From: Epiperipatus broadwayi
Taxonomy: Eukaryota; Animalia; Onychophora
NCBI GenBank assembly: GCA_028023455.1
Contig: JAQFVV010000003.1
Span: 868,001 to 932,000 of the forward strand
Direction of reading: 5' to 3'
DNA: 64,000 bases
Of this stretch, positions 1 through 64,000 are shown piece after piece (within the stretch, counting starts at the first letter, position 1; each line of letters starts with the position of its first letter). The notes beneath the pieces are model-generated. The model was given only the letters and a program-made list of their open reading frames with translations, was not told the DNA's origin and ran no database searches. The translations under genes and the position numbers were made by a program.

Positions 1-279
1 CTCAAATATTAAGAAAAGTTATAGACAGGACCAATAAATATGAATTACCATTATGCTTTGGATTTGTACATTATGAAAAGACATTAGGTTCTATAAGCAT
101 TGCTAATTAAAATTGTAAACTATCAAGATACAGATTCAAGATATTGTCAAATTTTGAGGAATATTATTCATTAAAATGCAATATCAATTATTAAATTACA
201 TGGTAACTTTAGGAAAATGAAAATTAATTATGGTATACAATATAGTGATTTTATGGCTTTAAAACTTTTTACTAGTCAA

Positions 280-379
280 GCATTGGTGGTCGAGAGATCA
301 GCACAGCTACCTTACAAGCAGTTGTCCTGGGTTAGCGGTTTCGCTTCCCGGGCGATGCTATGACACATGAAAAAAAAAA
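280..379 (+). mobile_element. tRNA-Gly(TCC)-derived SINE or pseudogene copy with A-rich tail
   Basis: GCATTGGTGGT..AGCACAGCTACCTTACAAGCAGTTG..GGTTTCGCTTCCCGGGCGATGC aligns by eye to canonical eukaryotic tRNA-Gly(TCC), with the anticodon changed to TAC and an insertion before the T arm. It is followed by TATGACACATG and an A-run; the same tail is seen at 38117-38224. Confidence 0.7.
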
Positions 380-759
380 CTTTTTACTACTATTTTACAG
401 GAAATATTTTGAGTATTAAAATTGAAAACTAAAGAAATAAAAATAAATGGAGAGTATTTAAGTCAACTGGATATTATCATTGATATAGTTGTCTTTGAAA
501 ATAATGCTTCAGAACTTCAGTAAAAGATATGAATTATCAGATGAAAATAATAAAATAGGTGTAATAATCAATGCTAAAAATCTAAAATAATATTTTTATT
601 TTTTTTTATATGAAAAGAAAATAAATATGGGCAATAATGAATTAGAGTAAGTCTGGTTTAAATTATTAATACATATATGGACAGTGTGCTTTTTTGTAGA
701 AATAATTTAGTTTTTTAAAAATATGACTTTGAGAAAAAAAAGATTTGAATTGATGTGTT

Positions 760-1230
760 TTCTAACACATGTATCTGATATGTGGAAATTTAACAGAAAA
801 GCAATGAAGAGACTTCAAATTACTAGAAGTAATAAAGAGGAATCAAAAATGAGATGCATAGATGAAATAATGAACAGGTACTATTGATATAATTGAAAGA
901 ATTAAGAAGCTGAATTATTGTTACCCTGGATATGATCCTAAAAAGATGACAATATAAGGACACATGAAATCTTAAATTGTATCCCAAGGGATTGTAAAGA
1001 TTTAGAAATAAATTATATGTGAAATAGATAGATGAGACAAAAAAAGTTTTCTGGAAGAATGTAACGAAGTAAAGTCAGAAAAAAACTAGATCAAATTTGG
1101 AGAGACCTTTGTTATAAAGTAGTTCAATAATAGTTAAAATGATATTGATGATGTAACTAAATGTAAATTTTTAAGATGGAACAAAGTGCTATCTATGGAG
1201 CTAAATATAAAAACTGATATTTTATTTAGG
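760..1230 (+). mobile_element. Highly decayed retroelement fragment (LINE RT C-terminal-like); dispersed repeat shared with about 37034-37180
   Basis: AGATGACAATATAAGGA..GAAATCTTAA.TG..TTGTAAA..ACTTAGAAA recurs near 37034-37180. Broken translations give YPGY (YLG-like) and AIYGA (LYGAE-like) motifs, with many stops. Confidence 0.35.
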
Positions 1231-1434
1231 AAGTCTCTATTATAATTAACTACTGAAAAACAAATTAAGACACAAACATCATTGAACCTTACTTAAAATA
1301 TTTTTTTTTTACTTTTTCATTAGATGGACTCAATTCAAATCCACATCTGTTAATTAATAATTCAATATTGAACAGATTTTTATATCTTTAGAAATCTGTT
1401 TACTTATAAATTATCAGTTTGTTTGGTTTTGCAG

Positions 1435-1525
1435 ATTAATGAAAAAGTAGGAACTTTTGAAATCATAGTCCAGTATACTTTTATCTCATTACTGAATTTT
1501 CAAAAATTAGATGAATTATATGCTG
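1435..1525 (+). CDS. Weak candidate internal exon (INEKVGTFEIIVQYTFISLLNFQKLDELYA-G), unidentified
   Basis: Acceptor gtttgtttggttttgcag, 91 nt open in phase 0, donor G|gtaaat. No homology recognised; may be chance. Confidence 0.2.
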
Positions 1526-2563
1526 GTAAATATAATTTATAATTGATATATGCAAACATGAGTATCAAACATATGTTTATCACTATATGTGTGCATATAT
1601 ATTCACAATTTCTGCAAAATTCTAATTTAATGAGAAATAAATTGATTTTTTTTTTAAAAAAATAAAATAAATAAAAGCAAATTAATTAGATTTAGAATTT
1701 AATCACAAATTGTCATTTGTAATAAAAGATTAATTGAATTCTTTATTAATTCGGAATGTTATTTTAATTAAAGTTATATAAATAAATAGTTTCAAATTAA
1801 ATTTATACATGTGTGGATATTAAATGATCTGCTAGGAGTTTTTGATAAAGTGTACTGGGGTTTAAGTAAACATTTGATTATCATTAATGATAATTTAATA
1901 TTGATTTTTATCTAACAATATAACAAAATTCTATAACACTTATGTTTCAGCAGCTTAAGCAATATATATTTGTCCTCATATATGTATATGTCTCAATTTT
2001 GCTTTTATATATTCATCTAAAATATGTCTAGTTGTTTATGTATTTTTTTCACAAATTCCTTGCATGGTGGCATAAATTATGATAAAAAGTGTTAAATAAT
2101 AAGATACTGTCACTATTGATAATTAAATGTTATTTGGCTGTAGCACTCTATTGATTGGTTATATCATAGGCTTTTCAACAAGTGATTCAATATATATATA
2201 TATAATCTTAAATATGTTTTCTTTCTTAATATAAATATAAATGTTGTTTATATTTAATCAAGATTTTTTTATTTCTAAATAAATTATATACTAAACAAAA
2301 ATACATTGTTATGATCATATTACTATTAATATATAATGAGTATATTTTTTTAAATTCTTATATATAATTATTGACATAAAAAATAACATTACATATATAT
2401 TTTATATGTGCAATTGCTAAAAATTGTAAAATAAGTATAAGGTTTTTTTTATTCATCAGCTTTTAGTTTTTCCAGTTTTTCATCCAATTATTTGGTAATA
2501 AATGGATATCTGTCTATTCTTAGCTTAAAACTAAAACTAAAAAAGAAACTCATAAATACTCAC

Positions 2564-2647
2564 CAAATAGAGGTTTTCGTGCTCTTTCTTTCTGTTTCTC
2601 TGTGAAGATGCCGTTGCTCTGCAGCAGGGTATTTAAGATTGTTTTAC
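2564..2647 (-). CDS. Internal coding exon of an unidentified large-intron gene: (G)KTILNTLLQSNGIFTEKQKERARKPLF(G)
   Basis: Strong acceptor ttctttctttttatatag and strong donor G|gtgagt. 84 nt, symmetric phase 1-1; the other two frames stop at once. GC and CpG content is above the flanks. Confidence 0.65.
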
Positions 2648-2929
2648 CTATATAAAAAGAAAGAAACAAGCGTAATATGAACTTAAAAACTATAGTTATT
2701 TTTTGATTAATTTTCAAACATTGAATGTAGTTTTAATATTAAAATAGTTATATTTTTTGATAAAATTCAAGTTACACTTGAGTCGTATTAAATGTTCTCA
2801 TTCATGATATTATGAAATATAAGTCTGTAGTGTTAATTGGTCAGAATGCACTTTTTTTGGATAAATAATTTAATATATTATAAAGTTTCTTTAACAATTA
2901 ATATAAATAATTGCAACTCCTTATTAATC

Positions 2930-3010
2930 TTTAATATAAAATAATTAAGTAGGTATTTTTATTTTAAGATTTTAATATAAAATAATTAAGTTGTCATTTT
3001 TATTTTAAGA
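2930..3010. repeat. About 41-bp tandem duplication
   Basis: tttaatataaaataattaagt....tttttattttaaga occurs twice head to tail. Confidence 0.8.
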
Positions 3011-6000
3011 CAATTGTTCAATCTGAAAATGAAGCAAACTTAACATTCAGTATATATATATTACCAATTTGTTGAACAAATGTGTGTTAATTCGATGAAA
3101 TGATAAAAATAAATAAAATAATGTTTATATGTTGATTTGCAATATTTTTTAATATTACAGTTTTTATTACTATTGTTTAATATTATTACCATTTGACATC
3201 GTATTTATTATATTTATATATAGAGCTTTATAATGTAAAATAATATAATTATATATAGAAGGTGATAGAGAATACATTTTTGATGGAATTTATTAGGCTA
3301 AATATTGAAAAACTAAAATATAAAAGGAGTTTACTTGGATTATTTATATTTGTATAAATATTTAAATCAGTATATTCTCAAAATCAATCAAAATAAATGA
3401 TATCTGATGCTTTATGTAATTCTTTGATGAATCTCAGTCCCAAGATATTCAAATTTAATATTAATTATGAAGAGGCATTTTATTATTTAGTAAAATGGAA
3501 ATAGATAAGACAGGTATGCTTAAATCCTTTTGATAGTTTTTAAAAAAGTATTTAATTATATAATACCTGTCATTATACACCTGGTTTATAAGTTACTGAT
3601 GATCAAACTGTGTACTCTGTACTAAAGTTTCTTCAGAGCATTAGTTATATTTTTAGATATATTATCTAACTTTACAATGCTAATGAAAAAGCTATAATAT
3701 ATGAAACATAGACTTTATTTGTTTTAACCTACAATATAGCCATGATATCAAGTGACATTTTTAAATTTGAAGGGCTATTTTCCAAACTATAGTTTGAACT
3801 ATTTCATATTTCTAATAGCTCTTTCTTTTATAGTGTCATCTCACCAAATATGCTAACCATAACTATTCTTACTTAACTCAACATAAAAGGAAAAATATTT
3901 CTATATGTGAGAATCAAATTAAAATGAAAATAAGCCATGTCTATTAATCATCATCATGATCATAAATATATATCCTATATGATTTATCATAGTATATTCA
4001 TTACTATAAATTTGTAATTTCAGATAAACACTTGGGCATTGAGTCAAATCATCTCTGAATCAGATCAGCACATTAAAATTATATAATAGCTTTAGGAAAA
4101 TTATTATTTTTCCCTAAGCACTACAAGGCTAAAAGATGATGGTTTGGCTTATGTTTTAGTGGTTCTTAATAAGTCATACTGAAAAAGATAAATGTATAAA
4201 GTTGTCTTCCTATCATTGTAATGAAGATTTTTGTACTTCTTTAGTAGCTAGGGTTTATAATAAAAAACAGCCAATGAACTTTGCTGTTTTTTTTTTCACT
4301 TGTCCAATTTCACTCTCTATCTGACTGAAAGTTGACAGTTATGATGTGGTGAATAGTGGCTGATGTTTGATTTGATGATCTGAGTTGAACTGTTCTAATT
4401 ATTTTTATATTTGATTCTTTATATTATTTTTTATAACTCTTCAATTTCCAACTTCTCTTTTTACTTAAAACATATCTTCTACAAGTCAGAAGCTAATATA
4501 TTCATTTGCATGAGATATTTTTTCAAAAATAATTCTGACTCCTTTTATCTCATTTTCTACATCTTAATTACTTATTGCTTTTATAAATATCAAGTTATGT
4601 TTGTTTCAAATGATATTTTGCCAAAATTTTAAATATTTATACAAATTTTAAAAATATACATGAATAAGAATTTTTCCATTTTTAACATTTTCATTTTAGA
4701 GTCATAACAAATATGGCCATATTTTACCATTCTTCTTATCAGTTAGGTGTTTTTAAAAATAGATGATTAGCAATTCACTTTCCAACTAATAAAATCCCTC
4801 TCTACATGCTAAGTCTATGTGTTTTTATGAAAACTGATGCTCTGATCAGTAGTTTTCACATGTAGACATAATAAAGTTTATATCTTTTACAGCACTTACA
4901 TTATTGGCAAATCTATAAAAATTATTTTATTTTTAGCCTTCAACAATTTTAAAAATCACCTATATATTCCTCTAAATGTCAGAGTCAAGATGCAGTCAAC
5001 AACAAAAAAATTATTCAATGCTGCAGCTTTTGCCTAAATATGTTCATTTTTAGTGTCATATACTTCTACACGACATATGTGAATGTTTGTTTTAATTAAA
5101 TTTTATTTAATATTTATAATCATATTTCTAAACACTGTCTATTTTTTATATTTATTTAAATTATATTATTGTATCAACATTGAGTTCCATTTGGATACTA
5201 ATCACAGTAAATAAAAAGTTAATATAAAAAAATTAAAAGACTCACATTTAATATTGTAATATAATCAAATATGTAATAAATACTCACAGAGCATTACTGC
5301 TGCCTTAAGAAATTATTGTTGTAGAAATAAGAGATTAAAAAATTCTAACAGAATAGCTTTGTTTCAAAAAGATCAGTTTTATAAAGATTATTTGCATGTT
5401 GGTTATTCTGATAAATTTGTTAAAAGTATTTTATCTAATAGTAATAATGTTTGTAATGATGTAAAAGGACAAAGAAAAATATGATTTTATTTCTTTGCCC
5501 GTTAAATTGTCTTATTATAAAGTCATATTCCACAATAGTAATTTGTTTGGAAATAAGAAAATTGCTTGGAAAAGGGATATTACTTTGAGTAATTTACTAA
5601 ATAATACAAATAAGCTAATGCACATGCACTTGGTAGATGTTTATAAAAACATTGCACGTTATATAAAATAAATGTCTTATTTAATTAATACAAAGGAAAT
5701 TTTTGATAGGTCATTCCTGGAGTAATATATATTATCCCTTGTTTTTGTAAGAAGGTATATTATATAGGTCAGAATAGTTTGAATTTAAATGAAAGAATAA
5801 GGAAATATAAAAGTAGGATTAGAAATAAATATCTTAGTTTTGCTTTATACATCTGTGAAAAAGATACAGGTTCACACTATTAATTTTGATAAAGTTAAGC
5901 TTGTCTTCTTTGAGAAAAATGAAATAAAAAGAAGAAATAAGAAAACTTTATTATTAAAAATTTGTGATTCTGAAGCAATTAACTTATTTAAAAGTTTTTT

Positions 6001-8520
6001 GAATATTAAGGGTCTATGGGAGATAAGTGGAACTGTGGATAATGTTTAGTTTAAATATGTTATTTTGTAGTTTTTTACACTTGAGAAGTCTGTTTGTAGC
6101 AGTGAAACCATTGGTTATATTTCAGAATTTGTATATTTTAGGATTATTTTTTGTCTATTCAGTTTGATACATTGATTTTCATTAGCATGACTTTAATTAA
6201 TTATCAGCGACATTGTTTTATAATGCTGTTTTTCAATATAATCATTAGTAATATAAATTTAGTAATACATAAATAAAAAACAATAAAATAGAAAAAATGC
6301 AATAAAGATAAGAAAAAATTAGGCTTTTTTATAGTTATTAGAGACAGAAATTAGAAATTTGGCACAGATTTTATCATGAGATGAGAAATATAATTAATAG
6401 CTATATAATTACATATAGCAATGGAACCATAAATTTTCTCACTCATTGTAAAGCTAAGAGAGAAACCAATCTAGTTCTCAAGCTATTTTCAGAAGTTGGA
6501 TAAAGAATGTGTTGAAGAGTAAAGAAATTTGTAGCATTACCAGGTAACATGATGGTCAGTGCACTAACCATAAAAAAATAAAATGATTAAAATATAATGC
6601 AATCTTTATCATTTGTGTGGGTATCATGCACCTGAGATACGATTATTTTTATACTTTAAACAGTATTTACAAAGGCTAGTTAAATCTTTAAATTACTAGT
6701 TTTCATTTATGAACAATAAAGAAAAATTAAAGATCCATTATGATTAAATTCACTGATTTAATTATATTTAACAGCATTTTTTTTTTCAAAAAAAATAAAC
6801 AAAAAAATGAAAAGCTTTTTAATTAAACTTTCCAATAATAACTTAATTTATATTTCATTATTATTAATTCATTTACATCGAAAGAGTTCAGTTGAAAAAT
6901 GTTTTTCACACACGTTAACTTCACATTTTGTTTACAAGAAATTAAAAAGAATGTAGATATTTAATACATCTTCTGTCTGCGATTTTTAATAAATAAAAAT
7001 TAATAATTGCTTGTATTGATGAGGACATCATGTGATATTCAAACACCAAACAGATAAACTTGGTTGAGTTTCATTTATTTGACCAAACTGTTGTTTGGTT
7101 TCACTTGCCTCAGCTAGAAATTGGCCTGTGAGCTTTTAGTTTTTAAGTCGGGCACTATCCTATTGTTCTAACTATTCAGGGCATTTTATTTACATATGGG
7201 TGCATTATATATGCAGTTCTTTGTCTGAAAAAAAGAAGTAATAGATAATAGAGTATTTAAATCAAGCAATAATATATTGCATGTTGTCATTATTTACCAA
7301 TCACTTAATGCAAATTATTCTAGCATCTTAATTTTAGAACTATACTGCAAACTTTAATGAGCTCTTAAAGAATAATTAAACAGTTTATTGCCCAGTTTTC
7401 ATAAAAAGCTCAATTACTATATGGGTTGTGGTTTATGACTTTGAATTTCACATTCTGCTATTCTATTATTACTCCAAAAACAGGCAGGGGAAGGTAATAA
7501 TCTGTATGAAGATAAAGCTGAATTAATTAAGCAAAAGACATAAATATTGTAGTGGTATAACAATGAAAAGTTGGTTGATTCTATAATGTAATCCATCTAT
7601 CTATACAGCTATTTCTGAATCAATGCATGTGTTACATAATTTAGTTATTCAATACAAAATATTATGGCAATACATGTTTGGATCATGAGTTATGACATGA
7701 AATGTGGCAATGGTTTGTTCTCGCTATTACAAAATCTTGTAAAACATTTCAAAACATTCACTATCATACACAAATAAATAAATTGAAACTGTCATATACA
7801 ATTTGAATGATTTTAAATGTATCATTATCAGATTTTCTCATTTTGAAACAAAATTTAATGTTAGCTATTGTTCCATTGAATATTAAGTTTTGAAACATGT
7901 CCCATTTCATATCATAATTTGTGATCCAAACATACTAGTGCATTAAACTTGTTATGGTAAATAAGTAAATTATATCCTGCATAACACATGCATGGAAAAA
8001 AAATCGTGCACCAGTCACATTACACTGAGAAACACTGTATCTTCTATTATATACTTTTTAAAAGTTTTAGGAAGATTCACATTTTTGTTAATGTGACTAT
8101 CTATTTATGATTTATTATATACAACCAAATCAAATTTATAAATGCCACAAAGCTAATTATATTCTATTTTACAAATTTTCTCCATCAGCTTCAACATCTA
8201 GGCATGCACTGTAAAATAAATATGGAGATGTATAAAGCCAAAGAAATTAGAGTAGTATGATTCAACTTTTATGAATTTTTACTGCTATTTACTAGGCTGC
8301 AAATCAATGGTATTATTTACTACTGAAAATGCCAGGCTAATATTCAATTGAATTTTATAAAAATGTTATTGTATGGATGGTCTGACTTATTAATTCATTT
8401 TTTTAAAAATTGAAATGAAAAATACCATCACATGGAAAAAATTTTAACAAATAAAGAAACTATCATTGATAACATATATATTATGATTTTTTAAAAATAA
8501 TTCCACATTGTAAAATTTGT

Positions 8521-8822
8521 GTAATTTAAAATTAAATTTAAAACATTTTTTTCTCTCATAAATATTAAATTATTAAAAATTTTAAAGCCGAATAAAAGGA
8601 ACTCACTTATTTGTAAGTCTACAACAATTAAAAATACTGCATAGGGGCTTTTAGTAAACAAGAATACAGAAATAAGGGGAGTTTATAATTTTAAAATAAA
8701 TTTAAAATTTATAACATTTTTTCACTTCATAAATCTTAAACAAGTGATTTTTTTTAAAGCTGAGTAAAAAAAAAAGCTATTTGTAAGCTTACAACAATTT
8801 AAAATTCTGTACAGTGGCTTCT
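8521..8822. repeat. Degenerate about 165-bp tandem duplication
   Basis: Two copies share taattt..aaatttaaaa..cattttt..tcataaat..ttaaagc.ga.taaaa..tatttgtaag..tacaacaatt.aaaat.ctg. Confidence 0.65.
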
Positions 8823-11800
8823 AGGGTGCTTATATTTACATTAATTGAATTATAATTCAATTTAAACAGAAAGAATTTACATCCTAAGTACATTTGCTAG
8901 GTTGTTGTAATAGCTTAACAATGTCTTGTTGAGTAGTGAAGATACTCTCAAACTAAAGCAGAAGATAGAGACTTTTAAAAAGATAAGAATGGCTGTCTTA
9001 TTTTTTGTACCTAAATTTAATTATATAGGCCAGTCTAAAGAATATTAGTTTGTGTGAAGATGCTTATTTATTCACTTTACATCCATTAATTTCTTTCTAT
9101 ATATTAATGTTCACAATATTTTTCAATTTACTGATATACTACAGATAAAAATATAATTGATTTTAAGTAACCCACTGCAAGACAAAAGTCTTTAACAACT
9201 CTCTAAAAGAGAATAATGAAAGATAAAGCATCATCCCCCAAAATATTCATATGGTAAGTGGGGAGGGTTGGGGGGGGGGGATAAAAAAGAATAGGCTCTG
9301 ACAATTAGATGAAATAAAAATTCAAAATCTGTTATATACCTGAAAACTTTCAAAATCTTAACTTGTATTTGACTCCCACATGGTAGGAATATGATATCTT
9401 TTTTCTGGTTTTTAGAGTTATCTGTCATAAAAAATGGTAAACTAGGAGCTCAATATCTCATCAGTGCATCACCCTTTCTTCAAGAATGTAATGATAAAAT
9501 CTTGGATTTGAAGAATTAAGATTAGTCCTTATATGACAAACATAGCTTGTGAAAGATACTCTGTTACACAGCAAATTACCTATCTCCAGTTAATAATGGA
9601 TTTTTTAATTTTATGAAAATAGAATGTATATTTGAAAAAAAGACTCAGTCTTGCTTGGTAATTTGTCAGCTATCTGAAAAAAATGTTTTAGTTTTATTTT
9701 GAACTTGAATCATATTAAACTGGTTAATAAGCTAACTATCATGTCAGACAAAAATTAAAACTATCTTAAATAATTTATTACAAAAACTGAGTAACTCCAA
9801 TTTTATTTCATAAAAAACACATCCTCTCACACAACACACACCCTAATTTCACTAGATTAGACAACTTGCATTTGTTTTGAAGCTATATATTTTTCCTTTC
9901 TTGTTAGTCTCTAGTTTAAGACTAGCCATAATTTATTTGCTGGCCAATCATGAATGATTAAATGAGCTGATATAAGCCAGATACCTAAAAAAAAATCTAA
10001 GCCTGCTTAGAATTTCATCTCCCTAAAAGAATTTATATGCTATCACCTAGACTTGAATGTCAGAACACGAGCATGATAAGCATATGTGCTAACTACCACA
10101 ATAAAGCTTGAGATTTCATTTATTTTTTTACATATAAATTTTATGCTAATCATGTCCATAAACTTGGAAACAAAATTAATATTTGTGTATATATTGCATG
10201 TTACATATATTTTGATTAAATTTTTTGCTTAAGTTAGATTTAAATGTTTGGGTTACATTTTAATGCAATATAGTTACAGCATCATGAGATTTACATCAAA
10301 ACTTAATGTATTCTAGCATCTATTTGTTATGTCTGGATTCCTCAAGCGAGCAAGTGGCAATCATTTCAAAAAAGAATCTGAACAAATATATAAATTAATT
10401 TAATAGAAAAATCATAGTGCACATAAGTTTAGAACAAATACTTAATAAAAACAGGTTAAATATTAATTATTCAATGATAGTAGATATGTAATGTCAGATT
10501 TAATTTACTGTGCAATAGTAACACATTTCTTACATAATTACAGTTTTTCCCAAAAGCTTACTAAAATTATAATCAAGACTGGTGTGGTCTTTAATATGCC
10601 TAGATCTCATTTGTGATCTTCATTTGAGATGTCACTGGTTTTAGAAGACTGTCCACGTTCTTTTTCATTTAAATGTTGTTTTTAGCATGACATGCTAATT
10701 TTCTTCTGCAGCTATTGGCTTAATTCTTTTTTTAATACTTTTCTGGAATTATCTTGAATCTTTCTAGGATTGACTTTGCTTTCTATTTGAAGACTTCTGT
10801 CTTAGGAATAACTAATTAATTTGTTAATTTATTTAATCTAACAACTTGATTACATACTTTTTAATTAAACATTTCTTTTTTTTTTTAGTTAATCGTTATA
10901 TTCTACTTATTATCGTTTTTATAGTTAATATAAATTTTACTTTATATAACTTTAAATATGAATATTTTTTACTTTAAAACATATATACTTTTCATTATAT
11001 TTAATATAAAAATTATATTATGACTATTAACTAAACCAGTATCTGTATGTTATCTGAAGGGAGATTCATTTATTAAATGAATACTACAACTAAATGATAA
11101 AATTTGATCAACATCTATGGAGTTTCTCATTGCTTTCTGCCTTCTTACAATTATTTTATCGTCTGCCTGTTTAGAACTATCTTCTCACCGTAAACTGCAA
11201 CAAATATCCGCACGAATACTATTTTTTTATTTGATTAATCAATGACTATCACTGAACAACAAATAAGTTTTGTATTTATATCTATGGACAGGGTATGTGC
11301 AAACTTTTTATTCTTAAAGGAAATTAAAAATGGCTTACTTTAAAAAAAAAAAAAAAATCTGTAATCAATCCAGTTATCCTTTTCACATTCTATTTCATGA
11401 TATTTACCAAAAGACTAGATTTTAGAAATTGCTCAATTAACGTTCGTAAGCAATTCTTTTATGAAAGTTTTCCTTGATAAACTTTTTGCTGTAGTTGTTG
11501 AATTATTCAAAGGAAATCGTAGCAGACACTAGGAAGAGTTCAACATGGTTTACTTCTTATTACCAACTGTCAATTTCTAGAGAAAAAAAAATATGAACAG
11601 GCGCCAGCAAGTCTCAAACTGGCTGAAATAAAAGGAGATTAACAAGATGAGAGTAGTTACCGACTGTCAATAAGATAAAGGAGCTTCTCACTCGAATAAT
11701 TAATATATAGACCATCTTAAATTTGTATGGAATTAATGTTAATAAATTATAATGAAATTTTTATATACATTATTTTAAATAAAAACAAATCGTATATATG

Positions 11801-12870
11801 TGGTTTAAAAAACAGATGATGCTTGAATGTCGTTTAATCCTCCCAACAAATGACTACAATTTATTACTATTAAAGAATATTTACTGAAGCTCATAAATTA
11901 CTTAAACGTTAGTGAGCCTTAGAAATGTGTTTACTGTAAGAATTACTGTAACAATTTGCAATAAGAAAATTATTTTAATCCAATAGATTATCATTATAAA
12001 ACAAAGTTGATATGAATTTTAATTGAACCTTCTTAGTAATATGCAAAACAAAATATTTTCAAGAATTAGTAAGAAGGTTTTCATTTTTTAATTTTATTTA
12101 CGCATCCCTTTGCAATTGATTTCCATAAATGTTTCCTTCATGTTAGCAAAATGTTTGTAATTAATATGGTTATTTTTATTTAATATTTATATACTGCAAC
12201 TATAAATGAATAACCCAATAATGGGATTAAAAAGTAATAGCATAATTAGTATAAAACTTAAATGATATTAAAGAAAAGAAACATAAAAAAATTCCAGAAC
12301 TCACTCACTCATTGAATACTGATCACAGAGCTGATTGAGGTAACTGCTTAAACATATATATAATTACTAGTATTGATGTGACAACATTCTATTGTTCATG
12401 AAGTACAGAAAAGTGAAATCCGCCCCTAAGGAATATGGTGCTAAACATGTGCCCTTAGTGATGTATTAATAACACATGGTTTAAGTAGAAAATTACTATT
12501 CATCAAAAGAAAAATAAGAGAATGAGGGTTTTCTGAAGATTAAATGTCAATAAAAAAAACTGCTACATTACTCATCATAATATTCAATTTTTTTCACAAA
12601 ATTTGACTTTTTCTTAAATTAACAATGTTAATACTTCTTCTTACTCCCATAAACAATAATCAAAAGAAATTGGAAAAATATAAATCTGCCTAATGATTGT
12701 TTATTGATGTAACATTATTCATTTAAAATTACACTTGTTTGTAGTTAGAACAGGAGTAAAAGAATGTTAAAATTTGGGATTTAAATAACTTGAATGATGC
12801 ATTTTATCTTCAGATTTAATTAAAATGTGTATATCATAGAGAAAATAAAGTTTAATCTCAAATTTTTGGA

Positions 12871-13866
12871 TAATTGCAAGGAAATCAAGTCATACATTAT
12901 GTAACTTAATTTAGTAAGCTTGTACTACAAATGTTATATAATGAGCATACTAATAGCTCTTAACAAGCTTTTCCAAATATTCCTATCCTCAGACCAGTTT
13001 CTAAGCTCTGGTTGTCTTCAGTGAGGCACTAGGATATTCAGGCATTATATTTAAAAATACCAGATCAAGTCTTAGCATTTATCTAACACTAACTATTAAG
13101 TAAAAAAATCATGAATTTTTCAGACATCCATATGTCTTTAAATTCAGCTATCTAACTTAAATAGCCATATAGGACTGAATTATGCTCAGATACACCATAT
13201 ATTAATAGCTGTAGCAATATAAAATCATCAAAGCTTCAGGAACAAAACAATAATTGCAAGGAAATCAAGTCATACATCATGTGACTTAATTTAATAAGCT
13301 TGAGCTACAAATGTTATATAATGAGCATGCTAATAGCTCTTAACAAGCTTTTCTGAAAATTCTTATCCTCAGACCAGTTTCCTAACTCTGGATGTCATCA
13401 GTGAAACACTAGGATATTCAGGCATTAGATTTAAAAATACCAGGTCAAGTCCCAGCATTTATCTAATAGTAAACTAAAGTAGAAAATCTGAAATTTTCAC
13501 AGATTCATATGTCTTCAAATCCAGCTAACTTGATTTCTTTGCAACTGTTGTTTTGCTCTTGAGACTTTGGCAATTTTATATTGTTAAAGATATTAATATA
13601 TATGGCATCTGAACTTAGTTCAATCCTATATGGCTATTTAAATTTCATAGCTGGATTTGAAGACATATGGATGTCTGAAATTTTCAGGATTTTCTACTTA
13701 ATAGTTAACTATAAGATAAATGTTGGGGCTTGACCTGGTATTTTTAAATCTAATGCCTGAATATTCTAGTGCCTCACTGGCAACAGCCAGAGCTAGAAAC
13801 TGGTTTGAGGACAGGGTGTTTGGAAAATCTTGTTAAAAGCTATTAGCATGCTCATTATATAACATT
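12871..13866. repeat. 380-bp unit repeat: one full copy, one partial direct copy, then an inverted copy
   Basis: taattgcaaggaaatcaagtcatac starts at 12871 and 13251 (period 380). Copy 2 breaks at 13530. 13531-13866 is the reverse complement of the unit (e.g. ggtatttttaaatctaatgcctgaatattctagtg versus cactaggatattcaggcattagatttaaaaatacc). Confidence 0.92.
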
Positions 13867-16800
13867 AATTGGATAATATTTGAGAATAGTAAGAAAATTA
13901 CATTAATATCTTAGAAATTGGTGAGTTTTGAGAAGTGATGCCAATAATTTGAATTGGTAGTAACTTTTTGACTTGTCTTGGGACTCATGACTTTAAATTA
14001 TGGAAGCTGGTACATTTTCTTTGCCTGGTAATGTCAATAGAATTTTGTCATTTTGTAAATGTTTCTGTATTAATTCCAATTTGTACTTTAAAATTTCAAC
14101 TTTTTATAAATCACATTATGAATGTTTAATGCAGTATGCAGTTCATGTCTATAAAAAACAATTTCAGAAAGTTATGTCTTTCTTTTGTTATATCAAAATG
14201 CAAGCATCATTTCAAATTTCTATGATCACTTTCAGAATAAAAAAGATTAGATCTTTAGCAGTGTCAATTGTATATTGGTTATTATTAGGATTTCTCCATG
14301 AATGTTTTCAATAAATTTTAAATAAATAAATAATCAAATTGATTGCTGTTTAGGAAGCCATGTGATACTTCTGTACTATAAAGTAATAAGATTAACTCTC
14401 AATAATGATGCCTTTAGTCCTAAAGTCCTCTAATATTCTCCAAATGCATTAAATGAAGCAGGTTTTAGCTCTAAATACAATTCAGTTATTATAATTCAAA
14501 ATATTTCACAGTTATTATTTAAAAGATAAGATGTCTATGTATATTTTCAATATCACATATAATCAAATATTTGCAAATCTTTTATATTTTTTATTTTTAA
14601 ATAAACTTGATAACAGAACATAAGCAAATAATTCTATAAGATCTTACATCAAGATTTTATATATTTTAAGAAAATTTTAAGACCCTAATGACTAGATTTG
14701 TGCAAAGTTACTCCATCATTATCATTATTGGGTTTTGGCAAGATTTATACATTGCTAGTGATATAACAAAGCTCCAATTTGAAATCGTTTTTTCATCGAG
14801 AACTTCATGAATCTCAGAAAAGTTTGTCACAATTTCAAGTTCTCTACTTTAATCTGCATTTTTTTTAAAAATAAAATAAATATTATATTATACATCAAAA
14901 AAAAATACTTGATCAGGAATATAAATTCAAGTAATGCAAAAAAACCCACACACATTTGCATGCAAGAGACTTCTAATAAATTAAAATTCAAAAGTGTGAG
15001 CTTATATTATTAAGTGAAGTATTACTCTCAACAATAGTATTTTTATGTCTTCATCTAGTTTAATGGAATAAACAGAAAGCAAAGAGTATTTCTTGTTTTA
15101 CAGTTTTAATACTATCCATGTGGCAAATGTTGTGATAAAATGAAATTTGAGAAATGATTAATCAAATGAAAAATAATTTATTTACATGGTGCTTATTCTC
15201 AGAACCACAGTAAATTAAGATTTCACTATATATATATATATGCTTTTAAGTATTTTTTTCCAGCAAGTTTTTATGAAATGTGAACCACAAAACTGTAAAC
15301 ATTAAAAAAGCATTTACTCATGAAACAGTATGGTCATTCTACATATAAAAATATAATGCTGAAGAAAAAAATAAAATGTTAACAAATAATAAAAAAATAT
15401 TGATTTAAAATTAATATGCATGTACTTAAAAGATAGAAATGTGGTTATGCAATTTTATTGCCACAATTAGTATAGAGAAGGATGACTGTTGATGCAAAAA
15501 GCTAAGATGGAAAAAAAATGGAAATAGAATAAGACTAGAATAATGAAAGATTAATTTAGACATGTAAAGGAAATGTCAATTCACATAAAAATTAACTGTC
15601 AAAAAATATTCTAAATTTTAAATATTAAAATTCTTTTAATATAAATATCTTATTTTGTTTAAACTTCTAAAAAAAATAAATAATAATATTTAGAAAATAC
15701 ACTATATTAATCATAAAGTTATTCACATGTATACAGAAAGAGGGTGATTATTTTCTTGCTGCTATAAGAAGGATATTTCAGTTGTGAGTTTTTAATCATT
15801 AAAGATATTTTAAGTACCACAATTTTATTTATTATTAATTAAGTCCAGGAGCAAAGTGCTTCCTGATTTGGGTGGCTAGTTGTGTTTGCTGTCCTACCAA
15901 AAAATATGATGGGTTTGTTTGAAAATTTCTCAAATACCTAAATATATTACTGAACTTTATTGTAAACTTAAACTTATGAGATTAGAAGATTAGTTAAATG
16001 ATTGTTATTCAATGAGTTTCATATTTTAAAAGGCTTTTTCAAAACTTTCCATAAATATATTTTGTATAAATTTTGATATATAATGCTATTTTAAATATAA
16101 ATAAATTAAAATGAAAATATTAGTATTCTTTGCAAGATTTTAAATAATATATATTGATAAAGTAACAAATTCTTATGCCACAATTCAACCTGCCACTTTT
16201 GCTCTTCATTTCCTTAGTGAGTACTTGATTATCTTTATGGATCATATTTTATAATCTTGATAAAAGAAAAAAAATAATGTTGAGCAAATTAATATCTACA
16301 AAAAAAAAACACACTAAAAAAAAAACAACAACGTAATTTTAGAAAAAAAAAACTATAATAACTCCATCACTGAAATATAATATAATTAAGGCAATACTAT
16401 TTATAAAGAAAATATATATATATATATTGATAGTTTCTAAATGTTAATAATCTTTGTCAAAGACGATTGTTCCATCAAAAAGGAGATTATAGTTAATGTT
16501 TTTAATGTTTATCTGTGCATAAAGCAGTACTAATATATCTTTTGTAATTTTAAATATCATTACATATCATTGCTGCTAAAAAATTTCTTTATTTTTTTAA
16601 TCAGTAAAAGATATTTTCAAACCATATTACAGGTTTCTGTGTTGAATTACCATTGTAATTGTTTAAAATGTTTCTATAGGGCTTCTTATTTTTAAATGGA
16701 TATCTTCTGCTTGGAAATAAAATATTAATAAGTGTGGCATGTTAATATTAAATTGTATTCCAAGCAATTTTGAAATAAAAGATACAATTTTAATTTTTGA

Positions 16801-19800
16801 ATTCACAATGCAATCAACCACTTTCGCTATAATAAAACATTACAAAAAATATGTTACTGTTTTTTTTAAAATGTGTAGAGTAGCTTGAATTTTATAAAGT
16901 TAACATCATTTAAGCAACATTATCTTCCTGCATTTTATTTAATGAAATTAATGATGAAATGCAAAAGATATACTGCAATTTTAAACAAATGGAGTGAAAA
17001 AAATATATAAAGTTAATAATAGATTTTACTTATAAATTTATTTTGAATTATAGAGAGAGTCATATTTTTATGTGTATAATTTTAAATTTAAATCCTATCA
17101 TTAGTATGTTCTACATATTAAAAATGTATATCTAGTAATTCTATTTTTTCATTAATCATTTGTGATAATTTCTTACGATTTACATTTTTTAAAGTTAATT
17201 TATTAAAACAATTGCATTATATATGTACATGTTCATGGTAAGAACAATATAATATTTACTTTTATCCATAATTTTGGATTATTACGTGAAGGCTTTTAAC
17301 CAACTAATATGGACGTGAGAGAGTTACTGTACTTAATTTTATGAAATTTTGACTTCTCTTTTGTCAATTATCTTCTGTTTCAGGTTTTCATTTTTATTAT
17401 TTATTCAACTATTATCTTTTTCTTTATTTTTTATAATTGGTTAAAAGAAAAAAATCCAATTATTTGAATAAAGGTGATTGTCACAAGGACGAATGAAACA
17501 CGAAAATTAAATATAAAAAACTTTATGAGTTAATGTTTTGAAATATTATATAACATTGATTATAATGTTTGCAATTTAGAGTTCTACATATATATTAAAA
17601 TATTAAATACTGTACTGTGCTTACAAGATTAAAAATTGAAAATTTTATATCTATCATGCCTCTAGTTATAATGGAATTAATTATAAAAAGTCAGTATTAT
17701 AAATAAAATTTAGATGGAGAGTGGGGGGATATGTTTAACTTATTTCATGAACAAACTAATAAATTTGTTTATGCTAAGTTGAATTTAATTTTTTTTTTTT
17801 ACTTTAGAAATAATTAACTAAGATCTGTTAAGTTTTTGATGTTATTTCATTAAAAAAATGTTTTGTTAAAAATAAATTAATGTTACTTTTTCTTGTCTAA
17901 TGGTTTTATATTTTAATCAAAGTTAAACAAAAAATTAATGCATTCGATTATATTTTTATATATTAGAAGAGCTCATGGGATAGTTGATGTACATCTGCCT
18001 GCCATATCCTTGACCTAAGATTCAAATACCTGGAATATAAATATTTGTGATTCCAGGCAAGCTTAGAATTTTTTCAAAAGTTCTCTGTATAAATAATCAA
18101 CCTAGAATACAATTATTGATTAATAAAGAGCATTTAGCTATTCTTAACTAAAGAACTAAAGAATAAAATAACTAAAAAAAAACAGTTTTTTTTATCTGTC
18201 ATTTATATATATATATATGTATATTGTAGACAGTATATATATATATATATATATATTGTAGACAGTGGCCAACTCTTTGCCAGGTCAAATATTACAAGCT
18301 TTTAAAATCTGAAATGTATTAATAAATGGGGAAATGATAGATTTAATTTCTCATATGTTTTTTTTATAATATCAAGTATTAATTTATTTAAGTTTATATT
18401 TTTTAAATGAATATATGGTAACTTCAAAACATTTTTAATAATAATATAAATATTGTTTTAATGTATTATACATATTTAAAAAAGAAAGAGACAATAAATG
18501 ATATTTCCCCCCTCTCTTCAGTAAATTTAATTATCAACCAGTTTTGATTTTAATTTTAAAAAAAGGTATTGGGAGAAAAAAATTTTCTCTTCAGTAAGTT
18601 ATGGAAATGTTTACTGAAAAGTTTTAATTTCAACTTTAGAAAGATAATAATAGGAGAAATAAAATGAATAAAGTTTTTTAAAAGAAAAGAAAAAAAATAA
18701 GGTCTCAACATTTTTGCTAAATTTTCTTTTAATTAGAGTTTATTTTCCTTTTCTCTTAATCTCTCACCAAAATAAAAAGCAATGTTTTTTAAATCATACT
18801 AATTAAGAGATTATCTTATTTTTGGCATACAAAAAAAGACAACTATATAAGATTTTAAAAATTAAAATGAGGGAAATAACAACATTTTTGTTTTGTAAAA
18901 ATAGACCCAATTGGTTAGCATTTAATTTGAGCATGTAAGATATAAAATGTAATTGGATGCATACATAATTATTCTAAAAAATAATACAGAGTGGGGTACA
19001 GTAAGTCAGTAGACCTCAGTGTCTTGTGAGAAGCTGTCATTCCTGATTCCGCTGTTGAACAAAACAAAAGCAGAAGTTTATCTATAAAAAAGATGATTTC
19101 TAAAATGGATTTGAAGAAAACCATGTAGTAAATTTTTAACTAGAAAATGAGCATTATTGAACCTGTCTGTAATTTGTTTACTAAAAAATGTAAAAGAGAA
19201 TATCATTGAAGTAGTCTGCAACAAGCCTTATCTCCATTTAAAAGCATGACTATTTTTTTCTGTGTTTTTGCCTGACTGGGAAAATTATTAAATTGGAAAA
19301 AATTGTTAAATTCATTATGTGTGTAACTCAACTGCAAATTATTACATTGAAGAAATGGATATGATAAGCCTGTGTGAAACCTGAAAAATATTCTATTGCA
19401 AAAATAGAAAAATTTAATTGTGTAAATCACCATGGAAATATGCTTTAATGGAGAATCCTACAAAAAGAAAACGAACATGAGAAAACCTGAAATTTACAAT
19501 TACCAAAAAAGGTCTCAAAAGAAAGCCATCGTAATTTATATTTACATTTATAGATAATTTTTTATAAAGCAATAATTAATGGTAATGAATAATTGTATTG
19601 GTATTTTTCTTTAATTGAAAGTTGTTTTTTATTTTTATTTTTTTATTTTTTATTTTATTTTATTTTTTTTTATTTTCATAAAAAATAGGCAAAAAAATTT
19701 TTTTAGCCAATTTAATTTTTTTTTATTTTTATTTTTCAATTTTAATCATGGAAGTGAGAAAGAATTCTATTTAAAATTAATGCTGGTTAATTGAATTTGT

Positions 19801-20621
19801 AAAAGCCAAACAACAAGTTTATATTACTATATGTAATTATATTTTGTTAATAAAATGTATTTCAGTTTGAATTATTATATTATTATATTTTTTGTCAATT
19901 TTTTTAATTAATTATTAATTAATTTATTACACAATTGTTAAAAAATGACTATTCCTCCAGCTATCTGTTTTATGAATTAGCAGTGTGTGTGACTTGGTTT
20001 CATAATAGCATAGTGTTGTCGGATTTTTAAATTATCACAGTAAGCTTATAAATTTAGACTTTCTCTTGTGCACAATCACATCCTCTGGGGCATCTGCCTC
20101 TGAGCTAGTGCAAAGGTATCATCTTTAATGTCCATTCACTGCATTTAATTTTTTTGTTAAAAAAATTTTAGTTCGTAATTGTCCTGTACACTAATGATAC
20201 CATATGGTCAGAACATTGATGATGTTCAGCTATGCATCAATATTTCAGCATTATCTTTTATTATATTAGCATTTAAGTATGTGCATCCAGATGATTGTTA
20301 TATTTTTTCTAGGTTTGGCAGTGGCTAGATAATTAGTCAGTTTATAATGCAACTCTTTTAGATCCAGTCACAAATGGTGACTGTTAATTGTTGATGATCT
20401 GATTATTTTTTTTAAATGCTGGTAATATTAAATCTTTTTAATTTTATTATTATAATACACTTATTATTATTGCAATGCTTATCTCATGTTCATTTTATAT
20501 ATATACATATATATTCATTTAGTGTTGTTCTTTTTATATTTGATTCTAATTCCTTATTTATATTTACACTCAATTGGGATAATGATATTTTTGCATCTCC
20601 CTACATTTACCCCTACTTTCA

Positions 20622-20625
<4 letters not shown>

Positions 20626-20709
<84 letters not shown>
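20626..20709. repeat. (TA)n microsatellite
   Basis: Direct reading; one AA interruption. Confidence 0.98.
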
Positions 20710-20712
<3 letters not shown>

Positions 20713-21505
20713 AATGAGATGCATCCAATCAACATGATGATATGTAAATAAACATAAAATAAAAATGGAAGAAATTCATCTAGAATAAAGACTGTACACA
20801 CTCATAGGTTGAATTAATATTTATACTAATTTTTTATAACATATTAACATTTTATTGACCAAATTTAATATTTTTTTCTTCAACTATAGCCCATATTTAT
20901 TTATCTTTAATACTAACAATATAGATGTCTTTGAAATATGTATATATAGAAGATAGAATGATATATGTAGCATGAATACACAAGATGTAGACCATTATTT
21001 TATAATTTTCAAATATGTTGAAAACTAATAAAATATCAATTTACATTAATAGTGAGAAAACTTGCCATTTTTTGATTTTAAATGATTCTCAACCCATGCA
21101 TATTTTTGTTAGTTGAAAAATAAGAAGTTTTCTCTAGAAAAAGAGAGGAGACAATTTAGTTTTATCTTGATGAGATTATTTTGAAACAAAAAAAGATAAA
21201 ATTATGAAATAATATTTTTATTTTAAAGTCTTAGTTTTTAATTACACTAAATTCTATCTTATATAATGCTGTAGGATAATTAATATATTATGCTAAATAC
21301 AACAGAACCCAAAAGAAATAAACTCTTTTGAAGGAAGAAAATCTATTGCTGTTCTAAAAGAAAATATTTGGAAAAATTATCACATCTATTAAAATAAATA
21401 TTCATCCAAAAACAACTGAAACAGAGATTATAGTTACAATAAAATAGAATAATACTATGTGTAAATGCATAGTTGGATAATAAACTCCATTATAATCCCT
21501 TAAAT

Positions 21506-22611
21506 CAGGAATGGGGAACATTTTTCTGCCAAATGTCATTTAGATATTTATAATATCATTTGTGGGTCATACAAAATTATTATTTTAAAAATGTGTTTAG
21601 TATATTTATTCAAATATTTAATTAATTTACCCTAATTATTAGAGACAATATTTTAAACTGGCAGGTCAATTTTTAGATTTTCTTTTTTAAATGAGGGCAA
21701 TATTTGTGTGAATTAAAAATAAAGTAATATCATTATTAATGATTATTTCATATTTAATAACAATGTTTCCACTTTGTTTTGTAACTATTTTTTATGACAA
21801 TTATATTCTTGAATTTCTTTTTTATGTTCTAGAGAGATTAATTCCACAGGATCTATGATGCAATCTTTTATGAATCCCCTTTAGAAAATGTTTTTGAAAT
21901 GTTCTGTTTTTAAAAAAAAATTGTTACTTGCTTTCACAGAATTTTTTGCTTTGTTTGTGCTTTTTATGAAACATATCAGTGACTTGATAAAGCTTCTTTT
22001 TAAGTTTTCTATTTTAATATTTCTTTCTTTCCCAACAATTTTGTTGTAATCAGAATGTTTTGATAAATAATGTCAATTAATATTTTTTAAGTAAATGAAA
22101 TACTTTCCAAACATATCAGGCACATTAATTTTCTATTTCTATAAAAAAAATACATGATCCATATTTTGAAATGCATGATTTTCTGTGTCAAGTTCTCTTA
22201 TTTTACTGGTATAGGCATCCTTATAAAAAAAAAGTAAAATTTGAGTTTTATTTTTGCTAGTATATGTTCATTTGCAAAATGTCACTAAAAAAACAAACAA
22301 ACTGCTCTCAGTATTGTACATTACATGAAATCATAATCAGATATACCACACAATATAGATAATTTGTTGGAATATTGCACCTCTTATAATAATGAACTAA
22401 AACTATTATAAAGGTTGGAGAGAAAAAAGATATAGTTGACAATATAAATATTTTCTTTCACTTTATTCTTATTTCAATATTTGTATTACCACATGTTTAA
22501 ATATAAATTTTATACAAGATCATTTTATATATATTTTTGAAAATGTCCATGGGCTGCATTGAGAGTTTTGAAATGCCAGAGTCAGTTTATAAGGCAGTTT
22601 TCTCATCCCTG
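21506..22611 (+). mobile_element. Non-autonomous hAT (Charlie-group) DNA transposon
   Basis: Degenerate terminal inverted repeats CAGGAATGGGGAAC (21506) and GTTTTCTCATCCCTG (ends 22611) fit Charlie-type CAGGGGTGGGGAAC termini. The 3' subterminal tgtccatgggctgcat resembles a CpG-decayed cgcgggccgca motif. No clean 8-bp TSD (ccttaaat versus gttaatag) and no intact transposase. Confidence 0.65.
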
Positions 22612-24039
22612 GTTAATAGGAATGCCAACAAAAATACATATAGCCTACTTGCTAGATTAATTTAAAAACAAAAGAGCAAAGGTAACTCTTATTTAAAATA
22701 AAATGTCTAAATCAGTTGTATATCAATAGCAATAAATGAAATGATATAAGCTGATCAAAACTTACATTAGATAATAAACCAAGCTTCCAATTAGATATAT
22801 AAATACTTTAATGTAGACATAAAGATAGGAAATAAATTTATTGGAATATATATTTCAATTAAAGTTGTCTGAATTGGAATTAGAATTTTTAAGAGTCCAA
22901 TTGACATTTTAAAAAAAGTCCTAACTGATTATATAATAATAATGTTATTAGCATTATACTTTATTATTAAAGAAAATTTGGTTTTCTTCTATAATTTTTG
23001 TGTAAAATAATTCTACAATTTGATTTGAAATTATGACTACATTTGCTTTATTACAATGGAAATAATGAATACATAAATAAAAATATTATTGCTGATATTT
23101 GTTTTATATATTGGGATTTCACCTTTATTGTTAAAAGGAGATTGCCTTGACAACAGTTTGAAATTGTTGATTGTTTTTGATATTGGTATTGTCTCAGTGT
23201 TGACTGGCTTTTAATGATATATCTATATATATATATATTATAAAAATGAGAAAGTGTGTATAAGCAAGTTCAATATTAGAGTATAAGTGCACATATAAGG
23301 CTTGAATATTAATTAAAATCACTACATTTATAGTTTGTGACACAAGCTATACATTTTTTTACTTTTCCCTATTACTGCTAAGAAATAAAATAATTTCTCT
23401 CTGATATTATGTCATTTATTATTTATTCTAAACAATATCATTAAATAATCTCCAGGTATCAAATACAAAACTGTATCTAGATTTAGATTTAAACTGAATT
23501 TGATCCATAACATTAGCTTATAATGCTTATTGAGTGAGTGAATAATGGTTAGACTTTTAACTGAGAACAATTTTGGGAACGCCATCCTTAATATATTTTT
23601 ACTTAGAGTGTCATCTAGACAAAAGTAATATATTGATTAATATTTATGCATAATAATTTTAAATAATTTGTAAGTGGAACTTAACAATTATCTGTTCACT
23701 AAGGCAAAATTTGTTATCTCTAAATATAATTGATTTCACTCACAAATGAAAGGACATTAAGAATTTATAATTGTATGTGAGAAAATTTTCATTTAAGAAT
23801 ATGTGATTTGACTTTTCATACTGACATCTTGATTACATCTTCATAATCAGTCATGTATAACATTTCTGAATTATATTTATCACAACCACATTTGTGAATG
23901 ATTACAATTTAATTATTAATTAGTTCTAGGGAATTTATATAATTATGTTCTCTCATAAATAATTTTTCTTCCTATTCAATTGTGAATTTAGATTGATCTC
24001 ATAAATAAGATCATCTATCTTTGTGCTGAGACAAAGGGT

Positions 24040-24790
24040 GTCAGCTATGAGGGAAGCATCCCTGAGTAACATCTTATTAATAGTATATTATAAGATTCAT
24101 AATCTAAATGTCTGAATTCTTATCTTTCAATAACTGTGTAATGATATTATACTAACACAGTAGCAAAATTTTCATACAGTAGTGACACCCAGTGCAAGCT
24201 TTACTAATCAATGAGTAAAATATTTGTTCATAAAATGTCTATATAGTATCTACTCAACTAATATTTTCAGAGTAGTTTCTAACTTGTGGATTTTTTCAGT
24301 GAAAAGCCTTCAGATCTGAAAACACTGCACCTAGATCTTAGGACTTAATACAACTCTCCAGCAGCCACTTTTTACCTATTCAATTAATTATAAAGCTATA
24401 AATCCAAGATGAAAACTTAATAATGTTTTAAATTCAAGCTCATGCACTTGTACAGTCATATACTACTATGGGCAGGATTGGTATAAAATCATTAAAACAT
24501 TACATAATCACCATTTATTATGCTTACCTAAGCTGTTGAAACAATAGCAAACTATCCATTGAGTATTGCTACCCAGAGCAATCCTTAATAGTCAATGGAT
24601 GAAAGAAGTTTTGTGCACAAAATTCCAATCTAGTACCTATTCATCCAATATCTGCAAGATAGTTTCTGGATGTGGCTTTCATCAGTGTGGAGATGTTAGA
24701 TTTGAGAGCACTGCCCCTAGATTTTAGAATCAAATACAACTCTCTGGAAGATACCTTTTATCTATTGAGTTAATTATAAACCTAGGACTC
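24040..24790 (+). mobile_element. Decayed LINE-like (L2/CR1) RT C-terminal remnant
   Basis: GC-richer island whose broken frames give AHALVQS (HALV.S-like) and a ..APRF segment; many stops. Confidence 0.3.
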
Positions 24791-25168
24791 CCAGATAAAA
24801 ACACAGTAATGTTTTCAATCCGAGCTCATATATAATCTCATATATCTAAACTTGTTCAGTATGTTCAATTAATGGTGATAAATAAAGATCGTCTTATATG
24901 GTTTGATGTTTGATTCAAAATTTATTTATTATTTTGTAATGTTTTGGGTCAAAACAAAAAGTCATAATTGATTTTTGATTATTAGAACTGGTCATGATCA
25001 AATCGTTTAGTGTTTAAAATTGTACTCAAATTATTTTGTTGTTAGAACAGTATTAAAATTTTTTAGCATTAGGGTAAAGCCAATCTATCAACCAAAAATA
25101 CAACTGATAAATATAAAACTACTAATATAAAAATCACACAAACATATATATATATATTGTAACAAAAT

Positions 25169-25436
25169 TAAAGATCGATCAAAGATCCAGTGTAACCAAA
25201 ATGAGATCTGGTCTATTAAAGTAATTATGAAATGTCAGAATTCAAACATTATTAAAATCTCAAATATTCAGTATTACAAACATTAATAAACTGATCAAAA
25301 GTATCATTGTAACTTAAATAAACTAGATTAAAGATCCATTGTAATAAAATTAAGGTTTAGATTAAAAGATATTGATTAAATGATCATGAAATGTCAAATA
25401 TTATTAAAAAATTATGAATCCAAAATATTCAGTATA
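25169..25436. repeat. Degenerate about 158-bp tandem duplication
   Basis: at.aaagatcca.tgtaa..atgaaatgtca..attattaaaa..aaatattcagtat is present twice. Confidence 0.55.
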
Positions 25437-26299
25437 TTATTATATTCAGCTTAACTTAATGAAGAGGATCAACTGGATCAAGTATATTATTTAATCAAGA
25501 AATGATTCAAATATAAATATTTATTTTATCTCAAAAAGCTTCCAATATAAATATTTAGCTTAATAAACGAAAAATGCATTGTAGATTTTTATATCAAAAG
25601 AAAAGAATTATTTAACCTGAGTAGTGGCTATTAAACCAAAGATCAGACTGAGTTATCTATCATATTACGGGTCATTGGATGAAATGAAACATATTTCTAT
25701 CATTAGATTTCTCAAGATATCCCACTATCAATAATTATAAGCAAATTATTAATAACAAGTATTATAACTCAGGTATATGAAATCACGTGAGGTGAGTACA
25801 CTAGTAATTCAATAAAATATAACTCAGGTATACAGACAGTAGATCTTATCCACTTTCATTTCTTGGTTTGATGTTAAGTGCATGTTTAAACAAATACTAA
25901 GTGAATATGGTCTAGCAGGGCGCCACTAGATTATTTGAATCTAGACACAGTTATATCTAATAACCTTTTCACATGTACCGGGTTTGAATCCCTTCTTGGT
26001 ACTTTATTTCTAATAAAAATGGGAGATTTTGCTTTTTGAGCCATATCACTATACGCACTAATATTTAGGTAAAAGTAAAACATCTATAAACCAAAGTGGA
26101 GTATATTAGACATAAATCATTTCTCAGATCTTAACATAACAAATGTGTTTCAATATTTTTATAAGTTTACTAGCTCAGATTATATATAACTAATTTAGGA
26201 TGGCAATTCACTCATCCTTGCATGAAATAGATGACGGGATGTGGTTATAATAATACTAAGAAATCACTAAATATTATAAAATCAATATTTATTTATGGC

Positions 26300-28400
26300 C
26301 TTTAAACAGTTAAACAGCTCATTAATTAAAACGTTGATGATGATGATGATGATAATAATAACGATAATGACAAGGGTTTCAACTACAGCTCTAGGACTAA
26401 GCCTAAACATAAAACTAATTTTTATAAAGAAATTCATAATTATTGCTTAATTTTAGCATATTTACTTATATCTTAAATAACTGATATTCAACCACTGATG
26501 ATGATGAATGATCACACTTAACAAAGACTACACTTAATGAAATATATACGCCTCGTTTAATAAAACAAACTAATATTTATTACTGCATTTCTAACATATA
26601 CATAAAAATTTCTAGATAAACATGAAAATTGATATGAATAAGAATAATAATAATAATTGATTATATAACAATCCTCAGATTAATTTCAAGTTCTTCCCCC
26701 TTTCCCTTCAAATGTATATTGTATTAAGTTGGATGTCACATTGACCATGATTTTCACTCCATGAGAAAAGTATTTCAAGAAAAAAAATATTATCCGCTCA
26801 TTAGCACACATACTTTATAAATCTAACATGTAAGTAGAATGTTAAAAAAAAATGTTAATAGAAATTAGAAAAATCAAGTTCTTAGAAAAGAGTTTTAAAT
26901 CATTATCTCCCCCTCCCTTCTAAGCGCTGAAATCTATACTTTCTCAAGACAAAATAATTTAATATTTTAACACCACCTATTATTTCACATTCACTCGCAA
27001 TTATACACATATAAAATATTACTATGTATGTGCGTGTTTTATCCCAAAATAATAATAATATATTAGTTAAAACTAAAATCATAATACCATAAAAAAAATT
27101 ATTTTACACATTAATATTTCATAACTGTAAAATTAATAAACAAATAAATTTTGATACATTCAAAATCATTTATGTAGTTCAAAGCTATTATTATTAAGAC
27201 ATTCTTGGTTTCCATCGATCTGAATTGTCTTTAAAAGTTCTTTAAATAAAATATGTCACTTTATTACTAAATTTTTATTAATACTCTGATTTCATAAAGA
27301 AAATAGATATAAAAGTCATATTACCGATCCAAGGGTTCACTTGTCTTGTATACTGTCTATACTTGGCAGCAACAATTTCCGTGTTCTTTGGAACAATCAC
27401 TTTCTTGAAGTATATAATTATTTGATGATGAGGATCCTATTGAGGTTATTTGCTTTAGTGGATAATTTGGAAATCATTATATCAATTTTTCTTCTCTTCC
27501 TGTCAAGCATTATTCTTTTAGTGAATGAAATACAGCAGTTGTTTTCACGTTATAAATTTCCCGGATTTAAACTCAGTTGTTGGAACAATTAATTGGACTT
27601 GATGATTAATATTTATCGGTAGATTAATTCATCTTTCATCGAATGCAGGTGAATGCTTTCTTCCTTCTATTAAAAACATCTTATTTCTCTGGTCAGTTGA
27701 AAGGTGTAGAATATTATTTTAGACAAAACATCTTTTCTTTCCTATATGATGTGCAGCTTCCCAGATGGTCAGGCAAAGATGGGACATACATATAATTTTT
27801 CTAGCCAGTCATTTCTTATATTTTCAACATTCAATTTAATAGTCTAATAATCTGAATCATAATCACAATAATAATAATTCAACTGATTTTTCCAGACAGC
27901 TTTTTATATCCAATTTTTGAGCTAACTTAACCAATCAGAGATAGCGTCACTTGCTATTTTTGGACAAATTCGTTTTAATTAGATCTCTAATTTATTTTCA
28001 ACTAAATTATTTTTCAACTGAAAAGTTTAAAGAACATAAAAGTTTAATCCTTTTTCCAGACACTTTTGTTTGGAAGGAAAAACTGACTCAATCCTTTTTC
28101 TGTCTTTTTTCACATATATCTGTAATATTTAAAATTGGAGTTTCTTTCCTTTAATCCTTAGGTGAGACAATTTCAAAATCAGACCTCACAGAAAGTTTAA
28201 GCTCCAAATAACAAATAATCATTTACAAAAACAAAACTGCTACAAAAATAGATACCTCATTCAACAGATATTCTCTTTTAACACAAAATTGCGCAAAAAA
28301 AAAAAAATAATTTGACAGATTTAACCCTTCTAGTACAAACTGTTGAATAAAAAAAAAATTTAACAGATTTTCTCAATTTTCTTTCAATATTTAATAAATA
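26300..28400. promoter_or_regulatory. CpG-retaining region, candidate unmethylated promoter or first-exon zone
   Basis: Visibly more CG dinucleotides (acg, cgc, ccg, atcg, gcgtcac, ttgcgc) than the CpG-poor flanks. CCAAT at about 27931 lies next to a GCGTCAC (half-CRE-like) site. Confidence 0.4.
27325..27436 (-). CDS. Candidate exon DPHHQIIIYFKKVIVPKNTEIVAAKYRQYTRQVNPWI(G), possibly the same gene as 2564-2647
   Basis: Donor G|gtaata in phase 1, compatible with the phase-1 acceptor at 2647. 37 codons plus 1 nt are open. The acceptor aacctcaatag is weak, so it may instead be the 3' end of a non-coding first exon. Confidence 0.3.
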
Positions 28401-28966
28401 AAAAATGTAGTTTATGTATGTAATATATCCAAGCATACACACTGCCATTATTCCAATCATTTATAAATCTGGTTGACTAATAATATAAATGCTAGTTCAG
28501 AAATTATAACCCTAACATTTAAAATTAAATCCTTAGCTTTTAAATCCCAATTACAATTATAGAAAAGCAAAATAGAAGTATAGAATAAGATATTAAAATT
28601 GATCAAGCATAGGTTAGTTTTAAAGAAAGTCAAAGTGTTTAATATTTGAAATATAAAACAATTAAATAACTTACACATACACTGCTTATACGTATGCATT
28701 ATAACTTTGCTTTTTAACAGAAAATTTAAATATTAAATGTGTGTACTGCTCTTTTTGAGATTTATTAACACACAAACAAGTAAAGCATATAATTGCTGTC
28801 CCACTCTCTTTCTGTCTAAAGTGTTTAAAATTTTGATCTGGTAGGGTTTGAACTTGGATGCCCTACAGCTTCTTTTATGGTTATATAAAAATGTGATGAT
28901 GATTTTGTTTTACCTTTTCTACATGCACATTACTATAAATTTAGCTAGTGACTAAATTGTAATGGC

Positions 28967-28969
<3 letters not shown>

Positions 28970-29005
<36 letters not shown>

Positions 29006-29016
29006 CATAAAATAAG

Positions 29017-29048
<32 letters not shown>

Positions 29049-29062
29049 CTTATTTTATGTTA
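28970..29062. repeat. (TA)n tract plus a perfect 60-bp palindrome (29003-29062)
   Basis: TAACATAAAATAAGTT-(AT)n-AACTTATTTTATGTTA read directly. Confidence 0.95.
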
Positions 29063-31749
29063 ACTAGAAAATGTAAAAGAAGTTAAAGCATGGTAACAAG
29101 GACACAATTGTATGATAGGTACTTCTGAAATGAAAAATGATTTCAATAGTTACTCTTATAAAGTTTAAAAAGAAATAACTTTGATTAAGATAGTATTGTA
29201 ATTATTTATGCAAGATTATATAAAATTGATGAATTTGGAGAGAAATGATTTCCCTGTATGAAAATTTTCAAAGGATTGAAAGAAAATATAGAAGCAAATT
29301 GAAAATGGGGATCAAAATCAAATGAGTATAGAAGAGGAAATTGAATGTGTGGAAAAGAAACACATGAATATGGAGTAAAGATTAAAGCAAAGTATGGAAC
29401 ACAAAGGAATATAAAAAATTAAAAATTGAACAGAATGAAATGAACATGAAGAAGTGATCTTATAATTTGGAGAGGAATTTTGAGCAAGTTTAAATGCAAA
29501 ACTCAATAAGATAATAAATTATCTTAAACAAAACTTTCAAAGTTATGTAGATTGAAGTTTTAAAATGTAATGGCAAACTTACAAATTATGGAAGAAAGAA
29601 GTCAATATGTATCAAGAAAGGGAAACTAAAACAATACCATAAGGATAGAAATATTTTAGAAGTGCAAAAAAGATGCATAATAATATGAAGGTTTGAAAGA
29701 GAGAAATGTGTGATATAAAAATTATACTGTAAGAGATAGAAGATCAACATCACCAATAGATAATAAATATAAACAAACAATCAAAAAAGCTGCTGACTAA
29801 AAAAGTCAATTTTGAAACCAAGACCCTTTTACCTTAAATTTGAATGAAGGCTAAATAAAAGAAAATATGAAAATATATAAAGAAAATGTAGAACAATTTA
29901 ACCCATTCATAATTAGAAAAGAAAGCACCCTTGAAACAATATCAATACATGTGATGGACACAATTTGAGGGAATGATACTGTAGAAATAAAAAGGGTTTT
30001 CCAAACTTATGTTCAAAATGAAATTGGTGGGATTTTAAATAAGGCACAACAAAATGGGAGTGATGAAATTGTTTATTCTGAACTCAGAATTTGTTTTTAT
30101 CATATCAACTAAAAAATATTTATCTCAAAGGAAATTAGTGAAAATGTGAAACAGAAGAATGAGATGTTCATATGAAATATATAAATATTTTAATAGTAAA
30201 CCAAAATTATTAAATACTTGCTTTTTATTTCAAAGTAACAATTGTAAAAAAAAAAAAAAAACACCAAAATTACTGTATCATTAATAAGCTGCATGGATTA
30301 ATTATCATTACAAGCAATTACAGATAAATATGGAAGAAGGGAACAACAATAGAAATATCACATGAAAACATACTAGGCACCATTCTATTTATACTTTGAT
30401 TAAATGTCAAATTTGTTGATATTAGCATACTAATACAATAAGTGTATGATACTACCCCTTTGTATAGTATGGTATTTTTTTTAAAGGAATAAATAACTTA
30501 TATAAATAAAAATTATAAAATTGTTAATAAAGAATCAAATAAAAAACTAAACATATGGACTACCTCTAACTATTAATACAATTTAAAACAAAATAAGAAC
30601 TAATGCAAAACCTGCAGAAAGAATATAGTCACTTATATGATCAAATGTACCAAAAAAAACAGACAAGAACAATAAAAAAGAGTAATGTCACTATTGAGCA
30701 ACTTGTCAATTAATTCAACACAGTTTTGTAATCACACACTAAATATACATCAGTAATTTAAATATAGCAAAATATTAATATCAGTTTGCATATTGATGCA
30801 TACATTTAGCAAAGTTAAATACAAAATCTGTGGAAGCCCAAGATGTCATAACAGAGTATAAAAATCAAGTAACAACAAATAAAATATTTAATTAAAATTT
30901 TTTTAAAAAAAAGATTAAAAAAATTGAGGCTCCATATTACTTTGGCAATAGAATTAGTAAATACCATCATCCAATTAAAAACTCTTAAGTTTCAACTTAA
31001 TACCTGTTTTATTGAAGAAATATAATCAATATATTATGAAATATAAACTGATCATTCTCTAGCAAAAAAGTAACCATATGTTTTAGAAAGAAAATATTGC
31101 ATCAGTAGCCAACATTAAATAACTATAGAAAATATTAATTCCAAAATACTGGCTAAGATTCTAAAAAAAATTACATACATTAATAATTGCTAGTAGTGCT
31201 TTCTATACAACTTAATCTCAAATCGCAATTTTAAACCTACATCTTTAACAAATACTTGTCTTTTAAGATCATGTTAGGATATAAATGTAAGATTCATAAA
31301 TTTAATTATGATGTGATTCTAAATAAGTGTTATTAATATTAAAACTATAAAAAGTTGGCTTTCTTTTGTCATACTGTCTTTCTGGTACCAAGAAAACAAA
31401 ATTTAAAAAAAAAAGATTGCTTTATATAGTCGATTAAAAGATTTTATTTTAAAATCAAAAATTGAAATATGTTTTTAAATAATTTATAAAATTCTTAAGG
31501 GGCATTCTATAATTTGGAGTATTAACTGAAATACAAACTTATTATATACCTGTATCAATATATGTAATATATAGGGTATATGAGCACAGATTTTCACACG
31601 ACCCACCACTCACCACTCCATCTCATATCACTGATACACTTGAATACATATATGTTGAAAAAATAAATAATCACCAATATCCATGTTTTATGCTAAACAA
31701 GCACTCATAAATTGGTTCAGATTATCATCTCTACACATATATGCAATAA

Positions 31750-31990
31750 GTGCTAAGATATATATTAAGATAGTCAATCCATACTTTAATGGACAGCCTT
31801 CAATCCACTCCACACTCTAACCCTTCAACCGTCCATTCAATTAAAAATCTGATGATGGAATGCTCAAAGGCCAACATGAGTCCAAGATTCTTGTCACACC
31901 CATGTTGCCCTAAATTCAATCTGACCCTTCATGTACAGGACATAATCCATTTAATACATATACAAAAGATGGGCAGACATCTCTACTATG
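31750..31990 (-). mobile_element. Short LINE (L2-like) RT remnant
   Basis: Minus strand reads DKNLGLMLAFEHSI, similar to the (V)KNLGVxxD..L.F..HI segment of L2/CR1 RT. Flanked by duplicated taatttggagtattaa and taactgaaatacaa motifs. Confidence 0.3.
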
Positions 31991-33419
31991 TAATAACTGA
32001 AATACAATCTTATTAATTTGGAGTATTAAAAAATATGCTTATACATAAAACAAAAAAAGAAGAAACTTTATGAACAGTGAAAAATATAAATAACATCAAT
32101 GCCAATTGTATGAAGATTAAAATGCATTTTAAATCAAGCAAGTTTTTACTTTAATATACCATGAAAATTCATTGTGAAGCCTAACAAGCACATATATGCG
32201 TATATATTTTTACATAAAAAAACTTTTTTTCTATTTTTTTAAAACTTAAAAACAAAATTTGAAAGTAAAATTTATCGACTACATAGAAAAGTTGGAATAA
32301 TATAAACTGAGATAATTAAGATTTAAAATTTTTCTTTTTGTTTTCTGAATAAAAAAAGAATATTAATTAATTGGAATTTATTAGTTTTAATAACTTGCTT
32401 TTACTTCTTCTGTACATTTTATAATATATTCCAATAGCAAAAAAAATAAAGAGAATGTATTTTTTTTTATTTTGTTGAGGAATTTATTAGGAGTTTGACC
32501 GAACTGATCACAATTCATGAAGTCTGGCCTTCTATTAGGGTACCAAAACGTACAGAAAATAAACATCATTATTTGCAATACGATATGTTGAATTATAACT
32601 AATGACTCTATATAAATTATGGCAAATTAGTCCATCAGTGCAGGGCACTTAGTATCTAGATTCTACCTTAACCCAAAGTTTTTCTGGCTAATATTATCAG
32701 TCTATGCTATAATGGCCCTGATAACTTTAGATTAAAAAATAACATAAAGGTATATATTATATAAAAAGTCTATGCCAAAATATTTAAGAAAAACTATGAA
32801 ATATAAAACTTTCTTTTACTATTAGCACAACTTTTATTTAAATAACATTATTTTAAATGTAGTAGATTAAAAAATAAATCTTTCATAAAACCCATGGAAA
32901 TAGATAGAAGTCTCACTTGTTTAAATAAAAAAGATATGATCTTCAAAATAATTTAATATTTGACAATTCCTATTCTTACACAACTTTTCATAATTTCAAC
33001 CAATATATTATAATTTTGTATTACTTTGTTGTTGACTTTTTTAATAATTAATTTAAAATGCAATGAAAGTTATTAGTACTACTGTATATAAATTTACAGG
33101 CAGGCCTCTTTTTTTGGAATCCAGTCACTCTTGCTGTGAATATATAATGGTTAATGTTATTGAGACATTGACAAGTAATTTTGGACATGATATATATCCA
33201 CATTAATAATAAAATTGTTTCAGGACTTCCCCTATTTATTGTTTTTTTTTATATATATTTGAAAAATATCTAAAAAAATCATATAGCATCTTTTATATTC
33301 TTATACACATAGACATTGAAAAGTTCAAATAAAATCAGAATACACAAGGCTATGTTTTGGATTTTCTACATCTTATTAGTTCAGCTAAACCCTAAACCTC
33401 ATCTTTATAATTCACTATT

Positions 33420-33469
33420 TAATAATAACCAATATATATATATATATATATATATGGTTATTATTATGG

Positions 33470-33513
<44 letters not shown>

Positions 33514-33516
33514 ACC
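33420..33516. repeat. Compound (TA)n tracts with inverted-repeat arms
   Basis: taataataacca-(TA)n-tggttattatta, then ggtta-(TA)n-gtaacc. Confidence 0.85.
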
Positions 33517-36500
33517 AGTTGGCTACATGGCTGCATTAAAAGAAAAAGATGATAAGAATTAGATAGTTGGCAGTACATTCCTCAGATTTAATTAAAGGAT
33601 TATTTTATTAATTGGGAAAAGTAATATTTAATTTTCTTAGACTTATTTTTTAAAGGGTTATTAGTTAATTGGATATTTTTAAATCCCCTTATGATAGTGT
33701 GAGAATTATCAAATATTTAATTTGTTAAGTATAATTTTAATATGAAAATTATTTTAATAAGTTGTAAATGATTATAAAGGGGAAACAGAGAATTGTGAAA
33801 GAATGAAAACAAGTTTTTTTACTCTCTCCCTTTGTAGAAGTTATAATTAACTGTTTTAGTTTAAACTATAAAAATGTATTAAGAAAAGAAATATATTATT
33901 TTTCTTTGTTTTTGTATCTTATTTAATTAATGTTAATTTTAATATTCTTTTTGTAAAGAGATTGTTTTATGTTTGAAAGTATTTTTTTGTAAAAGAAAAA
34001 AAATATTTTCAGAGTTATTTTTCAATGTCTTTGATTAAAGAGGTAGATGGGAATTTATTTAATTGGTTGTTGTAGAAATTATCATGTGAGAGACAAAATA
34101 TGATTGGCTTATAGATAAGATTATTCTAAAAAGGAGAAAGAAGCATAAGTCTTTACCAAGCTATTGAATATAATAGCAGAAGTTTTAATCAAGCTTTTAG
34201 CATACTGATTTCTACAATGAAAACCATGTGCTAAATTCAGCTAAAAGTTAGGTATCACCTTTCTCCATGTGACCTATCTTCACTGGAAGAAAATGTTAGA
34301 AAGGTATCCCCTACACTAGTCTGCAACCTTGTCATCAACCAATAGCATAAAGTCTCTGTCTACTTCTGTCTCACCTGGAAATTTAGGACAAAATTTGCAA
34401 TTTTTCATTTACTTGGAATTTCTACAGACCCAGAAAATGACAAATTTAACCAGTCACATGTTTAGGGGCCTTCTGGGGAAAATACAATCAAAAAATTGGA
34501 AATTGCAATTGGAAAGACCTCTATAAACAAGAAATCCATGACTAGATATATTATTTCTTTATGTGTGCACACTATTATTTTTTGCTATTTCTAAAACCCA
34601 GTCAAATTTCTGCTATAAATAGTGAAATAGTTTTAAAGAAAAAAAAATCTGTTGTAAAGTGTTAAAAAAATTTTTTCTTGTTAAGCTGAATCAAAGATTG
34701 ATATCTTTGATTCTGAACATGTTAATTAATTCTTAAATATTTTTAAAAAAATTAAACCAAAGATTGTTATCTTTGATTTTGGAAATATTGTGAAAATAAA
34801 AAGAATCTTAACTATTTTAAAAAAATAGTTTAATGAATTTAGATAACTAAAATCAACTAATTGGTTAATATAATTTTATCAAACTGTATTTTTTTTGATG
34901 AAGTGGATGTTTGAAATTACCTACTATCATGTCATTTTTTGATGTTAATTAATTAGAAATTAAATAATTATTTTTTAAACTAAAAATATGTGTTTAGTTT
35001 TAGGTTCTTTATTCTATCCAATTCCTGTTTCATGAATTGTAGTATGTGTAATCTTATTTCATGACAGCTTATATTCTAGGATTTATTTATTTTTGATGAT
35101 CCCAATAAAGCTATTTATTTATAAGTAGGGGGAGCTTATGATTTACTTAATGTTTTTTAATAAGCTATTTTATTTATTTCTCTCTTGCTCACAATAATAA
35201 ATTATAGAGTTCTTGCTTGCTGGGCTAGATTCACATATAACAGCTATGTAAAAAGAGGGTGTATAGTAGTGTATGGGCATCCAGTTGATAATAGTTCAGG
35301 AGTGGTACAGAGAGAATATTCTTTAAAGTCCATGCACAAAATTTTATTTAGTTTAGTCTCTGTTAAACATTAAGTTTATAGTTGGCTTAACTATTGATTT
35401 ATTTTATAGTTGATCATTCATGAAAATGACTGAGTTATACTTATTTTTAATGCTGATGCATTTAGTTAATTATACTTATACTTAAGATAGTTAATTGTGC
35501 TGATCTCTTAGAGTGATTATATTTTATATTAAATATTGATAGCTAACTTTATATTTATTTTGAACTAGAGTTGATGATGATTTGCCATCACCCCATGTTC
35601 AACCCCAAAAATGGTGGTGGTATTATAAATGTCACCCAACTTGTGGGACCTCTATTTCCATACTGTTACATATGAATATCCAATTGTGGGACATTGTAAC
35701 CACAGATTCTGGTATATTAAATCCCTGGTTTTCTATTAGCATTATAATATGGAAATATTACTATATCAAAAAAATGAATCATGATAATGTTTTCCATATA
35801 TAATTATGTCCAGTATCTATATTAATTAAATGTGATTTGTAATTGCAACTAAGTCCTTGACTGTAAATTGATTATAGTAACATATAATATAATAAAATAA
35901 AAATTATGGTAAAAAATATACCATTTTAAATTAAGATTACCAAAATTTTATTTCAATTAATCATGAAAGATTAAGCTTAGAATGTAGAAAACTAAATAAG
36001 TTAACCTCTAAATCCATGATTGTATGTGAATCTAACTCATTTTATATTTTCCAATAGTTTTCAGGAATAGACACTTTGGTATATTAATTAATTAATAAAC
36101 AATTTTTAAGTAGTTCATTCTAATTTAAAAGGCCATCTCTAGGGTCCCTCCTGAGAAGAACAATAAAAAAATATATTATTTAGATGAAAATATAAAAGGT
36201 ACATTACTTGATTTGTTAATGTTGATTTTTATGAAATTTTTAGGTGTATTTTTTGTCTTATTTTTACTTAAAAACAATAATAGGATGATTAGCTAAGAAG
36301 GCTTGACTTTCTAAAAAATGTTCATGATTTTTCTTTTCTCTCCAATTTGAATTCCACTCATATCTCTTTGACATATCTTAGTCATAAATATGCATATATC
36401 ATTACCCTATGAAGCTTTTCTTGAACTGTAATATATATATTATAAAGGAGGTTGTCATGACAGCAATTTGAAAATGTTAATTGTTATTGCTATAGTGATT

Positions 36501-37033
36501 GTGTAAGTGTTGATTGGCTTTTAATTATAGCTAATCTTCATTTATTTTTTAGTTTTCCCTCTTAATTTGCAAAATACAATTCATAAGTGTCAGCATGGAA
36601 AGTTTAAAAAATCATTAGATGAAAACAAGAAATAAGACTAAAGATAAATGCTTAAGAATTAAAAATAATATTCAATGGACTATAGCATAAGAAGAAAATG
36701 AAGATTGATAATAATGAATAAATAGTTAACAATTACAAATGCATTGGTCAGATTACTAATTCAATTGAAAGTATCTCAAAATTAAACTTATATCGAATGG
36801 AGTGATATAAATAATTTAGTTTAATATTAAAAGTAAATATGCACATGTGCTTGAAAATAAAGGTTGTAATAAATGAATTTTAATAGTAGTTTTATAATAT
36901 AATGAAAAAATGTATGTTGAGTGTAATAATAAAAGATAAAAAAATGGAACATGACTAAGAGAACAAACAGATATCACTGACATCATTGAATGAATTGAAA
37001 GATTAAAATGTAATTGTGGTATGCTGTTAAATC

Positions 37034-37180
37034 AGATGACAATATAAGGATAAGTGAAATCTTAATTGCATTCAAAAGTCTTGTAAAAGACTTAGAAAAA
37101 GACTACATATGAGATAGATAGTTGTGAAATGATATGGTAGAGACAGCTATGTATTGAAGAAACTAGTTTAAACTTGAATA
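37034..37180 (+). repeat. Second copy of the dispersed repeat at about 945-1110
   Basis: Shared agatgacaatataagga..gaaatcttaa.tg..ttgtaaa..acttagaaa..atatg.ga.atagatag. Confidence 0.6.
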
Positions 37181-38116
37181 AATCTTTATTCTATAGTAAC
37201 TGATAATGCTGAAAGTGTTGATAATGATGATTATGACTATTTTAAATCGATGCAATTCTAAATTAGTTTAAAATTTGTCTCTATTTTAAAGCTACTAATA
37301 ATTGCTTTTTTAGTATATGTTAATTTAATTAGCTTCTAAACAACACTTATTTTAATATTTTCATTAAATGAAAAGTTCGCTTCTTTTGTGTTTGGTACCA
37401 ACGCTAATCTGATTTTTAAAAAAAATTGAATCGTAATCACTGTTTTGTAGTAAAAATATTTTATAGTTCGCTATTGTCATCATTATAAACAAATAAAGAA
37501 AACAAAACTGAATGAATAAAAACAAATTAATATGCTTTTTTAAATGTATAAATCACTTTTCAAAAACAATTGTTATTCACTTTTTTTTTTCAACTATTAT
37601 ATCATATAACTTACTGTATAGAATGTCTTAACAACTGTGGCATCCTTCATTTGAATTATTAGTGGTACTTTAATTCTGCCCTAAATTCAAGAATCTCACA
37701 GGACTGAAATGAAGCTTCTTTGTCTCATTCTATCATTTGCATTTTTTTTCATTTTAAGCCATTGAGTATTTATTCTTTAATTTCAATATTTAAAATTTTT
37801 ATGAAGGCAATTGGTTATAAGACTTCTCCATTTATCATCATCAATATCAATTACTTATAACAAATGTGACTAACTCCATAAAGAAAAAAGCAGAAAGGTA
37901 ATAATAATACATTAGAGATGAGTTTCACAATGACAATATATTACACCCTTAAAAACACTAATACATTCGCATGTAAATCATGTTAAGTTCATTGTTCTGT
38001 TTTATTGGATACTTTGTGGTGCTGTAGTTTAACCTCTTCTATAGCAAACTTTTCTTATTTGAAGAATTTTAACATTTTCTCTAAATATAGCTCATTTTAT
38101 TTAATCCTAAGCCATA

Positions 38117-38224
38117 TTTTTTTTTATATGTCATAGCATCAGCCAGGACGTAAACCCACAACCATCTGCAACCAACTACTTGCTTGCAAGGCAGTTGCGA
38201 TGACCTCTCGGCAACCAATAGTGC
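38117..38224 (-). mobile_element. tRNA-Gly-derived SINE copy (same family as 280-379)
   Basis: Minus strand GCACTATTGGTTGCCGAGAGGTCATCGCAACTGCCTTGCAAGC..GGGTTTACGTCCTGGCTGATGCTATGACATAT plus an A-run; shares the CGAGAG.TCA head and GATGCTATGACA tail with 280-379. Confidence 0.7.
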
Positions 38225-39091
38225 ATTTTTTTTAGTTTTGTTGAGATAATGTTTATAACATAAATGGTATATCATAAAATTACTTTTTAGAAAAAATATA
38301 ATTTATTGTTTCACATGTCTAGTCTAATAAAGATGTGCTGTAAATATGTGCTCAGAAATATATTGATTAATCTTATGATCTTTGAGTAGTATTTTTAGAA
38401 TTTTAGAAAGCACATAATTTTTCTAATGCTTTTAAGTTGGAGTCCAAGTCTTGCTTCAGCACAATAAATTAAGTAAAAAATAATTCTATATACAATTAAT
38501 TTCATTGTAGTAATTATAATATGGTAACGAAATAGTCAGTCTTCATTTTAATTAACTTGTTAATGGCAGGCACAGCAGATTGTAGTCTTTGTTTCATTTT
38601 AATATATGAGTCCACCTTTCTATTTATAAGTTTTAAGCTATTTAAATTGACTCATATTCACTTTTGATAACCGTCCAAATGAACAGATGCTAAATATTTT
38701 TTCTTCATCATTCTTTATTTACTATCATCCAGCTTATTTTAATTATAAAAATTATAAAAATAGATTGTTGTGAATTTTAAGTTGTTTTAGAACATGTTTC
38801 TTTTAATTTTCAAATACTTTTTTTTTTGCTTTGTAAATCGTTCTAGTTTTTTCAATTAAAACAGTAAATTCATTCCTGATATCATTAGCCTCTGAACATG
38901 ATTGGCCAGCTTTATAAATATATGTTATACACATTTATTTTTTCAAGAACTGTATTGCAATTAAGAAGATTTTAACAACAATTGCCTAATTAAAAAGATC
39001 TCTTATTGTCAAAGTGCATATTAATCATCATTTATACATTTCTCCTAATACAATTTTCTTCTTCATTTCTTTATGTATTGATTGATTTCTA

Positions 39092-39368
39092 TATTTACAT
39101 ATGATACCATTTCCAACTTTTTTAATATACTTAATAATACTATATTTTACACCAAAACTTCATTCTTACAATTTTGACTGTCCTGCAGTCATCATCAGAG
39201 CTACAATATTCAAATATATAATCATACAATTAATACATTATATTTATATATATAATCAATAACATATATCTCAGCCTGACCATTATAAACTGTAAGAGTA
39301 AAGTTTTGGTGTAAAAAATAGTATTGTTAAGTATATAACAAAGTTGGAAATGGTATCACATGTAAATA
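39092..39368. mobile_element. MITE-like inverted repeat (arms about 80 bp, spacer about 115 bp)
   Basis: tatttacatatgataccatttccaactt..ttacaccaaaactt..tcttaca (39092-39170) is the reverse complement of tgtaagag..aagttttggtgtaa..aagttggaaatggtatcacatgtaaata (39291-39368). No clear TSD. Confidence 0.75.
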
Positions 39369-40999
39369 CTTCTCCTAATGTCTATAATCTTCCATTTGAT
39401 ATATAAGGATAATAATAAGTTTATGGTTTTTGAAGGAAAAAAAATGATTGGATATAAAAGTAAAGGGAAATAAAAGATTAAATGTAAAAAAAGGATGGTG
39501 ACATGTATAGCATTATTTCTGTATCTATGATCTGCAACTTTTGTATCTATGGTTTTAGTTATCAGCAATTCAAAAAAATAGTAAATAAAATATTTAAAAA
39601 TTAAAAATTAATTTTAAAAAATAAATTTTATTTGTTTATTCACTAAGAAAATACAGAATGTATTCACATCAATATATACATATATATGTGCATGTGTGTA
39701 ATATACATTTTCAACATGTATATACAAATGTAGACATATCTTTAGGTAAATTTCAAGATTAAATCTACAAAATGACTATTATTAATAACAATTGATATAC
39801 CATTTAGTTACAGCATAAGACAATAAGGCAATGGTTTTAGCAATATAAAAGTAGGTGTCTATTATTATACATCATGTTTACCCATATATATATATATATA
39901 TATATATTTACCCATATATATATATATATATATATATATATGGGGGGGTGTAAAAACCCATATTATAATATGATTGACTATAAATTCAAATTTTAATAAT
40001 TGCATCAAGGCTTGGAACCAAATGTCTCAATTTCTTGAGAACTACTGTAAATAAAATAGCAAAAGATATGTTTTATTTTATAATAGAATTTAAAGTCTAT
40101 ATTTAAAGTTGTAAAAAATATGATTTCTGAGTCTAATAAAAATGATTTAAAAATTATTTATATATTAATTAAAAGGATATTAGTATTAATGAGTTTTGAT
40201 AGAAATATAATATTTGAAAGCAGCAATTGTGCAATATATGTTGTATAAATATTGAACAACAGCAGATAACATTTGGGAATATGTAGGTGACAATCTAACT
40301 GAAAAGATGTGGTTGGATCAAATGCATGTTAGAGTCATGAAATTTTTTTACATTGTCTACAATAAGAATGACAATTATGTTTCATCCAAAACAAATACTA
40401 TATCAGTAGCAACAGTAAATAGAAATAATAAAATGTTGTTTTGACTGATTTTATTTTATTTTTTAAAAACTATTTGAGTATAAAAACTGTCAATTGTAGC
40501 TCAATTAGAGATATTCCTTTAAAAAAAGACAATGATAAATGAAGAATTTGCCTTTTAGAAACTTGAAAACTAATCAAACAATATTTCATTCAATAGAAAT
40601 GTCATTCATAAGATCATTAGAGGTTGCCATTTCATCTAAAATAATACCTTTCATGGTTTAATGCAGTAGTAGAATATTCCCTTCTATGATTCTCAGATCA
40701 ATTTCAGTTTTGGCATTTCTAGTGCTTAAATTTCTTATAAACTACCAAGCAATAACACCTTTAAGATTATATACTTTTATCTAAAATAATAATATATTAC
40801 TTGGATTGTTTTAAAGCTTAATCTGAAACATAACATATGTACATTACTTTAAAAACCCTTGGAATGATTTTGAATATCAGGCCATTAGCTTAATAGTATA
40901 AAAGAATTGAAGATGGCTACTGAATGTATAGATGCAAGATTAAAGTTTCTCACTGGCAAAATCCAACACCTAATGTCTTTTTATTTTTCAAACATATAA

Positions 41000-41889
41000 T
41001 ATATGGCTCTGGGATAGAGCAAATATAGTAAATTAACTACTCCCAAAATATATGTTTATAGTAATTTCATCACACTATAAACATTAAGCATTAGGGAAAT
41101 TGACTGACAGGTGACCCCAATGGCCACATGAATAGATTTGTGGCTTTAATCACTTACACAGAGGTGATGTGTGGCTTTCTAGTCAGTAAATTGGATGGCT
41201 ATGATGGTAGTATCAATGTTTTATTGAGTTTTACTTTGAAAATTCAAAATTATTGGTATAGATTGGGATGGGGTATTTTTTAAATAGATTGGCTGTAGTT
41301 GAGACCACCTTTCTGAAAGACTCCATCAATTTTTTGAAGTCTTGAATGCTATATCCCAGGTAAGTATTTTTTAAAAAACCCTTTTATCCTAACTATAGTT
41401 TTGAAACAGTTTCTTTTACTTGAATCATAGAATTTAATAGCAAGATATCTTGGATTGGGGAGGTCTGCAAGTCAACCACAGAGTTTCACAGTTTATGTAA
41501 ATTGAGAGCCTCATATTATAATGGTTGGGAATCAATATAGGGAACAATTAAAGTTTGTGGCAGATGAAATTATTGAGCAATCAGAAAAGAATCATTGAAC
41601 CTTTCATTAATATTGCTTAATATTTCTGTTATCAATGTAACATGGGGAAAAGGGAAGCAAGGTTTTCTACATTGTCTTGATTAGATAAGTCAAGGTTTTT
41701 AATATCATTACATGTAGATTTTCTAAATCTACAGAATATCTTTAAATTTGGAATACTAAGGTTGGTTTTAATAATATTATCATAGATGTTTTTTGAGCTG
41801 ATGGAATTGTTGTCAACCTCTTTTTCACATGAATAGCTGACAGTCACAAACATATTTATAATAGATTGTTCTACATGCACAAATGGAAG

Positions 41890-41973
<84 letters not shown>

Positions 41974-42320
41974 TATTATTAAGTTTTTCGTTTTTAATTA
42001 AAAAGTTATAAAACATGCCACTTCTGGTGATGTTTTTATATGAGATTTGGAGGTTTGAATCTAGATAACTTTTAGTTGACATGCAGATGATGTCAAGATT
42101 TTCTGCAGAACTCTTACTACTAGTACCACTACTACTGCTGCTGCTAATGTTCCTACTGGTACTATTACTACCACTACTGTTATTATTAATATTGTTGTTG
42201 GCACCCTCATTATATAATATATATGCATGTGTGAATCCATGTATATGATTAATAATGCACAATGTTATGACTTTTTTGTAAATTTCTAGTGTTTTTATAT
42301 GTGAGTCGATGGTTTTCATA
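41000..42320 (-). mobile_element. Decayed non-LTR retrotransposon ORF2 (APE endonuclease region) interrupted by microsatellites
   Basis: ORF 41825-42319 contains NLDIICMSTKSYLDS (cf. APE D.I.ltETWLD). ORF 41632-41880 contains TCNDIKNLDLS (cf. TR..N.LDL). Interrupted by (TA)n and AGT/AAT repeats. Confidence 0.45.
41891..41968. repeat. (TA)n microsatellite
   Basis: Direct reading. Confidence 0.98.
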
Positions 42321-42549
42321 AAAACTAAACTGATTGACTGATCTAATTTTTTTTCTTACAACCTGTTATAGCTTATCAAAATCCAATCAATTGTCATCCA
42401 AGCTCTATAAAGTGTTTATTAATAAATAACTGTATTAGACACCTACTTTCAGACCTTTGATAATGTCTGCTTTTTAATAACACAGGAATGGCAATGTCAT
42501 GATTATTAATTATTACTGCAAATAGAGAAATGGAAAACAAAGAAAATGA

Positions 42550-42656
<107 letters not shown>

Positions 42657-45564
42657 TTAATGCTACAACATATTTTGCTGCATTTTTTTGATAAAAATTT
42701 TATTGCAAATTTGATAACATTAAGAACTGTTTCTTTCCCTCTCTCGCTATCCAAAACTAATTTTACAAACTAGTTTTTTATGTGTTTGTATAGACATATC
42801 TGTATGAGAGAAAATATAATGAAACTTACATGCATACACTGGAATAAAATATTTAATTATTGAGGTTTTTAGAATTAAAATGCTATTCATTATTAATGTT
42901 ATGTTTGACATTAACACTTGCTGATTGTTAGCTTTAATATTTGACATTTACATTTAATGTGTGGTATAGCTACACATACTATATATATATATATATTGTA
43001 ACCAGTTGAATTACATAGACCCACTAATATAGTGTGTGTGCATGAATATATATATATAAAGTTGAAAGGAAAACTAAAAATAAACACAGACAAAAATTAT
43101 AGTAGATATTTTCTACATTCATTGAAATAAATAAAAAAATAATAATAATAACTCTGATTTAAAATATTGTTTTATAAATTAGTATTTTAAAAAGGTCTGA
43201 ATAAATATAAATATTGCATTATTATTATTATTACTCTGATTTTGAAATTTAAAAACACCCTATTTTTGAATTTTAATTAATTAAATAAAATTTCTATTTA
43301 TTAGAAATCCCCTAAGTAAAAACATGTATATGAAGGGATTAGTGAGATAAAAATAGAAACTCTGTTTTTAATCAAAGTGTTGTTAACACCTCAGATGATT
43401 TTATAAAAAGAGCTGATAACAAATTATCTCCAGTCTGGATAATAATTTTTGTAAGAACAGTCAGCTGAAAATTGGTTTCAATATTTTACTGCAACTTGAT
43501 AAAGTGCAGCAGTTGGTTTTAGCTGACCAGAGAGTTTGCAGAGAAACTACCATGAACTAATGTTGCTGAAGACAGGAGCTGCTACTATTTTCCTCCACAG
43601 GAGTTTTGGTTTTGAAGCTGGGTCACTTCTGAATCAATAGCCTGAAAAAAAGGGGGGACAAAATAGCTAGCAGAGTTATATAAAGCTTCTATGAAGATCT
43701 AAGGGAGTACAGTCCAGTAGCTGCCTTATAGTTTACTGCAGTTTTGATTCATGAAGCCAGAGTCACTTCAAATGCATCAACTAGCTGATTAAATATGTTC
43801 TAGAAGACAGCTTGACAAATGCTTGGACTACAAAAGTAAGCTCATGGTATGCCAACTAATTACTTGGATAATTTTACCTGAAGATGACAACAAACCTATA
43901 TTACATTTTCTGATGGACCAAAAACCAAGCTTACCAAGAGAAAGCTTGAAGGAATTGGTGTACTGATGCTACTGTTCATCTATGCAAGCAGGAAACCACA
44001 GATAAATACATTGCATGTGTATACATTGAGTTGTATTTTTTTAAATATTCTTATAAAAGACATTTTAACTTCGTAACTGAAAGTAAAATTTGCTCCAGTC
44101 AAATGTTTAAAAGAGAGACGATTTGCTATATATATTTTGCTAAGAAATAATTTTCATATTCATTACAAAAAAAAAAAGGAATATATAATTTAAATGCAAG
44201 CATAATTTTGTTTGAATTAAAATCGAAAAAGCAAATCTTTTAAATTGGTCCAAAAAAAATTGACTATACTTTTGAGAACTTATAGATTGAAACTAATTTT
44301 AAATTGTATCTATATTTTGTTTATACACACGTATAGGTAGGAAATTTATGTATTAGAAAATTATAATATTATTATAACAAATTGGAATAGATAAAAGTCA
44401 GTGTGCGTACATACACGCACACTCATATATGTAAAATTTTAATACTTTTTTTATATTAAATGTCAGTTCATTTATTGAATATTAATTGTATATTATAAAT
44501 CGTGCGTCTGTGCATGTTATATGTAAACTATAGTAATAATATGAATTGTGATTTTGTAAATTAATGTAACAATTTGAATTTTGAATGGTAAATATTTTCA
44601 ATTAATGTAATAACTTGAATTTTGTAGCAATATTGTAAATTGCAGTATAATGACTTATTATTATATATTATTCAAAATCAGACCTTAAATATCTTTTTTT
44701 TTATTGTTATTAATAAATGTATTTAATTGTTAAAAATTGTATTCCATCATCTCTTGTTCACATACAGTAATAGAGCCCATATTCTCTGAGCTAGATTTCG
44801 GACACGGATAAATGGGGATGTGTTTGGTGCTTTGGGCATCCAGAGATGATTAATCATCATCCTGGTTGGCGCAAAAGAGGATACTCTTTAAAGCCCATGC
44901 ACTATTATTTTTTATTTTACTTTAGCCTTTATTAAAAATTTAAGTTTATAGTTGTCCAGTACAAGTGGCCCGAGCATTGATGATGACCAGCATGTTTTAA
45001 ATGTACCAGCATTATTGTTTAGAGTTTTTGATTCTTGTGTATTTTAATGGATGGGCACTAAGATGGTGCATCCAAATTATGTTTATATAATTGCCCAAGC
45101 TGTCAAAGGCTCAATAGTTAGCCTGGTCTACAGAAGACCCATTTCCAATCCAGTCATAAGGTTGACTGTTGATTTATATTTTTATGGTTCAAATCCAGCC
45201 ACAAGATGGTCTGTGATTTTATTCTGATTTATTGTACTAATTTGTTTATTCCCATCATGGATGGTTCTTTTAATATTTACTTATACTTACTTTGACTTAT
45301 TATAATGCTGGTTGAATTTATAATTATGCTTTTAGTTGCTCTTCTTAGTTAACTGGTTGATCTCTCAATGCTCACAGAGATTTTCTAATCTCATATTCTT
45401 ATAAATATTCACTTAAATATTTATACTTAAATATACTTTTGTTAAATATTGATATTTGTAAATATTTCATTTTAAATGGACTGGGAGTGATGATGTTTCC
45501 ATCACCCCAGTTCAATTTTACTTTCCACCAACTTACCACTCCCTATCACCCACCCCATCCCATT

Positions 45565-45601
<37 letters not shown>

Positions 45602-45632
45602 GATGGAGATTTCTTTATATATACGATCTTAC

Positions 45633-45668
<36 letters not shown>

Positions 45669-46779
45669 GGTACTATAAAGAAACTAATACTGTATTATTA
45701 TCTAAGCCTTATGAGTGGTAATTTGTGGATTTGCAATCTTTTGATCACTGTAAATTGCTTCATTCTAATTCTAGGGATCAGTAAAATTTAGGAACAATGT
45801 TATTCCTATATAGTTAATAGCTTATTTTATTAAATTTTGGGTACCACTTATTTTATTACATTTTGGATGCCACCATATTGTAGCACTGACCAATATACCG
45901 ATGGCAAAGCGTAAATCCACATTTATTGTCACATATAAAAATCTATGTTCATAAAAAAGGGAAGCCATTATGATTATCAGAATATTAATGATGAAAACAC
46001 AATCATCAATGAAATATCAAGATTTTATGTAACACCTATAAATTTGATGACAGTAAATGAAAATAACAATAATCGAAAAATAATTAAATTCACTAAATAT
46101 TAAATACAAAACTCATAATAAAAATTATTTTTTCAAGTTGGCTATTATCAAATAGTTCAAATAAAATAGATAATTATTCCTTTATTTAAAAAATATGATG
46201 TTATTATAAATATGTTCCTGTCTTATATCTATAAGAAAGTATAATTAATTTCTTAATATTCTCATCATGGCCTAAAGAGACAGTTTGATTTATGACTCAA
46301 AATGTTGTAATAGTAATCAAAAATGCCTTTTCTTATTATTACAATCATTATTAATAAATAAATGCTTGATAAACAAAAATAAAATATGTATTCTATTCTA
46401 ACTAAACACATGTTGAAGATAAAACTAGATCTTTACATCAGTTAAATGGAAGTTTTACAATGAATTATTTAAAATATAACTAGTCCAAAAATATTCTTAA
46501 TACAAAATTGCAGATTCATACATTTGGCAGTCTTTTTCTGCTTCATTTAGAAAATATTATTAAACTTATGACTTTAATTATAGCCCCGTACATATTCTGA
46601 TCACATGAAAAAATATATCTGACCAAAAACAAAACTCCTTGAGTATATGTGGTAAAAGGAGAGTTATAAGAATATTTTTCCACAAGATAAAAATTGGAAT
46701 AGAGTTGATTAATTATTTATTGTGGTTGTATTTGATAATAATAGATAAATTCATCTTTAATTAAAGATTAAGATGTATC

Positions 46780-47100
46780 TCTGGGCAAGAAATGAAATGA
46801 TAAAAATGTGTTTGGAAAATTTGATACTGGTAAAATTTTTAGATAAATATAATGAAAAAGAGTAGTCTTGCAGTCAACTCAGGTATGCTTTACACTCAAC
46901 ATGTTTGAATGGTATTTAATGGATTAGAAGAAACCTTAGAGATTTATCATCATTATATTTTAAGAAGCTACTATGATAGTACAATTCCAATATTAGATGT
47001 TTCTGTAGATTTTAAATTTCAGCTCACTTACAGGCAAAAAACCTCTTAAAACATAACTGCCTCATCTCTTTTACAAACTCTTAAGACATTTCAAACTTTA
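46780..47100 (+). mobile_element. Penelope-like RT remnant
   Basis: Broken translation gives ..YLMD*KKP/NGLEET, then IPILDVSVDFKFQLTYRQK, resembling the Penelope LPFLDV..VYRKPT motifs. Confidence 0.3.
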
Positions 47101-49874
47101 ATGTTTACCAGATATTTTTAAGAATTGTTTTAGAATAAACAAAAACATAGTTTAGTAGTAATTATAAGCTGAATTATTTCTATCATCTGATATTAAATAT
47201 TAAATGTCTTTGGAAAATTCAAAACTTAATTTAAACTTTATAGCCCACAGGTTTGTACATAACCAAACATTTCAAGTGGTATTTTTATTAACAGTGAATG
47301 CATGTGGAAAGGTTGAATAAAGTTTAAATTTTTCTAAAGGCATTCAGTATTTTATATTAGATGATGGAAGTAGTCCAACATATAATTAGTCCTAAATGCC
47401 TTCATCACAAACTGGTTGACAAAAATGTTTTGTTTTAATTATCTTATCCTATGTTTTTAAAATTAGAATAATCATAGTTTTATAAATATGTTTAATTATT
47501 TTGCCATTCTTTGACGGATATATAAATTGAAAAACATATTTTTCAATTTAAAAATAATGTAATTAAAATATGTTTTTGATTTTTAATTATAAATTTAATA
47601 AGTAACAGTAAAAAAAAATACATTCTTAAAGTATGCATAAATAGATAATCAATTGTTAATCAATAAATTTCACTTTTTGGTAAATATCTATTTAAAAAAT
47701 GAAAATTATGTAATATGTTTGGAAACATAAAAATAATATATTTTATTTAAAAAATAATTTAAAAAATAATATATTTAGAAAACAAACAATGAGTGAACAA
47801 GAATTTTTTTTAATGCATGTAAATAAAAAGATTCTAGAAGAATGATTAAATTAGTTTTAGCCATCTTTACTAATTTAATGTTTTAGATAATTACATTATT
47901 GACCTTTTTTTTCAATCATTGTTTGTTCAATATAAATATTATTCTTGGATTTATTTTCTAAATAAATTATTTTATTTTCATGCTTTTTAACATATTATTT
48001 TTATGTATTTTTGCTTTGACTTCATTTAAGCCATTTGCTGTGATCATTAATAAAAAATTTCACTGGATGGCAGCATTAATCATACTTACTAAAAATATTT
48101 GTTTTTCAATAATTGTTTGTTCATATATGACATTATTTTCAGGTTTGTTTTTTAACTGTATTGTATTATTTTTATATTTTAAAACATATTTTGATGTTTT
48201 CAATTTTTTACAAAAGATATGGCATGTATCAAATATGTAATTCTTGTCTATTTTGATATGTGAACAGTGTCTCCACCAATGCAATTAGCATAAAAATTTA
48301 ATATAACACATGATTAAAATATTTCTATTATTTCATTATTTTAACCATCATATAACTTCTACCTTACTTAACTGTGAAGGTTCAATAACCATCATAAATA
48401 ATAATTCTGCTTCTATATATATATAGTATAATTAAATATAAAATAATTTACTTTAAATCATGTTAATTTATTCAAAATCATTTTACCAATGCGTTATTAA
48501 TATCCCCCAACTAAAGGCTGTTTAAACAAAGCTGACACTTAGATATTGTTTACAGTATCATCTGATTTTTTACTATTTAAATGAAGATGATTCTAGACTG
48601 TGCAAAGAGAGGTCATGTCTGTTAAAGTTAGATACAATAAAGAATGTAATCTAAATAACATTTATTAAAGGTGAGTTATCTTTTTTGCAAGCAAATCCAG
48701 AAGCATTACTATGAGCAATGTTTGAAAAGCAATTTCAGTAGAATGGATATGGCCTGATGCTAATGATCGATTTTAGTGTTAAGAATTAAAGGATCAATTG
48801 TTATATTAATATGATGCTGCGATCAGTTTGACATTCAACCAATTATTTCTGCAAGGTATTGGTTCTTAGAATAGTTTAAAAAATATCACTCAATACTTAT
48901 TTATTAGTATATAATATAGTAATTTAAATATCACTCAATATCTTTTTTACTTAAGTAACCAATTGCAGCTATCAGAGCTATCAGATCTGAATAGCTGCTG
49001 GTATAATATGGTTAGTTCTTCTGTCGATATCTTTTAAATGCCCAGTTAAATTTTTTTTTTTCCAAAAATTAAATTCAGTAGACTACACCAATAACTTCAT
49101 AGTAAAATAAATAAATCCATATGGCTTTATTGGTCGGGAGTTCGTAAGAATTTCTACGCCAGAATATTTCGGACGCTCTGCCAACTGTGTAAAACCGCTC
49201 TCTACACTTCATAATATATGTATATACATTACTTTTAATTCATTTTATGATTTATGTTTTGTAATACATACTCTATTTGTTTTTTTTTGTTTTTTTATGT
49301 CAAAGCGAATTCTTATTTATATTTGATAAGAAAAAACAATAACTAACTTAATTCTAAATTCGAGATTAGGAAAAAACAGTAATAATTACCTAAAGTTTAA
49401 TGCAAAAGAATCTTTTTTTTTAATTACTCCACTTACACTTTTTTTTCATTAGTTCAGAAGTGTGTTTAATTATCATAAAATTAATTGCATGTTTAATGAA
49501 GGCTTGTCAAATGTTGCATTAGAAAGGAAAAGGATTTATCAAAACTAAATTTAGATTTTGCCTTCTCATCTTTAAAAAAAAACATGATAGTGCTTTCTAT
49601 TAATATTAACTAATAGCCATAATAATGAAGATAAAGGATTGTAGAGGAACATGCGATATTAAATTTAATAAAAATAATTTATATTTCATTTTGTATTAAA
49701 ATCTTAACTAACTAGCGATAATATTGAAGAATACAATAAAATAATTTTAATTGCAAGACTTTAAATTGTTAAGATATATAGTAAGATAAACTATTGTACA
49801 TATTGTAAAATAAACAATTGTATGATTTGTTGCCTGGGAAGTAATGTGATATGTATATATTGTATATATCTCAA

Positions 49875-49946
49875 AACGTTGACCGGGCAGCGAACCCGGG
49901 CCCGCTGTTTGGAAGGCCGCGATGCTAACCGCTAGGCCACCAACGT
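49875..49946 (-). pseudogene. tRNA-Gly(TCC) pseudogene or tRNA-like gene
   Basis: ACGTTGGTGGCCTAGCGGTTAGCATCGCGGCCTTCCAAACAGCGGGCCCGGGTTCGCTGCCCGGTCAACGTT (72 nt). Acceptor stem and T stem pair and the anticodon is TCC, but the anticodon stem has two mismatches and the T loop is TTCGCTG instead of TTCGATT. Confidence 0.8.
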
Positions 49947-52900
49947 TTGACTGGTAATTTGATATTTGAGCATCAAATTGATTAAGCTCAACTCTTCCAG
50001 TCAATTGACCAGACTGATAATATTTTTCATGTCCTTAATTTAGAATTAATTTATGAATTAATTTGGATATTGAGTTGCATCTTTACTAAAAGTTTTACCT
50101 TTAATGGAATGAGAATTTACCAGAAATTGTTTGTGATACTTCTAAGATAATATATCTTTTAAAAGAGAGTTATATATGTGTACTTTTTTATTAATATTGT
50201 TATTTTTTGTTTGTATATATTTTTTAAGTATTTATATTAATTATTTGTTTTTATTTTGTATATATATTTTTGGTGATTTGCAAACCATTCCATTTGCTGA
50301 AATATGCATATTTTTATTTCGCTATAAAGACAATTAACTATCTATCTATTTATCTATATACTATTGTATTAAGATTAATATGTATATTAATATAACATCA
50401 AATCCTGATGAAATAACTAGTTGTGAAGAAGATGGTGGTGACACATGACCATCATTGAGGTTAATTTGTTTTCATAACTCAATTTATTTTAGCATTTTGG
50501 ACTTATCATTCCATTATAGAAATTAATGATTGCACTCATCAAAAATAAGGAAAAAATTGCAATGCTAACACTCTGCAATAATAGAGTTTGCAACAAGTAT
50601 TTTGTTAAGCTATTTAATGTAGAATCAAGTCACAAATTGAATAATTAGATTAAACCTAATGTAAAATAATATTTTTAATTATTCTAAATAAGTAAAAGTT
50701 GTCCAGTTGAAATTTATAAATTAAAATTTAGTTTCATCAAAATGATTTTAGTAAATCATTACTATCAAATTTTATACATTTGAGTTTATATGTTTTTTAA
50801 ACTTTTAAACTTCTCAAAAGAAAAAATGACTCACTTCATTGGCATTGCAGTTGGGCTTAGGGTGACTGAGTTGTGTTTATATATATTATTTAATTGATGA
50901 ATTTATATTTATTTGACAGAAAAACATGAAGTAAAATGTGAATTCATTGATTTTAATTCCAATTAAAATACCTAGATGTCAGTATTTTTTAGTAAAAAAT
51001 TAAACAAAGTCAAGAAGGTAGATTTCTTTTCACTTGAAAGTACTAGTGATTATGTGGCAGGTCTTTTTTTAAAATCATGAAATTAGAAATATAAGCTTAT
51101 ATATAGTTTGATACATGTTATTTTTACTTTTTGAAAATTAAACAAAATATTTGTTTATTAGTTAATATATGATTTTTGAATTGAATAAATTTTATTTGAA
51201 CACATTTATTTTTAGCAGAAATTTAATCAACTGAAAATTATTAATGTCAAATAGGAAAAGCATAGTGGCACACAAGAAACACTTCATAATGTATTAATTT
51301 TATTTAAACTTGCCATGATAATATCACCCTTAGGATATTACAAGATTTAATGCATTTTTTGTTTTTATTAACTGCCATTTGACAAATAATAATATCTGGT
51401 GTAAATTGATTTTTACTTTTTATTTCAATTTTTTTATAATGTCAATTGGAAAAATGTAAATACTATATACAAAAGAAAAAAACAGAATATTTTAGTGATC
51501 ATCCTAAATAAAAAACAATTAACATGTGTTTACTCTGAAGAGAAACAAGAATAATAAACATACCATGTTCTAATAAATACTGATGCTCCTTAGAAAGTAG
51601 CTCTAATGGTGCTTGTTATGTGCTTTGATCAAAACAAGTGAATCTCAGTGGAACTTTCTGAAATTCACCAAATGGGATGTTCTTAGAACTACCATAATTA
51701 GTAACTCCTTTGAATAGAATCTCCAACATTTATTTAAATGAGTATTTTTAAAAACAGTTTAATTGGTTATATTTACATAATAATTATGAAAAATATTAAA
51801 TGATAGTTATACTAATGAAGCTTTCAAGCACAAATTTAATAATTCATTGGGGGGGGGGGCTGCTGGAGCCACACAGTGCCTATTGTATCAGCAACCACTA
51901 AAAGAATTTTTTGTGAATTTAGGCAATTAAACATTTTTAATTATGGTGCTTACTAAATGATAAAGAATTAAATAACACTTTATATTGACAATATTATCTG
52001 GAAATTTTATTGTTTGATAAATTCAAAGTTTATTCATTTATTACTTATTATTTTATTATCTTTTTACTTTTGTCTTATTTTTTTTAAATTTTAGATACTA
52101 TTTAATTAATACATTGTTACAAATTTCTTAGTTTTTTTTTTTTGCCTGAGAGTTGACTATAGATGTGTTGTTTTTCCATGCTTGCATTGACTTTCTTTCA
52201 ATCCTGATGATATTAGAAAGAGCAGTGTCTGCACCATCACCCCATAAATTAATTTTACAATTTTTTTAACATTGTCTAAAATTGTTACTCTTCCATTGAC
52301 TTGTAAGACTATTACTAGAAATATCCATTTTAGTAACTAATAGTACACATCTAGAAGGTTTTTATTTAACAATTCTTATATTTAAACCACAATTTATAAA
52401 TATGATAGATTATTACATTAGCTAATACACTATTCAGATGTCAGTAAACTTTCTGATTACCAAGCTTTTCTTTGTAAGATGTACAAATAATCAAAGAATA
52501 GTGAAAATTCACAAGGTCATTTGACATACCATTAACTTTGCAGTTTTGTGCATGTCTCAAAATCATCTATATTCTCTACCTGCAATGCAAAATGACACAT
52601 GAATGTGTCATTGCAAACTTACAAATAGCTTAAGTTTATGGTAACCAGTACTAAAGGCTTAGTAATAGAGCATTATTGTTACTGAGTAACATTTTGAACT
52701 ATTGATATTTCAAGTTTAAAGGCATATATTAGTTTTTATTAACATTGAATACAAAAATGTAAAGACTATACTTCAATTTTTTTGATAAGATTCATACATT
52801 TTAGTTTTAAGAGTTACATCAAAAAATATATTAAGAGTATCAAACTCTCCATACAGTGATATTTTGATGGTTGTAAAAACATATATTCTGTTTGATAAGT

Positions 52901-53704
52901 AATTTTTATGACTTATATAAAAGTATATATTAAATTATACAATTAACAAAATTATATCCTCAGCTCAAAATCTATTATCATTCATTAATAATGATTAAGT
53001 AAAATAACATTTCTTAAAAATTAAAAAAAAAGTTTCTATTTATAGTCTATATGTCTAGAGTCACTCTTAGTAAAAATAAACATTTGAATTCTTTAAAAGA
53101 GTTGTAAGGTATGAAAATATCTATCTTTATCCTCTCCAACCCTAATATAATATCTTTTCAGTCTCCAATCCCCAAACCATCTTTTCAGCACTAATGTATT
53201 TCTTTCACTTTTTTTATCTTATGTTAATAAAAGCTGTTTGCTTATTCCAATACACTATCCTCACATTTTCTATTTTTAAAGAAAGACTTAGAAAAAAAAC
53301 ATCATAACACAAAATCTCTATTTCTTTGTTCTCTTCATTATGCTGTTTTTTTTTTTATTTATCACACAAAATTCTCTCAATCTTTTTTTTATGAGCTCAG
53401 AATATTGGAGTGCTTCTGGTGAGTTCTATATATGTCAAGATATTAGATAATATAAGTAGATTACCATTAATATGAACATCACTAATTTTAAAACTTCTAT
53501 TATCTGATCAATAATGTGAAGTAACGATTTATTATTTTAATTATTTCTACATAATAAATGTTGCATTGATATAAATGTAAACATATTACATATTTTAAAT
53601 TGTCATTATTATTAATAAAATAAACATATACAATTTACTAAAAGTATTTTCTTATATACAAACTATAGATAATAAAATTATATTTATTTAAATTTATAAC
53701 AGAG

Positions 53705-55019
53705 GTGAGAAAAAATTGGTACCAGTTTAAAATGCACTCTCCACTCTTTTGGTTTCTAAGTGGAGTTCCCAAAACCACTGCTTACACAACCCAATCACTA
53801 AAGAATGTCAGATAACACCTTATAGCATTGATACAGTGTACCACTTATTTTGTTCAATACAATTCTTGAAATCAAATATCAAACATATTAATAATTAAAA
53901 ATTGACAAAAAGTATCAACAAATCACATAGCCAAAGAAAAAATATCTAATATCAAAAATGAATATTTTCCAAATATTAGTAATTAGGAAACAACAAGAAA
54001 AATTAGTTTAAAAAAAATTAAAAACAATACTAAAGTATTTTACTTTTAATATATGATATATCATAAACCAATATTTTGCAATTTTTAATAATTAGAAAAT
54101 GACCAAAATATTAACATAATCACATGACCAAAACAACCAATCAAATAACACTTGAAATCAAATATCAAAAATATTAATTACCATTTAACAACACCTCTGC
54201 TGTCATAAGCAGATGTTTTATTCTTTTGTAGATTAGTTTAGTAATTTTTAAACTATGTTTAATATGTTTTTCCATGTAAGTAGTTATTTGTTTTGATAAA
54301 TATTATTTGCTAATTTGTCTTTCATTGATTGTGCTAGTATTTTTTTTAACCTTAATTTAGTAATTTATTTTGCCATTGTACATTTGAAATGTTTTTTTAA
54401 AAATAGAATTAGTATTGTCTTAATTTTTTATTATGCTAATTTTTGGTGACATTTCCTAATTACTAATATTTTTGATATTTGATTTGTTGCTTTTGGCTTC
54501 ATGATTATGTTAATTTTTGGTCATTTTCTAATTACTAAAATTTGCAAAATATTCATTTTTTGATATATCATATTTTGAAAATAAAATACTTTAGTATTGT
54601 TTTTAATTTTTTACACCATTTTTTTTTTGTTTTCTAATTCTAATACTTGCTAAGCATTCTTTTTTGATATTTGATTTTTTTTCTCTGACTATATGATTTA
54701 CTAATATTTTTGTCATTTCATAATTACTAATATTTTTAATATTTGATTTCAGAGTTATTTGGATTTTTGGTCATATAATGAGATTCTATTTTTATGACAG
54801 TTGTGGTTTTTTTCTGATGAAATTGCAATTTATTAATTTATTAGCAAAATAAATGGAACAATTCATGTCACTGATGTAGGGCATTGTCTGACTTTTGTTA
54901 GTACTGGTTTGTGTGTTTTGTGTCAATGATGGTTTGGGGTTCCCCTTAGAACCCAAAATGATGGAGAACACATTTTAAATTGTTTCCAAAAATTTATTAG
55001 TAAAATCCAAAAAACTCAC
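53705..55019. mobile_element. Foldback-like element: long imperfect inverted repeats with internal sub-repeats
   Basis: About 53705-54180 is the reverse complement of about 54440-55019 (tttaaaatgcactctcca..ggtttctaagtggagttcccaaaacca versus tggtttggggttccccttagaaccc..tggagaacacattttaaa; caatactaaagtatttta versus taaaatactttagtattg). Each arm repeats a gaaatcaaatatcaaa.atatta motif. Confidence 0.8.
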
Positions 55020-55265
55020 AAACCCAAAATAATCCTGCAATCAACAATAAAAAAATTAATAGTAATCTATCTGTATATTTAATAACAAAATTCTCAGTTA
55101 AAGTAACTAGTTCTGTGAGCTTAAGTTATCATTATCTACAGTTCAGAAGTAGGCAATTATTTATATATTATTTATGAATAAAATCAAAATAAATATAAAT
55201 GTTGTTTTTGCATATAAATAAAGAAATAAAACCAAAAAAGGTTATTCAACAACAAATAGTTTAGG

Positions 55266-56524
<1,259 letters not shown>

Positions 56525-56525
56525 A

Positions 56526-56543
56526 TGGCACCCCATGTAGGGC
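56526..56543 (+). other. Primer-binding site, tRNA-Lys(CUU)-type, decayed
   Basis: TGGCACCCCATGTAGGGC versus canonical TGGCGCCCAACGTGGGGC: 14/18 match, two of the four differences are CpG deaminations, and it lies 1 nt after the LTR end. Confidence 0.7.
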
Positions 56544-57066
56544 TACAAAAATAAGGAAAAACCTATAATCTGAGATATATAATATAAAATTTAATGCAAC
56601 TAATAGCAAAGGAGATACTTTTTTTCTTGATCTTTACATATACATAAATGAATAAGCAAGAATGGGTAAAAGTAAATGAAGGATAGGGGTATTGATATAG
56701 GTAGATAAATGGTGCAATTAAACTATCAAAGAGCAAACAAGGCAGTAGTAGAAAAGGGGATCAATGAACATAGTACTGGTATTATTAAATGTTAGAAATA
56801 AAGCAATATAGCATTAAATACAATTGGTAGAAATAAAATTGTATGTAATATTTTAACATTAATTATTTAAAAACAAAGCAAAATATATTTCTCCTAGTCA
56901 TTGGAAATAAAAAAATAGAAAGTATATTATATATATATATGGAATTAAGAAATAGTGAAATAATTAAGGGCAATAAATCATAGATCAGCAAAATGGAAGG
57001 AAGCAGAATACCACCCAATTAGATGCTGATGCCATTAAAGATATTATAAGAAAATTTCAGGTCAAA

Positions 57067-57800
57067 ATGCTAATTAGATTGAAGGGAATAGTGAACAAAA
57101 ATAAAGAAGTGACTAAAGAAAAAAGTCAAGAGTATTCAATGAAGAGAATGGAAAAGGTGGTTAAAGAAGTAGCTCAAAGATTAGATGATTGGCTAATCAG
57201 CCTTAATTGTAAAATTGAGCAAATGAAAATGGAAATTAACAGTAATAAAAAAGAAAATAAGAAAAAACATCAGGGTTTCCAAAAACACATACAGGAGGAC
57301 ATGAAATTAGTACACCATAAAAATAAAAATATAATCATTAAGATTCAAGATGTTCATAGCTTAGCAAAACAGATCAAAAAATTGTGAGTAAAAGCTCAGT
57401 ATGGGAACAAAAATATGAAAATAAATAAAGACAAACAAGACTGCACACTCAGTGAGAAATCATTCATACAGCACATGAGTAATCTAGAGAGATCTTTTGT
57501 AATCAATCCTATGGAAAAGAGGTTAAAGTAGCAATAGCTATTAGCCACTTGCAAGGTGCATTACAAGTATGGTTGAAGACTTTATTTGAGAAGCCAAGAA
57601 GCTTCCCTCTGTATAAGCAAACCTTAATGAGATGTTATTGGAATGAGGACCACCAAGAGACTACAAAACATCAGATTTCACAAGAAAAATGTCATCCAGA
57701 TGAACCATGTGTGCACTCCTTATAAGGCAAATAGTTCAACTTCAGGCCTAAACAGCATATCCACTATCTGAAAATCAGATCATCAGAATCATGATATATA
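57067..57800 (+). pseudogene. gag: Decayed gag of outer element (coiled-coil N-terminus plus Retrotrans_gag-like capsid)
   Basis: Lys/Glu-rich ORF 57067-57387, then FIQHMSNLERSFVIN and, after a frameshift, from 57510 YGKEVKVAIAISHLQGALQVWLKTLFEKPRSFPLYKQTLMRCYWNEDHQ, which fits the HLxGxAxxW..F...Y/FW pattern of gypsy capsid. Confidence 0.6.
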
Positions 57801-57949
57801 ATTTTCCCAAGTCTTATGAAACATCTGTTGATAGACACAGGGTGTAAAACCATTGAGCAGATGGAAACTTTACTCAGTGCTTTTGACAACGAAACTAATA
57901 ATGAAGAGATTGAATTTAAACCCTTCAATAAATTCTATTCCAGAAGGCA

Positions 57950-58230
57950 TGATCAACAAATCACTGTCTTAAAATTGGATTAAACAGGACAGTCACCACC
58001 ATGGTATAGAATAAGTGAAGAATATTTACAGGCAGCATGGAGAAAACATGGGTGATCAGGAGAACATGAAGTGGTTTGAATATAATGAGGAGAATTGGTA
58101 GTGGTCACTGTCACCAGTAAAAGATTCAGAGACAGGGGTAGATCATCAGAAAAAAGATTGGATAGTAAATGGAGGGCTTGGTACAATTAATGACAAGATC
58201 ATCTCCAGAACCATCTACTAGCTATAAAAA
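57950..58230 (-). mobile_element. Possible antisense LINE endonuclease fragment inside the outer element
   Basis: GC-richer insert; minus ORF 57980-58186 contains an SPDHP motif (cf. APE SDH). Confidence 0.25.
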
Positions 58231-58983
58231 AGACAAGGCCTTAATATGTACAATTTTGGGATTTGCCCCATAGACTTTTGGTATTAGATTATAGAAAAAG
58301 AAATAAACATTGTTATATATGTATACTGATTAAGAAATAAACTGAACATTTACTAAAGAAAAAAAATCCCTATTATGACAAAAATAAACCTATAAAAAAT
58401 GAGTGATAAAATGATAAAATTAATTGAATAGAGAATTATTAGTCTGAAGTGCAAATATAGCCCAGACTGACCTAGATATATCCTAACTTGGTAAGTTCAT
58501 TAAACATGGAAAGTGTAATCAGATTAATATATAAAGTAATTTATTACTAAAAGTTTAATATAAAATAGTTAAGAACAAAATCAGCCAATTTATTCTGGTT
58601 TTGATTCTTCATCTGATTGGGAAAGTATTGAACTATTAATATGGTACAATGGGTATTAGCATTTATTGAGGCAATTGAAGAATTCTGAAAGAAAAAAAAA
58701 TATGTGTATAATAATCACATTTTATTAATAATTAGAAAATCTAGTCTTTTGTCCACTCAAATAAAAAAACTATCTATGTATAATTAAAAAATATAGTTAA
58801 TATAATTACCTACAACTAGTGAAAGAAGGCATGGGTTATCTCTCAAGATAAATCTTTTATTTAAAGATGGCCAATTAGAATGTCAAATCACAATAGGTAA
58901 AATTAGAAGATTTATTTAACTCTAGTCATGCAAAAAAAAGGTATAAATAAATTGTTTTTTTAATCAAACAATTTTTTATAAAG

Positions 58984-59656
58984 TGTAAAATATGCATTTT
59001 ATAATTAAACATATATATGAAAGTGCCTTATTCTAAAATATTACTTTTAAAAGACATTTAAATTTTGCTACTGATATTTTAATCATAGACATTAATTAGT
59101 CATTGTCTGATTCAGCGTAAAATGCAATCAATTGTACCAAACTAATTAAACAGATAACGAAGGAATTTAATTAGCAAAATCCAATGTAATTAAATCCCAC
59201 CTTAATTTATGAGTACTCCAGAAAACAAAAGAAAGCAAACCGTTAAAAGAGGGTCCTTTTGAAAGAACCAGGAGAGTGAATACAGAGCTTATTCAGTGAA
59301 CTCTAACAGAGCATCCATTGCAAGGGAATAGCGTGGGAAATGCAAATTACCCTATGTTGAGAAAGGAGAGAATTATAACTTAGAAACTATATGTTCAGGA
59401 TTATAGTGCGAGTATTTTGTTTGTGTGTACATAGTGTACTTTTCTAATACAGCTCAGCAGGAATCACAATTGTTTTAACTTGTATACACCAATCTGTCAT
59501 CACACCCTTAACTTGTAACAGTTGAGAACTTTGTATAAACTATAAACTAGTTAGCATCAAACTATTTGGGGAATTAAACTCTAACTAGTCGTGAATTAAC
59601 ATTTGTGTGCTATAATTAAAGAATCAATATGCAGCAATTGGGGCAGATACATCACA
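58984..59656 (+). repeat. 5' LTR of inner element (673 bp)
   Basis: TG..CA termini; roughly 90% identical to the 3' LTR by eye. Confidence 0.95.
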
Positions 59657-59660
59657 AATC

Positions 59661-59671
59661 TGGCACAGTCA
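59661..59671 (+). other. Primer-binding site, tRNA-Ser-type, CpG-decayed
   Basis: TGGCACAGTCA versus TGGCGCAGTCG (complement of the arthropod tRNA-Ser 3' end): both differences are CpG>CpA. It lies 4 nt after the LTR. Confidence 0.6.
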
Positions 59672-59721
59672 AATTAGTCAAACCTAAAAACCATAGTGAA
59701 TAACCAGAAATTAATAATAAA

Positions 59722-60539
59722 ATGTCAGTTTTCAGACAAAACTCTACTGGAGAGTTCAAGTAGAAAATGTGGCCAATTGGCCACTATACCTGTCACAAAT
59801 TGAAAATTTCTTCATTTTAAATGGCATTGAAAGAAACAAGCAAAAAGTAGTCACACTCTTATGTTTCTCAGGGAAAATATTATTGAAATCACCAATAAAT
59901 TATATCAAAATCCCGAAGATGAAAATGTACTATTCAAGGAATTATCCCAATGGCTAAACAATTTTTTTAGCCCTTGCCCATCCTGCCACATAGCATGCCT
60001 ACAGTTAAAAAATAGAAAATGACTAAATAGTGAAACAATCAAACAATATAATTTAGCTCTCAAGGAGCTAGCGAAAGATTGTGTTTACAGTGATTTCATA
60101 GAAGAAATATTACTAGATCAACTGCTATGGGGAATGGCTGATGACAGGCTCAGACAACAGCTGTTAACAGAGGCATATCTAACCTATGAAAGCACTATAA
60201 AGAAAGGAATAACTTATGAGCTAATTCTAGAACAGTTACAGGTCTTCATATCAAAAGAGAAAATTTATGAGCAAGTTTTCAAAACTGATAAAGCAGAAAT
60301 ACAATCATTTCAATGGGAACCCCAGAGAAATAAACAGAATTAAATGCTACTGCTGTGGGAAAACAGGCCACATAGCTAAAGACTGCAAATGAAAACAAGA
60401 AATGTGTTTCAAATGCTGAACTAAGGGCCACCTTGTATGTGCATACAGACAATCACCAGAAAAGGATGGTTGACAAAGAACATGTAATCCAGACACAAAT
60501 GGTAGAGCATATAGTATTAACTATATATCTGCCAAGGGG
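59722..60539 (+). pseudogene. gag: Decayed gag of inner element with two zinc knuckles
   Basis: NWPLYLSQIENFFILNGI..KVVTLL; ETIKQYNLALKELAKDCVY..LLDQLLWGMADDRLRQQLLTEAYLTYE; KCYCCGKTGHIAKDC (60342-60386) and CFKC*TKGHLVC. Frameshifts and stops are present. Confidence 0.9.
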
Positions 60540-60908
60540 AAAAGAGATAGGACCATTTCACAAGCACAAACAGAAATTATTAAATTACAAAAACAATTTT
60601 AAGAGGAACGGAAAGACTCTGAACAGAAGCAGTATAAAGAGCAAGATTCTCTGAAGGAGCAACTCCAGATTCACATACAGATGATAGATATTTTGGTTGC
60701 AGAAAAAACAGAGCTGCAGTTATTCCTGGCACAAAGTCAGCAGGCCATAAAACAGAAATCAGTTGAACTCAAAGAATTTCAAGGAAGATTGAAGGCTTCT
60801 AGACAATGAATAATAAAACTTCAACAACAAAACTCAGAACTTAGTGGAAAATTGCAAAGTATACTTGCAATGTCAGAATTATCTGAGCAGGTAGAGAATT
60901 GGCAGCTG
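60540..60908 (+). pseudogene. GOLGA2: Captured fragment of Golgin subfamily A member 2 (GM130)-like coding sequence
   Basis: Reads QAQTEIIKLQKQF*EERKDSEQKQYKEQDSLKEQLQIHIQMIDILVAEKTELQLFLAQSQQAIKQKSVELKEFQGRLKASRQ*IIKLQQQNSELSGKL. The core matches the recalled GM130 signature [25 protein letters not shown]..SR. No intron is visible; stops at 60600 (TAA) and 60807 (TGA). Confidence 0.85.
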
Positions 60909-61199
60909 TATGAAATAGAGCCACAAAAAAATGGCCAAAAGTGAAAATGAACAAGACACTTCCAAAGATTTTTTAGAAGAATAGCAATGTTTAACCAGTG
61001 AGCTGCCAGACACAAAAACCATAGAGCAAGGAAAAAATCAGCCTCTTTCCAAGTGGAAGAAAAATGAACTCAGGGCAGCAAGGAAAAACAATTTACACAA
61101 ATTTCAAGGTTACATCAGTTAATTGTAAAAATAAAGTTTTTCTCCAGTTTGGGAAAAGAAAAAATAAAAGCACTGAGGAGTCACAACATGGGGTTTTCT

Positions 61200-61213
61200 G
61201 GAGTAAGAGGAGG
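61200..61213 (+). other. Polypurine tract of inner element
   Basis: GGAGTAAGAGGAGG, 3 nt upstream of the 3' LTR. Confidence 0.8.
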
Positions 61214-61216
61214 TAT

Positions 61217-61828
61217 TGTAAAATATGCATTTTAAAATTAAATGTACATACAAAAGTGTCTTATTTTAAAATATTACTGATTCAGCTTAAAATGCAATCA
61301 ATTGCACCAAACTAATTAAACAGATAATGAAGGAATTTAATTAGCAAAATCCAATGTAATTAAATTCCACCTTAATTTATAAGAGTACTCTAGAAAACAA
61401 AAGAAAGCAAACTGTTAAAAGAGGGCTCTTTTGAAAGGACCAAGAGAGTAATACAGAGCATATTCAGTGAACTCTAGTGGAGCATCCATTGCAAGGAAAC
61501 AGCATGGGAATTGTGAATTACCCTACATTGAGAAAGGAGATAATTAAGATGTAGAAACTATACATTCAGGATTATAGTGTGAGTATTTGTTATTGTGTGT
61601 ACATAGTGTACTTTTCTAATACAGCTCAGCAGGAATCAGAACTGTTTTAACTTGTATATGTCAATCTCTCATCACACACTTAACTTGGAACAGTTGAGAA
61701 CTTTGTATAAACTATAAACTAGTTAGCATCAAACTATTTGGGGAATTAAACTCTAACTAGTCATGAATTAATATTTGTATGCTGTAATTGAAGAATCAAT
61801 ACGCAGCAAACAGGGTGGATACATCACA
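61217..61828 (+). repeat. 3' LTR of inner element (612 bp, about 61-bp deletion relative to the 5' LTR)
   Basis: Same termini as the 5' LTR; lacks the segment between ATATTACT and GATTCAGC present at about 59046-59108. Confidence 0.95.
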
Positions 61829-62035
61829 TAAAGTACACTTTTTTTACTGCTATAAAGATTATATTATTATTACAGCCAGAAATGTATACTATATTTAGAT
61901 AATTTTAAACACACATTAATATACCTATTGCATGGTATTAAATACCCATAAGAATAAAGAAAGAAAAATTAAGACAAGGTGAATGAATAGAAGAATAGCA
62001 AGAGTATATATAAAGTGATCCTGGGAGAGTTGGAT

Positions 62036-63180
62036 TGTTTTGTCTTCTAGTTCGAGATTGCTGAAATAGAAAAAAAAAAGATCTGTAGAAAAGTGTAAAA
62101 CTGAATTATCATGTGGAAGAGCCTATCTACATTATGGAAATGACACAAATGCATTGCTAAACCCTCTTATACATTCATCATTGCCTTCTTTTATACTCTT
62201 CTGATGAAAAGATGCTTTGATTCCAGGTGTGCCTATATTACACCAAGGATACCACCAGGTTTAAAACTGAATAAATTCATCGAAGAAATTATGAAAAAGA
62301 TAATAGTAAATAAGGAACCTTAAAATCCATCATGGCCATGGTAACATTGCAAACAGCTATCTAGTGCGGAATAATCAATATTAAGATCTAAAAATTATAT
62401 AATTGTGAAAGCTTTCTATTTAATTCTTAGTTCTTGACAAAATATATAAACTTTAAACAAATAAACTAGAACTTAATAATGAACATTCTCAAGAGAAATT
62501 TATTATTGTCAAAAATGCAAGAAAATAAAGTAAACATTTTTGGATAAATATTATTGGTATTAATTTCTACTAATAATTATATGTAATCTATATGTATTAT
62601 TACTATTTAAGAAGGATGTGTGCAAGTGAATAGATTCCAACTTTATTACTTTGTTATTTATGTTAAGTGTTATTTAAAAATTAGTATTCAGTAATATTCA
62701 CAGTTCTTTAATTACCTCTAGGAATGAATGTTAATATTCTTAATTAGTTTACGATATTAGAATAGGGAACGATTCCCCAAAAAGAATAATAATGAGTTAA
62801 CTAACTTTGAGACAGTGCATTCATTGGATGCCTTCACTGAAGCTGGCACCTATAAAAAAATAAAAGCTGCTCTCTAGTTTAAAAAAAAGTGATACAAGAT
62901 CAAATAAAAGTACATTTGAATTTCTAGTATATATGATACTATGTCCTGGGGTTTGGGTGGCCAGGAAAAATAACCACGGCTTCCAAATAATTCATTAATT
63001 AGATATTTGTTTGAGGTCAGGATTTGGTCATTCTAGAATTATTAATCATATATATATACGTCTAATGGTAAATAAAATATATAGGTGTGAATATATGGGC
63101 GTGAATTAATATATATATAGGTTAAAATCCCGTATGAAATCGGTATAGAGATGTAAAATATATATATATATTTGGTTTAA
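62036..63180 (+). repeat. 3' LTR of outer element
   Basis: Direct repeat of 55266-56524 (e.g. gattgctgaaatagaaaaa, aattcttgacaaaatatataaactttaaa, tttaattacctctaggaatgaatgttaata are shared). Confidence 0.8.
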
Positions 63181-64000
63181 TATATACCAACATGTAGATT
63201 TTTTTAATAGAACTTTTTTACCTGTCCTCCTTTTGTTTTTTGTTATCTAACTATATACATTAATAATAATGAAAAAGTATTAAAAAAAGAATCTACATAT
63301 TGCTAGGTATAATGATCTATAAATGTTCTCAATAATATATGTGAAAAAATGGGGAGGGCAATAAAAAGTTGTCAAAAAAAGATTTTATTTATTATAAAAA
63401 TATTATTTGTTATAATGTCATATTTTCTATAGTGTTTAGTAGATGGCATTTAACAGTTTTAATTCGTTTAATTTTCTGATATATTTTATTCACCTGTAAC
63501 TTTATTTTTTAAATGATAAATCAATTTACAAATTACCTGAAAACTTTTTTTAATAAAAAATGAGCATTTTTATTAAAATAGACATTTTCTCATTACAGAG
63601 GTACTACATTTGGCTATGTGTTACAACATCTATGGTTATAATATCATTCATTTTTATGAGAATTTTTTAAAAAAAATTTCGTAAAAGAATGAAAGATTAC
63701 TGCATGTAATATGTTAAAGTTAGGCAGCACTGACTTAGAAATATCTGTTTTAAATGTTATCAAAAAGTGTTTATATTATTATTAATGATCTTTTTGTTTT
63801 GAATTTCTACCATTTAAATCTTTTTAACATTCTGACCTTCCATCTTTATAGTTCTTGGATTTGCTAGCATTTAAGAGGAATAAATTACATTTATAGCTAT
63901 TGTTTTCCATTAACATTCTTGTCATTTTCTCCTCCCTTTATTTTATCCCTAAGCCTAACAATATTAATTTTGCATTTTGAACAATGGAATTATGTATTTT

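Follow-up and report, generated by a model that had tools for sequence, protein, structure and literature searches.

A Decayed LTR Retrotransposon of Epiperipatus broadwayi with an Intron-Free GM130 Fragment in Place of pol

Structure of the Element and Its Surroundings

The stretch of Epiperipatus broadwayi DNA analysed here (referred to as the window) has a length of 64 kb. At positions 58984–61828 it contains one complete but non-autonomous LTR retrotransposon with a size of 2.85 kb, which was inserted as a single unit and whose features all lie on the + strand. The element is delimited by a 5′ LTR of 673 bp (58984–59656) and a 3′ LTR of 612 bp (61217–61828), which were identified by repeat alignment and both have the form TG...CA. 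The identical five bases TAAAG adjoin its two ends (58979–58983 and 61829–61833) as a target site duplication (TSD). The LTRs are approximately 90% identical (90% over 553 bp plus 87% over 62 bp), corresponding to a K2P distance of 0.105. The 5′ LTR carries about 61 extra bases (~59046–59106) that are absent from the 3′ LTR, an indel that occurred after insertion. A PBS-like stretch starting with TGG is found four bases 3′ of the 5′ LTR (59661–59678), and a polypurine tract adjoins the 3′ LTR (61200–61213); both were recognised by reading the sequence, and for the former the window offers no tRNA gene for comparison.

The interior of the element comprises only 1560 bp. Its 5′ part is occupied by a broken, putative gag remnant that includes a nucleocapsid part (59721–60440). 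This assignment is based on the position of the region and on a CCHC zinc knuckle of the nucleocapsid at 60339–60389 (Pfam PF00098, zf-CCHC; E = 7.7e-6, 26.2 bits versus a cut-off of 20.8), which is followed on its 3′ side by a second, interrupted knuckle (~60405–60440). On its A-rich sense strand the region remains open over long distances, and one open stretch spans 106 codons (P ~1e-4 from composition). Beyond the knuckle, the gag pieces, including the capsid part, yielded no other family or structure match in Pfam, PDB, and protein searches, and they did not match the BEL/Pao gag model DUF1759 (PF03564) at E ≤ 1. An AF2 model of the gag piece was all-helical, at a low confidence (pLDDT 48).

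The nucleocapsid is connected by a linker (60441–60563), which contains a purine-rich run at ~60533–60551 and showed neither a family match nor similarity to GM130 orthologues, to a coding fragment derived from GM130/golgin A2 (60564–60941). This fragment is intron-free and has two in-frame stops, no frame change, and one gap of approximately 42 codons in comparison to orthologues. The remaining interior is an A-rich tail (60942–61199) without a protein-family match or similarity to GM130 proteins, which is either a 3′ untranslated part belonging to the element itself or additional captured RNA. It contains two AATAAA strings, compared to ~0.9 expected by chance (an estimate from base composition), and an A-rich patch at ~61151–61172. 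With regard to the possibility that 60921–61216 represents a GM130 3′ UTR, the region had no significant match in two chelicerate loci, a comparison that is uninformative at such evolutionary distance.

An earlier note on this DNA had placed a GM130 segment within an LTR retrotransposon. The anatomy of the element agrees with this placement, as the segment lies between two LTRs that are bordered by one common 5-bp TSD and is located 3′ of a gag remnant with a CCHC knuckle. The note had further proposed that the fragment stands in place of pol. In line with this proposal, protein-family searches of the element interior detected no pol-family match, neither to protease nor to reverse transcriptase, RNase H, or integrase, and the absence of pol from 58984–61828 makes the element non-autonomous.

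The window has a G + C content of 25% (range 21–33%) and a CpG observed/expected ratio of 0.18; the GM130 loci of Argiope (26%) and Centruroides (28%) have G + C contents close to this value. Past 56 kb, A predominates over T on the + strand, with an AT skew of 0.14–0.24. An A-rich sense strand is common in retroelements. The GM130 element seems to be nested in an older LTR-like element, whose interior (56516–58978) is A-rich on the + strand as well. Older direct repeats with a length of ~1.05 kb and an identity of 80.5% (55266–56286 and 62036–63080, ending at ~56330 and ~63120, respectively) enclose the GM130 element; both start with TG, and a purine-rich run precedes the right copy. Within the interior of the outer element, 56977–57384 (+) is an open stretch of 136 codons that is lysine-rich and coiled-coil-like, and 57483–57722 is an open stretch of 80 codons. 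Open stretches of these lengths are very unlikely at such base composition, and neither of them had a Pfam match or a homologue in a length-limited protein search.

The same type of length-limited search, the range of which does not include full-length relatives, revealed no short close copies of the GM130 piece and the gag piece. Exact look-up of two ORFs of the window returned no record, metagenome scans with LTR strings gave no match, and the Argiope GM130 locus and the window have no repeats in common. Elsewhere in the window, a tandem-like duplication of ~223 bp with 90% identity and a spacing of 380 bp was observed (12870–13092 and 13250–13472), as well as a dispersed 94-bp repeat with 73% identity (944–1037 and 37034–37127) that is possibly a fragment of another repeat family. 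Simple repeats are represented by numerous long (TA)n runs, a single (GA)n run, and a single trinucleotide run; examples of such sites are 20605–20750, 33413–33530, 39861–39975, 41857–42015, 42560–42700, 45560–45680, and 56345–56470. Searches of the 64 kb for tRNA genes and Rfam families were negative, and a convincing host exon was likewise not encountered.

Identity of the GM130-Derived Fragment

The protein strings that had been quoted in the earlier note as resembling GM130 are all present in the reading frame starting at 60540, which has two in-frame stops in 123 codons, whereas each other frame has eight to nine. A 68-residue core (60603–60806) was used as phmmer query against 1.84e9 representative proteins and obtained 166 matches at E ≤ 1e-3, 11 of them at E ≤ 1e-10, and a best E-value of 3.7e-15, which is far past chance and upholds the reported likeness to GM130/GOLGA2. 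The best matches are mostly proteins of 860–940 residues that are aligned at a constant place, at approximately residues 150–270, and in eight of the ten best the golgin A2 conserved domain (Pfam PF15070) follows downstream of the matched stretch. Their source names read "golgin subfamily A member 2(-like)" and stem from Tachypleus, Centruroides, Argiope, Nymphon, Ixodes, Lingula, Falco, and others. The remaining matches that were checked, both short and very long ones, are GM130 genes or pieces of them, and transposon domains occurred in none of the 46 short and none of the seven long other matches, save one gene-model fusion.

When ten orthologues were compared by tblastn to all 64 kb, matches were confined to 60564–60920 and to one frame, with E-values down to 2.8e-22. 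Since these full-length orthologues match nothing outside this region, the window contains a fragment derived from the GM130 family and not a GM130 gene. The reading frame of the segment is not intact, the intron-bearing structure of the orthologues is absent, and the pieces of the window matched neither PF15070 nor the C-terminal GRASP-binding motif (PF19046) in Pfam. The similarity to GM130 extends from approximately 60564 to 60941 and is slightly wider than the bounds of 60540–60908 that had initially been given.

The resemblance could in principle reflect coiled-coil composition rather than GM130 ancestry, but this explanation is refuted by the results given here. The core alone retrieved only weak coiled-coil families from Pfam (TTC3, HAP1_N) and no GM130, and a PDB sequence search was blank; these blanks are explained by the location of the conserved stretch upstream of, and outside, the Pfam model. 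A generic coiled-coil bias does not account for the strength of the best match in a database of this size, for the fact that the top-ranked matches that were named or scanned and all long or short ones checked are golgin A2 proteins or fragments, or for the alignment of the full-length matches at the same place. Furthermore, 16 columns are conserved to at least 90% in a set of 55 orthologues, and the window agrees with 14 of them; it also matches two GM130 exons on the nucleotide level.

Relation to the Exon Structure of GM130 Genes

The fragment was compared to the GM130 loci of two chelicerates, the spider Argiope bruennichi (L001) and the scorpion Centruroides sculpturatus (L002). In both loci the exon that terminates in "...KQKAG" is followed by a GT donor, which is placed at the same codon in the two genes, and the AG acceptor is likewise shared. 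The intron at this site has a length of 808 bp in Argiope and ~1.26 kb in Centruroides. The window fragment runs uninterrupted across this common intron position, and in nucleotide comparisons the two exons were matched separately, at a distance of 14–40 bases in the window versus 0.8–1.3 kb in the genes. In short ORFs on genomic contigs of other arthropods, the likeness to GM130 stops at the same "...KQKAG" point. Crossing a conserved intron position without a break indicates spliced RNA as the source of the fragment, provided that the donor gene had this intron. The proposal of an intron-free capture from spliced mRNA, made in the earlier note, is thus borne out by an intron conserved in spider and scorpion, and the opposite case that had been envisaged, colinearity with genomic sequence, does not apply to the two chelicerate loci, because the fragment matches their exons and not intron-bearing DNA.

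An internal deletion had also been suspected before the QQQNSELSGKL segment, and it is supported by a search with the downstream piece (60810–60941) alone, as its best placement in at least 19 orthologues is 42 residues past the colinear position. Averaged over 55 orthologues, the local score of this piece does not rise above background at offset 0, and its maximum lies at +36 to +48. A gapless, colinear placement, which is what tblastn suggests by extending through this piece, was therefore rejected. In the chelicerate genes, the missing residues correspond to the remainder of one exon and to the small exon that follows it.

Reading Frame, Decay, and Divergence

The zinc knuckle is in frame with the GM130-derived part, and over 60231–60944 their common frame contains six stops in 238 codons versus ~19 expected from composition. 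This suggests that 60231–60944 was formerly an open Gag-GM130 fusion frame. Of the damage that is visible today, gag, nucleocapsid, and linker together account for two frame changes and four in-frame stops, and the GM130-derived part for the two in-frame stops mentioned above. The core is 63–68% identical to chelicerate GM130s, which are 78–87% identical among themselves. This divergence is larger than the age of the LTRs (K2P 0.105) predicts for a capture at the present insertion, which implies either that the GM130 sequence had been captured before the present copy arose or that the donor lineage is not represented among the sampled sequences.

A Parallel Case in Ixodes

A single-exon gene of Ixodes scapularis (P0028; locus L003 in CM063355.1 of GCA_031841145.2) is annotated as "golgin subfamily A member 2-like". 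This locus is occupied by an LTR element of the BEL/Pao type with a length of 3.9 kb (L003, 7444–11343), which has TG..CA repeats, a 5-bp duplication (ACCTT), and a TGG-initiated stretch 3′ of the 5′ repeat. The gag of the tick element is intact (Pfam DUF1759, E = 5.6e-31), and in an ORF of 349 residues a protease-like tail runs in frame into ~200 intron-free GM130 residues. This GM130 fragment is located where reverse transcriptase and integrase would be expected, and it includes the same conserved motif as the window fragment. A junction of the same type was found in Ixodes persulcatus (P0043).

The tick and window elements are alike in having LTRs, a 5-bp TSD, a gag, and, 3′ of it, an intron-free, in-frame GM130 fragment. 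They differ in that the tick gag belongs to DUF1759 whereas the window gag does not match this model, and in that the tick junction lies after a protease-like part and ~29 residues further into GM130. In addition, the tick element captured ~200 residues without the 42-residue gap, has intact ORFs, and is young. BLASTP of the tick gag against the window gag was blank. As the gags are unrelated in sequence and the junctions differ, the two captures are considered independent, and the overlap of the captured regions is attributed to ascertainment, since that motif was used in the search.

The GM130 part of the tick element is 86% identical to another intron-free GM130 copy of I. scapularis (P0152, L004). 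Over 198 codons the nucleotide identity of the two is 90% and dN/dS is 0.22, and such captures may thus be retained. The latter copy (P0152/P0011; L004, 501–1700, in CM063351.1) is itself annotated as "golgin subfamily A member 2-like" and encodes 399 residues in a single exon that corresponds to about ten spider exons. It is likely another partial GM130 retrocopy, as far as the 500 bp of flanking sequence reveal. Several degenerate GM130-like sequences cross the same exon junction and have changes at otherwise invariant positions (P0029, a 10-member cluster from at least 15 short Logan contigs; P0055; and P0072). These are possibly further retrocopies or transcribed pseudogenes of a tick-like species. 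A literature search found no publication linking GM130/GOLGA2 with retrocopies or with tick retrotransposons.

Origin of the Chimeric Element

The sequence at 58984–61828 is a dead copy of a chimeric LTR element that most probably obtained its GM130 fragment by LTR-mediated retroposition, i.e., by template switching during reverse transcription. The interior retains gag and nucleocapsid, and approximately 125 codons of spliced GM130 mRNA take the place of protease, reverse transcriptase, and integrase. The setting would be a virus-like particle of an autonomous relative in which GM130 mRNA, presumably from the host's own gene, was co-packaged. Reverse transcriptase working on the element RNA would have jumped to the GM130 mRNA and then back to the element RNA, and the gap of ~42 codons possibly records one more jump inside the GM130 mRNA. 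The resulting cDNA with both LTRs would then have been inserted by integrase as one unit, giving rise to the 5-bp duplication. With the fragment joined in the frame of the nucleocapsid, the original element probably coded for a fusion of Gag with the GM130 coiled-coil, and the present copy has decayed. The fragment stems from the interior of the mRNA with truncation on either side, has sense orientation, and does not end in poly(A), features that are hallmarks of LTR-mediated retrocopies (Tan et al., 2016; PMC5131818).

The 5′ junction deserves consideration with regard to how the GM130 sequence was joined to the element. Detectable homology begins at 60564–60582, and the corresponding exon, the first residue of which is 188 in Argiope, starts at 60567 when projected onto the window. 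At a resolution of a few codons, the junction may hence coincide with an exon border, and upstream of the fragment the preceding exon's conserved motif is missing. Both observations would fit read-through and splicing as in retroviral oncogene capture, in which an element located upstream of the fragment's first exon would have been transcribed into the gene and an element donor spliced to the exon acceptor, so that only the 3′ junction would stem from a template switch. This route is nevertheless regarded as unlikely. With a resolution of roughly ±5 codons and exons of ~50 codons on average, the coincidence is estimated to occur roughly once in five cases, and the exon borders are those of Argiope, which may not be those of the host. 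Moreover, switch points near exon junctions are also known under pure template switching (Tan et al., PMC5131818).

Since one 5-bp TSD surrounds the whole unit, the GM130 fragment was aboard at integration, unless it was inserted later. A later insertion would mean that a block of GM130 cDNA (60546–61150) was put into a gag-only LTR element by the machinery of another retroelement or by repair. The fragment and the tail are bracketed by a 9-base purine-rich direct repeat, GGGAAAAGA (60537–60545 and 61151–61159), which is suggestive of such an event in that no repeat of this length was found in 92 neighbouring control pairs, and the AATAAA strings and the A-rich patch are situated near the 3′ end of the block. 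However, a repeat of this length was reached in 40 of 500 shuffles (8%), the right repeat is not immediately preceded by a poly(A) run, and the mRNA-internal position of the fragment is unlike that of the 3′-anchored pseudogenes made by LINEs. The fragment also has the reading frame and orientation of the nucleocapsid, and the tick element has the same architecture without such a repeat. A secondary insertion is therefore considered improbable, even more so than read-through, and capture by template switching before integration is the preferred reading.

Comparison with Known Gene-Capturing Elements

Capture of spliced gene fragments by LTR elements is established in animals, plants, and yeast (PMC5131818). 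Tan et al. (2016, Genome Res; PMC5131818) described LTR-mediated retrocopies in Drosophila, mosquito, zebrafish, chicken, and mammals. These are partial, intron-free, truncated at both ends, and devoid of poly(A), take the place of part of the internal ORFs with both LTRs flanking, and are in sense orientation and often in frame, and the whole unit can act as a non-autonomous element; the underlying template switches of reverse transcriptase are guided by microsimilarity (PMC5131818). The window element likewise has an intron-free partial mRNA copy that replaces part of an internal ORF and is flanked by both LTRs. It differs from the cases of Tan et al., which are young and for which junction microsimilarity and parent genes were verified, in being an old (K2P 0.105) and decayed copy, and the very AT-rich host genome of the window is not part of their sample. 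According to the summary in PMC5131818, maize Bs1 resembles the window element in being an LTR element in the interior of which exon fragments of host genes are joined to gag-like sequence and pol is lacking; Bs1 comprises fragments of three plant genes and is known in several copies with common switch points, whereas the window contains a fragment of one gene.

CopiaMBD, an arthropod LTR family with a host-derived protein module, is autonomous, and the function of its domain was tested (de Mendoza et al., 2019; PMC6673714). The window element, in contrast, has lost pol. A further similarity concerns the exchange of replication genes for host sequence. In acute transforming retroviruses, replication genes have given way to spliced coding sequence of the host, often in the form of a Gag fusion, and the virus is thereby rendered defective. 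The window element shares with them the spliced host sequence in place of replication genes, but it shows no sign of an infectious virus, of env, or of a host effect, and the captured piece is a short coiled-coil and not a signalling domain.

Implications

The window element is a new example of a known gene-capture mechanism and not a new phenomenon. It provides a clean and fully delimited animal case in which the polymerase was swapped for part of a spliced host gene, and it extends LTR-mediated retroposition to a very AT-rich genome; taken alone, it is a catalogue entry. The tick parallel is the more useful lead, as it consists of a young element with open frames, a different piece of GM130, and a substitution pattern that suggests constraint.

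A more far-reaching reading, which is tentative and at present rather unlikely, is that LTR retrotransposons acquired the GM130 coiled-coil repeatedly and kept it in Gag or Gag-protease fusions for the benefit of the element, the window copy being a decayed member of such a family. It is prompted by the common frame of fragment and nucleocapsid in the window, the independent tick family in two Ixodes species, and the dN/dS of 0.22 in ticks. The benefit could consist in multimerisation, in directing Gag to cis-Golgi membranes, or in interference with the GM130 of the host. If GM130 fragments were indeed repeatedly captured and conserved in Gag fusions, this would suggest that retroelements make use of a Golgi tether, and exon shuffling by LTR elements could also be studied in a tractable example.
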